Shown here in pieces: positions 1-64,000 of a stretch of 64,000 nucleotides of DNA. The first letter of the stretch is position 1. The number at the start of each line of letters is the position of its first letter. Both the position numbers and the translations under genes were made by a program. The notes under the pieces were generated by a model. The model did not search any database. It saw only the letters and a program-made list of their open reading frames with translations, and was not told the origin of the DNA. Source of the stretch: Singulisphaera sp. GP187 (GTDB lineage Bacteria > Chloroflexota > Chloroflexia > Chloroflexales > Roseiflexaceae); assembly GCA_943328915.2 (NCBI GenBank), contig CALQBW020000004.1, positions 379 through 64,378 on the forward strand, in the 5' to 3' direction.

Positions 1-574
1 AGTAATGAACTTAAATCACGGCTTCACGAAGATTGTATTACTCTCCTTAATATTTGTCAAACAAGAATTTAATACTTTCATAATTTTTATAAATTTATCT
101 TTCTTACGCTGAAAAACACATTTAATGAGTTGCACATAATCACCAAACATACTCAATAATTACTAAATTACCAGATTATATTGCACCAATTTTAATGAAA
201 TTCTTGGAATATTGGAGTAATATACTGAACAATCAGCGGATGCCATAATCCACCATAAACTATGTCCAGAAGCGCTATCCGCATATATCGTTATGTTCAC
301 TTTTATAGATACAATTTTGAGTCAACACTGACATTCGCGTCGCCCCCAACCAACCCGCCACTCACCCGTGTCACACGTAGGTTGGCCACACAAGGAATAG
401 TGGATAAAGAATCAGGACCGCATTCACCAAAACGATGTGACCCACCACAATCACTTGCTGTCGGAATCAGCCACGATTGCAACCCCAAAGAATTATTGCG
501 GAGTGGCTGGAGGCACACCACAGCCCGACGATCACGATACACACCATCTGCCAGTAGTGTTTTTTCGTGAACAC

Positions 575-1126
575 CTATCCCAATAATGCGGCATGCATCA
601 GGTCGTCACGCGGATGATCCGCAATGTTCCGACTATAATATGCCAATCTGAAATGACCCGTACGGTCAACCACAAACGTCCCCGGCATCTGCATCACATC
701 GCCCCCAATTGGTGCACCGCTCCCATACCCTTCAAGGGTAATTTTGACCGCCTCGATGGCAACTTGCGGCGCAAAAAAAGCCCCTATCCCCGCCCGACCC
801 AAGCCAAATTGCTCATAGGCCTGCTGATTTTGATCAATCATACACATGATATTAGGGGCGTATTGTTCCACAATAAACCGCGCCTCGACGGCATCACCCA
901 TGCCAACGGCCATCACGGTAACGTTGGGGGGAATTGTACGTTGGAAGCTGGCTAAACTAGCCAGTGTCTTGCGACAAAACGGTCAGCCAAAATGGCGTAA
1001 AAACGAAATCACTAATCCACCTTGTTGCCACGTCGTGTGCAATTCGTGCGTGACGCCATTGACATCGTTCATCGTCAACCGCGGTGCACTATCACCAACC
1101 TGCCACCGGACCTTTGTTACAGTCAT
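575..1126 (-). CDS. PRX-like2 / AhpC-TSA-type thioredoxin-fold protein with one in-frame TGA at the first redox-Cys position (candidate selenoprotein, motif U-P-F-C)
   Basis: Track ORF 575..916 (..GGDVMQMPGTFVVDRTGHFRLAYYSRNIADHP..) continues upstream in the same frame through TGA at 983..985 to ATG 1126, which has an SD-like GGAAAGGAA upstream. The N-terminus reads MTVTKVRWQVGDSAPRLTMNDVNGVTHELHTTWQQGGLVISFLRHFG[TGA]PFCRKTLASLASFQ. This family normally has G-C-x-x-C-R at that spot. Confidence 0.75.
948..964 (-). promoter_or_regulatory. SECIS-like hairpin 18 nt 3' of the in-frame TGA of the PRX-like gene
   Basis: Minus-strand RNA CUGGCUA-GUU-UAGCCAG forms a perfect 7-bp stem with a GUU apical loop. 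The architecture matches 50115..50131. Confidence 0.5.
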
Positions 1127-1230
1127 CACGTTGTTCCTTTCCAATGAGCGCAAAATCTACGTATGCAAATTTCAACTACTATTTGAAGTACGGATGGATT
1201 GCGTCAAAGGATGTATGATCCAATCCATCG

Positions 1231-1239
1231 TGCTACAAT
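1231..1239 (+). promoter_or_regulatory. Candidate extended -10 promoter element TGCTACAAT for ilvD
   Basis: TGn+TACAAT lies 37 nt upstream of the ilvD ATG. The identical nonamer recurs at 24996 and 47384. No clear -35 hexamer. Confidence 0.35.
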
Positions 1240-1275
1240 ATTCAAAGATCGTGTTCGGGAAAAAGGGAGTAAACA

Positions 1276-2958
1276 ATGAACGATAATCGCCGCAGTCGGA
1301 TCGTCACCGAAGGGGTGCAACGCACCCCCAACCGCGCCATGTTGCGGGCCGTTGGATTCCAAGACGAAGATTTCAGCAAACCCATTGTGGGAATTGCCAA
1401 CGGTTATAGCAATCTCACCCCGTGTAACGACGGTCTCGATGTATTGTCCAAAGCCGTTGCTAGTGCTATCAAAACTGCTGGCGGAATGCCGATGCTCTAT
1501 GGGACGATAACAATTGCCGATGGCATCTCGATGGGTACCGAAGGGATGAAATACTCGTTGGTCTCACGCGAAGTCATCGCCGATGCCATCGAAACCGTCA
1601 CCAACGGACAATCCATGGATGGAGTCGTCACCGTCGGTGGCTGTGACAAAAACATGCCCGGTGCCATGATTGCCATGGCGCGCCTCAATGTCCCTTCGAT
1701 TTTCGTTTACGGTGGTACGATTGAGCCCGGCAATCTCGATGGCGAAGACCTGACTATTGTTAGCGCATTTGAAGCGGTCGGCCAATACAGCGCCGGCAAA
1801 ATCGACGCTGCCCGATTACTCCAAGTAGAAAAAGCTGCCTGCCCTGGACCTGGATCGTGTGGTGGAATGTACACCGCAAACACCATGTCGTCAGCCATTG
1901 AAGCCATGGGTTTGAGTTTGTTCAATTCATCGACGATGTCAGCAATTGCATCAGAAAAAACGGAGAGTGCCTATCAATCAGGTATTGCAGTGGTCAACGC
2001 TATTCGCAAGCAAATTTTACCTGCCCAGATTTTGACGCGCAACGCATTTGAAAACGCCATTGCTGTCATTATGGCTACCGGCGGGTCAACTAACGCCGTG
2101 TTGCATTTGCTCGCCATCGCCCATGCCGCCAATGTCCCACTCAATATCGATGATTTTGAGCGGATGCGTGCCCGTGTACCCGTGATATGTGACCTCAAGC
2201 CATCGGGGCGGTATGTCGCAACCGATTTGCATAAAGTGGGCGGTACGCCGCAAGTCATGAAGATTTTGTTGGCGCATGGGTTGTTGCATGGCGATGCTAT
2301 GACTATCACCGGCGAAACCGTTGCCGAATCACTCAAATCTATCCCCAATACTCCGGCAACAACCCAGACCGTGATTCGCCAATGGGACAATCCCATGTAC
2401 GAACAAGGCCACTTAGCAATTTTGCGGGGGAATTTGGCCGAAGAAGGGTGTGTCGCCAAGATTTCAGGTGTCAAACAACCGGTTATCACCGGCCCCGCCC
2501 GGGTGTTTGAGTCCGAAGAAGAATGCCTCGAGGTAATCCTCGCCAACAAAATTAACCACGGCGATGTGCTCGTCATCCGCTACGAAGGTCCTAAAGGTGG
2601 TCCTGGTATGCGTGAAATGTTGGCCCCGACCTCAGCCATTATCGGTGCTGGGTTGGGTGATTCGGTGGCATTGATTACTGACGGACGCTTTTCGGGTGGG
2701 ACATACGGTATGTGTGTGGGTCATATTGCCCCCGAAGCCGCCACTGGCGGCACAATTGCGTTAGTAAACGAAGGTGATTCAATAACCATTGATGCATTCA
2801 AACGCTTAATCCAACTCAATATCAGTGATGCTGAACTCGCAGCACGTCGCGCTGCTTGGCAACCCCGCCCTGCCCGCTACCGTCGTGGTGTGCTCGCCAA
2901 ATACGCTAAATTGGTATCAAGTGCAAGCCTTGGTGCCGTTACAGATCTCGATCTGTAA
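1276..2958 (+). CDS. ilvD: Dihydroxy-acid dehydratase
   Basis: 560-aa ORF starting [28 protein letters not shown], with ..GGCDKNMPG.. and ..[15 protein letters not shown].. An SD AAGGGAG precedes the ATG. Full-length IlvD/Edd family architecture. Confidence 0.97.
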
Positions 2959-2967
2959 AATTCGCCA

Positions 2968-2995
2968 CCCCTCGGTGAATTTAATCTCCGAGGGG
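2968..2995 (+). terminator. Hairpin after ilvD (weak terminator candidate)
   Basis: CCCCTCGG-N12-CCGAGGGG lies 10 nt after the ilvD stop. No convincing U-tract follows. Confidence 0.35.
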
Positions 2996-3036
2996 AGCTC
3001 CACAATTATTTACTGTGTATTCGTGCTAGAAAACTA

Positions 3037-3888
3037 ATGAAGACATATATCCAGGCAAGCGGGCTGGTGCGAATTTTCCGCAGCAGTTCAATTGAAACAT
3101 TTGCCTTGCAAGGACTTGACCTCAGCGTCACCAAAGGTGAAATGGTAGCGCTGGTTGGTCCTTCCGGTGCAGGGAAATCAACATTCCTCAATATGCTGGC
3201 AGCCCTTGACCGGCCTGATGCCGGAAATCTGCGCGTTGGCGACATCGATTTGGTAGCAGCCAGCGAACTAGTGCGCGCCCACTACCGTCGGTCGCTCGTT
3301 GGGTTTCTCTGGCAACAAACCACTCGAAATCTGATTGCAGGCTTAACTGTCCGCGAAAATATCGCACTGCCTGCGTTATTGGCTGGACACTCTTCGGTCA
3401 TTGCAGGCGATACAGCAGATGAATTATTAGCGGCAGTTGAAATGACACCATTTGCCGACAGCGACCCCTTGCGTTTGTCAGGGGGGCAACAACAGCGGGT
3501 CGCCTTGGCGACCGCATTGGCCTGTCGACCAACACTTCTGCTTGCCGACGAACCTACCGGTGAAGTCGATTGGAACACTGCCCAACGTATTTTGGAATTA
3601 TTCAACACGTTGCGCCAACAATATGCCATTACCATTGTGCTGGTGACGCACGACCCGCGCGTTGCAGAACGCGCCGACCGGACAATATCTATCCGCGATG
3701 GACGAACCAGCAGTGAAATTGGCCAAGATGATATCGAAACCGTCGTCGTAGATAGCGTCGGTCGCTTACAAATCCCGCTCGAAATTCGCCAACGACTCGG
3801 TATTGGGACACGTGCCACCGTCGAAATTGTCAATGGGGTCATCCAAATAAAACCTGTCCCTCTTACAAAGACTGCACCTAACATATGA
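3037..3888 (+). CDS. ABC transporter ATP-binding protein (MacB/LolD-like) with C-terminal SpoVT/AbrB-like tail
   Basis: Walker A GPSGAGKST, signature LSGGQQQRV and Walker [13 protein letters not shown]. The extra C-terminal segment GRLQIPLEIRQRLGIGTRATVEIVNGVIQIKP fits the AbrB/MazE swapped-hairpin pattern. Confidence 0.88.
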   Translation: MKTYIQASGLVRIFRSSSIETFALQGLDLSVTKGEMVALVGPSGAGKSTFLNMLAALDRPDAGNLRVGDIDLVAASELVRAHYRRSLVGFLWQQTTRNLIAGLTVRENIALPALLAGHSSVIAGDTADELLAAVEMTPFADSDPLRLSGGQQQRVALATALACRPTLLLADEPTGEVDWNTAQRILELFNTLRQQYAITIVLVTHDPRVAERADRTISIRDGRTSSEIGQDDIETVVVDSVGRLQIPLEIRQRLGIGTRATVEIVNGVIQIKPVPLTKTAPNI

Positions 3889-4610
3889 CAAAAATAAAAT
3901 TAATAAATATCACCCGCATGTTTGGCGACGGTGATTCCACTGTACATGCATTAAATGACATCTCGGTTGAATTCCAGCCTGGGAGTCTTACTGCACTTAT
4001 GGGACCAAGTGGCAGTGGAAAAACAACGATGCTCAATATGATTGGTGCTCTTGACCGGCCAAACAATGGCACGATTTTGATCGACACTACTGAAATTTGT
4101 GCCTTGAACGATATAGAACGTGCGTATTTTCGCCGTGGAATTGGCTTCATTTTTCAACGCTTTGCGTTAATTCCTACCGCATCTGCCTACGAAAACATCG
4201 AATTTGCCTTGCGGATTTCCGACGTGCCCCGCCCACTCTGGCCAGAACGGATCATGCATACATTGTCCCTACTTGATATGGCAGACCATGCCCATCATCG
4301 TCCAAACGAATTGTCTGGTGGACAACAGCAACGCGTCGCCATTGCCCGCGCCCTTGCCCCACGTCCACAACTTCTGCTGGCCGATGAACCTACTGCCAAT
4401 CTTGATGCACAGCGCGGATCTGCAGTACTGGCGTTATTTACTGAATTATGTCAATCAGGTATCACAATTGTCATGTCAACCCACGATCTCGCCGCTGAAC
4501 ATTTTGCAAGCCATATTTGTCTACTGCGTAGTGGCCAAATTGAATCCTATGAAGCACGTGCTACAACTTCCGCAATACAAATACCACAGATAACAACCGA
4601 ACCACAATAG
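3885..4610 (+). CDS. ABC transporter ATP-binding protein (second ATPase of a tandem pair)
   Basis: Walker [25 protein letters not shown] and [12 protein letters not shown]. The ATG overlaps the upstream stop (ATGA at 3885..3888). Confidence 0.9.
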
Positions 4611-5820
4611 AACTCACAAACAATACCGAATACTGATTAAATGTAATCCCTAACACTAAATATTCATGATTCTTGAGCAACTCAGCAACGCCACCACCTA
4701 ACAATCCTGACACGACAACGCCAATTCCTGACACCGCGCCATATGCTGCCAGGTACGCACCTTTGCCAGTACTCGGTGCTCTCGACATAGAAATATTGGC
4801 AAATCCTTGTTGAATCCCTGGCCAAAAAATTCCGGCAAACAACGATGTACCAAATAATGGCCATAACCAACCAGGGGACGACAAAAACCAGCCTATTGGC
4901 AACGGCACCACACAGGCAGCGCTCACCAGTAATACAATTTTGTCGCCATATTTATCTTGCAGCCGCCCCACAAATGGATAACAAACCATTGAAGCAATGC
5001 TCGTAACAATCCCCATGTAGGCGAGATCAGCAAAATTCATATGGAGTGTATCGATGCCATACGCAGTAAAAAATGGACCGGCAAGCCCCACCGCAAATGC
5101 CCAGATCGTTGCCGAAACAATCAACGGCCGATAATTAATATCGGTCAAAGGTGCCACAAACATCGTACGTAGAGCTGGGTGTGGGCGTGGCTGCATTGGT
5201 GGCTCAGCTTGTTTGCGCAACAACACAACCCCAATAGCCGCTACTACTAATCCAAAGCCCAATGTCGCAGCATATGCGAAGCCCTCATTGGCATTCGTTT
5301 TGTAGTAATCCAATGCATATCCCGATCCCAAGCCAGCTACCATGGCGGCAAAACTAGCAACCGTGTTGCGCACCCCAAAGTACCGTCCACGGCGATGTGC
5401 CGGCACCAAATCAGTCATCCAGCTCGTCCACGTATTGACTGCTATTCCATATAATGCTGCTGAAATAATTTGCAACACAACAAATAACGGTAATGAAATT
5501 GATTGGGATAATTGCCAGAGTGGGAGTAATGCAATCGGTATCCACACCGCTCGGCTGAGCCCTTCGCTCCATACCGACAACATACGTCGCTCACCTTTGC
5601 GTTCTTCGAGATATGCACCAAGCAATTGGAATAACTGGCTAATAAACGGCAACGCCCCTAAAATACCGAGCACCAATGGACCAGCACCTAAATACAACGC
5701 AAGACCCGTGACCAGACCGTTGGCAGTTATACTGACAAACACGTTCGCCAATGCACCTTCAACAATCGAAAGTCGTAAGGCTGATTCACGGACGGCCGGG
5801 GTTAATTCGCTCGATTGCAT
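4561..5820 (-). CDS. MFS transporter
   Basis: 419 aa, about 12 hydrophobic segments and no soluble domain. Family-level call only. Confidence 0.82.
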   Translation of the reverse strand: MQSSELTPAVRESALRLSIVEGALANVFVSITANGLVTGLALYLGAGPLVLGILGALPFISQLFQLLGAYLEERKGERRMLSVWSEGLSRAVWIPIALLPLWQLSQSISLPLFVVLQIISAALYGIAVNTWTSWMTDLVPAHRRGRYFGVRNTVASFAAMVAGLGSGYALDYYKTNANEGFAYAATLGFGLVVAAIGVVLLRKQAEPPMQPRPHPALRTMFVAPLTDINYRPLIVSATIWAFAVGLAGPFFTAYGIDTLHMNFADLAYMGIVTSIASMVCYPFVGRLQDKYGDKIVLLVSAACVVPLPIGWFLSSPGWLWPLFGTSLFAGIFWPGIQQGFANISMSRAPSTGKGAYLAAYGAVSGIGVVVSGLLGGGVAELLKNHEYLVLGITFNQYSVLFVSSIVVRLLSVVFVLRKL

Positions 5821-5914
5821 AATTACCTGTGATATGAAATAAATCCTATTTCATCATACCAAATTGCGCTTATCTTTTAATTGAATTAACGGTGGTTAAC
5901 GCGTACCATTTCGC

Positions 5915-5947
5915 AAAAAACACGCATCGAGTAAATCTCAACGCGTG
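5915..5947 (-). terminator. Intrinsic terminator downstream of the DnaJ-like gene
   Basis: Minus-strand RNA CACGCGUUGAG-AUUUA-CUCGAUGCGUG forms 11 bp (2 G.U) and is followed by UUUUUU. Confidence 0.6.
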
Positions 5948-5977
5948 CGCGAGCAATCCTGCAATGAGCACAACATA

Positions 5978-6865
5978 CTAAGATTTTTGGAGTTGGATAA
6001 ACAAATCACGTGCAGCGTCGGTCAATTGCGTCGGCAAAACGACATCAAGTTGCAAATACAAATCGCCACGCTGGGTCGGATTAATTCGTAACGGCATTCC
6101 TTGATTTGGGATGCGATGTGTGGTTCCGTTTTGGGACAGAGGTGGAACCTTAAGTGTGAGCGATTTGCCACCCATCACTGGGATTCGAATTTCGCCACCG
6201 AGAATCATATCGTACAAATCTACGGGAACTTTCGCATACAAATCATGGTTGCGACGTTCGAGGCGTTGATGTTGCGCCATATTGACTACCACAACTAAAT
6301 CACCGCGTCGCCCACCACCATACCCAGGGGCACCTTCGTTGGCGAGCCGGATTTTGCCACCATGCTCGATACCTGGGGGGATTTTTACCGTAATTGTTCG
6401 CGTTTGCCCATTCGCAGTATGGAATTGAAATCGTCGATCGGTTCCCATAAAGGCTTCTTCGAGGGTGATTTCGACTTTTTGTTCAACATCTTGGCCGGCA
6501 GCAGCAGTACGGCCTCGGGGGTCGACGCCACCAAAAATTGATTCAAAAATATCACTGAAATCAACACTCCCTGGCCCACCTGGACCACCAGTACCTCCAT
6601 ACGTAGCACCTGTGTTGCTTCCCGCTCCTTGGTATGGGGATTGGCCGCCGCTCGTCCCAAATCGATCGTATTGTGCACGTTTCGTCTTGTCCGACAATAC
6701 GGTGTGCGCTTCGTTTATTTCTTTAAACCGTGTTTCGGCCTGAGGGTTATTGGGGTTCACATCAGGGTGATATTTGCGGGCTAACGCACGATATGCTTTG
6801 CGAATTTCGTCGTCACTTGCATCTCGAGGTACCCCTAATACTTCATAATAATTACGTTGTGCCAT
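5978..6865 (-). CDS. DnaJ-class co-chaperone, type II (CbpA-like, no zinc finger)
   Basis: J domain YYEVLGV..KYHPDVNP (HPD motif), a Gly-rich linker and DnaJ C-terminal substrate-binding domains. No CxxCxGxG repeats. Confidence 0.9.
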   Translation of the reverse strand: MAQRNYYEVLGVPRDASDDEIRKAYRALARKYHPDVNPNNPQAETRFKEINEAHTVLSDKTKRAQYDRFGTSGGQSPYQGAGSNTGATYGGTGGPGGPGSVDFSDIFESIFGGVDPRGRTAAAGQDVEQKVEITLEEAFMGTDRRFQFHTANGQTRTITVKIPPGIEHGGKIRLANEGAPGYGGGRRGDLVVVVNMAQHQRLERRNHDLYAKVPVDLYDMILGGEIRIPVMGGKSLTLKVPPLSQNGTTHRIPNQGMPLRINPTQRGDLYLQLDVVLPTQLTDAARDLFIQLQKS

Positions 6866-7374
6866 GCCCTAAGCCTCACTATTCCCGTAGATGTAGTAGT
6901 AATTTTTACGATATGATTTGCAAAAAATCCCACTCTATGAACAGAACCAAAACGTTCGTGTCGCAATTCAAACTATTTTGGTAAAGATTCTCTTCCTAGT
7001 CACACAAACACATTCTTGCTATCCTATTAAGCCTAGTCATACTAAACCAGTACGTCAAGCAATTTTCTATTAGAATTGCATATATATTAATACAGCTTAG
7101 CCGCGGAAGCCAATCCAGACCACAACATTGTCCACTAGACCACCAACGAAATTTACACTTGCGTGTCAATAGTTTTTGGCTTTTATATTCTTAACACGCG
7201 TGCGACAGGGCTATCACGATGGGACAACGGTATCTTCAAATGTTCACGATACGGGTTGCAAATATATGTATTCCCGTTTCAAAGTTACTGAATCTTTCGT
7301 GTGCTTCAGCTTAGAATAGAGCATTGGCAAAGATTATTTATTTGAATAACGACAATTCACCTAAACGGTGGTAG

Positions 7375-7383
7375 TGTTATACT
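7375..7383 (+). promoter_or_regulatory. Candidate extended -10 element TGTTATACT upstream of the PIG-L gene
   Basis: TGnTATACT lies 88 nt upstream of ATG 7472, with TTCACC 16 nt further upstream (7356..7361). Confidence 0.3.
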
Positions 7384-7471
7384 CTACGATAAATACCGTT
7401 AGGGAAATGTACATTATGGAGAAATGTGCATGCGAAGTACGAAATTAAATACCGCATAGAAAAGGACTCTT

Positions 7472-8296
7472 ATGCTAAATCAATTACGCATTTTAATTAT
7501 CGGAGCGCATCCAGACGACTGTGAATTTACTGCAGCTGGAACTGCCGCATTATGGGCAAAACGCGGTGACAGGGTCTGTTTTGTGTCAGTCAGTAATGGC
7601 GATGCAGGTCATCACGAATTAGGCGGTGCACGCCTCGCCCAACGGCGGCATGGAGAAGCGCTCGCGGCTGCTGCCATCATCGGCATTGATTATGTCATCT
7701 TAGATAATCACGATGGCGAAATCCTGCCAACATTATCGATTCGTTATCAACTCATCGATTTAATCCGCACCTACAAACCAGACCTGATTTTGTCGCCACG
7801 CCCCAACGATTACCACCCCGACCACCGTTACACCGCACAACTTATCCAAGATGCAGCCTATATGGTCACCGTCCCAAATGTACGTGCTGGCGTGCCCAAT
7901 TTAATGTACAACCCTGTGATTGCCTATGTCAGCGACACATTCCAAAAACCATATCCATTTGCCCCAGATGTCGTCGTCGCCATCGATGCCACCGTCGAAG
8001 CCAAAGTCGATATGCTTGATTGCCATGTGTCGCAGGTATACGAATGGCTGCCGTGGAATGGAGGCTACCTCAACGATGTCCCCGCAGAGGCAAGTGCCCG
8101 CCGGGAATGGTTACGTAATCGACTAGAGCAACGCTTACAACGTGATGCACAAACATTTCGCAACAAATTAATAGCTACTTACGGTGACGTTCATGGCGCT
8201 ACGATCAAATATGCCGAAGCATTCGAAGGGTGTGAATACGGCTCGCCACTTGATGCTGATGCCATTTCCCGATTGTTCCCGTTTGTCGGTAAGTGA
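7472..8296 (+). CDS. PIG-L / LmbE family N-acetylglucosaminyl deacetylase
   Basis: ILIIGAHPDDCEFTAAGT.., ..NGDAGH.. and ..YHPDHRYT.. motifs typical of the LmbE fold. Confidence 0.85.
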   Translation: MLNQLRILIIGAHPDDCEFTAAGTAALWAKRGDRVCFVSVSNGDAGHHELGGARLAQRRHGEALAAAAIIGIDYVILDNHDGEILPTLSIRYQLIDLIRTYKPDLILSPRPNDYHPDHRYTAQLIQDAAYMVTVPNVRAGVPNLMYNPVIAYVSDTFQKPYPFAPDVVVAIDATVEAKVDMLDCHVSQVYEWLPWNGGYLNDVPAEASARREWLRNRLEQRLQRDAQTFRNKLIATYGDVHGATIKYAEAFEGCEYGSPLDADAISRLFPFVGK

Positions 8297-8543
8297 TTCT
8301 GGATACACTTTCCATTACGTTTGGCAAACCGTGATGGTACGATCACAGGGGTGAATGCGATATACAAATACTTGCAATATGCACTGTTAATTGAGCACAA
8401 TTTGCAACTATTGGTTTCTGAAAAAACACACTGTTTGCGATAGTTTTAATAATCAACATTTGCAGATCGGATCAAGGCGAATTTGTAATTATTGGGATGA
8501 TTAAAATTTTTTTGATTCCAAATTTCAACGCAATTACCAAGGA

Positions 8544-9506
8544 TTATTGCCATTCACCATGAAAAACACCGGTTTCTTGGTTCATTCGGAAGGCCAAACG
8601 TAAGGCCCCTTCGGCAGGATCATATACCGACGTAGACTGTACAATAATCCCTTGTTCTGCTAACGCTGATTCCAATGCGCGTTGCAAGGGAATACCGTGG
8701 ACAATCATGCTTCCCGCAAGCGCAATCGGTACTGGATTTGCAAGTTGTAAACTACGCTGCACCGCAGCCACGGCGCGGGCAAGCTCAACCCCTGCGCGCT
8801 TGACGATATCCAACGCTACCACATCACCGGCTTCAGCAATTCGAATAACCAATGGACCGACATCACCGAGCATTGGCCGGGGATCGGCGAGCCCATACAA
8901 AAACGTAATAAAGTCCTCAGGGAGTTGGAGTTGCCAGTGACGCAACAACACCGGCAATAATTCAGTTGCTGGACCACGACCGTCTGCAGCCGATGCTGCA
9001 GCACGCAACGCCATAATCGCGAGATCATGACCACTGCCTTCGTCACCAAACAAATACCCCCAACCACCCGCACGACTCATCGCCCCCGACGCATCTCTGC
9101 CGACCGCAATAGATCCTGTGCCACATATCACCCCTATTCCGACGCCATCAGGGGTACCTGCAGCGATCACCAACCAGCCATCGTTGGCAATAAGCAGACG
9201 TTGGCTAATACCGCGTTGGCGAATCCACGATGCAACCATTGCTTCATCTTCAGGACGACTTACTCCTGCTAAGCCAGCACATAGCGCTTGAACAGGCTGT
9301 CGTCGCATCTGCGCATCAGCAAACGCTTTGGCAATTGCGCTATCGAGTTCGGCAAATGCGGCAGTTTTGTCGTGAGCATGGAAGTTACTTCCACCACTTC
9401 GTCCCCGACCGATAATCACACCACTTTGCGCATCACCAAGGAGTGCCACTGTTTTGCTGGCACCTCCATCAACGCCCAAAATGAGCGATTTGTTATTACT
9501 GTTCAT
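8544..9506 (-). CDS. BadF/BadG/BcrA/BcrD-type ATPase (N-acetylglucosamine kinase-like)
   Basis: ASKHA motifs LILGVDGGASKT, ICGTGSIA and GWGYLFGDEGSG. Start placed at the second ATG (9506); the track start 9530 is also possible. Confidence 0.8.
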   Translation of the reverse strand: MNSNNKSLILGVDGGASKTVALLGDAQSGVIIGRGRSGGSNFHAHDKTAAFAELDSAIAKAFADAQMRRQPVQALCAGLAGVSRPEDEAMVASWIRQRGISQRLLIANDGWLVIAAGTPDGVGIGVICGTGSIAVGRDASGAMSRAGGWGYLFGDEGSGHDLAIMALRAAASAADGRGPATELLPVLLRHWQLQLPEDFITFLYGLADPRPMLGDVGPLVIRIAEAGDVVALDIVKRAGVELARAVAAVQRSLQLANPVPIALAGSMIVHGIPLQRALESALAEQGIIVQSTSVYDPAEGALRLAFRMNQETGVFHGEWQ

Positions 9507-9569
9507 AGGGTATTTATGTGCACAAACCAAATGTCTGTACCCACCATAAAAAACAACGCTTTGAGAACA

Positions 9570-10034
9570 CTAGGCATTCGGGTCGTTTTTGGGATCGTAG
9601 GGAATAATATTGTCCCATTCATCGGCTCGTGATCGAGCGACGACGGCAACGACTTCCTCTGTGTCACTGATATTATAGACTTCGTGCGGAATACCAGGCT
9701 CGATGAAAATAAAATCACCGGCTTGATTATCAATCACATGCTTCAACCCGGGGCCATACGCATGACGGACGTGGCCCTGCAAAATATACAACATCACTTC
9801 GAAGTCAACATGGATGTGTGCAAATGCTACTGCACCGGGAGGGACGCGGGCCACATTCATTGACAAATGTTGGGCATTGGTGTTTTTGGATGACATTCCC
9901 AATTTATATTGGATGCCGTTCCAGCCGCGATCGCCACCACCCCCACGGATTACGGCAATCCCTTGGTCACCTTCGACTTGTAATTGCATTTCGGGTGACA
10001 CACCCGACCCTTCCATTTTTTCATTTGTAGTCAT
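9570..10034 (-). CDS. Cupin domain protein
   Basis: Cupin motifs ..FAHIHVDFEVMLYILQGH.. and ..GDFIFIEPGIPHEV.. Confidence 0.75.
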   Translation of the reverse strand: MTTNEKMEGSGVSPEMQLQVEGDQGIAVIRGGGGDRGWNGIQYKLGMSSKNTNAQHLSMNVARVPPGAVAFAHIHVDFEVMLYILQGHVRHAYGPGLKHVIDNQAGDFIFIEPGIPHEVYNISDTEEVVAVVARSRADEWDNIIPYDPKNDPNA

Positions 10035-10126
10035 ATGTGTTCCTTCCCGGATATAAAGGCATTTTTAAAAAATACCGTACCACAAATCTTGGATATTATA
10101 CCGTATTTTGCCGTGAAAAACAGATG

Positions 10127-11374
10127 TCACTCCGTGAATCCATAATGGTCATTGATCTCTTTTTGGTAGTTGGCTACGGTGCCATCCAGGACATCTGCAA
10201 CTGCCACACTGCGACCCAAGGCATTCGATTCAAGAATCGCATAGGCTGCAGCTAAATCGCGCAAACCTTCGCTTCCACTCGTCTCGGGGTCAGTGCCTTG
10301 GGAAATAGCATGTAACCAATCATATTGAGAAATCGCCGCAGGGTCAGTTAATCCCAACGGAAAAAATTTGTGTCGTTCTTGTTTGCTCATATCGCGCTGG
10401 AAGCGGTCAAGTAAAGACTCGCGCCGTCCATCTGGGTAAACCAATTGATCGCCACGGATCGCCGCCGCTGAGCCCACAAATGCAGGCCCTCCGTCAATTG
10501 TGACACTATCGGTCTGACCCGCCCAAGACCACCACAATTGCCCCATCGCTTTGCTTTCAAAGCGCAAGGTTGCCATGTATGTATCGTCAACATCTGCAGT
10601 CACACGCGACACACTTCCATCGGAATTCGTGTGGGTCCGTTCTGGGACGAATGTGGCCGCCATGGCACTGACTTCGCGCACTTCACCCATCACATAACGC
10701 ATCCAGTCCATTTGGTGGACACCGATATCGATACTACCACCACCACCACCACGCAGTTTTTGATGCCGCCACGGAGTTTCAGCGACAATTCGATTTGGTG
10801 ACCACAACCCTCCGAGCGAGCCGAGCACTGCAAACTGCGGTGTGCCGATCAACCCATGGGCAACTGCCCAATGTTGGGCGCGCACCAATTCCATTTGGCG
10901 CACATTTTCAAATACCCCGAGGGTCAATTGCTGTTTTTTCGCTAAATCGATCATCATCCAGCCAGCGCGCACGCTGATAGCAATAGGTTTTTGGACGAGT
11001 ACATGCTTACCAGCCAATAATGCCGCTCGTGCAACTTCGTGATGCACTGCCAACGTTGTGAAATCATTGATGGCGTCGACACACCCACTGGCAATCATGG
11101 CGTGATAATCGGAAAAAACTGCCACTTCGCCATCATGAATATCACTGACATATGTATGGGGTGCAGCGAGCGCATCACCACTGGCTGGGTCAACAACTGG
11201 AGGGCGAGGTGTCGGTCCGTCACCGCGTTTTCGAAACATCAACGCATCAGCGGGATTGCGAGCGCACAACGCGGTGATGCGAAAATTATCGATGCCTGAT
11301 TCACGGAGCCGCAAATAGCCTTGCAGATGGGCATTGAGGATGCGCCCACACCCTACAATCCCGATACGAATCAT
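10127..11374 (-). CDS. Gfo/Idh/MocA family oxidoreductase
   Basis: N-terminal Rossmann segment MIRIGIVGCGRI. Size and C-terminal alpha/beta domain are typical. ATGA overlap with the upstream paralog. Confidence 0.88.
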   Translation of the reverse strand: MIRIGIVGCGRILNAHLQGYLRLRESGIDNFRITALCARNPADALMFRKRGDGPTPRPPVVDPASGDALAAPHTYVSDIHDGEVAVFSDYHAMIASGCVDAINDFTTLAVHHEVARAALLAGKHVLVQKPIAISVRAGWMMIDLAKKQQLTLGVFENVRQMELVRAQHWAVAHGLIGTPQFAVLGSLGGLWSPNRIVAETPWRHQKLRGGGGGSIDIGVHQMDWMRYVMGEVREVSAMAATFVPERTHTNSDGSVSRVTADVDDTYMATLRFESKAMGQLWWSWAGQTDSVTIDGGPAFVGSAAAIRGDQLVYPDGRRESLLDRFQRDMSKQERHKFFPLGLTDPAAISQYDWLHAISQGTDPETSGSEGLRDLAAAYAILESNALGRSVAVADVLDGTVANYQKEINDHYGFTE

Positions 11375-12423
11375 GGTTGTACTCCAAGACGGTGCAGAGA
11401 CATTGGAGGCAATGGTAACGATATCACTTGATTCGTATTGGCAGAAAGAATCCCCGCTGTCAAGACATGCTGGGCCATTAGCGCTACTTCAGCTGAGCAT
11501 ATTTCCATCAGCGAAACTTCGTTTCGGATTACCGCAACAAAATGATCAAGTGGGTCGCGCATCCCTTCGGTCAATGCCGGGCAGCGGATTCCGACACCTT
11601 TGTCTGCTTCGGCATCTGCCAGATAGAGTTTGCCATTCGACGCCATCAACGTGCCCTTGTCGCCATAAAATATCGGTTCATAACTGGTCATGTGCCCTGA
11701 CTGTGTCCAAGACGCAGTAGCAGTCGAAATTGCCGTGGCATGTTGCATAATCATCACAGCGTTGTCTTCTGCCGGCAAATCATTTTTGCGTAACCGACCG
11801 GCAATCGTACTAACGCGATTGGGTAATCCGAGGAACATACAGGTCAATGCTGCCCCATAACAGCAATAGTCCATGATGACGCCCGCACCATTTCGATGAG
11901 GGTCATATAACCAATCAACAAATTGGGGAGAACACCCTAATTCACGTGGGCCACAATGAGCAGCCCGGTAATTTATTTGGAAAATATTGCCGATTTTGCC
12001 ACGTCGAATCATGGATAAAGCATGTTGAAGATTTGGCCACCAAGCAAATGGCCAATTGATCATCAATTTCACGCCGGCGCTTTTGGCTGCGCTGTACAAC
12101 GCAACGGCATCTGCATAATCAGCTGCCATCGGCTTTTCAAGCAAAATATGTAAGCCTTTCTTGGCGGCAGCGATACCATATTCAGTCCCTGAGCGATTAT
12201 CTCCAAAGATTGCCACCGCATCGAGTTCGTTTTTTTCTAGCATTTTAAAAGGATCTGGGTGTGTTTTGGTTATGCCGGTACGTTCTGCTTTTGCGCGAAG
12301 ATCGCTATCTGCATCCGCTGCAGCCACAATTTGCACGGTAGTGTTGCTCTTCGCGTGTGCAATGAAATCCCATACGTGGTCATGGCTGAGTCCCATAATG
12401 CCAATTCGCAAGTCATTACCCAT
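11371..12423 (-). CDS. Gfo/Idh/MocA family oxidoreductase
   Basis: LRIGIMGLSHDHVW.. Rossmann start. Start moved to ATG 12423, which sits 9 nt behind AAGGAG. Confidence 0.85.
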   Translation of the reverse strand: MGNDLRIGIMGLSHDHVWDFIAHAKSNTTVQIVAAADADSDLRAKAERTGITKTHPDPFKMLEKNELDAVAIFGDNRSGTEYGIAAAKKGLHILLEKPMAADYADAVALYSAAKSAGVKLMINWPFAWWPNLQHALSMIRRGKIGNIFQINYRAAHCGPRELGCSPQFVDWLYDPHRNGAGVIMDYCCYGAALTCMFLGLPNRVSTIAGRLRKNDLPAEDNAVMIMQHATAISTATASWTQSGHMTSYEPIFYGDKGTLMASNGKLYLADAEADKGVGIRCPALTEGMRDPLDHFVAVIRNEVSLMEICSAEVALMAQHVLTAGILSANTNQVISLPLPPMSLHRLGVQP

Positions 12424-12467
12424 CACATTACACTCCTTACATAAAAACAACATTGTTCATGGGGTAA

Positions 12468-12476
12468 ATTATACCA
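12468..12476 (-). promoter_or_regulatory. Candidate extended -10 element TGGTATAAT for the Gfo-Gfo-cupin-kinase operon
   Basis: The minus strand reads TGGTATAAT 44 nt upstream of ATG 12423. Confidence 0.4.
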
Positions 12477-12581
12477 AATAATATCTTCACAATTGCATGA
12501 TTGATTATTTTGTGTCGGTTATCGTTAATTTCTTATGGTTTTGTGCAAAAAATCCAAATTATGACTGATTTATGCTAAAAA

Positions 12582-13784
12582 TTACAAAATCTTAACTACG
12601 GATGTTGGGGTTTTTCGTGGTAATCGACTGGCAACGAAGATCGACATAGTAATCATTATCAATCCAGCACAGGTGAACGATACTGGATAGCCATATCCAG
12701 CGACGATTTGACCACCAATAGTTGCGCCCACCACCCCGCCCAACGCTGCAATTGTATGATATAACCCTGCCAACCGGCCACGGCGTTGCCGCAAACCTAA
12801 TTCAGTTGCGACCAATAGCGCGGGAGTTTCGTAGCTTGAATAAGTCAACGATCGCATCATCTGTAAAGGAAAAATTCCCCACGTCGGGGCAATAAATTGG
12901 TACAGCACATAAATACTGCCTTGACCAATCAACCCAGTCATCAACAACGGTCGTCGTCCCCACCGATCTGCAAAATAACCTGACAACGTCAATCCAGGAA
13001 CTTCGCCTGCCGCCGCCAAGGCCCATAAACCGCTAATCAGAATTTGGGAATATCCAATGGAATGCATGAAAGCAGGCCATTGCCAAGCCACTGCGCCCAT
13101 CCCATAAAACCACGTAAAAACCACGGCAAAATAAACCACCATGGTACGCATTGGAAAATTACTCGTGTGCGCAGAGGCGGTTGAAACGACGTCGGGAACT
13201 GGCACTTCCGTCCGCGACGCTTCTCGAATCCCCAATGCAGCGATACAGCCGATACCCAACATCACTGCAGCAATAACAATCGGCACCCACAACCCGGCAT
13301 TGTCTGCAATAAAACCACCCATAATTGCAGTGCATGCAAATGCAAGTGAGCCAGTGGTACGAAAAAATCCAAGCATACGCCCACGTGATGTGGCATCTTC
13401 TATTAAATCACCCGCTAATGCGAGGCTGCCTGCATTGAATCCAGCCGTTGCCACTCCTAACACAAGTTGCGCCACCACCACCAACCAAACCATCCTTGTC
13501 AACGCAATGACCAGCATTGCAAGTGCGGACAGCCCTAGCGCAAGCATAATAATCGGGCGGCGTTGGCCAATGCGGTCCGAACGTAACCCCCACAAATATG
13601 GTGCAGCCAATGAACCAAATTGTTGTGCCGCAAACATAATCCCCACAAGCGCCGGTCCCGCCCCGAGTGTTGCAAAGTGGTTTGCCAGCAATGGGACAGT
13701 CAATCCGTTAGCCGCAAACAAGCCAGCTTGGCTCAGCGTCAAAAACCGCATTGAACGCTGATTATGGAGAAGCAATGACTGCAT
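12582..13784 (-). CDS. MFS transporter
   Basis: 400 aa, about 12 TM segments, with an ..GLRSDRIGQRRP.. loop motif between TM2 and TM3. Confidence 0.85.
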   Translation of the reverse strand: MQSLLLHNQRSMRFLTLSQAGLFAANGLTVPLLANHFATLGAGPALVGIMFAAQQFGSLAAPYLWGLRSDRIGQRRPIIMLALGLSALAMLVIALTRMVWLVVVAQLVLGVATAGFNAGSLALAGDLIEDATSRGRMLGFFRTTGSLAFACTAIMGGFIADNAGLWVPIVIAAVMLGIGCIAALGIREASRTEVPVPDVVSTASAHTSNFPMRTMVVYFAVVFTWFYGMGAVAWQWPAFMHSIGYSQILISGLWALAAAGEVPGLTLSGYFADRWGRRPLLMTGLIGQGSIYVLYQFIAPTWGIFPLQMMRSLTYSSYETPALLVATELGLRQRRGRLAGLYHTIAALGGVVGATIGGQIVAGYGYPVSFTCAGLIMITMSIFVASRLPRKTPTSVVKIL

Positions 13785-13848
13785 TTTGAACCTTTATTCC
13801 TGATGAAATGATGGGTGAATTGTGCACACCAATACGAGAAAGAATGCC

Positions 13849-14157
13849 CTATGGTACCACATCAGTTGGAATCCATAAGCAACCAGTTAAATCAACTTGG
13901 CGTATATTGTGCATCGGCACGCCTTCGTCACGCAACAATTCATACTGTGTTGTGGCATCAGGCGACGTGATTTGTCCGTTGGCTGCTACGACGCGCCACC
14001 ACGGCAATCCCTCTCCGCGATAAGTTGCTAATGCCCAGCCAACCCCACGGGCGCCTCGAGGGACAGGAATAACTCGAGCGATACTGCCATATGTCGTCAC
14101 CCGTCCAATCGGAATACTCATAACGATCTCATAGACACCACTATATTTATTCCCCAT
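13849..14157 (-). CDS. Alkyltransferase-like (ATL) protein: MGMT DNA-binding domain without the acceptor cysteine
   Basis: ..GRVTTYGSIA..ARGVGWALA..LPWWRVVAANGQI.. The PCHR active-site motif reads P-W-W-R (13993..14004). Start moved to ATG 14157 behind GGAGGAA. Confidence 0.8.
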   Translation of the reverse strand: MGNKYSGVYEIVMSIPIGRVTTYGSIARVIPVPRGARGVGWALATYRGEGLPWWRVVAANGQITSPDATTQYELLRDEGVPMHNIRQVDLTGCLWIPTDVVP

Positions 14158-14170
14158 CCCGATTCCTCCA

Positions 14171-14179
14171 TGGTACAAT
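14171..14179 (+). promoter_or_regulatory. Candidate extended -10 element TGGTACAAT for the PBP gene
   Basis: Located 31 nt upstream of ATG 14211. Confidence 0.35.
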
Positions 14180-14210
14180 CAACTAAGTTTTTGTAGTTGC
14201 GAGAATAAGC

Positions 14211-17036
14211 ATGGCACCATCGTCTTCACAGCAGCCTCGTCGCCGCAACGGTATCAACGATAAAAGCAATTTCCCGCTCAACCGACGTAACCGCAAAAAA
14301 AATATACCCTCCGCACTCTTCCCGCGACTTATGTTGGGGTGTGTGACTACAATTGTACTCGTCCTGGTGGTTGCCATCGGGATAGGATTTGCCACCTACA
14401 ATTCATTGACTGCTGAATTAATTCCACGCCTTGAAAGTATCAAAGGAAGGACCACTTTTGAAACCAGTCGATTATACGATCGCAATGGCAAAATTCTCTA
14501 TGAGTTTTTTGGGACAGGCAGAAGAACAAAGGTCTCATTAACGAGTATCTCGAAACAATTGATTGGCGGTACCGTATCAATTGAAGATAAAACGTTTTTT
14601 ACCAATCCTGGTGTTGACTGGGTGGGTATTTTACGAGCCGCATTGCGTAGTGCAACTGCGGGCGAAGTCGTGGGCGGCGGTTCTACTATTTCACAACAGG
14701 TCATCAAACAAGTGGTGCTTACTGAACAAGAGCGCGCCACAGATATGCAAAGTAAATTACGCCGGAAAGTCCTTGAATTGGTCATGGCGCAAGAGCTTTC
14801 ACGTCAATTTAGTAAATCTGAAATCCTCGAACTCTATCTCAACGAAATCTATTACGGTAATTTGGCATATGGAATCGAAGCTGCTTCGAATACATATTTC
14901 AAGACAACGGCTGATAAACTCACGCTGCCGCAATCTGCGTTACTCGCTGGGATGCCACAATTACCATCAGTATATGACCCTTATCTCTATATCACGAACA
15001 ATACTCTCCCCGGGGTAGCGTTACCAAAAGGGTGGTTAAATCCTAATTTCGAACTCAGCGCTGATTTAGCACCGACTAAATGGCGGCAAATTTCGGTCCT
15101 TCGCCAAATGGTTGCCAACAACTATATTACAGAATCTGACGCAATAGACGCTGCGCAACAAGATCTGGTATTTGCTGGCCAAGAAGTCCCCATCATCGCT
15201 CCTCATTTCGTGTTTTATGTCCGGCACCAGCTTGAAGAACTCTATGGTCCACAATTTGCTACCCTTGGATATTCTATTTACACAACAATTGACCTCGAGT
15301 TGCAACAAACCGCCCAAAAGCTTGCAGCCGAACGCATTGATACACTTAAAGACCGCAATATTCACAATGCAGCAGTAGTTGTTTTGCAACCAAATACAGG
15401 GCAAGTGCTGGCAATGGTCGGGAGTGTTGATTACAATCGCAGTGAAATGACAACAACTGCGGGGTTTGAAGGCAACGTGCTCGATGGGCAAGTCAATGTT
15501 ACAACCAATTTACGTCAACCAGGATCCGCACTTAAGCCATTTACATATATCTCGGCGATGGAACAAGGGATGACGCCTGCTTCGATTTTGTGGGATGTGC
15601 AGACGACATTCCCTTCGACGGGTACTGACCGCTACGAGCCAAAAAACTATAATGGAAAATGGAATGGTCCAGTGCGGATGCGCCAATCAGTGGCTAATTC
15701 GCTGAACATGCCTGCAATTGAAGCACTCAAATATGCGGGTATTAGTAACACTATTGATTTACTTCATCGCGCAGGCATTACTTCACTCAAACGTGGTGAA
15801 GGATTTTACGGGTTAGCGTTGACATTGGGCGGCGGAGAAGTCACCCCGCTCGATTTGACTACAGCCTACAACACCTTGGCGAGCAATGGCCATTATTACC
15901 CACCTACTTCAATCCTCAAAGTCGTAAATGCCACCGGTCAAACGATTGAACAATTTACCCCAACGGTGCTCACTCCCGTTATTAACCCCGAATTAGTCAG
16001 TATCATGGCAGATATGATGAGTGACGATAATGCCCGTGCAGGTATTTGGGGCCTCAATTCTAAGCTCAAATTAACACGACCGGCAGCAGTCAAAACCGGG
16101 ACTTCAAACGACTGGCGCGACGCATGGGCGATTGGATTTACCCCTTATGTCACAATTGGTGTATGGACGGGCAATAACAACAACGAACCCACCGGCCATG
16201 TCGAAAGTCTTACCGGCGGCGGCATGATTTGGCGTAATTTAATGGAATACATTTTCACAAACGAGCGTCTCAACACATTGTTGGCAGAACCTTTTGCTGG
16301 TAAACTGCCAACCAATTTTACGCGTGCCCAAGGCCTACAAGAATTACCTATCTGTCATTTGCCCGGTCCATTCAATAACCGCGACACAGAACTGTTTACC
16401 CGTACGATGTTGCCGATGCCGGTACCCCCACCTTCTGGTGCTACCAATCCAAGTGATCCGACCATCCTCCCTGCTTCTGACCCGCTAATCGATCCCTGCT
16501 CCGGATTATTGCTACCCGTAAGTGTCGTGGCCATAACCGATACAATTCCACTTTCTGGCGTAATAACCGATACTGCTATTTTGATTAAAACCGTCTGTAT
16601 GCCGACCCCAGAACTTTTGGCTCCACCTGAACGCAAAATGGACGGCGTTGCATGGGTATTGCCGTTAGCTGAGCCTGGTATCAACTCGTTATTCCAATGG
16701 GAACTATTCAGTAATGCCGTCGATCGCCAACCTCGGATTTTACCAATTGATTCGGCGACGATCCCACAATGCACCACCGAAATACTCGGCGCCTTTGGTC
16801 CTCCTGTACCAGGAGCAGTAAGAATGCCTGATTTGCGCCATCTGGATGCGCAAATAGCCCAAACTACGATGGCAGCGCTTGGGATAACTTCCGTGTATGT
16901 CGATTTACAATCACGTGATCGCATCCCCAGTGAATTTGATAGTTATCAACCGAATGAGGTAATCAGTACCCTCCCCGCCCAAGGAGGTTGGATTTTGCCC
17001 GGCACCACCGTGGTGATCGGAGCCAGAGCACCATAA
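14211..17036 (+). CDS. Class A penicillin-binding protein (transglycosylase + transpeptidase) with C-terminal PASTA-like domain
   Basis: N-terminal TM anchor. GT51 motifs SIEDKTFF and GGSTISQQ. Transpeptidase motifs GSALKPF (SxxK) and KTGTS. The last ~70 aa look PASTA-like. Confidence 0.92.
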   Translation: MAPSSSQQPRRRNGINDKSNFPLNRRNRKKNIPSALFPRLMLGCVTTIVLVLVVAIGIGFATYNSLTAELIPRLESIKGRTTFETSRLYDRNGKILYEFFGTGRRTKVSLTSISKQLIGGTVSIEDKTFFTNPGVDWVGILRAALRSATAGEVVGGGSTISQQVIKQVVLTEQERATDMQSKLRRKVLELVMAQELSRQFSKSEILELYLNEIYYGNLAYGIEAASNTYFKTTADKLTLPQSALLAGMPQLPSVYDPYLYITNNTLPGVALPKGWLNPNFELSADLAPTKWRQISVLRQMVANNYITESDAIDAAQQDLVFAGQEVPIIAPHFVFYVRHQLEELYGPQFATLGYSIYTTIDLELQQTAQKLAAERIDTLKDRNIHNAAVVVLQPNTGQVLAMVGSVDYNRSEMTTTAGFEGNVLDGQVNVTTNLRQPGSALKPFTYISAMEQGMTPASILWDVQTTFPSTGTDRYEPKNYNGKWNGPVRMRQSVANSLNMPAIEALKYAGISNTIDLLHRAGITSLKRGEGFYGLALTLGGGEVTPLDLTTAYNTLASNGHYYPPTSILKVVNATGQTIEQFTPTVLTPVINPELVSIMADMMSDDNARAGIWGLNSKLKLTRPAAVKTGTSNDWRDAWAIGFTPYVTIGVWTGNNNNEPTGHVESLTGGGMIWRNLMEYIFTNERLNTLLAEPFAGKLPTNFTRAQGLQELPICHLPGPFNNRDTELFTRTMLPMPVPPPSGATNPSDPTILPASDPLIDPCSGLLLPVSVVAITDTIPLSGVITDTAILIKTVCMPTPELLAPPERKMDGVAWVLPLAEPGINSLFQWELFSNAVDRQPRILPIDSATIPQCTTEILGAFGPPVPGAVRMPDLRHLDAQIAQTTMAALGITSVYVDLQSRDRIPSEFDSYQPNEVISTLPAQGGWILPGTTVVIGARAP

Positions 17037-17038
17037 TA

Positions 17039-18106
17039 TTAAAGTTCACGCACTTTTTGTAAAACGGTTTCAAGATCGGCTGGACTATGTCCAGCCATCA
17101 TCATTTCGTGGGCAATTGTGTGCCACCACGGCGTATTGGCGGTCACCGTAATGCCCCAACCCAGCAAAATCGAATCAGCAGCGGGAATTCGCTCAACAAG
17201 CGCAACCACACTTGTTGCTCCACGAATCAAAAGTGGCGGTGGATCAATGGTTCGGTTAATTTTTTTCTCGGCAAACAGTAGCTTTTCCGCAGTTTGCCCA
17301 AACCATGCATCATGCCACGTAACCGGTAAATGTGCTTTGATTTGATTGGCGTACCACGTTACAGAGGCTGGTTGAGTAGGTGGAAGTTTCAAAGGGAAAT
17401 CACTTCCAAACAGTATTTTATGAGGAGCCACTGTCAGCGCCACATGCACAATTTTGGCGATATCTGGGTAAATCAACGATCCCGCCGCAGTATCATAATA
17501 GACATTTGCAAGAGTACGCGCCACATTCGGCATCATTTCATAAAAAAACAATCCACCACCCCAATGGGCGAGAATTAATCGTAACTCCGGGAAGCGAGCT
17601 GCTACTTCGTAACAATCTACCAATGGGATATTCACTTTGCCTGGGTAGGCAGATCCCACCGGTTCATTTACATGGAGTAAAAGTGGTATCTCATGGCGGG
17701 CACAATATTCGGCACAGCGTAGGAATCCTGCATCACGGAGGGAAAAACCTTGTGCAATCGGATTCAGTTCACCTACTCCGCACATCCCTTTCGCAATTCC
17801 TCGCTCGATTTCGTCACACGCATTCGGATGATTTGGTTGCACCACTACAAACGCTTGGATGCGTGTCGGAGCTCCCTGTATTGCTTGTTGCACGCTACGA
17901 TTACGTGCCACACACGTAGCATGATGTCGGTAATATTCGCCTTGCCACACCGCCATATCAAGCCCTGCATCCTCACGGGCTGCCACAATTGCCTGAACAT
18001 CCGCATAATCTTGCACTTTTGTATTGCTATGAAGCCATGTTTGGTATGGCTCGTCGGGGTAGGTAGGTGGGATGGGCAAAAAATGGTGGTGAATGTCAAT
18101 CCGCAT
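17039..18106 (-). CDS. Amidohydrolase-2 family metal-dependent hydrolase (TIM barrel)
   Basis: MRIDIHHHFLP metal-binding start and ..ILAHWGGG.. / ..FGSDFP.. motifs, plus a ~70-aa unassigned C-terminal extension. Confidence 0.75.
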   Translation of the reverse strand: MRIDIHHHFLPIPPTYPDEPYQTWLHSNTKVQDYADVQAIVAAREDAGLDMAVWQGEYYRHHATCVARNRSVQQAIQGAPTRIQAFVVVQPNHPNACDEIERGIAKGMCGVGELNPIAQGFSLRDAGFLRCAEYCARHEIPLLLHVNEPVGSAYPGKVNIPLVDCYEVAARFPELRLILAHWGGGLFFYEMMPNVARTLANVYYDTAAGSLIYPDIAKIVHVALTVAPHKILFGSDFPLKLPPTQPASVTWYANQIKAHLPVTWHDAWFGQTAEKLLFAEKKINRTIDPPPLLIRGATSVVALVERIPAADSILLGWGITVTANTPWWHTIAHEMMMAGHSPADLETVLQKVREL

Positions 18107-19364
18107 TTGAAAGCTCTGTTAATGCATAGATTGGGGCAATAGTTGCGTAGATAAGTTCCCAGGTATAGCGGGCATGGACTTTGGCGTACCCCATCGCACC
18201 ATAGTGTAGCGCCAATTGCGGATCGGTCAACAACCGTTCAATTGCTCGTGCCAATCCGGCGATATCTCCGAACGGGACCAACAGGCCATCTCCTTCGTGT
18301 CGTACCAAATCAGAAATCCCGCCGGCATCAGCTCCAATCACAGGCAGCTTATTGCACCAAGCTTCGAGAAACACAATCCCAAATGAATCGGTGCGTGAAG
18401 GCAACGTTAGTAGCTGCGCGGCAGCATAGGCATCACGTCGCTCAGCATCGCTCGCATACGCCAGCACACGAATCCGTGCGCTGGTTGTGGCCGGCAATTG
18501 ATTAAAAAATTGTTGAAAATGCTCCAGCGGTGCGCCAATCAATACCAGCGTTGCATCACTGCCAGCTTGCCAAAGCTGTTGCATTGCGTGGACCGTCGCA
18601 ATCGTACCTTTGTCAAACGCCATCGCACCTACTTGCAGTACAATAGGGCCTGCGATTGCATGACGTTCCCTGAAGCCCACACCATCGCCCCCGGTTACTT
18701 CTTCGGGGGTCACCCCTGCACCAACCACATGTAAATGCGCTTGGAGAATGCCGCGTGATTGCAAAAAACTCGCTTCACGCTTCGTCATTGTAATGACCGC
18801 ATAGCTTTGATTGAGCAAATCAAGTTGTTGGGGCATGCTGTAATAGCGCACAAAATTTCGATCTTGCGTTTCACCAAGATGCACAAATGGAGTAGTTATT
18901 ACGGGAATTTGATTTGTGTTGGCAATAGGTATTAACGGGTGGAGTAGCCCATCGAGGGTGACATTGGTGATGTGGATAATATCAATTTCATGCGCATGGG
19001 CTGCAAGCCAGGCGGTCATATCGGGCGCCTGCGGTGTCAACCCAGAGAGCCATCGCAATAAATTTAACGGCAAGCCAATGCGCCCCGCTTCTACCAACAG
19101 ACGACGCAATATCGGGTAGACTAACCGATTGCCACTGATACGTTGAATGGGGAAGCGATAGACCGCACAGCCTTCGTGCAATTCATAGCCAAGGGCAAAT
19201 GTCCGCTTGTCAGTTTGCCACAATGATTCGAGATCATGTGCAGTCGTCGTCAATACCGTCACACGATGACCATCAGCAACCAGTCGTTTGCCGATTTCGA
19301 CAAAATACCGCACCGATCCACTCGTGACTGGGTGATAAAGTTGCACAACGTGCACAATGTGCAT
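18096..19364 (-). CDS. Glycosyltransferase family 4 (GT-B)
   Basis: MHIVHVVQLYHPVTSGS.. and ..FLEAWCNKLPVIGADAGGISDLV.. Start moved to ATG 19364 so it no longer overlaps the upstream gene's stop at 19369. Confidence 0.85.
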   Translation of the reverse strand: MHIVHVVQLYHPVTSGSVRYFVEIGKRLVADGHRVTVLTTTAHDLESLWQTDKRTFALGYELHEGCAVYRFPIQRISGNRLVYPILRRLLVEAGRIGLPLNLLRWLSGLTPQAPDMTAWLAAHAHEIDIIHITNVTLDGLLHPLIPIANTNQIPVITTPFVHLGETQDRNFVRYYSMPQQLDLLNQSYAVITMTKREASFLQSRGILQAHLHVVGAGVTPEEVTGGDGVGFRERHAIAGPIVLQVGAMAFDKGTIATVHAMQQLWQAGSDATLVLIGAPLEHFQQFFNQLPATTSARIRVLAYASDAERRDAYAAAQLLTLPSRTDSFGIVFLEAWCNKLPVIGADAGGISDLVRHEGDGLLVPFGDIAGLARAIERLLTDPQLALHYGAMGYAKVHARYTWELIYATIAPIYALTELSNAD

Positions 19365-19368
19365 CCCG

Positions 19369-20388
19369 TTAATTCCCCCAAGAAATGCCTGAGTCGGCAT
19401 CAAATAATTGGTCACGGGTCATTTGTACGGTGTCGCCGTCAGGTTTGCCATCTTTGAGTTTTTGCGCATACAATTCAAATCCCGAAGCACCAGCGGGGAC
19501 TGCGAGGTACACCAACCACACACCATCTGGCGAAATAGCAGGCGCCCGTACTGTGTTGAGTTTGGTTATCTGTGTTGGGGTGCCGCCATTTGCTGGGAGC
19601 CCATAAATATCAGTCCCAGTTGGGGTTCGTAACACAAAATAAATCATTTGCCCATCTGGACTCAATGCAGGATCATACGATTGGTCTGGCATCCCTGTTG
19701 GGATTGAAAGGCGGCCACTCCCAATTGTATACCGCATAATCCGCGGGGCACCGTTTTGCCCTGATGGATTAAATGAAAAATATATATTTTTACCATCTAC
19801 ATCAAAAATAGAATGACCGATATTACCCGAACCATCTGCATACCCATCGACACGCTTACCACCCGCCCGCGCATCCATGAAGTACATAATAAGACGATAT
19901 TCTGAAGCAGGCGACCCTTCAGGCGGGCCAAACTGCGAGATATAGACAATACGACTTCCATCTGGAGAGAAAGAAGGATAAAACGCCCATGTCGAATCGT
20001 AAATTCGCTCAAAACTATGTAACGCATGCCGGGACACATTATCCGTCAATTGAATTGCTTCCCCCCCAGCGGCAGAGGTTAACATGATATCACTGGCACT
20101 CTCGGTGCGCCGTACAAAAACGATACGGGTCCCGTCCCTCGAAAAAGCAGGTTGCCACGCATCCCCACTCTTGGTCAATTGTTGCAAATTCCCAGCTTGC
20201 CACATCATCAAATCACCTGCTTTGGACATCAGCAAACGACCAGGTAAATCTGGCGTCGCAATGACCGCTGGTGCTCGATTCGAGGTACTTACTGTACCAT
20301 CACTGTTAGTAACGGTTGTCGTACCACTACACGCAACCAAAATCATCATTACCAATAATAATTGAATGACCCAATAAAACCGTTTCAT
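19369..20388 (-). CDS. TolB-like PD40 beta-propeller lipoprotein
   Basis: Signal/lipobox MKRFYWVIQLLLVMMILVAC-SG. Repeated FSRDG/FSPDG/LSPDG/ISPDG PD40 motifs. Confidence 0.8.
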   Translation of the reverse strand: MKRFYWVIQLLLVMMILVACSGTTTVTNSDGTVSTSNRAPAVIATPDLPGRLLMSKAGDLMMWQAGNLQQLTKSGDAWQPAFSRDGTRIVFVRRTESASDIMLTSAAGGEAIQLTDNVSRHALHSFERIYDSTWAFYPSFSPDGSRIVYISQFGPPEGSPASEYRLIMYFMDARAGGKRVDGYADGSGNIGHSIFDVDGKNIYFSFNPSGQNGAPRIMRYTIGSGRLSIPTGMPDQSYDPALSPDGQMIYFVLRTPTGTDIYGLPANGGTPTQITKLNTVRAPAISPDGVWLVYLAVPAGASGFELYAQKLKDGKPDGDTVQMTRDQLFDADSGISWGN

Positions 20389-20397
20389 TGTTACGTC

Positions 20398-21333
20398 CTA
20401 TTCTTCCACATGAGCAAACATACGTGCGGCAGCGGTAGTCGTCACTAATACGCGTAACGCACGTGGCAAGACTTCGATAATGCGCGGTGTCATCCCGATA
20501 AAATCACCATCAATTTGGACTGGCAAAGCCCCTCCGCGAATATGCACTTGTCGTACCCGCCGATAAATAATACTTTCATCATGCCAACCAAAATACAATT
20601 TGAGATACAACCCAATAAACTGCCATGGACCACGTACCATCGTGCTGCCGGATATCAAACAAATATCAAGAAAACCGTCATCTATTGTCGCCCTCGGCGT
20701 AAACGGGATAAAACTTGCATACCACGGTGTGTTACCCACTACCATCATCAATGCACGCACATCTATAATTTCGTCATCGAATTGGAGTTGGACATCGACA
20801 CCGCGAAAACTCCATACCACCGTTATTATCCGCCCTATATATGCCAACACTCCAAAACGCCGTTTATCGTGCGAATAGAGATGTTTGACGACATCGGCAT
20901 CAAACCCCACCCCAGCCATCAGCACAAAAAACTGTTCACCAATGCGGCCTACATCCATTCGCCCTACAACACCCGTCATAATTTGCTGAACAGCAGTGAA
21001 AGTATTCATCGAATACCCTGCTTCGCGCGCCCTTACATTGACTGTCCCGACGGGTAACGGAGCGAGGACGACATCACTACCCATCAAACCATTCGCGACT
21101 TCATTGACGGTACCGTCACCGCCGGCGGCAATCACGAGATCATAGTGTTGTACCACAGCTACGCGGGCAAGTTCTTGGGCATGGCCTGGGTGATTCACGA
21201 CCCATTTATCAACCTGCCAGCCATGTGATTGCCAAATTGCAATCGCATGAGTAATCGCCGCGCCGAGCCCTTGCGCCTGACCTGCATGTTGATTGGCAAT
21301 GATACAAACCCGAGCGTTGACAGGAATCGTCAT
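20398..21333 (-). CDS. Diacylglycerol/lipid kinase family protein (YegS/BmrU-like)
   Basis: ..AAGGDGTVNEVANGL.. catalytic-domain motif. Confidence 0.85.
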   Translation of the reverse strand: MTIPVNARVCIIANQHAGQAQGLGAAITHAIAIWQSHGWQVDKWVVNHPGHAQELARVAVVQHYDLVIAAGGDGTVNEVANGLMGSDVVLAPLPVGTVNVRAREAGYSMNTFTAVQQIMTGVVGRMDVGRIGEQFFVLMAGVGFDADVVKHLYSHDKRRFGVLAYIGRIITVVWSFRGVDVQLQFDDEIIDVRALMMVVGNTPWYASFIPFTPRATIDDGFLDICLISGSTMVRGPWQFIGLYLKLYFGWHDESIIYRRVRQVHIRGGALPVQIDGDFIGMTPRIIEVLPRALRVLVTTTAAARMFAHVEE

Positions 21334-22022
21334 AGTTCACTCGCATGAGGGAATAAATTTAGCGGTAACGCATGACGCCATTCCACGTAGGCCTGCGTGG
21401 GCGTCCGACCACAAACAACCCCTAAATCAGACAAGGCTTGGGTAACCAGCGACAATGGCAACCCCACGACATTTGTGATACTTCCTGTCACAGCAGTGAC
21501 CAAACTCCCGGCCAATCCTTGGATTCCATACGCACCCGCCTTGTCCATTGGTTCACCGCTGGCAACATAGGTGTCGATTATTAATTCATTCAACCCTACC
21601 ATTTGGACTTTGCTCATTTGCGCTAGCAACAACGGTTCTCCGTGAGGGGCAAATATGGCCAAACCGGTATATACTTCATGCCAACGACCAGACAAACGGT
21701 TCAACATCGATTTCGCATCAGCTTCATCAAGTGGCTTATTGAGCACCATTCCATCGAGAACCACAATCGTATCAGCCGCAATGACGACGGCTTCTGGATT
21801 ATGTCGCGCACAAGCTTCCCCTTTGCGCCAAGCCCGGATCGTCGGATGATCATGGTGATTGACGCATACGTGCGGTAACCGTTCCAAAAAAGATGCAGAT
21901 GGCAGGTGAATACCTTCTTCAGCATCACTCACCACCACACGAAAAGGGACATCCAGTGCATGGAGCAATTCAGCGCGCCGTGGTGAACCAGACGCCAAAA
22001 TTACGTCGTATTGTTTACTCAT
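21330..22022 (-). CDS. maf: Maf-like nucleoside triphosphate pyrophosphatase
   Basis: ..ILASGSPRRAELL.., ..AADTIVVLDG.., ..AGAYGIQG.. Confidence 0.9.
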   Translation of the reverse strand: MSKQYDVILASGSPRRAELLHALDVPFRVVVSDAEEGIHLPSASFLERLPHVCVNHHDHPTIRAWRKGEACARHNPEAVVIAADTIVVLDGMVLNKPLDEADAKSMLNRLSGRWHEVYTGLAIFAPHGEPLLLAQMSKVQMVGLNELIIDTYVASGEPMDKAGAYGIQGLAGSLVTAVTGSITNVVGLPLSLVTQALSDLGVVCGRTPTQAYVEWRHALPLNLFPHASEL

Positions 22023-22193
22023 ATCAACAAATATGCTACTATCATTTACATTGATGGGTAACCATCAGAAAGGTATTTTGCTATGATTCACTCTGCACAT
22101 TATACAACCCTATCATGAAACAACAGCAGTGATATGTACGTCTAGTGTGATAGCTGTGTTTCAGCGAATTTCACGGTATTGAAAGGAAGATTT

Positions 22194-22886
22194 ATGCAGT
22201 CACAACCGCAGCCGGTGGTAGTCGTTCAATCGCAGATCCAAAGTGTCATGCAGCAGGTCTATTTGTGGATGACTGCTGGTCTTTTGGTGACCGGTGCAAT
22301 TTCGAGCATGATTTATAACAGTCCAAGTTTGCAAGGTATTCTGTTGAATTCCGTTGTCTTTATTGCATTATTTGTCGTAGAAATCGGCTTAGTACTCGGT
22401 ATTAGTGCAATGATCAATAAAATGTCTCCTGCGCTTGCTACAGGCTTGTTCATTTTGTATGCCGCGGTAAATGGGATTACGTTGACACCTATTTTCTTTG
22501 CGTACACCAGCTCATCAATTGCAACTGCATTTTTTACTGCTGCAGGGATGTTTGCCGCCTTGGCCCTCTACGGGACTGCGACAAAACGCAATTTAAGTGG
22601 GATGGGGCGGTTTATGATGATGGCCCTGTTTGGGTTGATTATTGCCACCATCATCAATATTTTCTTAAAAAATGGTGTCATGGATTTCGCGATTAGTATT
22701 TTTGGTGTTGTGATTTTTGCCGGGTTAACCGCCTACGACACGCAACGCTTAAACCAACTCGCCAGCCAAGCATCAAGTGACGACGAGATTGGGCGTTTCT
22801 CGATTATGGGAGCTTTGATTCTCTATCTCGACTTTATTAACTTGTTCCTCTATTTGCTCCGGTTGTTCGGCAAACGCCGCGACTAA
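22194..22886 (+). CDS. BAX inhibitor-1 / YccA family membrane protein
   Basis: Seven hydrophobic segments and the ..LTAYDTQRL.. motif. Start moved to ATG 22194 behind AAAGGAAG. Confidence 0.9.
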   Translation: MQSQPQPVVVVQSQIQSVMQQVYLWMTAGLLVTGAISSMIYNSPSLQGILLNSVVFIALFVVEIGLVLGISAMINKMSPALATGLFILYAAVNGITLTPIFFAYTSSSIATAFFTAAGMFAALALYGTATKRNLSGMGRFMMMALFGLIIATIINIFLKNGVMDFAISIFGVVIFAGLTAYDTQRLNQLASQASSDDEIGRFSIMGALILYLDFINLFLYLLRLFGKRRD

Positions 22887-22904
22887 TCGCATAATCGGCG
22901 CTCA

Positions 22905-22933
22905 CCTCCCCTCACATATTCTGTGAGGGGAGG
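22905..22933 (+). terminator. Intrinsic terminator for the BI-1 gene (overlaps the purN 3' end)
   Basis: CCTCCCCTCACA-TATTC-TGTGAGGGGAGG, a perfect 12-bp stem, followed by TCTTTTAATAAT. Confidence 0.55.
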
Positions 22934-23559
22934 TCTTTTAATAATAATTGCAACGTAGTAATCAACAACTGTTGTTCGACGGCCCGAATCCGCGCATGCA
23001 AGGTTTCTTCGGTATCATCAGGCAAAATCACAACTTCTTGGCGGGCCAACACCGGACCTCGATCGACCTCCGGCACGACAGCATGTAGGGTACATCCCGT
23101 CACCGGTAACTGGAGTGCGAGTGCATCACGCACCACATGTGCCCCCCGCAACGCCGGAATCACCCGCCCATCATTGAGCGTCACCACATCACCACCGTCG
23201 GCAGGCAACAACGCCGGGTGCTGATTAATCACCGGCATCGGCAACGCACTCAATGCCGGTGCACTCAAAATCCGCATGAATCCCGACAACAAAAACAAAT
23301 CGGGTTGTACCGCACAAATCAAGGCGACGATTGTGTGTTCCCAATCAGTGCGTTGCGCCGGTGTCGCCTTGCGGGGGAATGGCACGGCACACACGGGAAT
23401 GCGTTGATTGAGTGCCCGTTGCACCCCACCACATTCCGGCCGGTCACTGATGACGAGAGCAATCCGTGCCTGGATACGCCCATCAGCAATCGCATCGATG
23501 AGTGCTTGCAAATTCGAGCCACCGCCTGATACCGCCACCACAATTGCAGCGTAGGTCAT
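22912..23559 (-). CDS. purN: Phosphoribosylglycinamide formyltransferase
   Basis: ..VAVSGGGSNLQALIDA.. and ..INQHPALLP.. Overlaps the purD stop by 4 nt. Confidence 0.93.
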   Translation of the reverse strand: MTYAAIVVAVSGGGSNLQALIDAIADGRIQARIALVISDRPECGGVQRALNQRIPVCAVPFPRKATPAQRTDWEHTIVALICAVQPDLFLLSGFMRILSAPALSALPMPVINQHPALLPADGGDVVTLNDGRVIPALRGAHVVRDALALQLPVTGCTLHAVVPEVDRGPVLARQEVVILPDDTEETLHARIRAVEQQLLITTLQLLLKDLPSQNM

Positions 23560-24803
23560 ACTAACTCCGTCTGACCGATATCGAGACGAAACTGCATGCC
23601 CGCAAATCGCACGGCATCCACGGTCGCATATGCGGTGCGCAAGGCGCTGACCAGATCGGTGCCGTAGCCAACCGCATTGAGTACCCGACCTCCGGCAGTC
23701 ACGAGTTGATCACCATCGCGCCGCGTACCGGCATGCAAAATCGTCCCATTGGCCGGGATATTGGTGGAATCAATAGTAATCACATCACCGCTCCGGGGGG
23801 CATTGGGATACCCAGCACTACCCAAGACCACACAGGCCGTAGCCCCTGCGCGCCAACCCAATGTATTAGGGGTGAGTGATTGGGTAGCGGCTGCATAGAT
23901 GGCCAGTAGCACATCACCATCACAGAGTGGCAAAATGACTTGTGCTTCAGGGTCTCCAAAGCGCGCATTGAACTCAATCACTTTGGGGCCGTGCTCAGTT
24001 AACATCAGACCTGCATACAGAGCGCCCACGAATGGAGTTTGATGCGCTGCCAACATATCAATGACCGGTTGCATAACAATTTGCGTCAATTGTTGCGCAA
24101 TCGGTTGCGTAATCGCATTCAGGGGCGCTATTGCTCCCATTCCACCCGTATTAGGGCCTTCATCACCATCAAAAATTCGCTTATGATCACGGGCGGACGG
24201 TAACGCCATCACGGTATGCCCATCGCTCAACGCAATCAACGATACCTCTGGCCCATACAACCGCTCTTCAAGTAAAATCTGCTCACCTGCAGGGAGTGTG
24301 GCAAGTTGGGCAATTGCATCGAGTGTTTCGGACATACTTTCGGCAACGATTACTCCTTTGCCTGCCGCCAGACCATCGGCTTTGACTACCCACGCTTGGC
24401 CACTTTGGCGCACAAAGGCGCTGGCCTCGACGGTATCTTGAAATACGCGAAACGCTGCCGTAGGTACTGCAACGCGTTGCATCACCTGTTTGGCGAAGCC
24501 CTTGCTACTTTCGAGACGTGCCGCAGACTGAGACGCCCCAAATACCGGGATCCCCAGGGCGCGGATCGCATCTGACCAGCCGGCCGCCAGCGGTGCTTCT
24601 GGGCCAATTACCACCAAATCTGTGGGATGGGTCACAAGCCACGCCTGCACTTCAGCGAGTGAGGTCAACTTTGCCGTGGGCGCATCGAGGGCAATTCCAG
24701 GATTGCCTGGGGCGACAATGAGGGTAGTGAGGCGTGGCGACGCCAACATTGCCTTGGTCAATGCATGTTCCCGCCCGCCAGAACCTATCAAAAGAACACG
24801 CAT
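23556..24803 (-). CDS. purD: Phosphoribosylamine--glycine ligase
   Basis: MRVLLIGSGGREHAL.. and an ATP-grasp core, 415 aa. Confidence 0.96.
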   Translation of the reverse strand: MRVLLIGSGGREHALTKAMLASPRLTTLIVAPGNPGIALDAPTAKLTSLAEVQAWLVTHPTDLVVIGPEAPLAAGWSDAIRALGIPVFGASQSAARLESSKGFAKQVMQRVAVPTAAFRVFQDTVEASAFVRQSGQAWVVKADGLAAGKGVIVAESMSETLDAIAQLATLPAGEQILLEERLYGPEVSLIALSDGHTVMALPSARDHKRIFDGDEGPNTGGMGAIAPLNAITQPIAQQLTQIVMQPVIDMLAAHQTPFVGALYAGLMLTEHGPKVIEFNARFGDPEAQVILPLCDGDVLLAIYAAATQSLTPNTLGWRAGATACVVLGSAGYPNAPRSGDVITIDSTNIPANGTILHAGTRRDGDQLVTAGGRVLNAVGYGTDLVSALRTAYATVDAVRFAGMQFRLDIGQTELV

Positions 24804-24837
24804 CTTGCCCCCTCACCAATAATGTAATTATTCATTA

Positions 24838-24843
24838 ATTATA
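24838..24843 (-). promoter_or_regulatory. Candidate -10 hexamer TATAAT for purD-purN
   Basis: The minus strand reads TATAAT about 35 nt upstream of ATG 24803. Confidence 0.3.
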
Positions 24844-24995
24844 TGCGAATTACCGATGCTTTTCTAAACTTGAATGCTGAGCGATGCAATCAAGGAAACG
24901 TAATTAGCAGAGGTCCTGGCAGTGACTATTACGCCATGTCGAATCAATCTGTAATAGGGTTGGAAAAGTGCGTAAAGCTATTCGTTTTCATTCAA

Positions 24996-25004
24996 TGCTA
25001 CAAT
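24996..25004 (+). promoter_or_regulatory. Candidate extended -10 element TGCTACAAT for the hypothetical-GT4-GT4 operon
   Basis: Located 35 nt upstream of ATG 25040. Confidence 0.35.
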
Positions 25005-25039
25005 GTAGGCACATTTATGATTGTCAGTGCGAGGTTTAC

Positions 25040-25786
25040 ATGTCGCTACCAATCCCCCCATCTAATGATCCAATCGATGTCGCTGCAATAATTGCTGCTT
25101 TGCATCTTCAGATTCTACAACGCAATAACACTACCCCAAATGACACATCTTTTGCGGACGATGAACTTCAAGATCTCCGTGATGCGCTCCATGAAATGGA
25201 ATTGACTCGGGTCATCAGTGCGCATTTGCCCCTCAAAAACAACAGCTTCATCGGTCGTTTCATCACCATTATTCAAAAGATTACCCGACGCTTATTACGT
25301 TGGTATATAAACCCCATTGTCGAACAACAAAACATGTACAACGATGCCGTGATGCGCACAATCCAAGCATTAGTAGACGCGTTTCATACTCGCATCACCA
25401 CCACGCCGCCTTTCCCGATTCCAGCCCCCACGGTTGGCAGTGAATCAACGTATGACGAAGTCCAACGAATTCACGCTCAATTTACCCAGCTTGAACCTGC
25501 CATTCGACCGACAGAACATACGCTTGTTTCACTTGTGGCCACTCGCAGACAGCTCATGACTGTCAGAACGCATTGGCCATTACCGGTCCGCAATTCCATC
25601 GACCACCTTGCCAATGCGATCCACCGTATCCAACGCGTTGGATTACGATGGTATGTGAATCCAATTGTTGACCAAATGAATGCGCACAACTGCTCAACCC
25701 ACGCTGTACTCAACCACTGCTACACCTACACCACTGCAACGCGGATTTCACTCGAACGGCTACGGAACCAGATTCAGCATGAATAA
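25040..25786 (+). CDS. Hypothetical protein with two tandem internal repeats, translationally coupled to a glycosyltransferase
   Basis: Repeat 1 is ..HLPLKNNSFIGRFITIIQKITRRLLRWYINPIVEQQNMYNDAV.. Repeat 2 is ..HWPLPVRNSIDHLANAIHRIQRVGLRWYVNPIVDQMNAHNCST.. Start moved to ATG 25040 behind GAGG. Confidence 0.6.
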   Translation: MSLPIPPSNDPIDVAAIIAALHLQILQRNNTTPNDTSFADDELQDLRDALHEMELTRVISAHLPLKNNSFIGRFITIIQKITRRLLRWYINPIVEQQNMYNDAVMRTIQALVDAFHTRITTTPPFPIPAPTVGSESTYDEVQRIHAQFTQLEPAIRPTEHTLVSLVATRRQLMTVRTHWPLPVRNSIDHLANAIHRIQRVGLRWYVNPIVDQMNAHNCSTHAVLNHCYTYTTATRISLERLRNQIQHE

Positions 25787-26978
25787 AGATATTATCACCA
25801 TCGTAAGTACCTGGTATGGGCCTGACACTGCGGGTGGTGCCGAAAACGCCGCCCGCCAACTTGCTATCGCCCTGCATACCCAAGGTCATCCTATTGAAGT
25901 ATGGAGCACCACTGCTCGGGATTTATTTGCGCCAACCACACCGCACTACCCACGTGGCGAAAGTCACGATGCAGGGATTATCGTGCGGCGTTTTTCCATA
26001 GACACACCGCCTCCAGATGCTCAAATCCCTAGTTATGCATTGCGTTTTCCTACAATAAAAGCTACACTTGCCAGCATCCAACCAGATGCACAAGAATTAC
26101 GCACCATAGCGGCATTAGCTTTTAGCTACGACTTACTCGCGCATATCGCCACTCATTCACTTGGGAGGCGGTTTTTGTTCGTCCCATACCCCTTACCAAG
26201 CAGTATCTGGGGTGTCATGCTGGCACCTGAACGCAGTTTTTTGCTCCCCTGCATGCACGATGAGCCATATGCCTATCACCGCATCAGTCGTTGGCAACTG
26301 CAACATGCCCGAGGGATTTTGGCGAACAGTGCCGGTGAACGTGACTTTATCGTTAAACAATACCAAATCAAACCTAACCGAGTTTGCTTGACTCGCCTTG
26401 GAATTGACTGCACTGCTCACGGCAACGGAGAACGTTTCCGCGATAGATTCAATATTCGTGGACCGATGCTGTTTTTTGCGGGACGTCGTGACGCCAGCAA
26501 GAACGTCCCATTATTACTCCATTATGTCCAAGAATATATTATCCGCCGTCAAAAAATGGTGACGTTGGTACTAGCCGGTCGTGATCCACTCGAATTGTCA
26601 CGTTATCAGCGTCGTTTTGTGTGTGATGTGGTGTTTATCGATGAGCAGACCAAAACCGATGCTTTTGACGCAGCAGATGTGTTTGTGCATGCAGGCACCC
26701 AAGAAAGTTTCGCGTTTGTGCTAATGGAATCTTGGCTACAATCGACACCGACGTTGGTCAATCAGACATGCGCAGTTACACAGCAGGCTGTCACGGAATC
26801 ACAGGGTGGCTTGACATTCAATGATTTTGCCAGCTTCGCGGCCGCATTAGATATCCTACTCAATAGTCCTCACCTGAATGAGCGTATGGGACACGCTGGT
26901 CGGGGGTATGTCATGACCAACTGTCAGTGGTCCGATGTGGCCACTCGCGCCGTTAATGCATTATTACGAGAAGACTAA
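25779..26978 (+). CDS. Glycosyltransferase family 4 (GT-B)
   Basis: ..VSTWYGPDTAGGAENAARQLA.. and ..ESFAFVLMESW.. The ATG overlaps the upstream ORF's end by 8 nt. Confidence 0.85.
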   Translation: MNKDIITIVSTWYGPDTAGGAENAARQLAIALHTQGHPIEVWSTTARDLFAPTTPHYPRGESHDAGIIVRRFSIDTPPPDAQIPSYALRFPTIKATLASIQPDAQELRTIAALAFSYDLLAHIATHSLGRRFLFVPYPLPSSIWGVMLAPERSFLLPCMHDEPYAYHRISRWQLQHARGILANSAGERDFIVKQYQIKPNRVCLTRLGIDCTAHGNGERFRDRFNIRGPMLFFAGRRDASKNVPLLLHYVQEYIIRRQKMVTLVLAGRDPLELSRYQRRFVCDVVFIDEQTKTDAFDAADVFVHAGTQESFAFVLMESWLQSTPTLVNQTCAVTQQAVTESQGGLTFNDFASFAAALDILLNSPHLNERMGHAGRGYVMTNCQWSDVATRAVNALLRED

Positions 26979-26981
26979 CGC

Positions 26982-28013
26982 ATGCGCATAGTTATTTGTA
27001 CATCCCAAGTCCCATTTGTGCGCGGTGGCGCCGAACTGCTTGTCGAAGGGCTACGCGATGCCTTGCGACGCCACGGCCACACCGTCGACATCGTGGCACT
27101 GCCATATCGTTGGCAACCGCACTCACACCTCATCGATAGCATGTTGGCGTGGCGACTGATTGACCTCAGTGAAGTCGATGGACGACCGGTAGATCTGGTC
27201 ATCGCTACCAAATTCCCGTCGTATATGGTTCGTCATCCGCGAAAAGTGGTGTGGCTCGTCCATCAGCATCGCCAAGCATATGATTGGTACGGCACGCAGT
27301 ATTCTGATTTTGTAAATACTCCCGAAGATCGCAGCGTGCGTGAACAACTCATGCAAGCCGATACCAACGCGATCAACGAAGCCACCCGTTGTTTTGCAAT
27401 TTCCCAAAACGTTGCGCAACGGTTGTGGCGATTTAACCACTGTAACGCTGCGCCACTCTACCCACCCAGCCACTATACCGGACGTTTTTATGCCAACGCA
27501 TATGGTGATTATATTTTTTCAGATGCCCGCCTCGATGCCGCCAAACGGATAGATTTGCTGTTAAATGCGGTGGCGACCATGCAATCACCTTGCAAAGTCA
27601 TTTTGGCAAGCACCGGCCCCGCAAAAGCACAACTCACCCAATTGGCAAACGAACTGGGCATCTCTGCATATGTTGAATTTCGTGGGTATGTTGATGATGA
27701 TACGTTATTGGCATTGTACGCCGAGGCACGGGCTGTTTACTATGCCCCGTTTGACGAAGATTATGGCTTTACCACTATTCAAGCGATGGCAGCTGCCCGC
27801 CCCGTCGTCACTACCAGCGATGCCGGAGGAACTCTCGAATTTGTGCGCCACAACCACAATGGGCTAATCGCCCTGCCGACACCTGCGGACATTGCCACAG
27901 CACTCAATCGAATTATGAGTGAACCTGGTTTGGCACAACAATTGGGACAAAACGGCCCCTCCACCGTTGCCCAGATTACCTGGGATGGGGTGGTAGGGGC
28001 CTTGTTGGCATAA
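26982..28013 (+). CDS. Glycosyltransferase family 4 (GT-B)
   Basis: MRIVICTSQVPFVRGGAELL.. and ..EDYGFTTIQAMAAARPVVTTSDAGGTLEFV.. Confidence 0.85.
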   Translation: MRIVICTSQVPFVRGGAELLVEGLRDALRRHGHTVDIVALPYRWQPHSHLIDSMLAWRLIDLSEVDGRPVDLVIATKFPSYMVRHPRKVVWLVHQHRQAYDWYGTQYSDFVNTPEDRSVREQLMQADTNAINEATRCFAISQNVAQRLWRFNHCNAAPLYPPSHYTGRFYANAYGDYIFSDARLDAAKRIDLLLNAVATMQSPCKVILASTGPAKAQLTQLANELGISAYVEFRGYVDDDTLLALYAEARAVYYAPFDEDYGFTTIQAMAAARPVVTTSDAGGTLEFVRHNHNGLIALPTPADIATALNRIMSEPGLAQQLGQNGPSTVAQITWDGVVGALLA

Positions 28014-28025
28014 TCCCACGAAGCG

Positions 28026-29051
28026 TTACTTGCCGAGCATACTCAGCAAGGCTGAATCAGTGCTCTGGAGCGGCAAGTCGATGCGGCGGTGTGAACGTGA
28101 TGACTCGTAAGTGGCGAAAATCAATTCAGTAGCGCGCATGGCGTTGTAGACCGACAATTCGGGGCGGCGCCCGTCAATCAATGCGTCAACCAAATCGATA
28201 ACCCCGCGTTTGACGTTTTCATCACCGTGTAACCCTTCGGTGTCGGGGATGATGACCCAATCGGCGTCGCCTTTGCCTTTGACGCGCAAATTTACATTGT
28301 TATCGACGCCCACATCAATGATGCCGTCGCTGCCAATCATACGTAACCCAAAGCGTGGGCCGGCTTGGTACCCCGTACTCATCAATAACGTGACCCCGTT
28401 TTTGAAGCGCGTCAAGCTGACACCATGGCGCTCGATCGCCACACCAAATACCGTTTGGGGATCGCGCAAATCGATTTGGCCAAGCACCCATTCAGCGTCG
28501 GTTTCGTCATTGAAGTAGCAGGCCATATCGTACCAGTGCGTGCCCCAGTCATACATGTTGTCACAAAACGCTTCGATGCGTTCGAGTTTGCCTATTCGAC
28601 CCGAATCAAGCAACGCTTTGCCTGCGCGGAAGGGCGTGCCAAAACGTCGTTGGTGATTGAAGGTGAGTTGGACACCGTTGGCTTCTGCGGCGGCTAGCAT
28701 TGCTTTGCATTCACCCCAGGTGGGAGCCATTGGTTTTTCACAGTGAATTGCTCGCACTTTGGCGTTGGCAACATCGATGACCATTTGGGCATGCATATGC
28801 GGCCAGGTCGAAATACTGACGATATCCAGGTTTTCTTTGGCAAGCATTTCATGGTAATTCGTGTAGATCGTATTACCCCCATGGATTTGACGGAATGCTT
28901 CGGCGTTTTCGGGGACCAAATCGGCCAAGGCGACGATTTGCGCTTTGCCACTGGCACGGTAACCAAAGGCATGTTGATGGGACATCCCAAATCCAGTGGC
29001 GCCTTCGCTCTTCCACGGGCGACCACAACCAATAATTCCTACACGCAACAT
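28026..29051 (-). CDS. Gfo/Idh/MocA family oxidoreductase
   Basis: MLRVGIIGCGRP.. Rossmann start. Start moved to ATG 29051 behind AAGGAGG, 25 nt after the upstream stop. Confidence 0.85.
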   Translation of the reverse strand: MLRVGIIGCGRPWKSEGATGFGMSHQHAFGYRASGKAQIVALADLVPENAEAFRQIHGGNTIYTNYHEMLAKENLDIVSISTWPHMHAQMVIDVANAKVRAIHCEKPMAPTWGECKAMLAAAEANGVQLTFNHQRRFGTPFRAGKALLDSGRIGKLERIEAFCDNMYDWGTHWYDMACYFNDETDAEWVLGQIDLRDPQTVFGVAIERHGVSLTRFKNGVTLLMSTGYQAGPRFGLRMIGSDGIIDVGVDNNVNLRVKGKGDADWVIIPDTEGLHGDENVKRGVIDLVDALIDGRRPELSVYNAMRATELIFATYESSRSHRRIDLPLQSTDSALLSMLGK

Positions 29052-29076
29052 ATCAACCTCCTTGTTGAACACTGAA

Positions 29077-29955
29077 TTACATGCCGAGTGATTGTAAGTA
29101 TTTGCGACTTTGGATCGCACTTTCGAGTGGGGTCGCCAATTGAGTGACGTCAGTTTCGACAATCAACCAACCGTCGAATTTGGCGGCGGTGAGCAACCCA
29201 AAAATCGTGGGGAAGTCGACCATGCCTTGGCCCAGCTCCGTCCATACCCCGATTTTTTCGGCACCACGATAGTCGAGTTGGGTTGAACGAGCTTGGCTCG
29301 CAGCCGCTGCGTTGACATCTTTGAGGTGCATTGTCACGATACGGCTGGCATAGGTTTTCACCATATCGGTTACATCGCCGCCTGCCCAGGCCATATGCCC
29401 AGTATCAGGCCCCAAAGCGAGCACATTGGGGTCGGTATTTCGCATCAAACGATCGAGCTCTGCACGGGTTTCGATGACGCTCCCAACGTGATTGTGGAAT
29501 GCGGCGGTGACGCCATGACGCTTCATCAAGGCACCTACGTCACTAATCGCTTTGATAAATTGAAGCCATTCGGCGTCGCTCATACCATCGGCTTCTGTCA
29601 CATGTCCGGCAGCTTGCATCCGCGAACGACCGTTACGGATGGTTTGGCCTTCGACGTTGGCCGCCACATAACAAGCATCACAACCGATGTCACGGGCAAA
29701 TTCTGCCGATGATTGGGCTTGGGCCATGATGGCATCATATTTGGCCACATCCCAAAAATCAGCTCCAAAATACCCAGGAGCAGCTTGGAGCCGATAGCGT
29801 TGCCACAAGGCAACGCGCTCTGCCACCGAGGTGGCAGGCTTGGGGAAGGCAGGGGCGCCGGCATAGCCTGCCTGCGCAATATCAGCCAACACTTGTTCTT
29901 CGGACACATCACGGGGCCAGGTAATCTGACCACAGCCAATTAACCAATTTGCCAT
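29077..29955 (-). CDS. Sugar phosphate isomerase/epimerase (xylose isomerase-like TIM barrel)
   Basis: 292 aa with ..AFHNHVGSVIE.. and ..VTMHLKD.. motifs typical of the AP-endonuclease-2/xylose-isomerase-like fold. Confidence 0.82.
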   Translation of the reverse strand: MANWLIGCGQITWPRDVSEEQVLADIAQAGYAGAPAFPKPATSVAERVALWQRYRLQAAPGYFGADFWDVAKYDAIMAQAQSSAEFARDIGCDACYVAANVEGQTIRNGRSRMQAAGHVTEADGMSDAEWLQFIKAISDVGALMKRHGVTAAFHNHVGSVIETRAELDRLMRNTDPNVLALGPDTGHMAWAGGDVTDMVKTYASRIVTMHLKDVNAAAASQARSTQLDYRGAEKIGVWTELGQGMVDFPTIFGLLTAAKFDGWLIVETDVTQLATPLESAIQSRKYLQSLGM

Positions 29956-30050
29956 TGCACACCTCTCTGTACGCAGATCTATGTGGGTCGCGGAGTACCG
30001 AATATACGATGCACTGCACGTTGTCCATCATGCAGGTAATCCCAAGTTGC

Positions 30051-31139
30051 CTACTGATAATGGGTCACGAGTTTGGCAAAAACCTGATACGTTTTGACCA
30101 AACCGTCGATATCGACCCATTCTTCGTCTGAATGCAAACCGGCGCCAATCGGGCCACAACAGACCGCTGGGGTACCTTTGGCGCTATAAAATCGAGCATC
30201 AGTCCCAAAATGTTCACGGTAAAAATGTGCCGGCATTCCTACTTCACCCAGCACTTGTGCCAATTGGAGAACTGCGGGGTGGTTGGGGTCAGTATTGAGT
30301 GGCTCACCGGAGCCGAGTAGGGTAACCGTGGCATGTTCGGGGAAGCACGACTTAACAGCCGCCAAAATACTTTCGGCGGCTTCTTCGGGGACACGGCGGA
30401 TGTCGAGGTGCAACGTGACATCTTCCATGATGCGATTCCCGGCTTCACCACCATGAATAATCGTGGGCACCACTGTGGTGACAAAGGCTTCTTCATCGGG
30501 GGTGGGGTAGCGTTTTTCGAGGGCAATCAAGCCATCGCGCAAGGTATGGATGGGATTGCGACCATTCCACGGGCGTGAACCGTGCGCCGGCACGCCGTGG
30601 ATGACCACGTCGATGGGGGCAGCGCCCTTGTGTAAATAACATATATTGAGGTCAGTGGGCTCGGCAGTGATAAAGAAATCACCGGTATATCCGCGGTTGA
30701 GCAGCACATTGGTACCGTGCATGCCGCCAATTTCTTCGTCACTGACAAACTGAAAGTTGACATCTGGTGGATTAGGCAATTGTGCCAAATCGTGGGCCAG
30801 TTGCAACAACACCGCCGCAGCCCCCTTCATGTCTTGAGTGCCGCGGCCATAGATGCGACCATCACGAATCTCGGGTTCGAATTGTTCACCACGGGCAGGC
30901 ACGATATCGAGGTGGGCGTTGAGGATGAGCTTGGCGTGCTTGTTACAACGAAGTGAGTAGACGATGGAGGGTTTGTTGTTGGATGTTTCGTAAAACACTT
31001 TGCCACGCGGGAGGTCACGCAATTTGGCATCGGCATAATCAATCACTGATTGGAGCAAATCTGGGCGATCCAATGTTGAGGGAATGCGCACCAATTCGCA
31101 AGTCATCGTCACCAAGTTATCACGCAGGTTGGTCGTCAT
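30051..31139 (-). CDS. M20 family metallopeptidase (ArgE/DapE-like deacylase)
   Basis: ..[12 protein letters not shown].. and ..FVSDEEIGG.. Start moved to ATG 31139 behind GAGGAGG. It overlaps the rsmI 3' end by 20 nt. Confidence 0.85.
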
Positions 31140-31875
31140 CGTAATCCTCCTCTGGATCGGGCACATCATCGTCATCCCGATCGATTCCTTCGACAAATTC
31201 AGGGGGAGCTCCATCGGCGCCACTCACCAACAACACGAATTCCCCTTTGATAGCTTTGCGGCCAAGGTGAATGGCGATTTCGCTGAGCGGTGCCCGCACC
31301 ATCAATTCATAAAATTTGGTCAAATCGTTGGCCAAGGCAGCCGGGCGGTCACCGTACACGACCAAGGCATCGTCAATCAACGCCTTGATGCGGTAGGGAC
31401 TTTCATAAAAAATCAGCGTATGCGGCGTCGCCACATCTTGGGCAAGCCAGCGCCTGCGCGCAGACGATTTGCGGGGAGGGAAACCGCGGTAGGTAAAGGC
31501 GTGCACTGCTAGCCCCGAAATAATCAAGGCAGGAATCAATGCTGCTGGCCCGGGGATGGCAGTAAGCGGCAGCTCGGCAGCAATCACTGCCCGTACCAAC
31601 AAAAACCCAGGATCGGAGATGGCCGGAGTGCCGGCATCGCTTACCAAGGCTACCGATTTGCCGTCACGAATCATCCCCACAATTCGGTCACACATGCGGC
31701 GCTCGTTGTGTTCATGTACGGCAATCAACGGTTTGCGAATGTCGTAGTGTTTGAGCAAAATATGGGTCTTGCGGGTGTCTTCACTAGCGATAACATCGAC
31801 CGTGCGCAATACCTCGAGGGCCCGCATGGTAATATCGCCTAAATTGCCTATTGGCGTTGCAACAAGGTATAGCAT
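31120..31875 (-). CDS. rsmI: 16S rRNA (cytidine1402-2'-O)-methyltransferase
   Basis: [32 protein letters not shown].. with an acidic C-terminal tail. Confidence 0.9.
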
Positions 31876-31892
31876 GTGGATATGATACACCA

Positions 31893-31936
31893 AAACAGCG
31901 GATACAGCGTGTGTAATTACGCTGTATCCGCTGTTT
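31893..31936 (-). terminator. Long perfect hairpin between the VOC gene and rsmI (terminator candidate)
   Basis: AAACAGCGGATACAGCGT-N8-ACGCTGTATCCGCTGTTT forms an 18-bp perfect stem. The A/T runs at the stem ends would give a U-rich 3' side on either strand. Confidence 0.55.
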
Positions 31937-32006
31937 GGACGGGTGTTCAGTTATACCAACAGACGGCAACAATGCCATCCGCCGCACACACATCACTGCT
32001 GACACC

Positions 32007-32450
32007 TTAATGCCAGGTTTGCAATTCGATCCCATTGCCTTCGGTGTCGGTCACATAGCACCACGACACTTGGCGCGTACCCGCCGTGGTCGTCACCACA
32101 TCGCCAGTAATCGTGCCTCCCGCCGCCACAATAGCAGCTTGCACCGTGGGAATATCGTCTACTTGGAAGGCAATATGCCCAAAGCCAGTACGGCGTACCG
32201 AGGCAGCGCCTGCTTCAATCAACGGTTCATAACGAAATATCTCGATAGTGGGGCCATCCTCGCCATACCCGGGCAAGCGCACATGCACGCCATTGATGCG
32301 GACAGCGCTGACGCCGAGGGCGCCGTCGATAAGTGGGCCAGACAAATCGCGTTCGGGAGCCAGCAACGTACAACCCATTTGGGCACAATAAAACGCCGCC
32401 AAGGCTCGCCAATCACGCGCCACAATATTGATATGCCCAAATCGCATCAT
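32007..32450 (-). CDS. VOC (glyoxalase/bleomycin-resistance) family protein
   Basis: MMRFGHINIVARDW.. and ..FGHIAFQVDD.. paired beta-alpha-beta-beta-beta modules. Start moved to ATG 32450 behind AGAGG. Confidence 0.8.
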   Translation of the reverse strand: MMRFGHINIVARDWRALAAFYCAQMGCTLLAPERDLSGPLIDGALGVSAVRINGVHVRLPGYGEDGPTIEIFRYEPLIEAGAASVRRTGFGHIAFQVDDIPTVQAAIVAAGGTITGDVVTTTAGTRQVSWCYVTDTEGNGIELQTWH

Positions 32451-32519
32451 TGACCTCTTTTTCTTTTTTTGTCCAAAAATGCGCCGCATCAGCTGATACG
32501 GCGCATCGTTCACCAACGG

Positions 32520-34274
32520 TTATTTGGCTTGTAGGCGGGCTAATTCGTCGACCGCAACACTTTCGTCGAGCTTTCGGAATAACGGTGCAGGGTCGCGCAA
32601 ACTAACCCCTGGCACTAATTCACTCATCTGCCAGCGCGCTGCAATGGCGTATTGGCCGGTCAACACCGGACGTTGGGCGCCATCGGGATCGAGTTCGTAT
32701 TCGATTTGCGGTTGGGGGGCAATTGCATCGTCATACCCCAGCATCTGGTGGAGTTTTTGACTTGCGTGGGGCATGATGGGTGAAAAGAGACGATTCAATG
32801 TGTCAATTACTTTGAGCGCTACAAAAATGACCGTAGCGGCGCGCTCACTATCAACCTTGACGACCTTCCATGGCTCTTGTTCACTCAAATACTGGTTGGC
32901 CGTCTGGGCAAGGGCCATCGTTTCTTGCAAGGCGCTACGTAGTTTCACCGCTTCATAGAGTTCTGTGACACACGCAAAGCCTTCCTCAATGGTATTGAGG
33001 AGCGTTGTATCTGCTCCTTTCAGTTCATGTGGCGTCGGCACACCGCCAAAGTTGCGTTGGGCGATGGTCAGCACGCGGTTCGCCAGATTGCCCCATGTAG
33101 CGACTAATTCGCTGTTGGTGCGTTGCACAAATTCGGTCCAGCTCCAGTTGCTATCACGGCCTTCGGGGGCAGCAGCCGTCAGATAATAGCGCACCAGATC
33201 AGGCTCGTAACGCGACATGATGTCGGGCATCCACAAGGCCCAGTTTTGGCTCGTGCTCATCTTTTGGCCTTCGAGATTGAGGAATTCGTTGGCGGGCACG
33301 TCGTACGGCAAGGCCCGATCACCATACCCCAGCAACATCGCTGGCCAGATGATGGTGTGGAAAGGAATATTGTCTTTGCCGATAAAGTAGTAGCTGCGCT
33401 GGGCACTGGCTGGATCCCACCATTTACGCCAGGCCTCGGGCTGGCCGGTGCGTTTAGCCCATTCGAGTGAAGCCGAATAGTAGCCGATTACCGCATCAAA
33501 CCATACATATATCCGCTTGTCGGCAAACCCGTCTACATTCCCTGGCACGGGTACGCCCCATTCGAGGTCGCGGGTGATGGCGCGACCGTGCAACCCTTCG
33601 CGGAGCCAGTTTTGAGTAAATTGCATGGTATTGGAGCGCCAATAATCACGGTTACTCGAATCGAGCCATGTACGCAGCGCCGGTTCGAGTTTTGCCAAAT
33701 CAATGAAAAAATGCTCCGTATCACGGAAAATTACCGGCGCGCCATCGAGCGTCGAGCGCGGTGAACCCAACTCCTTGGGGTCGCGCAACTGACCACATTT
33801 GTCACATTGGTCACCACGCGCCTTGGCATAATTACAGTTGGGACAGGTGCCTTCGACAAAGCGATCAGGTAGGAAGCGTTGCAACGATTCGCTATAGGAA
33901 CCGATAGCAATTTCACGGTAGATATAGCCTTTGGTTTGGAGCTTCTCAAAAATATCGGTGGTGGCCGCATAATGGTTGGTGGTGTAGGTCTGAGTAAACA
34001 AATCGAAGGTGATACCCATGGCGTGCAATGTTTCGATGAAGCTCTGATGGTAGCGATTGATGATGGTCTGAGGCGTCACGCCTTCTTTTTCGGCGGCTAA
34101 GGTGATGGGGGTACCATGACAATCCGACCCCGACACCATCAATACTTGGCGGCCACGCAAGCGTTGGTACCGTGCAAAGATGTCTGCTGGCAGGTAGGCT
34201 CCAGCCATGTGACCGACATGAAAAGGGCCGTTGGCATATGGCCATGCGACAGAAACGAGAATATGCTCAGACAT
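32520..34274 (-). CDS. metG: Methionine--tRNA ligase
   Basis: ..WPYANGPFHVGHMAG.. (HIGH-type), ..KMSTSQ.. (KMSKS-type) and zinc knuckle CPNC..CDKCG. 584 aa. Confidence 0.96.
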   Translation of the reverse strand: MSEHILVSVAWPYANGPFHVGHMAGAYLPADIFARYQRLRGRQVLMVSGSDCHGTPITLAAEKEGVTPQTIINRYHQSFIETLHAMGITFDLFTQTYTTNHYAATTDIFEKLQTKGYIYREIAIGSYSESLQRFLPDRFVEGTCPNCNYAKARGDQCDKCGQLRDPKELGSPRSTLDGAPVIFRDTEHFFIDLAKLEPALRTWLDSSNRDYWRSNTMQFTQNWLREGLHGRAITRDLEWGVPVPGNVDGFADKRIYVWFDAVIGYYSASLEWAKRTGQPEAWRKWWDPASAQRSYYFIGKDNIPFHTIIWPAMLLGYGDRALPYDVPANEFLNLEGQKMSTSQNWALWMPDIMSRYEPDLVRYYLTAAAPEGRDSNWSWTEFVQRTNSELVATWGNLANRVLTIAQRNFGGVPTPHELKGADTTLLNTIEEGFACVTELYEAVKLRSALQETMALAQTANQYLSEQEPWKVVKVDSERAATVIFVALKVIDTLNRLFSPIMPHASQKLHQMLGYDDAIAPQPQIEYELDPDGAQRPVLTGQYAIAARWQMSELVPGVSLRDPAPLFRKLDESVAVDELARLQAK

Positions 34275-34293
34275 TTATTCCTCCAAACTGAAT

Positions 34294-34330
34294 AAAAATA
34301 AAAAACCGCAGGTACACATGTACCCGCGGT
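34294..34330 (-). terminator. Intrinsic terminator inside the metG 5' leader (attenuator)
   Basis: Minus-strand RNA ACCGCGGGUACA-UG-UGUACCUGCGGU followed by UUUUUUAUUUUUAUU, about 20-25 nt upstream of the metG ATG. The one imperfect pair is G.U on the minus strand but A-C on the plus strand. Confidence 0.65.
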
Positions 34331-34497
34331 GCGCTTGGGTGGCAAAGCCACTACCAATTACACGCGGGACAAGGCATCTGCACCATTTGGGTTACCAATT
34401 GAATATGCACAACACTAATACCATCTATTGAACTTAACAATCAAAATATACCACGAAAACAACCATTCGTGCAACGACGGCAGCGCGGACATTTCGT

Positions 34498-34506
34498 TGG
34501 TATACT
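34498..34506 (+). promoter_or_regulatory. Candidate extended -10 element TGGTATACT for the MFS gene
   Basis: Located 32 nt upstream of ATG 34539. Confidence 0.3.
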
Positions 34507-34538
34507 ACATTATTATCTATTTACGCTAAGGGGGCCAT

Positions 34539-35708
34539 GTGCAGCAGGTCAAACCATGGAATCATCGCACCGTCTATGTATTGATTTATTCTATTTTTGT
34601 CTTCTTTGGGATTACGATGGGCGCCAATGGGGTGCTCTGGGCCGAAATTCTGCCTGCCTTACATATGGGCGAGGCCATGTTTGGCTCACTCACACTCATT
34701 TCACCTTTTATATCGATATTTATCTTATTGTTTGCCGGTCAATTCGTCGAGCGCGTCGGCAAACACCATAGCATGACGTTTGGATTGATCATGCTGGTTG
34801 TCGCTTCACTCGGCCTTTCATATGCCCGCACACCCTTACATTTTGGTTTCGTTCAAGCGTTGTATGGTATCGGCTATGGTACGGTTGAATTATCCGTCAA
34901 CAGCGTCACCTTGGACTGGGAACGTGAACGCAACACCACTGTGATGAACAAAGTCCATGCGGCGTTTTGTATCGGTGCCGTATTTAGTTCATTGATTACC
35001 GGGCAATTCCTAGGTATGGGGTTAACATACCAGATGATTTTGCAGATTATCGTAGCCATCGGGGCAGTCATCGTTATCATTAACCAATTCGTGCCTTACC
35101 CACCCAGCCATATCGAAGAAGGCGTAGCCGGGGCGGGAGCCGCCATCCGGTTGCTCATCCACAATCCGATTGTGCTTACTTTGGGAATGATAGGCTTTTT
35201 TACCGCTTTTGGAGAAGGATTAGCGCTCAATTGGTCCGTGTTGCACCTACGTGATTTAGGGGCCACCGCGTTTATTGGTGGAGCGGGCTTTGCAGTTTTC
35301 AATACGGTGATGTTTATCGGGCGGATAACGAACAACGCCGTGGTAACACGCTTTGGCGTCGTGCAGTCAGTCGTTTTTTCGGCGATCGCCATTACCGTCG
35401 CCGGCGTCGTAATCGCTTTTACCAGTAATTTGTGGTTTGCAGTGATTGCCTTGGGAATCCTGGGGTTCGGTGTCGCGGGACCAATCCCCACCACATTGAC
35501 CGCCGGCGCGCAATTGGTTCCCGGGCAAAACAGTGCCTTGTCGGGGGCCTTGATGTCAATGTGCTATGTCTCGTTTATGGTAGGACCACCGTTGATTGGG
35601 ATTATTGCCGAAAAAACAACGCTACATCAAGCACTGTACGCAACAATTGTTGTAGGGGTTTGTTTGTTTTTGTTTGCACGCCGTCTGGCATCTATTACGC
35701 AACACTAA
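34539..35708 (+). CDS. MFS transporter
   Basis: 389 aa, about 12 TM segments, with SD AAGGGGG before the ATG. Confidence 0.85.
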   Translation: MQQVKPWNHRTVYVLIYSIFVFFGITMGANGVLWAEILPALHMGEAMFGSLTLISPFISIFILLFAGQFVERVGKHHSMTFGLIMLVVASLGLSYARTPLHFGFVQALYGIGYGTVELSVNSVTLDWERERNTTVMNKVHAAFCIGAVFSSLITGQFLGMGLTYQMILQIIVAIGAVIVIINQFVPYPPSHIEEGVAGAGAAIRLLIHNPIVLTLGMIGFFTAFGEGLALNWSVLHLRDLGATAFIGGAGFAVFNTVMFIGRITNNAVVTRFGVVQSVVFSAIAITVAGVVIAFTSNLWFAVIALGILGFGVAGPIPTTLTAGAQLVPGQNSALSGALMSMCYVSFMVGPPLIGIIAEKTTLHQALYATIVVGVCLFLFARRLASITQH

Positions 35709-35796
35709 GCAGTCCAAACCAACCCGTAACTATTTATTCGAGCCGCTCATGATATTCACGAAACGCATGCGCTAAACCCATTAATTGGGAGCAACC

Positions 35797-37146
35797 ATGA
35801 CAAATACACATCTACGCCGTCTTGGATATCACGTACTGTGGTTTTTTTTGGTGTGGGTGATGGTTGTATGTGGGACATCTTCACCAAGTTCAACACAGAC
35901 TCCTGCACCCGTGCCTTCAACATCAACCCTAGTCACCACTACCGTAACTCCAGTTGCGACCAAAATTGCAATGGTTCAAACACCAACATTGGCTCCGTTC
36001 TCCGCTATCCAACGTGAGAAAATGTTTGATGAACTTTGGAATACTGTAAATGATCATTATGTCTATCGCGATTTCCGTGGAGTTGATTGGGTGGCAATCC
36101 ATACGAAATATCGCGAACGCGTATTGAATGCACCTGACACTGCACATTTTTATGCGATTCTCAAAGAAGCCATTGATCTCCTGAACGACGATCATAGTCG
36201 TTTTGATGACCCCCAAGATGCATCATTAAATGATGCGCTGTATAGTGGCGAAGCCGGATATGCGGGCATTGGCATAATGATTCGCGAACTCGATACAGGG
36301 CTGCTAATCACCAGAGTTGCGCATAATGGCCCAGCAGAGCACGCAGGGTTGCGTACCTATGATGTCATCACCGCCATAGGTTCTACGTTGGTTACGACTA
36401 CCTATGCCCTAGGTGAAGATGGCTATAGCAACTTACTCCGTGGAGAAATTGGCAGCAACGTCTCGCTCACAATCCGCCGTGGAAACGATGCACCATACCA
36501 ACGCACAATCACACGCAATGCGATCGCTGGGGATGCGTTCCCCGAAGCAGTGGCAAGTATGCTTACGGACGGGACCGTTTTACTCACCATTGATTCTTTT
36601 GATCGAGATGGCTTAGCCGAAATCGTCAAACATGCCCTCCGTGAAGCGTATACCCAAACCCAACCGACTGGACTAATCATCGACATCCGCAAAAACGGAG
36701 GTGGAAGTATCGAAGCAATGCTTGATGTACTTGGACTCTTCCATGATGGGGGAACAATTGGTGAGCAAGTTGACCACAACAACACCTATCCACTCTTGGT
36801 CCCCAAGAATAAATGTTTGCCACCTTTCGACCATTTACCCATTGCAGTACTGACGAGTCACGACACCGCAAGTGCTGCAGAAATGTTTACGGCTGGGCTC
36901 CGCCACCTACGTGCTATTACCGTCGTGGGTGAGACAACCGCCGGTAATAGTGAAAATCTCTACCCATATGACTTTGATGATGGCTCGGTGCTATGGCTTG
37001 CCGAGCTCCTCTACCGTCAACCCAATGGCGCTTATATCGATAACATAGGTGTCATTCCTGACATCCGCATAACAGATGCCTGGGATGATCTAAATCCTGC
37101 AAACGACATGTTTATCATTACAGCGCAACGAGCACTTGACAAATAG
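35797..37146 (+). CDS. S41 family C-terminal processing peptidase with PDZ domain
   Basis: N-terminal TM/signal segment, PDZ ..GIGIMIRELDTGLLITRVAHNGPAEHAGL.., ..IIDIRKNGGGS.. and ..TASAAEMF.. Start moved to ATG 35797 behind GGGAG. Confidence 0.88.
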   Translation: MTNTHLRRLGYHVLWFFLVWVMVVCGTSSPSSTQTPAPVPSTSTLVTTTVTPVATKIAMVQTPTLAPFSAIQREKMFDELWNTVNDHYVYRDFRGVDWVAIHTKYRERVLNAPDTAHFYAILKEAIDLLNDDHSRFDDPQDASLNDALYSGEAGYAGIGIMIRELDTGLLITRVAHNGPAEHAGLRTYDVITAIGSTLVTTTYALGEDGYSNLLRGEIGSNVSLTIRRGNDAPYQRTITRNAIAGDAFPEAVASMLTDGTVLLTIDSFDRDGLAEIVKHALREAYTQTQPTGLIIDIRKNGGGSIEAMLDVLGLFHDGGTIGEQVDHNNTYPLLVPKNKCLPPFDHLPIAVLTSHDTASAAEMFTAGLRHLRAITVVGETTAGNSENLYPYDFDDGSVLWLAELLYRQPNGAYIDNIGVIPDIRITDAWDDLNPANDMFIITAQRALDK

Positions 37147-37275
37147 AATAGTCTTCAGTCTTACTCATTTCGTCGTTCATTTGGTTAAACCATTTAAATC
37201 ACCACAATCAATCCGACATTTTTGACGGAGCAGAAATTGGCAGTTGTTTTCTTTTGACATACACAATGCGAACAA

Positions 37276-37310
37276 ACCAAAAATAACGCCGCAGTCGTTA
37301 TGACTGCGGC
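37276..37310 (-). terminator. Intrinsic terminator downstream of gatA
   Basis: Minus-strand RNA GCCGCAGUC-AUAAC-GACUGCGGC followed by GUUAUUUUUGGUUUG. Confidence 0.6.
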
Positions 37311-37328
37311 ATGTGACATCGAATCGAT

Positions 37329-38783
37329 TTAGGGGCGTCGAGTATGCCAATTGGTTGCACCTTGATAGGTATCGGCAACTCGTAATAATTCTGATTCGGC
37401 AAACGCTTGACCGATTAGTTGCAATCCTATGGGTAAGCCATTGTCAAACCCACATGGCACAGAAATGCCAGGCAAACCTGCGAGACTGACTGGCAGGGTA
37501 CATACGTCTTGAAGATACATCGCCACCGGATCAGCACTGTTTTCACCGAATTTGAACGCCACATTGGGTGATGTTGGGGCGGCAATGACATCGACGTCTG
37601 CGAATGCATGGGTAAAATCTTGGCGAATCAAGGTTCGTACTTGTTGGGCGCGTTTGTAGAATGCGTCATAGTAGCCAGCAGACAATACATAGGTACCAAG
37701 CATGATGCGTCGGCGAACTTCTGGGCCAAACAAATCACCCCGGGTTTGATCAAGCGCATCACGATAGCTATCGCCATCACTGCGTGGGCCATACCGAACG
37801 CCATCAAAACGCGCTAAATTGGATGATGCTTCAGCCGTCGCGACGATGTAGTAAACGGGCAATGCATGGGGGCTGTTGGGTAACGAAATGTCTTTGATTA
37901 TCGCGCCGAGATCTTGCAAGACGCGAATTGACTCGCGTACAGCTTGTTCGGTGCCTTTTTGCATCCCTTCAACGAACAATTCGCGAGGGATCCCTACGCG
38001 GAGCCCTTTGAGTGAACCACCTAGCCCCGCCACATAATCCGGTACCAGAGTCGGTGCAGACGTTGCATCATATCCATCATGACCCGCAATCGCGTTCAGC
38101 ATCATGGCACAATCTCGAGCCGTCCATGCCATAGGTCCAATTTGGTCGAGGGAAGAAGCAAAAGCAATCAATCCATAGCGAGAAACGCGACCATAGGTCG
38201 GTTTGAGCCCAGTAATACCGCACAACGAAGCAGGTTGGCGAATGCTTCCGCCGGTGTCGGTACCCAAAGTACCAGCTGCCAAACCAGCAGCCACTGCAGC
38301 AGCAGAGCCGCCACTAGAACCGCCGGGCACATAATCAGAATTCCACGGATTACGGGTCAACTGATACGCACTGTTTTCGGTTGAGGAACCCATGGCAATT
38401 TCATCACAATTGAGCTTTCCCAGTAACACCGCCCCTTGGGATTTGAGGCGTGCGACAGCAGTGGCATCATATGGCGGCCGGTAGTTTTCAAGCACTTTAG
38501 AGCCGCTGGTAGTAGGCAATCCAGTGGTCGACAACACATCTTTGATTCCTAAAGGAATACCAAGCATGCCACCACGCTCACCGGCACGGATTCGTGCATC
38601 TGCAGCGATGGCTTGTTGGCGAGCACCATCAGTGTCAACATATAAATATGCACCAACGGTTACGTCATTGCTGGTAATACGGGCTAACATTGCGTCGGTG
38701 ATTTGCGCCGCAGAGATATCGCCAGCATCTAGGTGGGTACGCATTTCGGAAATTGTGAGGTTATGGAGTTCGTTTGGTTTCAT
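37329..38783 (-). CDS. gatA: Glutamyl-tRNA(Gln)/aspartyl-tRNA(Asn) amidotransferase subunit A
   Basis: Amidase signature ..[14 protein letters not shown].. Start moved to ATG 38783 (the track start 38792 is TTG). Confidence 0.95.
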
Positions 38784-38788
38784 CGTCT

Positions 38789-40219
38789 TCAATATCCCTT
38801 ATTACGGCCTGTTACCACATCGACAAAGGTACGTATACAAATCTTGATGTCAAAAAGTAACGACCAATTCTCTACATAGTATAAATCGTATCGCGTACGA
38901 TCTTCAATACTGGTGTCCCCGCGCAACCCGTTTGCTTGTGCCCACCCGGTGATGCCTGCTTTTTGCTTATGGCGACGCATATAATAGGGGATTTCTTGGC
39001 TGAATCGCTCTACCCACACTGCCTGTTCTGGACGTGGACCAACGACACTCATTTCGCCACGAATGACATTTATAAAGTTCGGTAACTCGTCTAGCGACGT
39101 CTTGCGCAAAACACTACCAACCCGCGTCCGGCGCGGATCATCTTTGGTGGTCCAATTGGCAATTTGGGCAGCATCGGTGCGCATTGTGCGGAACTTAATG
39201 GTGGGAAATGGCACGCCATCCATACCTACTCTTGATTGCACAAAAAAGACTGGACCGGCCGATTCGAGTTTTATCAAAAGCGCGATGAGCATCATTAATG
39301 GCGAAACCACTAGCAATACAATCGCAGTAAAGATCATATCAAATGCCCGCTTCAATGCTTGATTCAAGGGATTGGCTAGCGCACCATTGCGGACATTGAG
39401 TAATGGTAATCCCGTAATATCGTTATCAGAAACAACATTATTAGTAATCAACGTAAATGCATCTGGGTAGAGTTTGACTTCGACATGGGCATCTTCGGCA
39501 CGCATGACGATATCAAATAATTCTGTTGACGCTCGCCCAGACAAGGCAACAATAACCAAATCGATATCATGGTTCCTGATAGTTTCACCCATGTTTTCAA
39601 AAGTGCACAGCACTGTTGCATCATAGACCGTTGCACCGACACTAATTGCATCTGACGCAAACCCAACCACACGATAGCCCAAACTCAAATCACGCATCAA
39701 CGATCGATAAACGAGTTGGCCTGGTTCGAGTGCTCCAATAATCAATACACGACGGACATCAATATTCCGTCGGCGAACCTTCGCGAGATTTGTTCGATAA
39801 ATCAACCGCAATACCACCGACATGAAGAGGATGACAGACAAACCACCGAACAACATGGATGTGTTAATTGGGATATTTATCAAACCAAATTGTGGAACAA
39901 CAAGATTGAGTAGATACACAATTCCAACACCTGTGGTCACTGTTGCCATCGTTTTGAAGCTCTCATCAATACGAGACATCCCACGGGGAAGGCGATACAT
40001 TCCGGAAGCTTCGTAGGTCACAAAAAACACTGCGTTAACGAGAATTACAAAAAACCACACCGCCGATGACGGCGTGTTATCAAATTGTGCTTGGCCTTCA
40101 ATATTGAGTGGGCGGATAAACCAGTAAATGACCAACAATGCACTATTGATTGCAATAACATCTGCCGTCACTGCTGCCAAAATTACAATTATTCGATTGC
40201 GCCATAATCGCCATAACAT
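38789..40219 (-). CDS. Polyprenyl glycosylphosphotransferase (WbaP/bacterial sugar transferase family)
   Basis: N-terminal TM segments and a C-terminal ..VGPRPE..AGITGWAQANG..YDLYYVENWSLLFDIKI.. domain. Start placed at ATG 40219, 4 nt after the GT2 stop; 40273 is also possible. Confidence 0.88.
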   Translation of the reverse strand: MLWRLWRNRIIVILAAVTADVIAINSALLVIYWFIRPLNIEGQAQFDNTPSSAVWFFVILVNAVFFVTYEASGMYRLPRGMSRIDESFKTMATVTTGVGIVYLLNLVVPQFGLINIPINTSMLFGGLSVILFMSVVLRLIYRTNLAKVRRRNIDVRRVLIIGALEPGQLVYRSLMRDLSLGYRVVGFASDAISVGATVYDATVLCTFENMGETIRNHDIDLVIVALSGRASTELFDIVMRAEDAHVEVKLYPDAFTLITNNVVSDNDITGLPLLNVRNGALANPLNQALKRAFDMIFTAIVLLVVSPLMMLIALLIKLESAGPVFFVQSRVGMDGVPFPTIKFRTMRTDAAQIANWTTKDDPRRTRVGSVLRKTSLDELPNFINVIRGEMSVVGPRPEQAVWVERFSQEIPYYMRRHKQKAGITGWAQANGLRGDTSIEDRTRYDLYYVENWSLLFDIKICIRTFVDVVTGRNKGY

Positions 40220-40223
40220 ATGT

Positions 40224-41126
40224 TTATTCGCCTCGTCGCGCAGGTCGTGGCGGTCGGAAGTAATTACGCGCAAGACTCGTCTGCTCCTTTAACGTAATCC
40301 CTGTTTCGATAAGCCAACATACTGCCTTCGGTGTGGTAACTGCATAATAACGACGGAAGAAAATCCGCATTGCGTGATAAAAATGATGGATCGTCTCAAC
40401 TGGTTGTTGACGACTCGATGCGCGTTTGACATGATGCACAATCGCATCAGCAACGTAGACTATCTGCCAGCCATATTGTCTGAAGCGGTAGCACCAGTCG
40501 AGGTCCTCGCCATACATAAAGTAGGTTTCATCGAGCAACCCCACCTCACGCAACACGGGGGTAGGCATTAACATACATGCCCCAACCAAGGCATCGACGG
40601 CAATCGTTTCTTTGGGGTCGACAAACGTCATGTTGTAGCGACCAAACCGCGGATTGCGCGGAAATAATCGTGATAACCCGGTCATTCGCCATAACGACAC
40701 TTCAGGTGTGGGAAATGATCGCCGGCATGCTAAATCCAGAGATCCATCAGGTAATAACAACCGTGGGCCAACCATTCCAACGGTTGGATTTGCACGCAAG
40801 TAATCAACTAATGTGTCAAAGGAACCAACAGTTGCCAATGTATCTGGGTTTAGAATCATCACATACTCAGGTGTGTCATTAGACGCTAAAATGCGCTGTA
40901 ACGCTAAATTATTGGCATAGGCGAATCCGCCATTATGGATGCTTTGTATTCGATGCACAGATGGGAAATCATCACGTACCATCGTCATTGAATCGTCACT
41001 TGAGCCATTATCAATCACCCAGATGTCACAAGTCCCCGCTGCAAATCCCAATGGGATTGATGCGAGACATGCACGTAACAATTCACGGGTATTGTAATTG
41101 ACAATGACAATAGCGATCCGTAGCAT
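40224..41126 (-). CDS. Glycosyltransferase family 2
   Basis: [17 protein letters not shown].., ..VIDNGSSD.. and ..GEDLDWCYR.. Confidence 0.88.
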
Positions 41127-41267
41127 TTACCAACTCCTACGTATTTATACGTGTATATTACCATCACTATCATAGGTCGTAAAGCACAACCACCTGAAAT
41201 AAATAGGGAAGTATTAATAAAGCAGACTCAACCTATGGAACTACCATTACAAACACCTAAATCATTA

Positions 41268-41276
41268 TGGTATGCT
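41268..41276 (+). promoter_or_regulatory. Candidate extended -10 element TGGTATGCT for the RidA-to-methyltransferase operon
   Basis: Located 46 nt upstream of ATG 41323. Confidence 0.3.
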
Positions 41277-41322
41277 AACCCTATGTGAATTGATAATTAA
41301 TTTGATGCGAAAGAGAGCCAAA

Positions 41323-41712
41323 ATGCGCCAACTAATTTCAACCGGGACACCATGGGAAGCCATGGCTGGCTATTCGCGGGCGGTGCGCATTGGTGCTTGG
41401 GTTGCGGTTTCTGGAACAACTGCCTCAAATGCTGATGGCCACGTACAACATTCTGGTGATGCTGGCGCACAGGCAACCTATATCATCCGCAAAATCGAAG
41501 CCGCCCTCAACAGTGCCGGGGCACAATTGAGTGATGTTATACGTACGCGTATTTTTGTCGCAAATATTGAAGATTGGGAATCAGTCGCACGTGCACACGG
41601 GGTGATTTTTGGGGATATTCGCCCCGCAAATACCCTCGTCCGAGCCCAAATGATCGACCCCCGTATGCTGGTAGAGATCGAAGCCGATGCAATTATTTCC
41701 ACCGAAGAATAA
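41323..41712 (+). CDS. RidA/YjgF family protein
   Basis: ..YSRAVRIGAWVAVSGT.. and ..RTRIFV.. ..VEIEADAI.. Start moved to ATG 41323. Confidence 0.85.
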   Translation: MRQLISTGTPWEAMAGYSRAVRIGAWVAVSGTTASNADGHVQHSGDAGAQATYIIRKIEAALNSAGAQLSDVIRTRIFVANIEDWESVARAHGVIFGDIRPANTLVRAQMIDPRMLVEIEADAIISTEE

Positions 41713-41715
41713 CAA

Positions 41716-42369
41716 ATGAGCGATATTCCTGATTTAGCCCTTCGTCACGAAGCCCTCACCCCACGCATCGCTACTGCCAAGCCACCACTTCTTGTATTGC
41801 TCCATGGTTATGGCAGCAATGAAGAAGATTTGCTGCAAATTGCACCGTATTTGCCCGACCAATTCCAAGTAGTAAGCTTGCGTGCACCATTCATGCTGAT
41901 GCCGGGCTCAAATGCATGGTTTGCCATCGAACACACCAACGATGGACTGATTTGCGACGTTACCCAAGCGCAACTATCCTTGGTGGTGCTCAATGAAAGT
42001 ATCGACCAAGCCATCTGCATTTATGGCACTGACCCCCACCAAACCTTCGTCGCTGGGTTTAGCCAAGGTGGGGCAATGGCAGGTTTGGTCGCGATGAGCC
42101 GTAACGATGTACGCGGCACCGTAATAATGAGCGGCATCAACCCATTCAAAGTGACTCCAAACTTGCCTACTACGCCATGTAATAGTGACATCCTGATCGT
42201 GCATGGTACAATCGACGAAGTCGTATCACTCATGGACGGCCAGGCCAGCCGTGATAGCTTGCTAGAGCTCGGTTTCGCTGTCAAGTACATCGAATTCCCG
42301 ATAGGTCATACCATCGATTTACGGGTAATTGGGGCACTCACTCGATTTTTGACCCAGAGATTGAAATGA
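41716..42369 (+). CDS. Alpha/beta hydrolase, phospholipase/carboxylesterase family
   Basis: ..LLHGYGSNEEDL.., nucleophile elbow GFSQGG and ..IVHGTIDEVV.. Confidence 0.8.
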   Translation: MSDIPDLALRHEALTPRIATAKPPLLVLLHGYGSNEEDLLQIAPYLPDQFQVVSLRAPFMLMPGSNAWFAIEHTNDGLICDVTQAQLSLVVLNESIDQAICIYGTDPHQTFVAGFSQGGAMAGLVAMSRNDVRGTVIMSGINPFKVTPNLPTTPCNSDILIVHGTIDEVVSLMDGQASRDSLLELGFAVKYIEFPIGHTIDLRVIGALTRFLTQRLK

Positions 42370-43082
42370 ACAGCAATTCACGACAATTCCTAGAATCATT
42401 TATTGCCATCGAAACATTTTTGGGTGATTGCAGTGGGTTACCGCACGGAGTTCCATTCACTCAGCATGTCGATACATTGCGGCAATCCAATTACGCAGTC
42501 CGCATCTTTGCCGAAGACCTCAAAGCCTTTGCGCGTCTTCGTAACGTGATTGTCCATGAGCGTGGCGGTGGACAGGTCCTCGCTGAGCCGAACCAATGGG
42601 CGGTAGAGCGCATCAGTCACATTTGCGGTATCCTTTTGAAACCAGCCCTCGTGAACCAATTTATGCATACACCGGTACAAACGATTGATGCTGACGAAAC
42701 GTTGGCTGTAGCCACCCAAATGATGTACAAACAGCATTATTCGCAGTTGCCAGTCTATGAAAATGGCCAATATCATGGTATTTTGACCGTGCGCAATTTC
42801 ACCTATTGGATAGGCGCACAGCAGCATCCCAGCCTTCGGCTCGACAAGGTGACAGTGCGCACGGTGATTGCATTTGCGGACCAACGTGATACCGCATTAT
42901 TTGTCAATCCACAGACGCAGTTGGTCGACGTGGTGGGTTACTTTGCCATCCATGATCGACGAAGCACCTATCTAGACGCCGTATTGATTACTCAAGATGG
43001 TACCCCCACCAAACCGCTGCTTGGATTAATTGCCCTGGCGGATATGCCTGCTATCAACGAGCAGCTCCAATTATATGCATAA
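42366..43082 (+). CDS. CBS-pair protein with N-terminal helical domain carrying an R-x4-H (HEPN-like) motif
   Basis: N-terminus ..LKAFARLRNVIVHERGG.. (R59..H64 = 42540..42557). C-terminus has two CBS-like units, ..TIDADETLAVATQMMYKQHYSQLPVYENGQYHGILT.. and ..LDAVLITQDG..LLGLIALADM.. ATGA overlap with the esterase. Confidence 0.6.
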   Translation: MNSNSRQFLESFIAIETFLGDCSGLPHGVPFTQHVDTLRQSNYAVRIFAEDLKAFARLRNVIVHERGGGQVLAEPNQWAVERISHICGILLKPALVNQFMHTPVQTIDADETLAVATQMMYKQHYSQLPVYENGQYHGILTVRNFTYWIGAQQHPSLRLDKVTVRTVIAFADQRDTALFVNPQTQLVDVVGYFAIHDRRSTYLDAVLITQDGTPTKPLLGLIALADMPAINEQLQLYA

Positions 43083-43100
43083 CTGCAAAAGGAAATGACG

Positions 43101-43289
43101 ATGAATCAAGCAATTTTCAACCCAAAAATTGCATTATTTATATGGGTAGCATTCGGAGCTTTATCTGCGGCAGTGATCTATCGCAAAAGCCATCCCCTGT
43201 GGTTTGGTATTTTGATGGGCATATTGCTCGGACCAATGTCGACAGTCATCGCAATTTTCATTCCCATCAAGTCGCCACGCAACAATTAA
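43101..43289 (+). CDS. Small membrane protein (two predicted TM helices)
   Basis: MNQAIFNPKIALFIWVAFGALSAAVIYRKSHPLWFGILMGILLGPMSTVIAIFIPIK.. AAGGA lies 7 nt upstream; ATG 43095 is an alternative start. Confidence 0.5.
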   Translation: MNQAIFNPKIALFIWVAFGALSAAVIYRKSHPLWFGILMGILLGPMSTVIAIFIPIKSPRNN

Positions 43290-43353
43290 TTACGGCGGTG
43301 CCGTATTATGGTATTGGTAGCAATATCGCGTTCCTGTTGTGAAGGAAAAATAT

Positions 43354-44202
43354 ATGAATGCCACCGTTATCGCCCGCATGGATGGCGTCCGGAGCAGTGT
43401 TGAAGTCCTCGAATATCCAACCGTAAGTATATCGCGCCGCCCAGATTTGGCTGCTATCGCGTTTTATGCTCAACAAATGGGACTGCGCTTACGGCAAATA
43501 CGCATAACCCTCAATGACGGCAGTGCAATCATCGAACCCGGAATGTTGCAGTTTAGTCGGGGGAATATCACCACCAATACCAGCGCCGGCGGCGCATGGG
43601 GATTGATAAAACGTGTGATTGAGCGCCGTTTTAACAATGAATCGGTTTTTCGCACCACATTCCACGGTACCGGTGAAATTTACACCGAACCATCGTTCGA
43701 CCACTATCTACTGACTCGCATCCTACCAGATGAGGAAGCAATTGTTGACGATGGACGCTATCTTGCAAGTGAACAAGGTGTCGAAACCAGTCTCGCGTTC
43801 AAAAAAAATCTTTCAAGTTTGATTTTTAGCAAGGACGAAGTCGTTCGCACCCGCATTAACGGGAATGGTTGGTGTGTCGTGCAAAGCCCCATCCCCGCAA
43901 GTGACGTTTTGCGCGTCGATCTCAACAACGAAGAGTTGCGCGTCGACGGTGACATTGTGCTGTTGCGCAAAGGGGTGATGAGCCAGCAGGTTAGCAACGC
44001 GACAAATTCCGTGGTCGGTTTGGCTACTTCCGGTGAAGGTCTTGTGCAAGTATTCCGTGGCACTGGACAAGTGTGGTTAGCTCCCGCAGAACATGGCTAT
44101 AGTCAATTAATTGATTTACTCCAAGCTGCGTCGAACCCTGCACACACAAAACCGACCTTCCCCAATCGAAAAAAATCGTTACTGGAGGAAATGATTAAAT
44201 GA
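43354..44202 (+). CDS. AIM24 (DUF124) family protein
   Basis: ..GMLQFSRGNI..GAWGLIKRVI..ESVFRTTFHGTGEIY.. ..IVDDGRYLASEQGVE.. matches the AIM24 pattern by recall. Start moved to ATG 43354. Confidence 0.72.
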   Translation: MNATVIARMDGVRSSVEVLEYPTVSISRRPDLAAIAFYAQQMGLRLRQIRITLNDGSAIIEPGMLQFSRGNITTNTSAGGAWGLIKRVIERRFNNESVFRTTFHGTGEIYTEPSFDHYLLTRILPDEEAIVDDGRYLASEQGVETSLAFKKNLSSLIFSKDEVVRTRINGNGWCVVQSPIPASDVLRVDLNNEELRVDGDIVLLRKGVMSQQVSNATNSVVGLATSGEGLVQVFRGTGQVWLAPAEHGYSQLIDLLQAASNPAHTKPTFPNRKKSLLEEMIK

Positions 44203-44855
44203 CCACGCCGAATGATCCCCGGCGTATCGTCGCTAGTGGGTACGACAAAATCGCCTTGCGCTTCCAGGAATGGGGAGCAAATCTCCGCTTAGAAGAACGT
44301 GATCGTTACATCCAAGTATTGCTTGATCATGCCACACGGGGTATGCCATTACTCGATTTGGGGTGTGGCAACGGATTACCGTTTACCAAGCAATTGGCAG
44401 AACGCTATCGTGTCACTGCCGTCGATATTTCGCTCGTCCAAGCCAAACTAGCCGCCCGCAACGTACCGCGCGCCCAAGTCATTTGCGCCGATATGAGCAA
44501 AATGCATTTCCCACCCGAATCATTTGATGCAATCAGTGCATTTTATTCGTTGATTCATCTCCCGCGCGAGGAACTTGGCGCGTTTTTGAGCCGTATGACG
44601 CGCTGGTTGCGTCCCAATGGATTATTTGTAGGCTGTTTTATTGCCCACGACATGCCTGGTGATATCGACGATTGGTTGGGCGCACCGATGTATTGGAGTG
44701 GCTACGACAGCCAACGTAACCGTGAGCTTATCAGAACAGCGGGTTTGACGATACATTCGGCCGTCGAAGAGCATGCCGACGAAGATGGTCAGGATGTGGT
44801 TTTTTTGTGGGTTATTGCCGAACGCACACTCGTCCAACCCAATCGGAATACGTGA
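44199..44855 (+). CDS. Class I SAM-dependent methyltransferase
   Basis: Motif I ..LLDLGCGNG.. and ..VTAVDIS.. ATGA overlap with the AIM24 gene. Confidence 0.85.
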   Translation: MTTPNDPRRIVASGYDKIALRFQEWGANLRLEERDRYIQVLLDHATRGMPLLDLGCGNGLPFTKQLAERYRVTAVDISLVQAKLAARNVPRAQVICADMSKMHFPPESFDAISAFYSLIHLPREELGAFLSRMTRWLRPNGLFVGCFIAHDMPGDIDDWLGAPMYWSGYDSQRNRELIRTAGLTIHSAVEEHADEDGQDVVFLWVIAERTLVQPNRNT

Positions 44856-44929
44856 ATAACGATTCCGTTCGTCATACACTTTGAAATTGTAATGGCAAGG
44901 CGACTCTTCACTCACTTCAAGAGGATTTT

Positions 44930-45331
44930 ATGTTTGAAGCAATTGACCATATCGGCCTGGCCGTCAACGACATCGCCGAAGCGGTGGCACTCTACCAAAC
45001 GCAATTTGGCGTCCAGGAATGGGAAATCATCGAGCTCCCCGAGCGCCACATGCGGGTCGCCATCACCACTATCGGCACCAGCATGGTGGAACTCATCGCC
45101 CCCACTGCACACGAGGCAGCCTTTGCGAAATACTTGGCTGAAAAAGGCCCCGGCATGCACCATATCGCCTATCGCGTCGCCGACATCACCGCCGCCCTGG
45201 CTACCCTGAAATCGCAAGGGCTACGCCTTGTGGACGACGTACCCCGCCCAGGATTACACGGCACATTGGTGGCCTTTGTACATCCCAAAGCGACGATGGG
45301 GACATTGATCGAATTGGTGCAACAAGTATGA
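44930..45331 (+). CDS. mce: Methylmalonyl-CoA epimerase (VOC fold)
   Basis: MFEAIDHIGLAVNDI..VELIAP..GPGMHHIAYRV..LVFVHP-type pattern, 133 aa. Confidence 0.85.
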   Translation: MFEAIDHIGLAVNDIAEAVALYQTQFGVQEWEIIELPERHMRVAITTIGTSMVELIAPTAHEAAFAKYLAEKGPGMHHIAYRVADITAALATLKSQGLRLVDDVPRPGLHGTLVAFVHPKATMGTLIELVQQV

Positions 45332-46389
45332 GTGCGGTACGCATCGGCATCATTGGCTGTGGTCCGATTGCCCAAGCGGCGCATTTACCGGCGACGGTCA
45401 AAGCACACAACGCCCAGCTTTATGCCATTGCCGATCGCTCTGCCCGCCTCCGTACGTATGCGGCCGCCGTCTATGAGCCGCACGCAGTCTATGCTGAGGC
45501 CAGCGAATTACTCGCCGACCCCCAGGTAGAGGCGGTGATTATCGCAGTGGCCGACCAATTCCACATCCCACTCACGATCCAAGCCCTCGCCGCAGGCAAG
45601 CATGTGTTGGTTGAAAAACCGCTGGGCGTCGATGTGAATAGTTGCCAGCAGCTGCTGGCGATAAGCCAAACGAGCGACCGCGTCGTACAGGTAGGCAACA
45701 ACAAACGCTTCGACCCCGGAATTGCCTTTGCACATGACATGACCTCACAGATCGGTGAACGCATCGCATATCGTGGCTGGTATTGCGATTCACTCTATCG
45801 CTATACGGTAACTGATAATCTACAGCCCACCATCATCCGAGATTCTGATGCGTTGCGCCCAACCGGCAACCCCAAAGGCGAACGGCGGCGTTATTTGTTG
45901 CTCACGCATGGCAGTCATTTGGTCGACACGGCACGCTACATCTGCGGCCCGATAACCCAAGTGCAAACACGACTGTTACAGCGGGCTGATAGCTGGTGTT
46001 GGTTTAGTGCGGTGACCTTTGCAGATGGAAGTTTGGGACATCTCGATTTGACGGTAACGATTCGCGGCGATCATCACGAAGGATTCCATTTATACGCGAG
46101 CTCAGGCAGTATAATGGCAAAAACGTACTTACCTTGGTTTCATAAAAGTAGCGATGTCGAAGTTTTTACCAGCATTGACCAACAATATCACCGTCCCCTC
46201 GGAGCCGACGGGCATTCGTACAAGCTCCAAATCGAAGGGTTTGCCGACACCATCCGTGGGCGAACTCCGCAACGTGGTAGTAGCGTCCGAGATGGATTAG
46301 CCGCCATCCAAGTGTTGACTGCCATGACGGCTTCCGCAGAAACAGACGGAGCAAATGTGACGGTCGCAGATATCACGGGGGCACCATGA
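45328..46389 (+). CDS. Gfo/Idh/MocA family oxidoreductase
   Basis: VRIGIIGCGPIAQAAH.. and ..GKHVLVEKPL.. Confidence 0.88.
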   Translation: MSAVRIGIIGCGPIAQAAHLPATVKAHNAQLYAIADRSARLRTYAAAVYEPHAVYAEASELLADPQVEAVIIAVADQFHIPLTIQALAAGKHVLVEKPLGVDVNSCQQLLAISQTSDRVVQVGNNKRFDPGIAFAHDMTSQIGERIAYRGWYCDSLYRYTVTDNLQPTIIRDSDALRPTGNPKGERRRYLLLTHGSHLVDTARYICGPITQVQTRLLQRADSWCWFSAVTFADGSLGHLDLTVTIRGDHHEGFHLYASSGSIMAKTYLPWFHKSSDVEVFTSIDQQYHRPLGADGHSYKLQIEGFADTIRGRTPQRGSSVRDGLAAIQVLTAMTASAETDGANVTVADITGAP

Positions 46390-47243
46390 CGTTTACCATG
46401 GGGTGTTCTGTTTGGTCACACAAAGATTGGGTCGGTAATTTTTTTCCAAATGGAAGCAAACCGAGTGATTTTTTGCGACTCTATAGCCAGCGCTTTCAAA
46501 ACGTCGAAGGAAATACAACATTCTATGCACTCCCTTCAGCCGAAACAGTCCAAAAATGGCGTGATGAAACCCCAGAATCATTCACATTTTGCTTGAAAAT
46601 ACCACAACAAATCAGCCATGTTGGTGCCCTCGCAGACAACATTAATGCCACTCATGAATTCCTCAAACGAGTAGCACCACTTGCTTCGCGGCTGGGGCCG
46701 TTTTTTTTGCAGTTACCACCACATTTTGCGCTACGACATGCCGACCAACTTGCCAAATGGTTGGCCGCCTGGCCACAGGAATACCGCATTAGTGTAGAAG
46801 TGCGTCATCGCGATTGGTACAAACCCGCTCACGAACAACGCTTGATTGCCCTGCTTGAACGCCACAATGCAGGACATTGCATGATGGATGTCCGTCCACT
46901 TGATTTAGGGTTCTTACCAGGGGCTGACGTCGATTTGGACAACGCACGTGACCACAAGCCGCAGCTGCCCCTCCGGCCATTTGTGACCAGTAAATTGGCG
47001 TTGGTTCGCTACATCAGCCACCCTAATACCATAAAGAATCAGGCGTTGTGGGATGAATGGTACAACCGCATTCGTGAGTGGTTGCACAATGGGGTGGACG
47101 TGCATTTTTTTATGCATTGTCCAGTCGAAACTACCTCGCCCGAAAACGCCCGGATATTTTACCGACAGTTATGTCAACATACTACATTGCCCATATTACC
47201 GTGGGATCGATTGGCAGTACCGGAGCAAGTGAGTTTGTTTTAG
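46386..47243 (+). CDS. DUF72 (YecE-like) family protein
   Basis: ..GCSVWSHKDWVGNFFP.. start and ..VEVRHRDW.. ATGA overlap upstream. Confidence 0.85.
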   Translation: MTFTMGCSVWSHKDWVGNFFPNGSKPSDFLRLYSQRFQNVEGNTTFYALPSAETVQKWRDETPESFTFCLKIPQQISHVGALADNINATHEFLKRVAPLASRLGPFFLQLPPHFALRHADQLAKWLAAWPQEYRISVEVRHRDWYKPAHEQRLIALLERHNAGHCMMDVRPLDLGFLPGADVDLDNARDHKPQLPLRPFVTSKLALVRYISHPNTIKNQALWDEWYNRIREWLHNGVDVHFFMHCPVETTSPENARIFYRQLCQHTTLPILPWDRLAVPEQVSLF

Positions 47244-47383
47244 GGGGGCGTGCGTCTGGGAAATATGTACCGTTGAAAAATCAACATTGGACCGTGGGCC
47301 GCGTTGAGCAAGCGAAAAAAGTAACATATTCATGAAGCGGGATACGTTTTTTACAAAAAGAGACAACACACAAAAGCGAAGCT

Positions 47384-47392
47384 TGCTACAAT
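47384..47392 (+). promoter_or_regulatory. Candidate extended -10 element TGCTACAAT upstream of the helicase gene
   Basis: Only 25 nt upstream of GTG 47418, so the leader would be very short. Weakest of the nonamer hits. Confidence 0.25.
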
Positions 47393-47417
47393 AGAGGGAG
47401 GAGAAAAAGGATTTACT

Positions 47418-49454
47418 GTGGACTATCTTGCAAACTTAAATGAAGATCAATATGCGGCAGTTGTGGCACCAATCGGACCAGTGCTAGTCAAAGCAGGTGC
47501 GGGCAGCGGCAAAACACGGGTATTGACGTTGCGCATCGCGCATCTCGTGAATCACCACAAAGTGGATGTCGGGCATATTTTGGCGTTGACATTTACCAAC
47601 AAAGCAGCCAAAGAGATGCGCCAACGGCTCAAACCAATTCTCGGGAGCAAAATCCAACGTTTGACAACGGGGACATTCCATGCCATTTGTGTCAAAATTT
47701 TGCGCCAGCACATCGAAGGCAAATTAGGGCATTACACCCGTAATTTCAGCATTTACAGTGGTGATGAACAAGAGCAACTTGCCCAGCAAAGTATAGATGC
47801 AGCACCAGAAGTATCACCGGAAGCAACAGACGTCAATGATTTATTACGGCGGATTTCGCGGGCAAAAAGTCGCTTACAAACCCCCAAAATGTTGCTCGCG
47901 ACAGCCGAAAACAGCAATGACAGCTGGATCGCCTTACGTTATCGTCACTATCAAGGCTTGTTGTCAGAATCAAACGCCGTTGACTTTGATGATTTGATAC
48001 AACTAGCCTATCGGTTGCTGAGTGAACACGAAGACGTGCTGGATGCGGTTCAAAAACAATGGCGTCATGTACTAGTCGATGAATACCAGGACACTGACCC
48101 GAGCCAATTTAGCTTGGTGCGCTTGCTGAGTGAGCCGGTCGGGGCACGGCCGCGTTCGTTGTTTGCCGTAGGCGATGCGATGCAGTCAATTTATGGATTC
48201 CGAAATGCTGATCACACAATTATTACGCGCTTCCAAGAGACATTTACCCAGGCAACGGTGATTGAACTCAAAACGAATTACCGTAGCCGCCAACCAATCC
48301 TCGATGCAGCATATGCAGTGATTCGGCATAGTAAATCAGTACCACCAATGCAACTAAATGCGAATAATCAGGCTCGTCAAATCGATAAAAGCGTGATATT
48401 TTAGCAATATCAGCACGCCAAAGAAGAAGCCCAAAAGATTGCCCACGAGATTGCGAGTATGACGAATAGCGCTGAGAACGTCGGTGCATTTGGTGATGTC
48501 AAACGTGAAGGCAGGCGCCCACGTGAAATTGCAATTTTGTACCGCTCGAAGTTTATGAGCCGTGCGTTTGAAGAAGCCTTGCGTTTGTTGCGCATCCCGT
48601 ACAAACTCAAAGGTCAATTAGGATTTTATGACCGGGCAGTGGTACGCGACTTACTGGCATTTGTGCGTTTGGCCGTCAATTCGCGGGATAATATGGCGTT
48701 GACGCGCATCGCCGACATCCCCAAACGAGGCTTGAGTGCCAAGCCACTCAAGGTTTTTAGTGTGGAAGCGGCGCGGCGGAATTTGGCTATTGCCGATGTA
48801 CTGGGCGACATCATGATTTTGGCACAACTCGACGAAAAAGCGCGCAGCGGCGCGCGCCAACTCTATCAGCTGCTCGGGCGGTTGCGACAGCGCATCAAGA
48901 ACAATATTGGGCCACGTGATTTACTAGAAGATATTTTGGTGCAAACCCAATACATGGCCTATCTAGAAGGTCTGCAGAGCAAAGATGCCGAAAAATTAAG
49001 TGATGCCAAAGAACACATCAATGAATTGATGCTCGTCGCAGACGATTACGATAGCGCTGAAGAATTTTTGCAGTTTATCGCAATAATGACCAGCAGCGAT
49101 GATGGAGACGACGAGCGGGATCAATTACAACTCCTCACAATCCATGCCGCCAAAGGTCTTGAGTGGCCATTGGTGTTTGTGGTAGGCCTGGAGGAAGGGG
49201 TATTGCCGCACGAACGGAGCATGTCGACGAATGAAGGAATCGAAGAAGAGCGTCGGTTGTGCTATGTCGCGGTGACGCGGGCGGCCGAGCGTTTGTATTT
49301 ATCGTGGTGCGCGGAACGGAGTGGCAGCAGTAGCAGCCGTACTCCCAAAAAGAACGTCAAAGGCGCATCGGCACAGACCAAACGTTCACGATTTTATGAT
49401 GACATCGAAGCCTACGGCCAAGAGCTCGCTGCTCGGCGAAATACCCAACAATAG
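47418..49454 (+). pseudogene. UvrD/PcrA/Rep-family DNA helicase, frame interrupted by a single in-frame TAG (48402..48404)
   Basis: Track ORFs 47418..48404 and 48459..49454 are in the same frame. The first carries motifs AGAGSGKT, TFTNKAAKEM, VDEYQDT and VGDAMQSIYGFRNA. Read-through gives ..DKSVIF*QYQHAKEEAQKIAHEI.. then ..AILYRS.., ..TIHAAKGLEW.., ..YVAVTRA.. Confidence 0.85.
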
Positions 49455-49462
49455 GAGTCCCG

Positions 49463-49888
49463 ATGACGAATCATAAAAAATCTGGTGGCCAGGTGCAACA
49501 AATACGCTCGCTAATTCTCAAGTGGCTGATCACTTCGTTAGCAATATTTGCAGCGATTTATCTCGTGCCGGGGATTCACTTTAGTGGGCCAGGGTGGCAG
49601 CTGGGGGTCATCGCAGCGATTTTTAGCGTCGTTAATCTTTTGTTACGCCCAGTATTGTTGTTGATAACATGCCCGATGATAGTATTGACTCTTGGATTAT
49701 TTAGCGTGGCCATCAATGCCCTAATGCTGATTATTACGGCAAATGTTGCAGTTTATTTAGGAATCGCATATTCGATTGATTCGTTTACGACGGCGTTTAT
49801 TGGAGCGTTGGTCATTTCTTTCACATCTTTAGTCCTAAACATGTTGGCCGGCGAGGGGGGCGTGCAAGTCAACGTTCATCGCGAATAG
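49463..49888 (+). CDS. Phage-holin-4_2 / DUF360 (YvlD-like) membrane protein
   Basis: ..LVPGIHFSG..VNLLLRPVLLLITCPMIVLTLGLFSVAINALML.. matches the DUF360 pattern. Confidence 0.8.
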   Translation: MTNHKKSGGQVQQIRSLILKWLITSLAIFAAIYLVPGIHFSGPGWQLGVIAAIFSVVNLLLRPVLLLITCPMIVLTLGLFSVAINALMLIITANVAVYLGIAYSIDSFTTAFIGALVISFTSLVLNMLAGEGGVQVNVHRE

Positions 49889-49907
49889 CGCCGCACATGC
49901 TGCGGCG
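49889..49907. terminator. Hairpin between convergent genes (possible bidirectional terminator)
   Basis: CGCCGCA-CATGC-TGCGGCG forms a 7-bp GC-rich stem. Flanking T content is modest. Confidence 0.4.
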
Positions 49908-49911
49908 TTAT

Positions 49912-50268
49912 TCATCGACAAATCTCAATCACTGCCTGGGTAAGTTGCGCTTCATTGGGGACGCCGTTGAAACGCGTGGTTACGCTACCAGCACGGTCAA
50001 TAACCACAACGACAGGGTGGGCTTTGACGCCGTATTGTTGGGCAAGTTGTAATCCATCAGGAGTGGCATAATTGGCGCGTACAACAGTCAGACAACCAGT
50101 AAATTGTTGGTCCAGCCTATCAACGATAGGCATTGTTTGGGTTCAGGGGATTCAGCCGTTGGTATAAACAAATAGTACGGCGGGTCCATCCAACACGTTG
50201 GTTGGGGCAACACCACAGCCCATCAAGAGACTTGTGGCAACTAATCCAAATACGGTACGTCGTTGCAT
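49912..50268 (-). CDS. Small thioredoxin-fold lipoprotein with two in-frame TGA codons replacing the CxxC pair (candidate U-I-P-U selenoprotein)
   Basis: The same frame runs from ATG 50268 through TGA 50152..50154 and TGA 50143..50145 to the stop at 49912. It reads MQRRTVFGLVATSLLMGC|GVAPTNVLDGPAVLFVYTNG[TGA]IP[TGA]TQTMPIVDRLDQQF..YGVKAHPVVVVIDRAG.. Lipobox LMGC; cis-Pro region HP; thioredoxin layout. Confidence 0.7.
50115..50131 (-). promoter_or_regulatory. SECIS-like hairpin 11 nt / 20 nt 3' of the two in-frame TGA codons
   Basis: Minus-strand RNA GCCUAUC-GUU-GAUAGGC forms a perfect 7-bp stem with a GUU loop. Confidence 0.5.
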
Positions 50269-50284
50269 GATGACACCTTTGGCG

Positions 50285-50322
50285 AAAAAACACTGCGCAC
50301 AACCAAATAGTTGTGCGCAGTG
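50285..50322 (-). terminator. Strong intrinsic terminator after the molybdopterin hydroxylase gene
   Basis: Minus-strand RNA CACUGCGCACAAC-UAUUUG-GUUGUGCGCAGUG forms a 13-bp perfect stem followed by UUUUUU. Confidence 0.7.
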
Positions 50323-50350
50323 TGCCATAGAATATGCCATTATGCAACAT

Positions 50351-52627
50351 CTACTTTTGTTGTAAAACCTTCCACACCGTCTCATCGCGCAACGGCAAGT
50401 CAAGCACGCGTGCGCCGCTAGCGGCGCGAACGGCGTTGGCTACAGCGGCAGCACCGGCGGTGATGGGGGGTTCACCGATACCACGGGCACCAAAGGGACC
50501 GAAGGGGGCTTTGTTATGGACCATGACCACTTCGATATCGGGCAAGGCTTCGCCGCCGGGGAGGCTGTAGTCCATGAAGCTGGCGGTCAATAACTGACCG
50601 TAATCGTCATAGACCATCGCTTCGTGCAAGGCCCAACCGAGCCCTTGGGCCACACCACCATGGATTTGGCCTTCGACCAGCAACGGATTGAGGGCAAAGC
50701 CAACATCTTGGATGGCGAGGTACTTGAGGGGGGTCACATGGCCGGTATCGGGATCGACATGGACTTTGACGAGGTGGGTAACAAAACCAGGCGCATTCTC
50801 GGAGATGGCGGTGGTGCCTTCTCCCATGATAGGGCCACTACCGCCGGCTTTGTTTTCGGCCAATTCGGCAATCGCGCCGATTTCCATGGCTTTGTCGGGG
50901 AACCCTTTGACGCTCACCACACCGTCGCGCAATTCGAGGTCAGCGGGGTTTGCTTCAAATTGTTCGGCAGCCACATCGATGAGCTTTTGGCGCACGACAC
51001 GGGCTGCCGCGGCTACGGCACCCGACACACTATAGGTGGTTTGGCTACCACCACTGGGGCCGGCCCGGGGACCGGTGCGGGTATCGCCTTGGATGAGTTG
51101 GATGCGGTCGGGCGAGATGTCGAGGATTTCGGCGGCGACAAGCACCAACGAACTATTGACGCCCGAGATATCGACTGAGCCGACGTGGATGCGCACTGCG
51201 CCATCGCTGTCGACGGCACAAACCGAAGCGGCCGGCGACATACCACACAACCAACCGCCAGCAGCCATACCCCAGGCCGTGTTGGGCTCTTGGGTACGGT
51301 TTTGCCACCACGGGTGGTTCTGCAGGGTTTCGAGGCATTGGCGCATGCCGATACTGGGCCACGGGTCCCCGTTACCCATCAAATCACCGGTTTCGACACA
51401 GTTTTGCAGGCGCAATTCAAGGGGATCGCGACCGAGGGCGCGGGCCAGCTCGTCCATGCTTGATTCAATGGCAAAGGTGGCCGAAGGGGCACCGGGGGCA
51501 CGGTACGCTCCTCCTTGGAGTTTGTGGGTCAATACTTCGCGACAGAGTATTCGCACGTTGTCGCATTTGTAATAGCCGCCAATCAAAATCCCGACGATGC
51601 CACCAATGGTGAATGGGAAGACACCGTTGTCGATGGTGGCGACGGCATCGATGGCTGCGATGCGACCATCGTTGTAGGCTGCCACGGTTAAATCAATTTC
51701 CATGGCAGGTGAGGGAGTGGTGGTCAAAAAATCTTCGCTACGCGTCAACACAATTTTGACTGGATGGCGCACTGTCCACGCTACTGCAGCGGCCAAGGGG
51801 TCGAGTGTCCCGTATTTGGCACCAAATGCGCCACCTATCACCATCGGGATAACCCGCACTTTGGATTTGGGAATACCGATGAGTCGGGCGACTTCATCGC
51901 GCACACCAAATTGGCCTTGGGTGCTGGTATAAATGGTAATTTCACCACGAAACGGATGGGGCTCTGCCACCACCGCATGAGGCTCGATGTAGCCTTGGTG
52001 GACCATGGGGGTAGTGTAGTGGTGTTTGAGCACGATGTCGGCACCAGCAATGGCTTTGTCGACATTACCACGACCAAACTTGGTTTCTTCGTGGATGTTG
52101 GACGGGGCACGATGACTCGTGTCACTGCCTTTGTCGACGGCGGCGTGGGCTGCAGTCAAGTCGAGACCGTCTTTGGGCAGACCGTTAGGCCAAATCAGGG
52201 CTGCATTGGGGGCAATCGCATCAGCCATATTGCTCAATACGGGAAGGGGTTCGTAGTCTACGATTACTGCGTCGGCGCCATCTTTGGCAGCAGCTTCTGT
52301 TTCGGCGACGACCACCACGACGGGGTGACCGCGAAACAAAACTTTGTCGTGAGCCAATACCGCACTTGAACGCGAATTCACTACACGGTCACGAGTGGGC
52401 AAATCGGCGGCAATCAATACAGCCACCACGCCGGGGACAGCCATGGCGGCTGTGCGGTCAATGGATTTGATGTTTGCATGAGCATATGGGCTCAATACCG
52501 GGCGGGCATGCAACATGCCAGGCAAATTTAGGTCACCGGTGTATTGGGCTGTGCCAGTAATTTTTTCAGAGCCATCAATAATTTTGTGGCGTTTACCAAG
52601 GGTACGATATTCAGAACTCGTTGTCAT
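50351..52627 (-). CDS. Xanthine dehydrogenase/aldehyde oxidase family molybdopterin-binding large subunit
   Basis: Starts directly with the a/b-hammerhead region ..YRTLGKRHKIIDGSEKITGTAQYTGDLNLPGMLHA.. About 758 aa, with no 2Fe-2S or FAD domain. Start moved to ATG 52627 behind GAGGA. Confidence 0.9.
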   Translation of the reverse strand: MTTSSEYRTLGKRHKIIDGSEKITGTAQYTGDLNLPGMLHARPVLSPYAHANIKSIDRTAAMAVPGVVAVLIAADLPTRDRVVNSRSSAVLAHDKVLFRGHPVVVVVAETEAAAKDGADAVIVDYEPLPVLSNMADAIAPNAALIWPNGLPKDGLDLTAAHAAVDKGSDTSHRAPSNIHEETKFGRGNVDKAIAGADIVLKHHYTTPMVHQGYIEPHAVVAEPHPFRGEITIYTSTQGQFGVRDEVARLIGIPKSKVRVIPMVIGGAFGAKYGTLDPLAAAVAWTVRHPVKIVLTRSEDFLTTTPSPAMEIDLTVAAYNDGRIAAIDAVATIDNGVFPFTIGGIVGILIGGYYKCDNVRILCREVLTHKLQGGAYRAPGAPSATFAIESSMDELARALGRDPLELRLQNCVETGDLMGNGDPWPSIGMRQCLETLQNHPWWQNRTQEPNTAWGMAAGGWLCGMSPAASVCAVDSDGAVRIHVGSVDISGVNSSLVLVAAEILDISPDRIQLIQGDTRTGPRAGPSGGSQTTYSVSGAVAAAARVVRQKLIDVAAEQFEANPADLELRDGVVSVKGFPDKAMEIGAIAELAENKAGGSGPIMGEGTTAISENAPGFVTHLVKVHVDPDTGHVTPLKYLAIQDVGFALNPLLVEGQIHGGVAQGLGWALHEAMVYDDYGQLLTASFMDYSLPGGEALPDIEVVMVHNKAPFGPFGARGIGEPPITAGAAAVANAVRAASGARVLDLPLRDETVWKVLQQK

Positions 52628-52676
52628 GGTTGGCTTTTTCCTCAGTTTATACAAAAATAATCGCACACTATCTTTA

Positions 52677-54011
52677 TTATACAACGACGGGAGCTTCATT
52701 CCCTGCTTCGTTGATAGCACGACGCACATTCACAAAAATCAGCAAGAGAAAACCCACCACGAAGAATACCCCAATCATCGACAATGCCAATCGATACGAA
52801 TTGGTGAATTGATACACCAACCCAAAAACCAACGGCCCAATCCAACTCGTACCACGCTCACTGACTTCGTAGAGGCTGTAGTATTCTGATTCTTTGCCCT
52901 TGGGAATCATTTGGGCGAACAACGAGCGACTCAAGGCTTGCGTGCCACCCAGCACGACGGCAATGCCGGCACCAAGCAACAAGAACTGTACGACACTCCC
53001 TTTAACGATGAAATAACTGACCACCGTGAGTGATGTCCACACCACGAGACTAATCAAAATGGATTTTTTGGCACCAATACGGCGCGCCACCTGATTGAAC
53101 CCGAGTGCGCCAAACCAGGCCACAAACTGCACCATCAAAATGGTAATAATCAACGTTTGTGATTCCATACCGAGTTCTTGGGTACCAAAGGTCGACGACA
53201 TGGCGATGACGGTCTGGACGCCGTCGTTGTAAAGTAGGTATGCCCCAAGGAACAACAATGTTTGCGGATAACGCACCGAATTCCGGAGCGTCTCACCGAG
53301 CTGTGCGAAACCTGCCGTCACCACCGATTGCCCTTTTTGCAAATCATGTACTGCGGCGGTATTGGGCAAACTACGCAACGTGATAGGAATAAATATTGCC
53401 ATCCACACACCAGCCGATGCCAAACAAATCCGCACGGCCAAACCACCATCGATGCCGATTTGTTCGTACGACAAAAATAGCGCCAAATTGAGGATGAGCA
53501 ATAAGCCACCACCAAGGTAGCCAAAGGCAAAACCACGTGACGACACCGCGTCGCGCTCATCGGGGGTGGCGATTTCGGGAAGAAATGCATTGTAAAAGAC
53601 CATCGATGCGCCAAAGGTGAGGTTAGCCACCAAGTATAGGAGCCCCCCAAATAAATAGTCTGTGCCTTGCATGAAAAACATCAAAATGACCGCTACCGTC
53701 GAGATATACGCAAAAATCCCCATCATACGTCGTTTGAGCGACGTATAATCAGCGACTGCTCCCAAAATAGGTAAGACGAAGACCTGCAATAAGACCGACA
53801 AGGAGGTCACATAGGCATAAAATGAACCCGCAGCGATAGGAATGTTCGGCCCGAATGGAAACAACATGCCACCGGTATCTTTGGCGGCTGCCTCGGCAAT
53901 ACTGGTCAAATATGGTCCCAAAAAGACCGCACCGACGGTGGTGGAATAGGCAGACACTGCCCAGTCAAAAAAATACCAACCGCGTTGTTCGCGTGTCCCT
54001 TTAAACATCAC
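52677..54011 (-). CDS. MFS transporter, UMF1 (Atg22-like) family
   Basis: ..RGWYFFDWAVSAYSTTV.. N-terminal signature, 444 aa, about 12 TM segments. Confidence 0.85.
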   Translation of the reverse strand: MMFKGTREQRGWYFFDWAVSAYSTTVGAVFLGPYLTSIAEAAAKDTGGMLFPFGPNIPIAAGSFYAYVTSLSVLLQVFVLPILGAVADYTSLKRRMMGIFAYISTVAVILMFFMQGTDYLFGGLLYLVANLTFGASMVFYNAFLPEIATPDERDAVSSRGFAFGYLGGGLLLILNLALFLSYEQIGIDGGLAVRICLASAGVWMAIFIPITLRSLPNTAAVHDLQKGQSVVTAGFAQLGETLRNSVRYPQTLLFLGAYLLYNDGVQTVIAMSSTFGTQELGMESQTLIITILMVQFVAWFGALGFNQVARRIGAKKSILISLVVWTSLTVVSYFIVKGSVVQFLLLGAGIAVVLGGTQALSRSLFAQMIPKGKESEYYSLYEVSERGTSWIGPLVFGLVYQFTNSYRLALSMIGVFFVVGFLLLIFVNVRRAINEAGNEAPVVV

Positions 54012-54093
54012 ACCCTCCTTTAGGTATATTTACACACAAAAACCCAACACTACGAGGTTGTTACGTCATTGCATCATGCGCAACACGGAAAAT

Positions 54094-54804
54094 CTAGGTT
54101 CCAAAGGGAATTGTATGATTAAAGTATAACCCATTTTGATTAAATGTTGCCGAAACTCCGATTAATTGTACGCCCGCCTGCTCTGCAGTCTGCACCGCCT
54201 GCGCCAAAGCAGGGTCAATAATGCCATCGATTGCCACGCTGTTGGCGTCTCCTTGAGCGACCACCACCAATACCGTATGCAGCCCAGTCTGGTGTAAATG
54301 CATTAATTCGTTGACATGGCGGGCCGCCCGGCTACTGGGAGCATCTGGTACAAGGCCGATATCTCGAATAATCCGCCCGGCAGATTTCACTTCGAGGACG
54401 ATCGGGGTTTGTCCACCTTCGAGTACAAAGTCAAAGCGACTGGCACCGATTTGCACTTCACGACGCACCAGCGTATAGGCTGGTAATTCGGCAATCAGGT
54501 GCTGTTCGAGTACCCCCCGCATCAAACGATTCGGCAACAACGTGTCGAGTGATGCCCAACTGCCGTCAATGCGCTGGGCGGCAGCTGCTTGCCATTGGGT
54601 AACACGTTTTTCGCCAGGGCGTGACACCAAACACAGTAGGACACCCGGGAGCAACGTTTCGATGAGTCGGCCACGATCGGCCATATGGGCACGCACCACT
54701 TGGCCATCAGGAAGCAACGCTTCGAGCACGAAACGATTAGGTCGCGCCACGAACGTGGCAAGCTGTTGGGCTCCACCACCCGCAAGCGGCACGTGGAAGG
54801 TCAT
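54094..54804 (-). CDS. sfsA: SfsA family nuclease-fold protein (sugar fermentation stimulation protein homolog)
   Basis: ..ATFVARPNRFVLEALL.. and ..SRFDFVLE..VLEVKS.. Confidence 0.88.
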   Translation of the reverse strand: MTFHVPLAGGGAQQLATFVARPNRFVLEALLPDGQVVRAHMADRGRLIETLLPGVLLCLVSRPGEKRVTQWQAAAAQRIDGSWASLDTLLPNRLMRGVLEQHLIAELPAYTLVRREVQIGASRFDFVLEGGQTPIVLEVKSAGRIIRDIGLVPDAPSSRAARHVNELMHLHQTGLHTVLVVVAQGDANSVAIDGIIDPALAQAVQTAEQAGVQLIGVSATFNQNGLYFNHTIPFGT

Positions 54805-55583
54805 GCGCGGGTATCCCAGCGGGGGGCACGTTTATTGAGAAATGCGTCGGTGCCTTCTTTGGCATTTGATGCAACGACCACCGTAGCAAAAGTAGTACAT
54901 TCTGCCATTAACGCATCGTCTAAAGACAAATCTACCCCCGCCCATATTGTCGCTTTGATGGTTGCAATAACCGGCGTGGCCATACTTGCGATGCGTGCCG
55001 CGAGCGTTTGGGCTACAGGCAGCAACTCCGCAGGGGCTACGACACGATCGACCAACCCCAAACGCAAGGCATCATCAGCACCGATCGGTTCACCAGTCAG
55101 TGCCATCAACAGAGCAGTGCTGGCACCGGCTTGACGGGCGACACGGACGCTGCCGCCCCAGCCGGGCATCAAGCCGAGCGTAATTTCAGGCAAGGCGAGG
55201 CGGGCGGTGCTACTGGCAATGCGCATGTCGCACATCAAGGCCAACTCACAGCCACCACCAAATGCGACGCCATTGACCGCAGCAATAATTGCAAAAGGCA
55301 GGGTGCGCATCAGTTTGCCAAGCACGAGTACCGCAGTCCCAAATTGTTGGGCATCGTTGCGGTCGGCGAGGGCATTGATTTCTTTGATGTTGGCACCAGC
55401 GACAAAGGCTTTTTCGCCAAATCCGGTAATAATCACCGCACCAACCCGCTCAGCAGCATTGGCGAGGGCAATCAGTTGGTCGTGGAGCTCCGCCACCGCT
55501 GCCCGGCTCAAGGCATTCACGGGGGGATTATTGATGGTCAACACGGCGACGCCGTCATTAAGTGCTGTTTGCCAAATCGTCAT
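54801..55583 (-). CDS. Enoyl-CoA hydratase/isomerase (crotonase) family protein
   Basis: ..AAVNGVAFGGGCELALMCDMRIAS.. Confidence 0.9.
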   Translation of the reverse strand: MTIWQTALNDGVAVLTINNPPVNALSRAAVAELHDQLIALANAAERVGAVIITGFGEKAFVAGANIKEINALADRNDAQQFGTAVLVLGKLMRTLPFAIIAAVNGVAFGGGCELALMCDMRIASSTARLALPEITLGLMPGWGGSVRVARQAGASTALLMALTGEPIGADDALRLGLVDRVVAPAELLPVAQTLAARIASMATPVIATIKATIWAGVDLSLDDALMAECTTFATVVVASNAKEGTDAFLNKRAPRWDTRA

Positions 55584-55598
55584 AGGAAGATCCTTTCA

Positions 55599-56453
55599 TT
55601 ACACCGTCGTCGAATAAAATCCTTGGCCGCTTTTGCGACCCAACAAGCCTTGCACGACCATCTCGCGCAATCGTTGGGGTGGGGCGAGGTGGTCATTGTT
55701 GAACTCGTGGGCCAACACATCACCAATTGCCACCGCCGTGTCAATTCCAATGACATCGAGGAGCATTAATGGGCCCATCGGATAGCCACACCCGAGCTTC
55801 ATTGCGGTATCAATTGCATCGCGGCTGGCAACCCCTTGTTCGAGCAAGCGAACCGCGTCAAACAGGTAGGGGATGAGCAGTCGGTTAACAATAAAGCCAC
55901 TGACATCTTGGACATCGACCACCGTTTTGGCGAGTTGCTTCCCAACCGCATACAAAGCCTGTTGTGTGTCATTACTGGTAAACGGCGTCGAAACAAGTTC
56001 AATCAGTTGCATGACAGGTACGGGATTAAAAAAATGGAATCCAGCTACACGGTCAGGGCGGGTGGTGGCTTGAGCCAGTTGGTGGATGGGAATCGACGAG
56101 GTGTTGGACGCCAGAATTGCATGGGGGCCACAGATAGCGTCAAGTTCCGCAAACAGGGTCGTCTTGAGGGCGAGGTCTTCGGCAATGGCTTCGATAACCA
56201 AGTCACAATCGGCCAAATCACGGCGATCGAGGCTGGGGGTAATCCGCTCAAATGCGGTATCAGCATCAGTTTGCGAGAGCGTCCCTTTTTTGATTGCGCG
56301 GGCATAGCCATCACGGATACGCTCAAGGCCGCGTGCTAATGGAGCAGCGGCAGCTTCACAGACACGCGTGGAGTAGCCGGCTGCTGCGAGGACTTGGGTG
56401 ATGCCAGCTCCCATCAGGCCACAGCCGACGACGCCGATTCGGTGAATGGTCAT
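55599..56453 (-). CDS. 3-hydroxyacyl-CoA / 3-hydroxybutyryl-CoA dehydrogenase
   Basis: ..IGVVGCGLMGAGITQV.., ..SNTSSI.. and ..HFFNPVPVM.. Confidence 0.9.
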   Translation of the reverse strand: MTIHRIGVVGCGLMGAGITQVLAAAGYSTRVCEAAAAPLARGLERIRDGYARAIKKGTLSQTDADTAFERITPSLDRRDLADCDLVIEAIAEDLALKTTLFAELDAICGPHAILASNTSSIPIHQLAQATTRPDRVAGFHFFNPVPVMQLIELVSTPFTSNDTQQALYAVGKQLAKTVVDVQDVSGFIVNRLLIPYLFDAVRLLEQGVASRDAIDTAMKLGCGYPMGPLMLLDVIGIDTAVAIGDVLAHEFNNDHLAPPQRLREMVVQGLLGRKSGQGFYSTTV

Positions 56454-56501
56454 ATGATACTAATTCTCCACACAATGGCGTTCGACGATTTCGCAGTTTC
56501 G

Positions 56502-56510
56502 TGCTACTAT
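56502..56510 (+). promoter_or_regulatory. Candidate extended -10 element TGCTACTAT for the lyase gene
   Basis: Located 64 nt upstream of ATG 56575. Confidence 0.3.
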
Positions 56511-56574
56511 TGGCGCGCATACGGTACGGCGAACGCAGGAATTGGTTTGCCGTCAGCATAAGGGAATTACGGCG

Positions 56575-57996
56575 ATGACGCAAGGATTTCGCACCGAAAA
56601 AGACTCGCTAGGCGAGGTACAAGTCCCAGCCACTGCGCTATATGGCGCACAGACCCAACGCGCGGTAATCAACTTCCCGATTAGTGGCATGCGTCCCTAC
56701 CCCGCATTTGTCTGGGCCATGGCGGTCATCAAACGTGCCGCAGCCGAAGTCAATCGGGATTTAGGGTTGCTCGATACTACTATCGCCGGTGCCATCATCA
56801 GCGCATCCGACGAGGTAATTGCCGGCAAACATGCCGATCAATTCGTGGTTGACCCCTTCCAAGCCGGCGCCGGCACCAGCCACAACATGAACCTCAACGA
56901 AGTGTTGGCCAATCGAGCCAACCAAATCCTCGGCTATGCCCTCGACGACAGCAAAAAACCAGTCAATCCCAATGACCATGTCAACATGGCCCAAAGCACA
57001 AACGACACCATCCCCTGTGCAATTCGTTTGGGTACCCTGTGGCGCGTCAATGAATTGCTCGGGTGCATCGATCATTTGGCCACCGCCCTCGAAGCCAAAG
57101 CACTCGAATTCGCCGATGTGGTCAAATCAGGACGGACACACTTGCAAGATGCCGTGCCCGTTACGATGGGGCAGGAATTTGGCGCCTATGCGCTCGCTGT
57201 GCGCAACGACCGCGAACGGGTGGCAACCGCCGCCGAACGGCTACGCCGCATCGGGATTGGTGGCACCGCTACCGGCTCGGGGCTCAATGCCCACGATGAA
57301 TACCACCCCCGCATGGTGGTCACACTCGGTCGGTTACTTGGTCAAAACCTGCGCACCTCGGGAAATCTATTTGAGTCGATGCAAAGCATGGCGGATCCTG
57401 CTGACTTCTCGGCTTCGATTCGCACCTTGTGCATTACGTTGACGCGGATAGCCAACGACTTCCGGTTGCTGGCGTCAGGGCCGGCGACGGGGTTGGACGA
57501 ATTGCGCTTGCCCGCGGTGCAACCGGGCTCGAGCATCATGCCAGGCAAAATCAACCCGGTGCTAGCCGAAATGCTCAACATGGCCTGCTTCCACGTGCAA
57601 GGTTGTGATCACACCGTCGCCTTGGCAGCCCAAGCTGGCCAACTCGAGCTCAATGTGATGATGCCGATTATTTCGCATAATATCAACGAAATGATGCACG
57701 TCATGATTGGGGCCATCACGGCATTTACCGATCGGTGTGTAGTGGGTTTGACAGCCAACCGCGAAAAAGCGCATGGCTGGTTAGCCAAAAACGCGATCCT
57801 CGTCACGGCACTCAACCGCGAAATCGGCTACCTCAATGGGGCAGCAGTTGCCAAAGAATCGATGGCGACTGGCAAAACCATTAAAGAAGTAGTCCTCGAA
57901 AAAGGCTTGTTAAGTGCTGAACGCATAGACGAGCTTCTCGATGTGCAGGCGATGACAAAGGGTGGTATTATGGGCTTTGGTAGTGGTGGCGGTTAA
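56575..57996 (+). CDS. Class II fumarase/aspartase family lyase (aspartate ammonia-lyase more likely than fumarase)
   Basis: ..GSSIMPGKINPVLAEM.. signature. NPV is aspartase-like, whereas the N-terminal ..LYGAQTQRA.. is fumarase-like, so substrate is unresolved. Start moved to ATG 56575 behind AAGGGA. Confidence 0.85.
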   Translation: MTQGFRTEKDSLGEVQVPATALYGAQTQRAVINFPISGMRPYPAFVWAMAVIKRAAAEVNRDLGLLDTTIAGAIISASDEVIAGKHADQFVVDPFQAGAGTSHNMNLNEVLANRANQILGYALDDSKKPVNPNDHVNMAQSTNDTIPCAIRLGTLWRVNELLGCIDHLATALEAKALEFADVVKSGRTHLQDAVPVTMGQEFGAYALAVRNDRERVATAAERLRRIGIGGTATGSGLNAHDEYHPRMVVTLGRLLGQNLRTSGNLFESMQSMADPADFSASIRTLCITLTRIANDFRLLASGPATGLDELRLPAVQPGSSIMPGKINPVLAEMLNMACFHVQGCDHTVALAAQAGQLELNVMMPIISHNINEMMHVMIGAITAFTDRCVVGLTANREKAHGWLAKNAILVTALNREIGYLNGAAVAKESMATGKTIKEVVLEKGLLSAERIDELLDVQAMTKGGIMGFGSGGG

Positions 57997-58152
57997 GTTC
58001 GTTGCAATGCCAAAGATAGACATACATTAACACGAGCACTGTCGCTCTTCCCTATGACCAGTGGTCATACGTGACGGCGGTGTTTTTGCTGGTACGACTA
58101 CGTATCAGACTGATACGTTGGCGGATAGATGATGTAGTTATGGAGGTATGTT

Positions 58153-59310
58153 GTGCGTGTAGGAATTTTGACCGGTGGCGGTGACGTCCCGGGATTGAAC
58201 CCCGCCATCAAAGCCGTCGTGAATCGCTGTGCCGACGCCGGCATTGAGGTCGTCGGTATCAAACGCGGTTGGGGTGGTTTGCTCAATTACAATCTCGACG
58301 AACCCACGAGCAACGAAGAGTGGGCTGCGCCGTTGACCCCTTTGCATGTGCGCACAATTGACCGTTACGGCGGTACCACGTTGCACACATCGCGGACGAA
58401 CCCCCAACGCGTCAATGAAAAAATGATGCCGGAGTTTTTGAAAGGGCGCTTCCCATACACCGGCCCCAAAAACACTGCAGATTGCACTCCGCATGTGCTC
58501 AAGGTGCTTGAGCATCTCGGCATCGACACCTTGGTCCCTATCGGTGGCGATGATACGTTGTCGTATGCCGTCAGGATGTACAATGAAGGCGTGCGCGTCA
58601 TTGCCATTCCCAAAACCATGGACAATGACGTATTCGGTACTGATTACTGTTTAGGGTTTTCTACCGCAATTACGCGTAGCGTCGAATTCATCAATGCGTT
58701 GCGAACCGCAACCGGTTCACACGAGCGCATTGCCGTAGTGGAATTGTTCGGCCGCAATTGTGGCGAAACCGCGTTGGTTGCAGGATTTTTGGCCGACGCC
58801 GATCGCAGTATCATCGCCGAAGTGCCTTTTGACGTCGAACGATTGGCCCATCAATTAGTCGCAGACAAACGCCGCAACCCTTCAAACTATTCCATCATGG
58901 TGATGTCAGAAGGTGCCACCATGATTGACGGTCAAACGATGGAATATGGCGAAGAAGATGCCTATGGCCACAAAAAATTGGGCGGTATTGGTCAAATAAC
59001 CGGTGAAGCCATCAAAAAAATCACCGGAGTTGATATTATTAACCAACAAGTTGGCTATCTGATGCGCTCCGGTGCCCCTGATGCGATCGACCGCATGGCC
59101 GGCTTTTCGTTTGGCAATATGGCCGTCGATCAATTACTCAAGGGTCATAGTGGACTAATGGTAGCAATCCAAAACGGCGTTTATACCACAGTGCCTGCGG
59201 ACACCCCATTGCAAGGGGTCAAACGCGTCGACATCGATCAATTCTACGATCCCATGGCATATCGCGCCAAGGTCAAAGAATTCATTGGCAAGCCGATGTT
59301 CTGGTACTAA
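58153..59310 (+). CDS. pfp: 6-phosphofructokinase, pyrophosphate-dependent type by signature residues
   Basis: GTG start behind GGAGG. ..[13 protein letters not shown].., ..[11 protein letters not shown].. (Asp where ATP enzymes have Gly) and ..PKTMDNDV.. (Lys where ATP enzymes have Gly). Confidence 0.85.
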
Positions 59311-59323
59311 GAGCAACAAGATG

Positions 59324-59377
59324 CGGGCTTTTGGCCGGATGATGTGCAATAATGCACGTATCCTCACCAAAAGCCCG
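59324..59377 (+). other. Nested hairpin in the pfp-def spacer
   Basis: CGGGCTTTTGG..N32..CCAAAAGCCCG forms an 11-bp outer stem enclosing GTGCA-ATAA-TGCAC. It is followed by TTTGC. Function unknown (terminator or attenuator candidate). Confidence 0.3.
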
Positions 59378-59399
59378 TTTGCATATCATGAGGCAACTG

Positions 59400-59942
59400 A
59401 TGGCTATTCGTCGTATTCTCGAAATCGAAGTTCCTGCGGATTTATTGATTTTACGTACCACCTGCACCCCCGTTACCTTACCCAAACCCACCCTTGAATC
59501 ACTCGTGGGAGATATGATCGAAACGATGGATTCTGTCGACGGCGTCGGGCTGGCAGCACCCCAAGTAGGCATCACGCAACGCATTGTTGTTATCCGCATT
59601 CCCGTCCGCCATGACAAACGCGCTGACGGTAATGTGGTCGAAATCGAACCAGAACAGCTCTTTGTGATGCTCGACCCGATGATTACCCAACACGGCGAAG
59701 GAACAGTGAGTGGTTCTGAAGGGTGTTTGAGTTTGCCTGGCAGATTTGCGCCGGTCAAACGGTTTACTTGGGTCACGTGTGAATACCGCGACTTGAAAGG
59801 GCGCAATCTGCGCCTTCGCCGAGCAACCGGGTTATTGGCACGCGCAATTCAACACGAGGTCGATCACCTCAACGGCGTCCTCTTTATTGATCATGTGAGC
59901 GACCTTATCAGCATCGAAGACATGCGTGAAATACGGCAATGA
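59400..59942 (+). CDS. def: Peptide deformylase
   Basis: GVGLAAPQVG, EGCLSLPG and QHEVDHLNG. Start moved to ATG 59400 (MAIRRILE..). Confidence 0.92.
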   Translation: MAIRRILEIEVPADLLILRTTCTPVTLPKPTLESLVGDMIETMDSVDGVGLAAPQVGITQRIVVIRIPVRHDKRADGNVVEIEPEQLFVMLDPMITQHGEGTVSGSEGCLSLPGRFAPVKRFTWVTCEYRDLKGRNLRLRRATGLLARAIQHEVDHLNGVLFIDHVSDLISIEDMREIRQ

Positions 59943-59989
59943 ATCGGCTACGCTATCGCATCCGGGATTTTTTGCAACAAAGAGGCTTT

Positions 59990-61054
59990 ATGACAACTGC
60001 ACCACTACGCGTCGGCATCATCGGTTCGGGCATCGGCAGGTCACACGCCGAAGGCTACGCCACCCTAGCGCGGGTCACCATTACAGCCATTGCCGGGTTG
60101 GATGATCGTTCCAAAACGCTCGCTTCGAGTTACAGCGCCCGACATTATGGTGAATATGCCGAATTACTGGCACAACCTGATATCGACGCCGTGAGTGTGT
60201 GTGTCCCCAATGGCCTGCATGCCGAAGTCACCTTGGCAGCCTTGGCGGCCGGCAAACATGTCTTGGTCGAAAAACCGTTGGCACGCACCCCTGCCGAAGG
60301 CGAATCAATGCTGGCAGCGGCCAAAGCCACCGGCAAAATATTGATGATTAGCTTCAATCATCGCCAACGGAGCGACGTGCAATACATCAAACAAATCATT
60401 GATAGTGGCCGTTTGGGGCGCATCTATTATGCCAAATCATATTGGATGCGCCGCGCCGGCATACCAGGAATCAATAGTTGGTTTGTCAACAAAACCATGG
60501 CCGGTGGTGGTCCGCTGATTGATTTGGGTGTGCATATGCTCGATATCGCCATGTATTTGATGGGCGAGCCGACGCCCGTATCGGTGAGTGCCGCTACTTA
60601 TGCCGAATTTGGGCCACGTGGTCAAAAAGGGATGAACAGCATCAGGCAAACAGCCGATGGGAAATACGAAGTCGAAGACCTCGCAACGGCCATGATTCGG
60701 CTTGATGGCGGTGCCACGCTCCAACTCGAAACAAGCTGGGCCACTCATGGCCCCAATGGTGATGATTTTGGGATTATTTTGTACGGCACCGAAGGTGGCG
60801 CAGAGCTCAAAGTGGTCGACTATCACAACGTCAAAACCGTACGAATTTTTTATGATGAAGCCAACGGCACGCCCGTCGACCTCGTCCCCGACATCAAGCC
60901 GGGTGGTGGTCATGTCGATGTCATCAAAAACTTCGTCGAAGCAATCCTCGACGGCGCTCCTGCAATCCCCTCGGCCGAAGATGGCTTACGCCGTACCCAA
61001 GTCATCGACGCCTGCTACCGTTCCAGCGCCGAAGGGCGTGAAGTACGGTTGTAA
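59990..61054 (+). CDS. Gfo/Idh/MocA family oxidoreductase
   Basis: ..LRVGIIGSGIGRSH.. and ..GKHVLVEKPL.. Start moved to ATG 59990 behind AGAGG. Confidence 0.88.
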   Translation: MTTAPLRVGIIGSGIGRSHAEGYATLARVTITAIAGLDDRSKTLASSYSARHYGEYAELLAQPDIDAVSVCVPNGLHAEVTLAALAAGKHVLVEKPLARTPAEGESMLAAAKATGKILMISFNHRQRSDVQYIKQIIDSGRLGRIYYAKSYWMRRAGIPGINSWFVNKTMAGGGPLIDLGVHMLDIAMYLMGEPTPVSVSAATYAEFGPRGQKGMNSIRQTADGKYEVEDLATAMIRLDGGATLQLETSWATHGPNGDDFGIILYGTEGGAELKVVDYHNVKTVRIFYDEANGTPVDLVPDIKPGGGHVDVIKNFVEAILDGAPAIPSAEDGLRRTQVIDACYRSSAEGREVRL

Positions 61055-61079
61055 TACGAAGCCAGTACAAATGCACTGC

Positions 61080-63539
61080 TTAAATAGCAATGAGTGAATT
61101 GAGTTCGTCGGTTATTTGTGATAGCACATCAGACAATGATTGTTTCGATTCCAATGACGAATTGATGACTGTTTGGTCTGCTATCTGGACAAAATATTGC
61201 TCAATTAATTGATCAAATACAACCCCACGGGATACTCCACGCTCGGATCGGAAGCCATTGACACTGGTTAACAACTGATATGCGTGTGTGGTATTGCCTT
61301 GGACACAGAGCAATACAATATAAAGGTCTATGCAATACAATACGCTTTTTGCATTACCGGATTTGGTTATCTCTTGGAGGGTGATATACAAATAATTGAT
61401 GGTCGCGAGAATATCACGCGCCATTAATTCATTCATGGCGAGACGCATGTACGTTTGTGAAACTTCAATGGAGCGGAAGGTTTGTTGATACGCAACCAAT
61501 GCCTGTTTGAATTGGTTGCGGGCAAGGGTGTAATCGCCCATTAACGATAACGTCATCGCATGTAAACGTAGGATATTGGCATAAAAATCATTTGATTCAT
61601 TGGTTGCATTCGGTATTGAAATAAGTTGTAATGCAACGGCCGAGTGTTTATGTGCCACAGAAACATTGCCGGCAAACAGATGCAAGTACGCCAAACAATG
61701 ATTGGCGCGGCTTTGCCACTCGATATGTTGATGTGTCAAGAAATATTCAATTGCAAATTCCAATTCATGACACAAAAAATCAAAATCAATGTGATTAAAA
61801 TTCACATCGCGAACCACATACCCGAGTGCTTGAATAACTGCAACCCGAGCACGGAAATAATCATTTGTATGCAACAGCTCGCTTGCGCGTACGTGCATGA
61901 AACAGCTGATTGCATTAAATGTAAGCCCACGTTCACTATATAAGTTCCCTAAGGTTAGTTGCATTTCGACATATGTATTTGATTCGTTCGGTAACATGCG
62001 CACGCACTGTTCCATCACTTGTACAATATCAGCGGTGTCACCCACTTCAATGGCAATCTCGCTACACAGACAACACAACAATGCACAGGCATCGACCATA
62101 CCAGCATTGAGCATCAATGTCGCGACCTGCAACACTACGGGTAAATCGTTCTGAAAATTGAACATATTGAGAGGGAATTTCATGTCAATGGTAAAACCTT
62201 CACACAACACATGAAAAATTGATTGCAGATAATTGATGCGTTTGACCGGCAACAACGTTGCAGTTATTTGCGTAAATATGGTTCGTTGTACCATGATATT
62301 GGTCTCTAACGGATTTTCAACTACGAGCAAATAGCCTTTGTTTTTGAGTATTTTGATAGATTCTTCAATTTTGGCAACCGAGGTCTCACCAATTCCCGGT
62401 GCCACCACACGGATAAACTGCTCTGACATTTGGACCTGGAGCACGGTCATTAATTCTAATACGGAGCGGACGGTGCTATCTAAATGGTCAATTAAATCGC
62501 CGTTGGAGTAGGGTGAATAGACAAAATTAGTTGTTTGCAACTGATTCACCATCTGTTGAATGGCGCCGGGATTCCCTTGGGTCATTTGCGTAATCACCTG
62601 CAATAATTCTTTTTGCGGTGCAAACATGCCATTGTTGAACAGGCAGCGTTTGGCAAAAATCCACGCGGGTGAATCATTATTTTCGTACATCAGTGGTGCG
62701 ATTTTGGTGATTTGGATGGGGATGGTGCTACTGACCTCGGGCATATTACGCATGGTAATCAACCACATAAACGAGGGAAATTGTAGTTGCATGTAGTCGA
62801 TCCACGGTGTAACGGTAAAGTGTTCTGTTTCTTCAAAATCATCAAAGAGCATGATGGGATTGTGTCGTACGATATAATTATTTATTTGCGTTTTGATGGG
62901 TTGATAATCGTTCCCTTGGATACCAAACTGTTTCAACATCAGCGTTTGGAGTTGGGTAAACGATCGGACATCGTTAAGGTTTATTTTCACCACGGGGGTA
63001 CCTTTAAATAGTTGATATTGGCGCATTAATTCGCCGGCAATCATTGTTTTGCCGATACCGGGTTCACCCACGATGATTTGGCATTTGCCGGCAATGAGCT
63101 CGCTATACACTTGTTGAATTATTTTTTCTTGACCGATAATGGCATCTTCCCACACATTATGGTGAATCCCATATAATCCAAGCATGCCATTCCATTCATC
63201 TTTGGAGAAGTAGCGTGCGTATGCGTGGATATGATTAATTGGAATACGAGTCGCAATCAGCAACGAAAAAAGTTCAGTAGCCGTCATGATGTGTGGCTGC
63301 AACTCAAAAAGCACCGCAATTACCCCATTCACCACCGCAATCGGTGCAGTGGTGTCACGATCGGACCGGGTCATAAACCAATCGTCGAATTTGGCACGTG
63401 TGATCGCCACACCTTTGGCATTGATTTGGTCAATGATGTCAGGAACGGTGATTTTTTCTTTGCGCAAGCGCCCTACCACCGTGCGCATCAGCTCATTAAT
63501 AGCGATTTTGTCAAATACGAGTAACGAATGTGAATCCAT
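61080..63539 (-). CDS. STAND (NB-ARC-like) P-loop NTPase with C-terminal TPR-like repeats and unassigned ~140-aa N-terminal domain
   Basis: Walker A ..IIVGEPGIGKTM.., Walker B ..IMLFDDFE.., a GxP-type ..QGNPGAIQ.. motif, then a ~450-aa helical repeat region. The segment is markedly AT-richer than the rest of the window. Confidence 0.72.
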   Translation of the reverse strand: MDSHSLLVFDKIAINELMRTVVGRLRKEKITVPDIIDQINAKGVAITRAKFDDWFMTRSDRDTTAPIAVVNGVIAVLFELQPHIMTATELFSLLIATRIPINHIHAYARYFSKDEWNGMLGLYGIHHNVWEDAIIGQEKIIQQVYSELIAGKCQIIVGEPGIGKTMIAGELMRQYQLFKGTPVVKINLNDVRSFTQLQTLMLKQFGIQGNDYQPIKTQINNYIVRHNPIMLFDDFEETEHFTVTPWIDYMQLQFPSFMWLITMRNMPEVSSTIPIQITKIAPLMYENNDSPAWIFAKRCLFNNGMFAPQKELLQVITQMTQGNPGAIQQMVNQLQTTNFVYSPYSNGDLIDHLDSTVRSVLELMTVLQVQMSEQFIRVVAPGIGETSVAKIEESIKILKNKGYLLVVENPLETNIMVQRTIFTQITATLLPVKRINYLQSIFHVLCEGFTIDMKFPLNMFNFQNDLPVVLQVATLMLNAGMVDACALLCCLCSEIAIEVGDTADIVQVMEQCVRMLPNESNTYVEMQLTLGNLYSERGLTFNAISCFMHVRASELLHTNDYFRARVAVIQALGYVVRDVNFNHIDFDFLCHELEFAIEYFLTHQHIEWQSRANHCLAYLHLFAGNVSVAHKHSAVALQLISIPNATNESNDFYANILRLHAMTLSLMGDYTLARNQFKQALVAYQQTFRSIEVSQTYMRLAMNELMARDILATINYLYITLQEITKSGNAKSVLYCIDLYIVLLCVQGNTTHAYQLLTSVNGFRSERGVSRGVVFDQLIEQYFVQIADQTVINSSLESKQSLSDVLSQITDELNSLIAI

Positions 63540-63608
63540 AGTATCCTCGGCAAAGCAAGCAAGTGCGACCTAACGTATATCAAGGGGGTAATTACAGTTT
63601 GTGTGGAT

Positions 63609-63617
63609 AGTATAACA
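63609..63617 (-). promoter_or_regulatory. Candidate extended -10 element TGTTATACT for the STAND gene
   Basis: The minus strand reads TGTTATACT 69 nt upstream of ATG 63539. Confidence 0.3.
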
Positions 63618-63927
63618 GTTACCCTATACCACACCTTATATTTCCGTCGTTTTTCGACTAAATATACTCACATTCAAAAGCATGTCACGGGGTGGTCACA
63701 CGAAACCTGCGCAACCGTTGCGCCTATCGCCCACTGATTCACGTCAGCGCACTACGTGTTTTCCATAAGAATAATTAACCAAATTAATCGTAAATGAACA
63801 ATTCACGTCTTGAAGTTTCTTAAAAATATAATCTCGTCGTTTTACAACGAAAAAAAATAGGTGAATAAACCCAATTAATGCTGTAAAATTATTACATCAT
63901 TTATACCATTCCATCAAAGGGATTACT

Positions 63928-64000
63928 ATGCGTTATCGTATCTATGCACTATTGAGTGTCGCGTGTGTGACGTTAGTAAGCATCATCGGGTATATCGGCA
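63928..64000 (+). CDS. 5' end of an ORF encoding a signal/TM segment (truncated by the window edge)
   Basis: ATG sits behind AAGGGA. MRYRIYALLSVACVTLVSIIGYIG.. runs off the window. Confidence 0.4.
   Translation, partial: MRYRIYALLSVACVTLVSIIGYIG

Follow-up and report, generated by a model that had tools for sequence, protein, structure and literature searches.

The window (the whole stretch of DNA that was analysed, 64,000 nucleotides long) carries on its minus strand a gene of 183 codons whose frame is interrupted by one TGA, at a redox-active position. The product is best explained as a cytoplasmic thioredoxin-fold oxidoreductase of the PRX-like2 / SelL-related family. The features of the locus are:

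575..1126, minus strand: coding sequence of the SelL-related / PRX-like2 redox protein, 183 codons plus TAG (577..575), with selenocysteine (Sec) proposed at codon 48
983..985, minus strand: in-frame TGA, the proposed Sec codon (U48) and first position of U-P-F-C, from translation and ortholog comparison
974..976, minus strand: TGT for Cys51, the second (resolving) residue of UxxC, invariant in all homologs
948..964, minus strand: SECIS-like hairpin, stem CUGGCUA/UAGCCAG and loop GUU, 18 nt after the UGA, with 25 nt from UGA to loop
1134..1142, minus strand: Shine-Dalgarno-like GGAAAGGAA, ending 7 nt before the ATG at 1126..1124
1178..1207, minus strand: candidate weak sigma-70-like promoter TTGACG-18-AATAGT, 9/12 matches

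The mechanical ORF list contains only a 113-codon tail with a GTG start (916..575, minus strand) and a 56-codon head (1153..983). This agrees with an earlier reading of the sequence alone (the sequence-only reading), according to which the ORF track holds just the C-terminal 113 aa while the frame is open through one TGA up to a Shine-Dalgarno-backed ATG at 1126. Translation of 1126..575 confirms the open frame, with a single '*' at the TGA of codon 48 (985..983). The ATG is preceded by GGAAAGGAA, which is likewise found upstream of the ATG in the ortholog locus L004. The peptide around codon 48 reads ...GGLVISFLRHFG-[TGA]-PFCRKTLASLAS..., with PFCRKTLASL following the TGA, and the motif of the 183-codon product is FLRHFG-U-PFC-R. 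The promoter candidate sits in a 149-nt divergent spacer common to ilvD and the 183-codon gene; the number of sigma-70-like matches in this spacer region is not above shuffle expectation.

In relatives, a conserved gene of 127-131 codons begins 3-6 nt after the 183-codon gene. Its product has an N-terminal hydrophobic segment and two conserved Cys, with no Pfam match, and this small protein may be a partner or substrate of the oxidoreductase. In the present genome, the next gene downstream is split among three reading frames. Elsewhere in the window, a UvrD-like helicase gene has an in-frame TAG.

We assigned the 183-residue product to a family using searches in which Cys was written for the TGA (U -> C). 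Based on Pfam, AhpC-TSA spans residues 10-158 above cut-off, and AhpC-TSA_2 and Redoxin also score above their cut-offs. The NCBIfam model NF040769, 'SelL-related redox protein', covers residues 13-173 of 183 with 124.6 bits (cut-off 120). The coverage by AhpC-TSA and NF040769 bears out the proposal that reading through the TGA restores an AhpC/TSA-type N-terminus. By sequence, the closest solved relative is PRXL2B (PDB 9us9, E = 1.5e-8, residues 20-170), in which RRFGCVVCR aligns with RHFG-U-PFCR of the 183-residue product. PDB 9usa is a deposited PRXL2B double mutant with exactly those two motif Cys replaced. Thus FG-U-P-F-C-R is aligned with FGCPFC[RQK] in homologs and with FGCVVCR in PRXL2B. 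From the Pfam matches and the homology to PDB sequences, we infer a thioredoxin fold for the product, in which no signal peptide was found. The product would belong to cd02970 (PRX_like2, the subfamily name used for PRXL2 proteins).

A canonical peroxiredoxin (Prx) identity was considered and ruled out. The peroxidatic motif PxxxTxxC/U is expected to have Thr at -3 and Pro at -7 (PMC13188914). This motif is absent before U48, where the sequence is V-I-S-F-L-R-H-F-G; the 183-residue product is therefore not a canonical Prx, since His (at -3) and Ser (at -7) replace the Thr and Pro.

Among 5.8 billion proteins searched, the gene calls for all close relatives (75-90% identity) are C-terminal fragments of 102-123 residues. 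These calls are fragments because TGA sits at codon 48 in the underlying DNA, all of which has the same ATG, the same length and conserved N-terminal 47 residues. At 30-43% identity, the relatives are called in full, as single polypeptides of 164-205 residues with FLR[HY]FGCPFC. The ortholog entries checked in ENA, JGI, Logan and NCBI are C-terminal fragments without the active site (the NCBI MAG entry carries the name 'hypothetical protein'). Truncation by automated annotation, as foreseen by the sequence-only reading, is thus the case for every database copy examined.

All public ortholog calls being C-terminal fragments (108-123 residues), with the 47-residue upstream ORF called as a separate entity, is what would be expected if the TGA simply terminates. 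The locus would then make a 47-residue peptide and a product of 112-113 residues from an internal GTG/ATG at 916/913, and would amount to either a truncated enzyme or a pair of small genes. We consider such termination very unlikely: the family domain continues through the TGA, a C-terminal fragment would be without the redox motif, and the Cys-form homologs are single polypeptides over their 164-205 residues. Furthermore, the 69 nt from the TGA to the internal ATG are in frame, and the first 37 nt of them (through the hairpin) are the best conserved of the gene.

To count the codons used at this column, we rely on two scans at the DNA level. In a one-genome-per-species scan, the TGA form is found in four MAG species representatives, three labelled Roseiflexaceae bacterium and one 'uncultured Chloroflexi bacterium', and the remaining loci (around 55, from other phyla) all have TGC or TGT. 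A metagenome scan adds 78 Cys codons and three further TGA loci, of which one lies on the contig already represented by L004. Since the scan patterns contained RHFGCPFC, distant Sec forms may have escaped. In total, 11 distinct coding sequences have the TGA form (TGA in 11/11); they come from MAGs and metagenomes of Roseiflexaceae/Chloroflexia, at 75-90% identity. Around 108 distinct Cys-form motif sequences from many other phyla have TGC/TGT in FLRHFGCPFC. Accordingly, the TGA stands at the first Cys of the G-C-x-x-C-R motif, where it had been placed, and the column holds Cys in the homologs and the proposed Sec codon in the close orthologs.

The two sides of the TGA evolve under similar constraint. 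At dS of 0.4-2.6, codons 1-47 have a dN/dS of 0.07-0.23 and codons 49-183 one of 0.08-0.17, and such low values at this divergence indicate that both halves are translated and under purifying selection. The lengths of the 11 orthologous coding sequences are identical, with no frameshifts among them. Together with the Pfam and NF040769 coverage, the dN/dS of the N-terminal 47 codons confirms that they are part of the family.

These data also bear on whether the gene is a pseudogene created by a nonsense mutation, or the TGA an error of sequencing or assembly. Some gene decay does exist nearby, namely the broken downstream gene and the in-frame TAG in the UvrD-like helicase gene. Nevertheless, the TGA is kept in 11 distinct sequences under the constraint given above, and the 552-nt gene recurs with its TGA, letter for letter, in two independent metagenome assemblies (L001 and L002). 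A third contig (L003) stops inside the gene yet covers window positions 901..1126 and with them the TGA. A sequencing error is excluded because independent assemblies carry the same TGA, and a pseudogene because the TGA, the length and the coding constraint are conserved across orthologs; the probability that we would leave to either is negligible.

The perfect hairpin announced by the sequence-only reading 18 nt past the TGA is found at 964..948, with the 5′ arm CTGGCTA (964..958), the loop GTT (957..955) and the 3′ arm TAGCCAG (954..948). Folded alone, it has -8.4 kcal/mol (z = -3.9), and the 61 nt starting at the TGA have -14.4 kcal/mol (z = -2.9). The published model of bacterial SECIS elements (bSECIS) calls for a stem of 4-16 bp and a loop of 3-9 nt with a G within its first two positions (mostly G[G/U]N), for a distance of 16-37 nt between UGA and loop, and for a minimum free energy of -7.5 kcal/mol or lower (PMC13188914, 2026 review). 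Compared by hand, the candidate agrees with all four bSECIS constraints: a 3-nt loop (GUU/GGU), a 7-bp stem, 25 nt and -8.4 kcal/mol. No Rfam family matches the window at the gathering threshold, and at E <= 10 the region 850..1050 gives only a meaningless match to a Brucella sRNA model.

Across the 11 orthologs, no stem position varies and the loop reads either GUU or GGU. Hardly any variation, synonymous sites included, is seen in the 45 nt that run from the TGA through the hairpin (CTGGCUA-G[U/G]U-UAGCCAG), the stretch being GGCTGACCGTTTTGTCGCAAGACACTGGCTAG[T/G]TTAGCCAG. Third-position diversity is 0.16 in codons 45-63 compared to 0.39 elsewhere in the gene. This is the second-lowest of 165 windows of 19 codons (the lowest starts at codon 41 and overlaps), and none of 20000 random codon sets was as low. 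Such suppressed synonymous variation points to an RNA element superimposed on the coding sequence. With all 7 base pairs unchanged across the 11 sequences, compensatory covariation is not seen, and the stem is supported by conservation only. The comparison of fold energy downstream of the codon between Sec and Cys forms is uninformative, since the Cys forms come from far more G+C-rich genomes.

Next, we compared the TGA and hairpin arrangement with chance. Counting both strands, 4 of the 2306 TGA trinucleotides have, 8-25 nt further on, a perfect 7-bp stem whose loop begins with G[G/T], which amounts to three hairpins. Composition-preserving shuffles have a mean of 0.88 TGA + hairpin sites compared to the 4 observed, and the chance expectation of such a hairpin after one given TGA is around 4e-4. 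If an open frame on both sides is also required, two sites are left in 64 kb: the codon-48 TGA and 50154. The third hairpin site (plus strand, 32966) is antisense inside a 584-codon gene and was dismissed because its count fits the chance expectation of around one.

TGA is otherwise an ordinary stop in the window. It ends 18 of the 53 long non-overlapping ORFs, several of them in ATGA start/stop overlaps, and the three ORFs that had been named as examples (3037..3888, 41716..42369 and 43339..44202) are among the 18. When TGA is read as sense, only two plausible extended genes result in 64 kb, both of them thioredoxin-fold genes with a hairpin. An altered genetic code, with UGA read as sense generally, has nothing in its favour beyond the in-frame TGAs themselves. 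It is refuted by the 18 of 53 long ORFs that end at TGA, the yield of just two extended genes pointing the same way, and we give it next to no chance. The ordinary TGA stops and the conservation across orthologs thus support Sec insertion as the simplest reading over a pseudogene or a reassigned code, which was also the preference of the sequence-only reading.

The second of these extended genes lies 49 kb away and was found by reading TGA as sense; otherwise its place seems to be an intergenic gap. Its features are:

49912..50268, minus strand: second candidate selenoprotein gene, 118 codons with an ordinary TGA stop, thioredoxin domain with U39-I-P-U42
50143..50154, minus strand: TGA-ATC-CCC-TGA, proposed Sec-Ile-Pro-Sec, where thioredoxin has C-G-P-C
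50115..50131, minus strand: SECIS-like hairpin GCCUAUC-GUU-GAUAGGC, 11 nt after the second UGA and 20 after the first

The 118-codon gene (50268..49912) begins with a lipoprotein-type signal (LLMGC). Its product matches Pfam Thioredoxin PF00085 with 23.6 bits (cut-off 23.5) and aligns with E. coli TrxA (BLASTP, E = 7e-11), with CGPC opposite U-I-P-U. The hairpin at 50131..50115 again has a perfect 7-bp stem and a GUU loop (-8.2 kcal/mol, z = -4.9), at UGA-to-loop distances of 27 and 18 nt. Relatives at 79-99% identity are all called as fragments of 73-76 residues starting just past the second TGA, and at the DNA level these relatives retain the two TGAs, the signal peptide and the hairpin, in which L079 shows one base-pair variant. 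Both TGAs and the hairpin are kept in seven distinct orthologous coding sequences, and dN/dS is 0.04-0.23 on both sides. This second thioredoxin-fold TGA gene with a like hairpin independently corroborates Sec decoding: two thioredoxin-fold genes in 64 kb, with TGAs at redox Cys positions and the same small hairpin, make a non-Sec explanation hard.

We also searched for the Sec machinery. Using tblastn with E. coli SelA, SelB and SelD (the SelA query is exact against PDB 8uzw), plus ARAGORN, we found no selA, selB, selD or tRNA-Sec in the window and 76 loci, around 1.1 Mb in all, a result that is uninformative at such a tiny fraction of a genome. In a SelA profile search (E. coli plus Aquifex), the named entries among the 120 matches listed are Enterobacteria and the Aquifex query. 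A contig retrieved through the last gene of the window stops around 1 kb further along and contributes nothing more.

The literature gives a mixed picture for Chloroflexia, the class to which the family Roseiflexaceae belongs. SelD, SelA and SelB are present in Chloroflexus aurantiacus, Oscillochloris trichoides and Herpetosiphon aurantiacus and absent in Roseiflexus castenholzii and Roseiflexus sp. RS-1 (Peng et al. 2016, PMC5029168, Table S1). The Sec trait therefore exists in Chloroflexia but is patchy. Unusual tRNA-Sec structures have also been documented in Chloroflexi (in a cited paper). In the literature searched, we found no report of selenoproteins in Roseiflexaceae. From the two TGA genes, we infer that selA, selB, selC and selD would be present in the uncultured Roseiflexaceae clade.

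A different possibility is that the UGA is recoded to an amino acid other than Sec, either by hairpin-promoted near-cognate read-through (Trp or Cys) or by SelB-mediated delivery of Cys on a tRNA-Sec-like tRNA. SelB-dependent Cys insertion via selC-like tRNAs has reportedly been described by Mukai and co-workers. The machinery not located for the lineage (window, 76 loci and SelA profile search) and the cultured Roseiflexus without SelD, SelA and SelB also speak for it. Nonetheless, the loop sequence and the spacing of the hairpin fit the SelB-type SECIS model, and two thioredoxin-fold genes with TGA exactly at the redox Cys are a classic Sec signature. Keeping a TGA and a hairpin just for Cys would moreover bring no obvious gain over TGC. 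We consequently judge non-Sec recoding to be unlikely. With a chance that we put slightly lower still, the clade might, as its cultured relatives do, lack canonical sel genes altogether, and the UGA with a minimal 17-nt G[G/U]U-triloop hairpin in two unrelated thioredoxin-fold genes would drive SECIS-like recoding without Sec; hairpin-stimulated read-through, or Cys insertion by an unusual tRNA, might then be the means.

Taken together, the gene at 1126..575 (minus strand) is, with high probability, a selenoprotein gene whose UGA is decoded as Sec48 in U48-P-F-C51. By the established bacterial pathway, a ribosome would arrive at the UGA (985..983) with the hairpin (964..948) 18 nt downstream within the frame. 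SelB-GTP-Sec-tRNA(Sec) would bind the hairpin and deliver Sec in place of termination, after which translation would carry on to the TAG at 577..575. By analogy with the family, Sec48 would be the nucleophile that attacks the substrate (peroxide or disulfide), and Cys51 would resolve the intermediate as a selenenylsulfide, to be re-reduced by a thiol system. The Sec form probably originated when Sec replaced Cys in a single clade of uncultured Roseiflexaceae/Chloroflexia, the other known homologs keeping Cys.

The hairpin can be compared with the SECIS of E. coli fdhF. The minimal fdhF element has a bulged U and an 11-nt spacing. As in the fdhF type, the stem-loop here is inside the coding sequence just after the UGA, its loop starts with G then G/U, and the UGA-to-loop spacing is within 16-37 nt. 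Unlike fdhF, the present candidate lacks a bulged U and consists of nothing but a perfect 17-nt hairpin whose loop has 3 nt.

Catalogues of Sec-containing Prx-like thiol:disulfide oxidoreductases with UxxC or UxxU go back to 2005-2008 (PMC1794560, PMC2398784, PMC13188914). The 183-residue product resembles the bacterial Prx-like selenoproteins of the Zhang and Gladyshev families in its AhpC/TSA-type thioredoxin fold, in the Sec at the first position of UxxC, in Cys homologs that far outnumber the Sec forms and in the in-ORF SECIS right after the UGA. While those are mainly from Deltaproteobacteria, Clostridia and marine metagenomes, ours belongs to the NF040769 subfamily in uncultured Roseiflexaceae. 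A cd02970 (PRX_like2) selenoprotein with UxxS, for example MDX2448127.1, is listed in a review table (PMC13188914). Compared by description, it shares the PRX_like2 label and the Sec at the first motif position, but the 183-residue product has UxxC and thus retains the resolving Cys.

The GOS paper calls SelL a Prx-like selenoprotein. SelL is found in aquatic organisms, as a Prx-like protein. The 183-residue product passes the NCBI 'SelL-related redox protein' model and in this respect is akin to eukaryotic SelL. SelL reportedly has UxxU and a eukaryotic SECIS in the 3′-UTR (Shchedrina et al. 2007), whereas the 183-residue product has UxxC and an in-ORF hairpin of bacterial type. PRXL2B (prostamide/prostaglandin F synthase) is the closest solved structure by sequence, with FGCxxCR aligned to FG-U-PFCR, but it is a Cys enzyme of eukaryotes whose overall identity to the 183-residue product is low, and its substrate specificity is not transferable.

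The 183-codon gene is therefore of a known kind. What is new is the host lineage, the truncation in all examined database copies, the shared minimal hairpin and the UxxU lipoprotein thioredoxin. The understanding of how selenoproteins work is unchanged by these genes. For annotation, they correct a systematic error, both genes being called as C-terminal fragments without the active site. The shared 7-bp, G[G/U]U-triloop hairpin at 11-20 nt spacing could serve as a lineage-specific SECIS model. Finally, the two genes add a UxxC cytoplasmic and a UxxU lipoprotein candidate selenoprotein to Roseiflexaceae, whose cultured members are recorded without selenium-utilisation genes. With two selenoprotein genes in this family, the Sec trait would therefore be patchier in Chloroflexia than cultured genomes suggest.

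Besides the redox gene (the SelL-related/PRX-like2 gene with a proposed selenocysteine, Sec, at its in-frame TGA), the window contains a second candidate selenoprotein gene, which is not called by the annotation. It encodes a lipoprotein thioredoxin in which U-I-P-U replaces the CxxC motif:

49912..50268 (-): candidate lipoprotein thioredoxin gene
50154..50152 and 50145..50143 (-): its two TGA codons, the two U of U-I-P-U
50131..50115 (-): its hairpin, with a 7-bp stem and a GUU loop

Seven distinct sequences keep both the U-I-P-U motif and the 7-bp/GUU hairpin. Every database call for this gene is a fragment of 73-76 residues. Upstream of the thioredoxin gene, at a distance of 82 nt, is a gene for a xanthine-dehydrogenase-family molybdopterin-binding subunit (50351..52729 (-); domains Ald_Xan_dh_C and MoCoBD_1/2), and the same adjacency is found in a relative's contig (L081, 365..2641). 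A functional link between the two genes is possible.

A third match to a TGA followed by a hairpin was found in the window, with the TGA at 32966 (+) and CCTCAAT-GGT-ATTGAGG 15 nt downstream. It sits on the antisense strand inside a gene of 584 codons (32520..34274 (-)). About one such match per window is expected by chance, and this one fits that figure.

Separately, a UvrD-like helicase (47418..49454 (+)) is split into two ORFs of 328 and 331 codons in the same frame by a single in-frame TAG (48402..48404 (+)), with the UvrD-helicase N-terminal domain in the first ORF and UvrD_C in the second; the TAG may be a nonsense mutation or mark a natural division of the gene.

In relatives (L004, L008, L013-L016 and L085), an intact conserved gene of 127-131 codons begins 3-6 nt past the redox gene. 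Its product has a hydrophobic N-terminus and the motifs WGRLECQ and QNCTYQ, and has no Pfam match. The window holds a counterpart directly downstream of the redox gene:

about 150..574 (-): homologous region, split across three reading frames, with stops

Because it is broken in this way, this region looks like a decayed pseudogene. A second assembly (L002) is identical to the window over at least 358..574.

Finally, a MAG labelled Roseiflexaceae bacterium A0_36 carries a family member with Cys (TGC) at the TGA column (L017, position 10142), at only 37% identity. Judged from these sequences, either the Cys-to-Sec change would be restricted to one clade inside Roseiflexaceae, or this Cys form and the Sec-form genes would be paralogs.

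Follow-up and report, generated by a model that had tools for sequence, protein, structure and literature searches.

Introduction

Among the known systems that come closest to the gene reported here are proteins in which both positions of a CxxC-type motif are encoded by UGA. Such a UxxU pair is found in the SelL/Prx-like proteins (PF00578; Shchedrina et al. 2007; PMC2398784), which have a thioredoxin-superfamily fold and for which a diselenide is the expected oxidised state. The reviews list UxxU in bacterial Prx-like oxidoreductases, in a mercuric-reductase-like metal-binding protein and in FmdB-family proteins (PMC9312934, PMC13188914), and according to a 2026 paper group 4 [NiFeSe] hydrogenases carry it as well (PMC13582414). 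In the hydrogenase genes a single SECIS-like hairpin, whose loop has G at position 1 or 2, lies behind two UGAs that are 9 nt apart, and it was proposed in silico that one SECIS serves both UGAs of the UxxU motif (PMC13582414).

The thioredoxin fold is also the scaffold of Sec thioredoxin (PF00085, UxxC) and of the thiol:disulfide interchange selenoproteins (PF13098, UxxC), which have Sec at the first redox position and a SECIS downstream; the catalogued members have one Sec. In monoderm bacteria, B. subtilis ResA and StoA, S. pneumoniae Etrx1/2 and the TlpA/CcmG family are membrane-anchored thioredoxin-like proteins, in which a signal- or lipid-anchored domain with a CxxC-type motif faces outward and the redox residues are Cys. 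Exported or lipid-anchored selenoproteins are known in bacteria too, for instance periplasmic formate dehydrogenase, the [NiFeSe] hydrogenase lipoprotein and the predicted DsbA- and DsbG-like proteins.

Here we describe a gene from a 64,000-nt stretch of DNA (the window) belonging to an uncultured Roseiflexaceae/Chloroflexales MAG of freshwater origin with a GC content of ~50%. A sequence-only reading of the window had proposed that the gene encodes an exported thioredoxin-like lipoprotein with TGA at both catalytic positions (U-I-P-U). The same reading had attributed UxxU to the SelL family, which is correct for SelL itself but leaves out the further families named in the reviews, and had called an exported or lipid-anchored Sec protein unusual, for which the examples above are precedents. 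Since four prokaryotic families with UxxU have been described before, the variant presented here is new, the principle is not. The protein resembles the SelL/Prx-like group in its superfamily fold, in the UGA at both CxxC-type positions and in the diselenide expected on oxidation, but it is a minimal classical thioredoxin domain on a lipoprotein signal and is not peroxiredoxin-like. It shares fold, Pfam families, the Sec at the first redox position and the downstream SECIS with the UxxC selenoproteins, and would differ from them in having Sec also at the resolving position and in being a lipoprotein. The arrangement of two UGAs 9 nt apart with one hairpin is that of the group 4 hydrogenases, whose Sec residues are, in contrast to a redox pair, Ni ligands in an unrelated cytoplasmic metalloenzyme. 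Compared with ResA, StoA, Etrx and TlpA/CcmG, the predicted protein would use Sec instead of Cys; in one branch of the family the gene shares an operon with that of a c-type cytochrome, an arrangement reminiscent of ResA and CcmG.

The gene and its reading frame

The gene lies on the minus strand and has the following elements.

50276..50280, minus strand: Shine-Dalgarno-like AAAGG, 8 nt 5' of the ATG, read from the sequence and kept in relatives
49912..50268, minus strand: complete coding sequence for the thioredoxin-like lipoprotein with U-I-P-U, a single frame of 118 codons (sense or recoded) and the terminal stop
50215..50268, minus strand: predicted signal peptide with lipobox (MQRRTVFGLVATSLLMG followed by C), PROSITE PS51257-style pattern
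50152..50154, minus strand: UGA1, codon 39, first redox position, held in thioredoxins by the nucleophilic Cys
50143..50145, minus strand: UGA2, codon 42, second (resolving) redox position

Translation starts with the ATG at 50268 and the terminal stop is TGA at 49912-49914. The coordinates and the sequence agree with the sequence-only reading, and both TGAs are in frame in the context AVLFVYTNG-TGA-ATC-CCC-TGA-ACC CAA ACA ATG CCT ATC GTT GAT AGG. The mechanical ORF list cuts the gene into 50152..50403 and 49912..50133, as had been noted; the gene is nevertheless a single frame, and the thioredoxin match runs over both halves once C replaces the TGAs. The expectation that standard annotation would miss it was borne out: the NCBI call is only a 73-aa hypothetical protein (MCX6015405.1), and the JGI records are 'thioredoxin-related' fragments. 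The 357-nt ORF was found in 24 sequences, 16 of them distinct. We confirm that 49912-50268 is a real, mis-annotated gene.

Conservation of the TGA pair

Comparison of the sequences shows that the two TGAs are strictly conserved over a clade of uncultured Roseiflexaceae and over a second, divergent U-P-P-U branch (L028, L029, L034; 36-42% identity) that also has a lipobox. Both sites are TGA in 29 of 29 double-TGA sequences, U-I-P-U and U-P-P-U together, so that the exact double placement is far beyond chance, as had been argued from the single sequence. The U-I-P-U set (n = 26) includes 16 distinct full-length coding sequences, the partial L027 and L033; nucleotide identity is 77-100%, and L033 diverges further, with 51% amino acid identity. 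The substitutions in the U-I-P-U coding sequences are mostly at third codon positions, and synonymous divergence is saturated across the 29 double-TGA sequences. Codon comparison shows purifying selection on the frame on both sides of the TGA pair: dN/dS is 0.22 over codons 1-38, before the pair, and 0.17 over codons 43-118, behind it. Among the U-I-P-U relatives the gene ends with TGA in most and with TAA in the others, while neither TAA nor TAG occurs at the two internal sites in any of them. TGA stands at these sites, and not TGC or TGT, in all independent assemblies from many samples; therefore it is not a sequencing error. Carriers of the gene include the assemblies GCA_026389835.1, GCA_943328655.2, DBCF01 (UBA965), JBBAWW01 (EUL_359), CAISXI01 (Erken-D4_bin-0303) and CANFUF01 (Jr-16oct17-210), a JGI contig of 233,935 bp with P0016 and an ENA contig of 4.5 Mb with P0194; the source samples are from lakes and engineered systems.

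The remote protein relatives were sought with natural C-terminal fragments as queries, and a metagenome pattern scan with a tighter alignment of relatives yielded 5 loci. Fragment forms fell into about 82 clusters. All 18 of the 18 database relatives of the U-P-P-U branch are fragments that end at one common point. Full-length CxxC forms make up 34 of 125 remote representatives and have Cys in the same columns, for example CPYC in P0134, CVYC in P0121 and CEAC in P0101; P0101, P0134, P0151 and others are lipoproteins encoded by one contiguous ORF. These CxxC relatives are distant (~25-35% identity), and no close Cys orthologue was found in the searches. A more distant relative, L031, is of the UxxC type, like the catalogued PF00085/PF13098 selenoproteins. 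The alignment suggested by the sequence-only reading shows U-x-x-U, U-x-x-C and C-x-x-C all occurring at the redox columns, and the family combines what selenoprotein genes are recognised by, a conserved in-frame UGA under purifying selection and Cys homologues. One further candidate, L030, was dropped, its upstream frame being another gene (amidase-like).

A hairpin in the coding sequence

A SECIS-like hairpin had been claimed to follow the TGA pair, and it is indeed present and conserved in register.

50115..50131, minus strand: SECIS-like hairpin GCCUAUC-GUU-GAUAGGC, 7-bp stem with a G-first triloop

Codons 47-51 (P-I-V-D-R) make up the hairpin together with one flanking base on either side, the third of codon 46 and the first of codon 52. 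The distance to the start of the stem is 20 nt from UGA1 and 11 nt from UGA2; the classical spacing between UGA and stem in E. coli is 11 nt, which UGA2 has and UGA1 exceeds. Despite a pS of ~0.35 elsewhere, the stem is invariant save in L023, where the closing G-C pair has become a G-U wobble. The hairpin is found at a fixed register in all Sec forms, with the loops GUU, GUC, GUG or cGUGa, and is absent in the Cys form L032, the sole Cys-form DNA serving as control. Every Sec-form hairpin has G at loop position 1 or 2, in agreement with the bacterial SECIS consensus, which places a G within the first two apical-loop positions (PMC13582414). Pairing is preserved in 94% of cells, compared with 29-41% in slid registers, and three pairs are altered on both sides in a compensatory manner; the covariation score is 0.371 against 0.165 for shuffles, computed from few and phylogenetically structured sequences. 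The codon choice fits the pairing too: the Arg codon in the hairpin is AGG, the rarest of the genome (1.7% of Arg codons in the window), and the probability of a hairpin-compatible codon set is ~0.01.

The hairpin is short, and its folding energy is unremarkable (z about -0.5 to -0.7). By chance, hairpins of this type follow ~0.5% of the TGA trinucleotides in the window, and they were observed 14 times after TGA as against 11.9 +/- 2.6 expected in shuffled sequence; energy was therefore rejected as evidence. No SECIS match to Rfam was obtained in a gathering scan of the whole window or in a permissive scan of 49900-50350, in which the only matches were spurious miRNA models on an intergenic hairpin. 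As a stem-loop shortly downstream of the UGAs with a G-first loop, the element is nonetheless a good candidate for a bacterial SECIS.

Probable Sec decoding in the genome

The window contains a second selenoprotein gene.

575..1126, minus strand: SelL-related redox protein, 183 codons (NF040769)
983-985, minus strand: TGA of this gene, codon 48, in FLRHFG-U-PFC (U-P-F-C)
948..964, minus strand: SECIS-like hairpin CUGGCUA-GUU-UAGCCAG, 7-bp stem with a GUU triloop

This gene matches NF040769 with 124.6 bits (cutoff 120); the true SelL relative in the window is of the UxxC and not the UxxU type. The close relatives of its product all end at the TGA, and the distant ones are full length with Cys at that position. 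Its hairpin begins 18 nt after the UGA and has a folding z of -1.96; the TGA and the hairpin are both retained in L024-L026, where the loop is GGU. Judged from these alignments, the gene is a textbook Sec/Cys pair with a hairpin of the same type as in the U-I-P-U gene. The presence of the second selenoprotein gene means that the genome very probably decodes Sec, and the Chloroflexi include documented Sec users. ARAGORN found no tRNA gene, tRNA-Sec included, in the window or in ten related loci (L014-L023), and among the ~45 ORFs of the 64-kb window that were searched with Pfam none was identified as SelA, SelB or SelD, nor was there a partner of the CcdA/DsbD or Msr kind.

Thioredoxin fold and lipoprotein signal

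With C substituted for the TGAs, PF00085 matches residues 28-113 (23.6 bits, cutoff 23.5) and the NCBIfam model TIGR01068 matches with E = 1e-8. In phmmer alignments with PDB thioredoxins codons 39 and 42 fall exactly on both Cys of WCGPC, UGA1 on Cys32 and UGA2 on Cys35 of E. coli Trx. The AF2 model of the Cys-form family member P0134 has a domain pLDDT of ~98 with CPYC at the beginning of alpha1, and its best Foldseek matches are thioredoxins (TM 0.73-0.86). A match over the beta-alpha-beta-alpha-beta-beta-alpha core and the aligned redox columns place the protein in the thioredoxin superfamily, and the proposed thioredoxin layout with TGA at both catalytic positions is upheld by PF00085, TIGR01068 and the PDB alignments alike. 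Since the best structural matches are plain thioredoxins, the domain is without the insertions specific to TlpA and ResA.

The cutoffs for canonical TrxA are not reached (TIGR01068, 35.3 bits against 96.8; NF006898, 28.1 against 138), and the other branches are likewise under the TrxA equivalog cutoffs of NCBIfam. The NCBIfam models for ResA, DsbE, TlpA and StoA match weakly, with 16-26 bits against cutoffs of 123-230. The protein is not a member of the SelL-related/Prx-like UxxU family (PF00578 / NF040769): NF040769 gives no match at E <= 1, AhpC-TSA is sub-threshold (21.4 bits, cutoff 26) and so is Redoxin. No NCBIfam model covers the U-I-P-U/U-P-P-U lipoprotein family.

The lipoprotein signal claimed at first sight was recovered with the PROSITE-style lipobox pattern in all U-forms, the divergent U-P-P-U branch included. 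The lipobox LLMG-C18 puts the predicted lipidation site at Cys18 (50215-50217), and the relatives have LLMSC, LLVGC, LLTSC, VFASC, FTAAC or LLVAC, so that the protein fits the pattern of a bacterial lipoprotein, in which a positively charged N-terminal region and a hydrophobic region are joined by a lipobox [LVI][ASTVI][GAS]-C within about the first 35 residues. The N-terminus has an RR-x-hydrophobic, twin-arginine-like motif (QRRTVF or HRRTFL in the U-I-P-U clade), which is absent from the U-P-P-U branch and is unmatched by the Tat-signal model of NCBIfam, TIGR01409, at E <= 1.

Proposed function and alternatives

The data are probably best explained by a functional gene for a small extracytoplasmic, lipid-anchored oxidoreductase of the thioredoxin fold, with a U-I-P-U motif in which both positions are encoded by UGA. 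SelB with Sec-tRNA(Sec) would bind the one hairpin that the P-I-V-D-R codons form and deliver Sec first at UGA1, with the stem 20 nt downstream, and again three codons on at UGA2, with the stem 11 nt downstream. We know of no experimental demonstration of two successive SelB deliveries from one hairpin; the proposal made for the hydrogenases is its precedent. The preprotein would then be exported, modified with diacylglyceryl at Cys18 and cleaved, which would leave a classical thioredoxin domain of ~100 residues tethered to the cytoplasmic membrane on its outer side. In that position the Sec pair may cycle between diselenide and diselenol, or form a selenenyl-sulfide with the substrate, and may catalyse thiol-disulfide exchange on exported proteins. 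A reductase of the Trx, ResA or Etrx type is our first guess, because both the x-Pro dipeptide and the structures that match most closely are like those of reducing thioredoxins, while the catalytic direction, the substrate and the partner are purely inferred.

A more far-reaching version of this explanation is possible, although we hold it to be doubtful. It could be that both UGAs are read as Sec from one minimal SECIS, for which the codons of P-I-V-D-[R/G] double, and that the gene represents a widespread, uncatalogued family of lipid-anchored extracytoplasmic diselenide thioredoxins, which would comprise two or more divergent UxxU branches and dozens of clusters at 90% identity, all mis-called as fragments of 73 to 76 aa. 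The diselenide, possibly aided by His81, a residue before the cis-Pro that is His in TGA forms only, may then do what Cys cannot; candidates would be partner-independent oxidative folding, coupled to O2 or cytochrome c, or an extracellular reductase of very low potential.

One alternative is that one or both UGAs are decoded as Cys by a SelC*-type tRNA (tRNA-ReC) together with SelB and the hairpin, which would give UxxC, CxxU or CxxC. Such a tRNA does read SECIS-dependent UGA as Cys, and it is found in ~56% of the genomes with UxxU-type hydrogenases compared with ~2% of other Sec-type genomes (PMC13582414), so that the caveat applies equally to the group 4 hydrogenases and to the U-I-P-U protein. 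We consider Cys insertion unlikely here. A single A-to-C or A-to-T change would turn either codon into an efficiently decoded Cys codon, yet both are TGA in the 29 sequences, and the retention of TGA despite this one-step route suggests selection for a non-Cys property. Additionally, the single-Sec gene at 575-1126, a member of a known selenoprotein family, speaks for true Sec decoding in the same genome.

Also improbable is the explanation that the double Sec is a binding site for soft metals or metalloids (Hg, Cu, As, Se) in an extracytoplasmic chaperone or detoxification protein instead of an oxidoreductase. The residue before the cis-Pro adjoins the active site in the thioredoxin fold, and it is His in 38 of ~83 TGA or fragment forms and in none of the 34 CxxC forms. 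Moreover, the U-P-P-U gene lies among genes for a heavy-metal-resistance/LTXXQ protein, DUF305, MarR and rhodanese, and the reviews list UxxU in the mercuric-reductase-like metal-binding selenoprotein family. However, the His correlation is confounded by phylogeny, the nearest folds and sequences are classical thioredoxins, and the neighbours in the U-I-P-U clade are an XDH-like enzyme, an MFS transporter and a holin-like protein, with no metal genes among them. We favour the oxidoreductase.

A decaying pseudogene, or two small genes for a lipopeptide of 38 to 62 residues and a protein of 73 residues, is exactly the split that gene callers make, and pseudogenes do occur here, since UvrD has a nonsense codon; this explanation is nevertheless effectively refuted by the same frame, 357-nt length and TGA pair in 16 distinct full-length coding sequences with nucleotide identities of ~78-80% and in an orthologue with 51% identity, by dN/dS of ~0.2 on either side of the TGAs, and by internal stops that are never TAA or TAG although the terminal stop varies. 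The halves are not independent genes either: the thioredoxin fold requires both of them, the Cys-form relatives are contiguous single ORFs, and in L022 the stretch from the second TGA to the hairpin contains no ATG, GTG or TTG with which a C-terminal gene could start. Hardly credible, too, is a selenium-free W-I-P-W-like product of a near-cognate or suppressor tRNA (e.g. Trp) or of a reassigned code, as the public gene call P0142 with its W-P-P-W might suggest, because the DNA of that record is TGA-CCT-CCC-TGA and the record fails table 11 translation, redox function would be lost with two Trp in the CxxC columns of a domain that is under purifying selection, and neither the GC content of ~50% nor the Chloroflexales lineage is associated with TGA reassignment. 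Genome-wide reassignment was rejected on stop-codon usage: all three stop codons are in use, and TGA is the ordinary terminator of 16 of the 50 long ORFs in the window and of the U-I-P-U gene itself in most relatives.

Significance

A double-selenium redox centre is a rarity, and the one predicted here is conserved in an entire group of uncultured freshwater bacteria. If Sec is inserted at both codons, a single short SECIS has to serve two UGAs 9 nt apart by two successive SelB deliveries, and the gene would be a natural test case for tandem Sec insertion. A native diselenide centre outside the bacterial cell would also offer a model of ~100 residues, probably easily expressed, for oxidative folding and selenoprotein engineering. 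An apparently aerobic freshwater lineage of Roseiflexaceae that invests Sec in at least two proteins of the thiol-oxidoreductase type would be an unexpected ecological setting. Among the public records found for the U-I-P-U/U-P-P-U family, all are either fragments of 73 to 76 aa or the W-P-P-W mistranslation. Given these mis-called records and the lack of an NCBIfam model, surveys of the selenoproteome in Chloroflexota, like those in freshwater or engineered metagenomes, undercount the family.

Genomic context

Two further hairpins flank the gene.

50284..50323, minus strand: 15-bp hairpin with T-run, terminator-like, between the stop codon of the XDH-like gene and the ribosome-binding site (terminator scan)
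49889..49907, minus strand: 3' hairpin CGCCGCA-GCATG-TGCGGCG, 4 nt after the stop codon, read from the sequence

The upstream hairpin is conserved over the clade, where the loop alone varies, and L033 has a different stem-loop at this place; downstream of the hairpin there is no space for a separate promoter. A family-wide functional link to the upstream XDH-like gene was rejected, because the terminator-like hairpin intervenes and the neighbourhood of the U-P-P-U branch is different. The neighbouring UvrD gene carries a genuine, strain-specific nonsense codon in the window. The 3' hairpin is without a T-run and lies between the U-I-P-U gene and the convergent holin-like gene.

The reading frame and its two TGA codons

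The two ORF pieces listed at this locus belong to a single reading frame of 118 codons, which is interrupted by exactly two internal stops, each of them TGA:

49912-50268, minus strand: coding sequence of the thioredoxin-like lipoprotein, ATG at 50268, terminal TGA at 49912-49914
50152-50154, minus strand: internal in-frame TGA, codon 39 (UGA1)
50143-50145, minus strand: internal in-frame TGA, codon 42 (UGA2)

The translation reads MQRRTVFGLVATSLLMGCGVAPTNVLDGPAVLFVYTNG*IP*TQTMPIVDRLDQQF...VIEICR*. With C in place of the TGAs, the Pfam thioredoxin domain (PF00085) matches residues 28-113, across both pieces, TIGR01068 matches at E = 1e-8, and phmmer against PDB lines up NGCIPC with WCGPC of E. 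coli and other thioredoxins. This alignment puts codons 39 and 42 precisely on the pair of catalytic cysteines. The sequence-only reading, namely one split gene with the thioredoxin layout and TGA at both redox cysteines, was correct in each detail of frame, stops, ORF pieces and catalytic columns. It had also expected standard annotation to miss the gene. Among 5.8 billion predicted proteins, the matches were all C-terminal fragments of 73 to 76 aa; gene callers therefore cut the relatives at the same place.

Conservation in close and distant relatives

DNA of relatives was taken from the loci of the fragment matches, from four species-representative genomes and from metagenome loci. The species-representative genomes carrying the gene are these four, all uncultured Roseiflexaceae, and NCBI labels an identical fragment as 'Chloroflexales bacterium' (MAG GCA_026389835.1). 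The close relatives form a clade with the motif U-I-P-U (U being a TGA-encoded position, putatively selenocysteine, Sec). All 24 full-length sequences of this clade (16 distinct; 77-100% nucleotide identity to the window; each 357 nt) have TGA at codons 39 and 42, and their terminal stop varies between TGA and TAA. Both TGAs are also present in a partial contig (L027), and an orthologue of 51% identity in the same gene neighbourhood (L033) likewise has U-I-P-U and a lipobox. The dN/dS ratio (Nei-Gojobori) is 0.22 upstream of the TGA pair (codons 1-38) and 0.17 downstream of it (codons 43-118), and on either side most variable sites are third codon positions. This is conservation of the recoding type, with two UGAs on the catalytic columns. 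The possibility that the halves are independent genes was contradicted: one locus (L022) has no codon from which translation could start in the stretch from the second TGA to the downstream hairpin, so a separately translated C-terminal gene is ruled out there, and CxxC relatives are full-length. Reassignment of TGA in this genome was rejected as well, since TGA terminates 16 of 50 long window ORFs (TAA 23, TAG 11).

An exhaustive HMMER search with a C-terminal profile against 1.84 billion cluster representatives found 126 proteins at E < 1e-3, and 125 new ones were mapped to the family HMM. Full-length CxxC proteins make up 34 of the 125, many with lipoprotein or membrane-anchor N-termini (for example the database proteins P0101, CEAC; P0134, CPYC; P0121, CVYC; P0151, CAAC). 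About 82 are fragments starting at or just past the redox motif; seven of these start one residue past the first redox position and hold the second Cys, which implies UxxC. DNA of distant members confirmed three redox states: U-P-P-U in the lipoproteins of a second, divergent branch (L028 and L029, 36-42% identity, and L034; codons TGA-CCN-CCC-TGA), UxxC in L031 (W-U-T-F-C, 25% identity) and a true Cys form, C-P-Y-C, in L032. Thus C-x-x-C, U-x-x-C and U-x-x-U, the states named beforehand for this column, each occur.

The family is systematically mis-annotated. For the U-P-P-U branch, the 18 relatives in the database (56-93% identity) are without exception fragments of 75 to 76 aa, and the 'W-P-P-W' protein P0142 is L034 with TGA translated as Trp at codons 45 and 48 (DNA TGA-CCT-CCC-TGA), in a public gene call that also runs past the TGA which is probably the real stop. 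Metagenome pipelines that call genes with alternative codes can thus mask selenoproteins as Trp-containing proteins.

A hairpin downstream of the TGA codons

The SECIS-like hairpin proposed to follow the TGAs was located by folding and comparison:

50115-50131, minus strand: SECIS-like hairpin GCCUAUC-GUU-GAUAGGC

It extends from the last base of codon 46 through codons 47-51 (P-I-V-D-R) to the first base of codon 52, and its stem starts 20 nt past UGA1 and 11 nt past UGA2. Taken alone, without comparison, it is weak evidence, because its energy z-score is about -0.6 and similar hairpins follow about 0.5% of all window TGA trinucleotides, not above shuffled sequence. The weight for a putative recoding signal rests on comparative evidence and not on energy. 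The stem codons are unchanged across the U-I-P-U clade against a synonymous divergence of about 0.35 elsewhere, the sole hairpin changes being GUU to GUC in the loop (L033) and a wobble G-C to G-U (L023). The Arg codon of the hairpin, AGG, is the rarest Arg codon of the genome (19/1,132, 1.7%), and codon usage alone would give a pairing codon set for P-I-V-D-R with P of about 0.01. The U-P-P-U branch has CCC AUC GUG GAU GGG in the same register, with a U-A pair turned into C-G by changes on both sides; the L034 hairpin has lost the closing pair and gained two outer pairs, and the UxxC form L031 has a wholly different stem (GCUCCC/GGGAGC) in the same register. Pairing is found in 94% of cells versus 29-41% with slid partners, three pairs changed on both sides, and the covariation of 0.371 versus 0.165 in shuffles was reached by 0 of 500 shuffles. 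The Cys form L032 keeps the P-I-V-D peptide with codons CCC AUU GUG GAC CAG, which cannot fold (-2.3 kcal/mol). Every hairpin loop carries G as its first or second base, as in the bacterial SECIS consensus (PMC13582414).

A second selenoprotein gene and Sec decoding

A window scan for same-frame ORF pairs joined by TGA found a second gene:

575-1126, minus strand: unannotated gene of a SelL-related redox protein, FLRHFG-TGA-PFC, motif U-P-F-C
983-985, minus strand: its in-frame TGA
948-964, minus strand: its hairpin CUGGCUA-GUU-UAGCCAG, starting 18 nt past the UGA

The product scores 124.6 bits against NCBIfam NF040769 ('SelL-related redox protein'), above the curated cutoff of 120. Every close relative (76-90% identity) is truncated at the TGA, which is kept in 76%-identical relatives; more distant ones (30-43%) are not truncated and carry Cys in this column (FLR[YH]FG-C-PFC). 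It is a textbook selenoprotein gene within the same 64 kb and makes Sec decoding by this genome very probable. Its hairpin matches that of the lipoprotein gene in the 7-bp stem and the GUU triloop. With a chance per TGA of about 0.005, the occurrence of such a hairpin at each of the two pre-identified genes is probably no coincidence. Scans found no tRNA genes in the window or in ten relative loci (L014-L023), and selA, selB, selC and selD were not found among the approximately 45 window ORFs. Chloroflexi are documented Sec users with a characterised tRNA-Sec (PMC1794560, PMC5389517).

Export signal and fold

The lipoprotein signal seen in the sequence-only reading held up: a PROSITE-style lipobox test is passed by all U-forms, by LLMG-C18 in the window and by LLMSC, LLVGC, VFASC, FTAAC or LLVAC in the others. 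In the U-I-P-U clade the lipobox is preceded by a twin-arginine-like RR-x-hydrophobic N-terminus (MQRRTVF, window 50253-50268; MHRRTFL in L033), a hint that the selenoprotein might be exported folded, by the Tat route; no Tat-signal HMM matches the protein, and the motif is absent from the U-P-P-U branch. In the confident AlphaFold2 model of the Cys form P0134 (domain pLDDT about 98), an anchor helix at the N-terminus leads into a thioredoxin fold of the minimal beta-alpha-beta-alpha-beta-beta-alpha type, in which CxxC opens alpha1. Among PDB structures the model best matches classical thioredoxins (TM 0.73-0.86, rmsd 1.1-1.8 A) and not DsbA- or TlpA-type proteins. One further residue correlates with the redox form:

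about 50026-50028, minus strand: His of ..VKAHPV.., codon 81, before the cis-Pro

Of about 83 TGA or fragment forms, 38 have His here, and of 34 CxxC forms none does. In the thioredoxin fold this position lies next to the active site. The His might serve to tune the Sec pair or to ligate it, or might reflect mere phylogeny; the correlation is suggestive and phylogenetically confounded.

Mechanism, alternatives and novelty

SelB with Sec-tRNA(Sec) would use one hairpin for both UGAs, an idea put forward for UxxU hydrogenases (PMC13582414). The protein would be exported and then lipidated, and its Sec pair would alternate between diselenide and diselenol, reacting by exchange with the thiols and disulfides of proteins outside the membrane. 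The SelL study and work on selenoglutaredoxin and selenoglutathione reportedly found diselenides to have far lower redox potentials and yet to react faster. The protein could conceivably act as a strongly reducing reductase or as a kinetically efficient oxidase; we favour the reductase because of the x-Pro motif and the thioredoxin-like fold.

The main caveat, which we consider improbable, is that Cys is put in at one or both UGAs by tRNA-ReC, a SelC*-type tRNA inserting Cys at SECIS-dependent UGA and enriched in UxxU genomes (PMC13582414). However, TGA is strictly kept at both sites over saturated divergence, which argues that Sec itself is selected. Metal binding in place of an oxidoreductase role is another reading of low probability. 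A pseudogene, two genes, Trp read-through, a reassigned code and sequencing error are effectively excluded by conservation and the wider-family evidence.

The UxxU principle itself is not new, since this rare motif has been catalogued in prokaryotic Prx-like oxidoreductases, a mercuric-reductase-like protein and FmdB-family proteins, and also in group 4 hydrogenases (PMC13582414). Selenoproteins of the Trx (PF00085) and Thioredoxin_2 (PF13098) families, however, are catalogued as UxxC only. Lipoproteins with UxxU in a classical thioredoxin domain are therefore new as a family, which comprises two divergent branches and is well supported; no NCBIfam model, selenoprotein-specific or other, reaches its cutoff for any branch. 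The family lends itself to the study of tandem Sec insertion and of native diselenide chemistry.

Gene neighbourhood

In the U-I-P-U clade the gene always follows genes of an ATG22-like MFS transporter and a molybdopterin subunit of the XDH family. On its other side lies a convergent gene for a holin_4_2-like membrane protein. The synteny of transporter, XDH-like gene and lipoprotein gene holds down to 51% identity (L033). The gene of the XDH/aldehyde-oxidase-family subunit (50351-52729, minus strand; 758-792 aa) is preceded by the transporter gene and has no gene for an FAD or 2Fe-2S subunit next to it. Between its stop and the RBS lies an inverted repeat:

50284-50323, minus strand: 15-bp perfect inverted repeat ACACTGCGCACAAC-loop-GTTGTGCGCAGTGT with a T-run

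Across the clade the repeat is kept and the loop alone varies; L033 has another stem-loop there, without T-run. Because only about 20 nt separate this hairpin from the ATG, the gene is probably expressed by terminator read-through, and the hairpin may be a terminator or attenuator setting it.

In L028 (contig Ga0299914_10002029, 1813-2328 and flanks) the U-P-P-U gene starts about 14 nt past a c-type cytochrome gene, near genes for MarR, a heavy-metal-resistance/LTXXQ protein, DUF305, rhodanese and a histidine kinase. These surroundings look like an envelope or metal-stress island, unlike the window's neighbourhood, and XDH linkage was therefore rejected as a family-wide trait. From gene context, an envelope redox or metal-stress role is plausible.

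Elsewhere in the window, a UvrD/PcrA-type helicase (plus strand; ORFs 47418-48404 and 48459-49454) is broken by one in-frame TAG at 48402-48404 (..DKSVIF*QYQHAKEEAQ..). It is intact, with 678 aa, in sister contigs L014 and L017-L019, and L016 (GCA_026389835.1) has no UvrD call in the corresponding interval; this is a strain-specific nonsense mutation, a pseudogene or a sequencing error. At the window end, a stretch of lower GC (45% versus about 50-53%) encodes an NB-ARC/STAND-type NTPase of 819 aa (61080-63539, minus strand) with AAA_22, NB-ARC and nSTAND3 matches.
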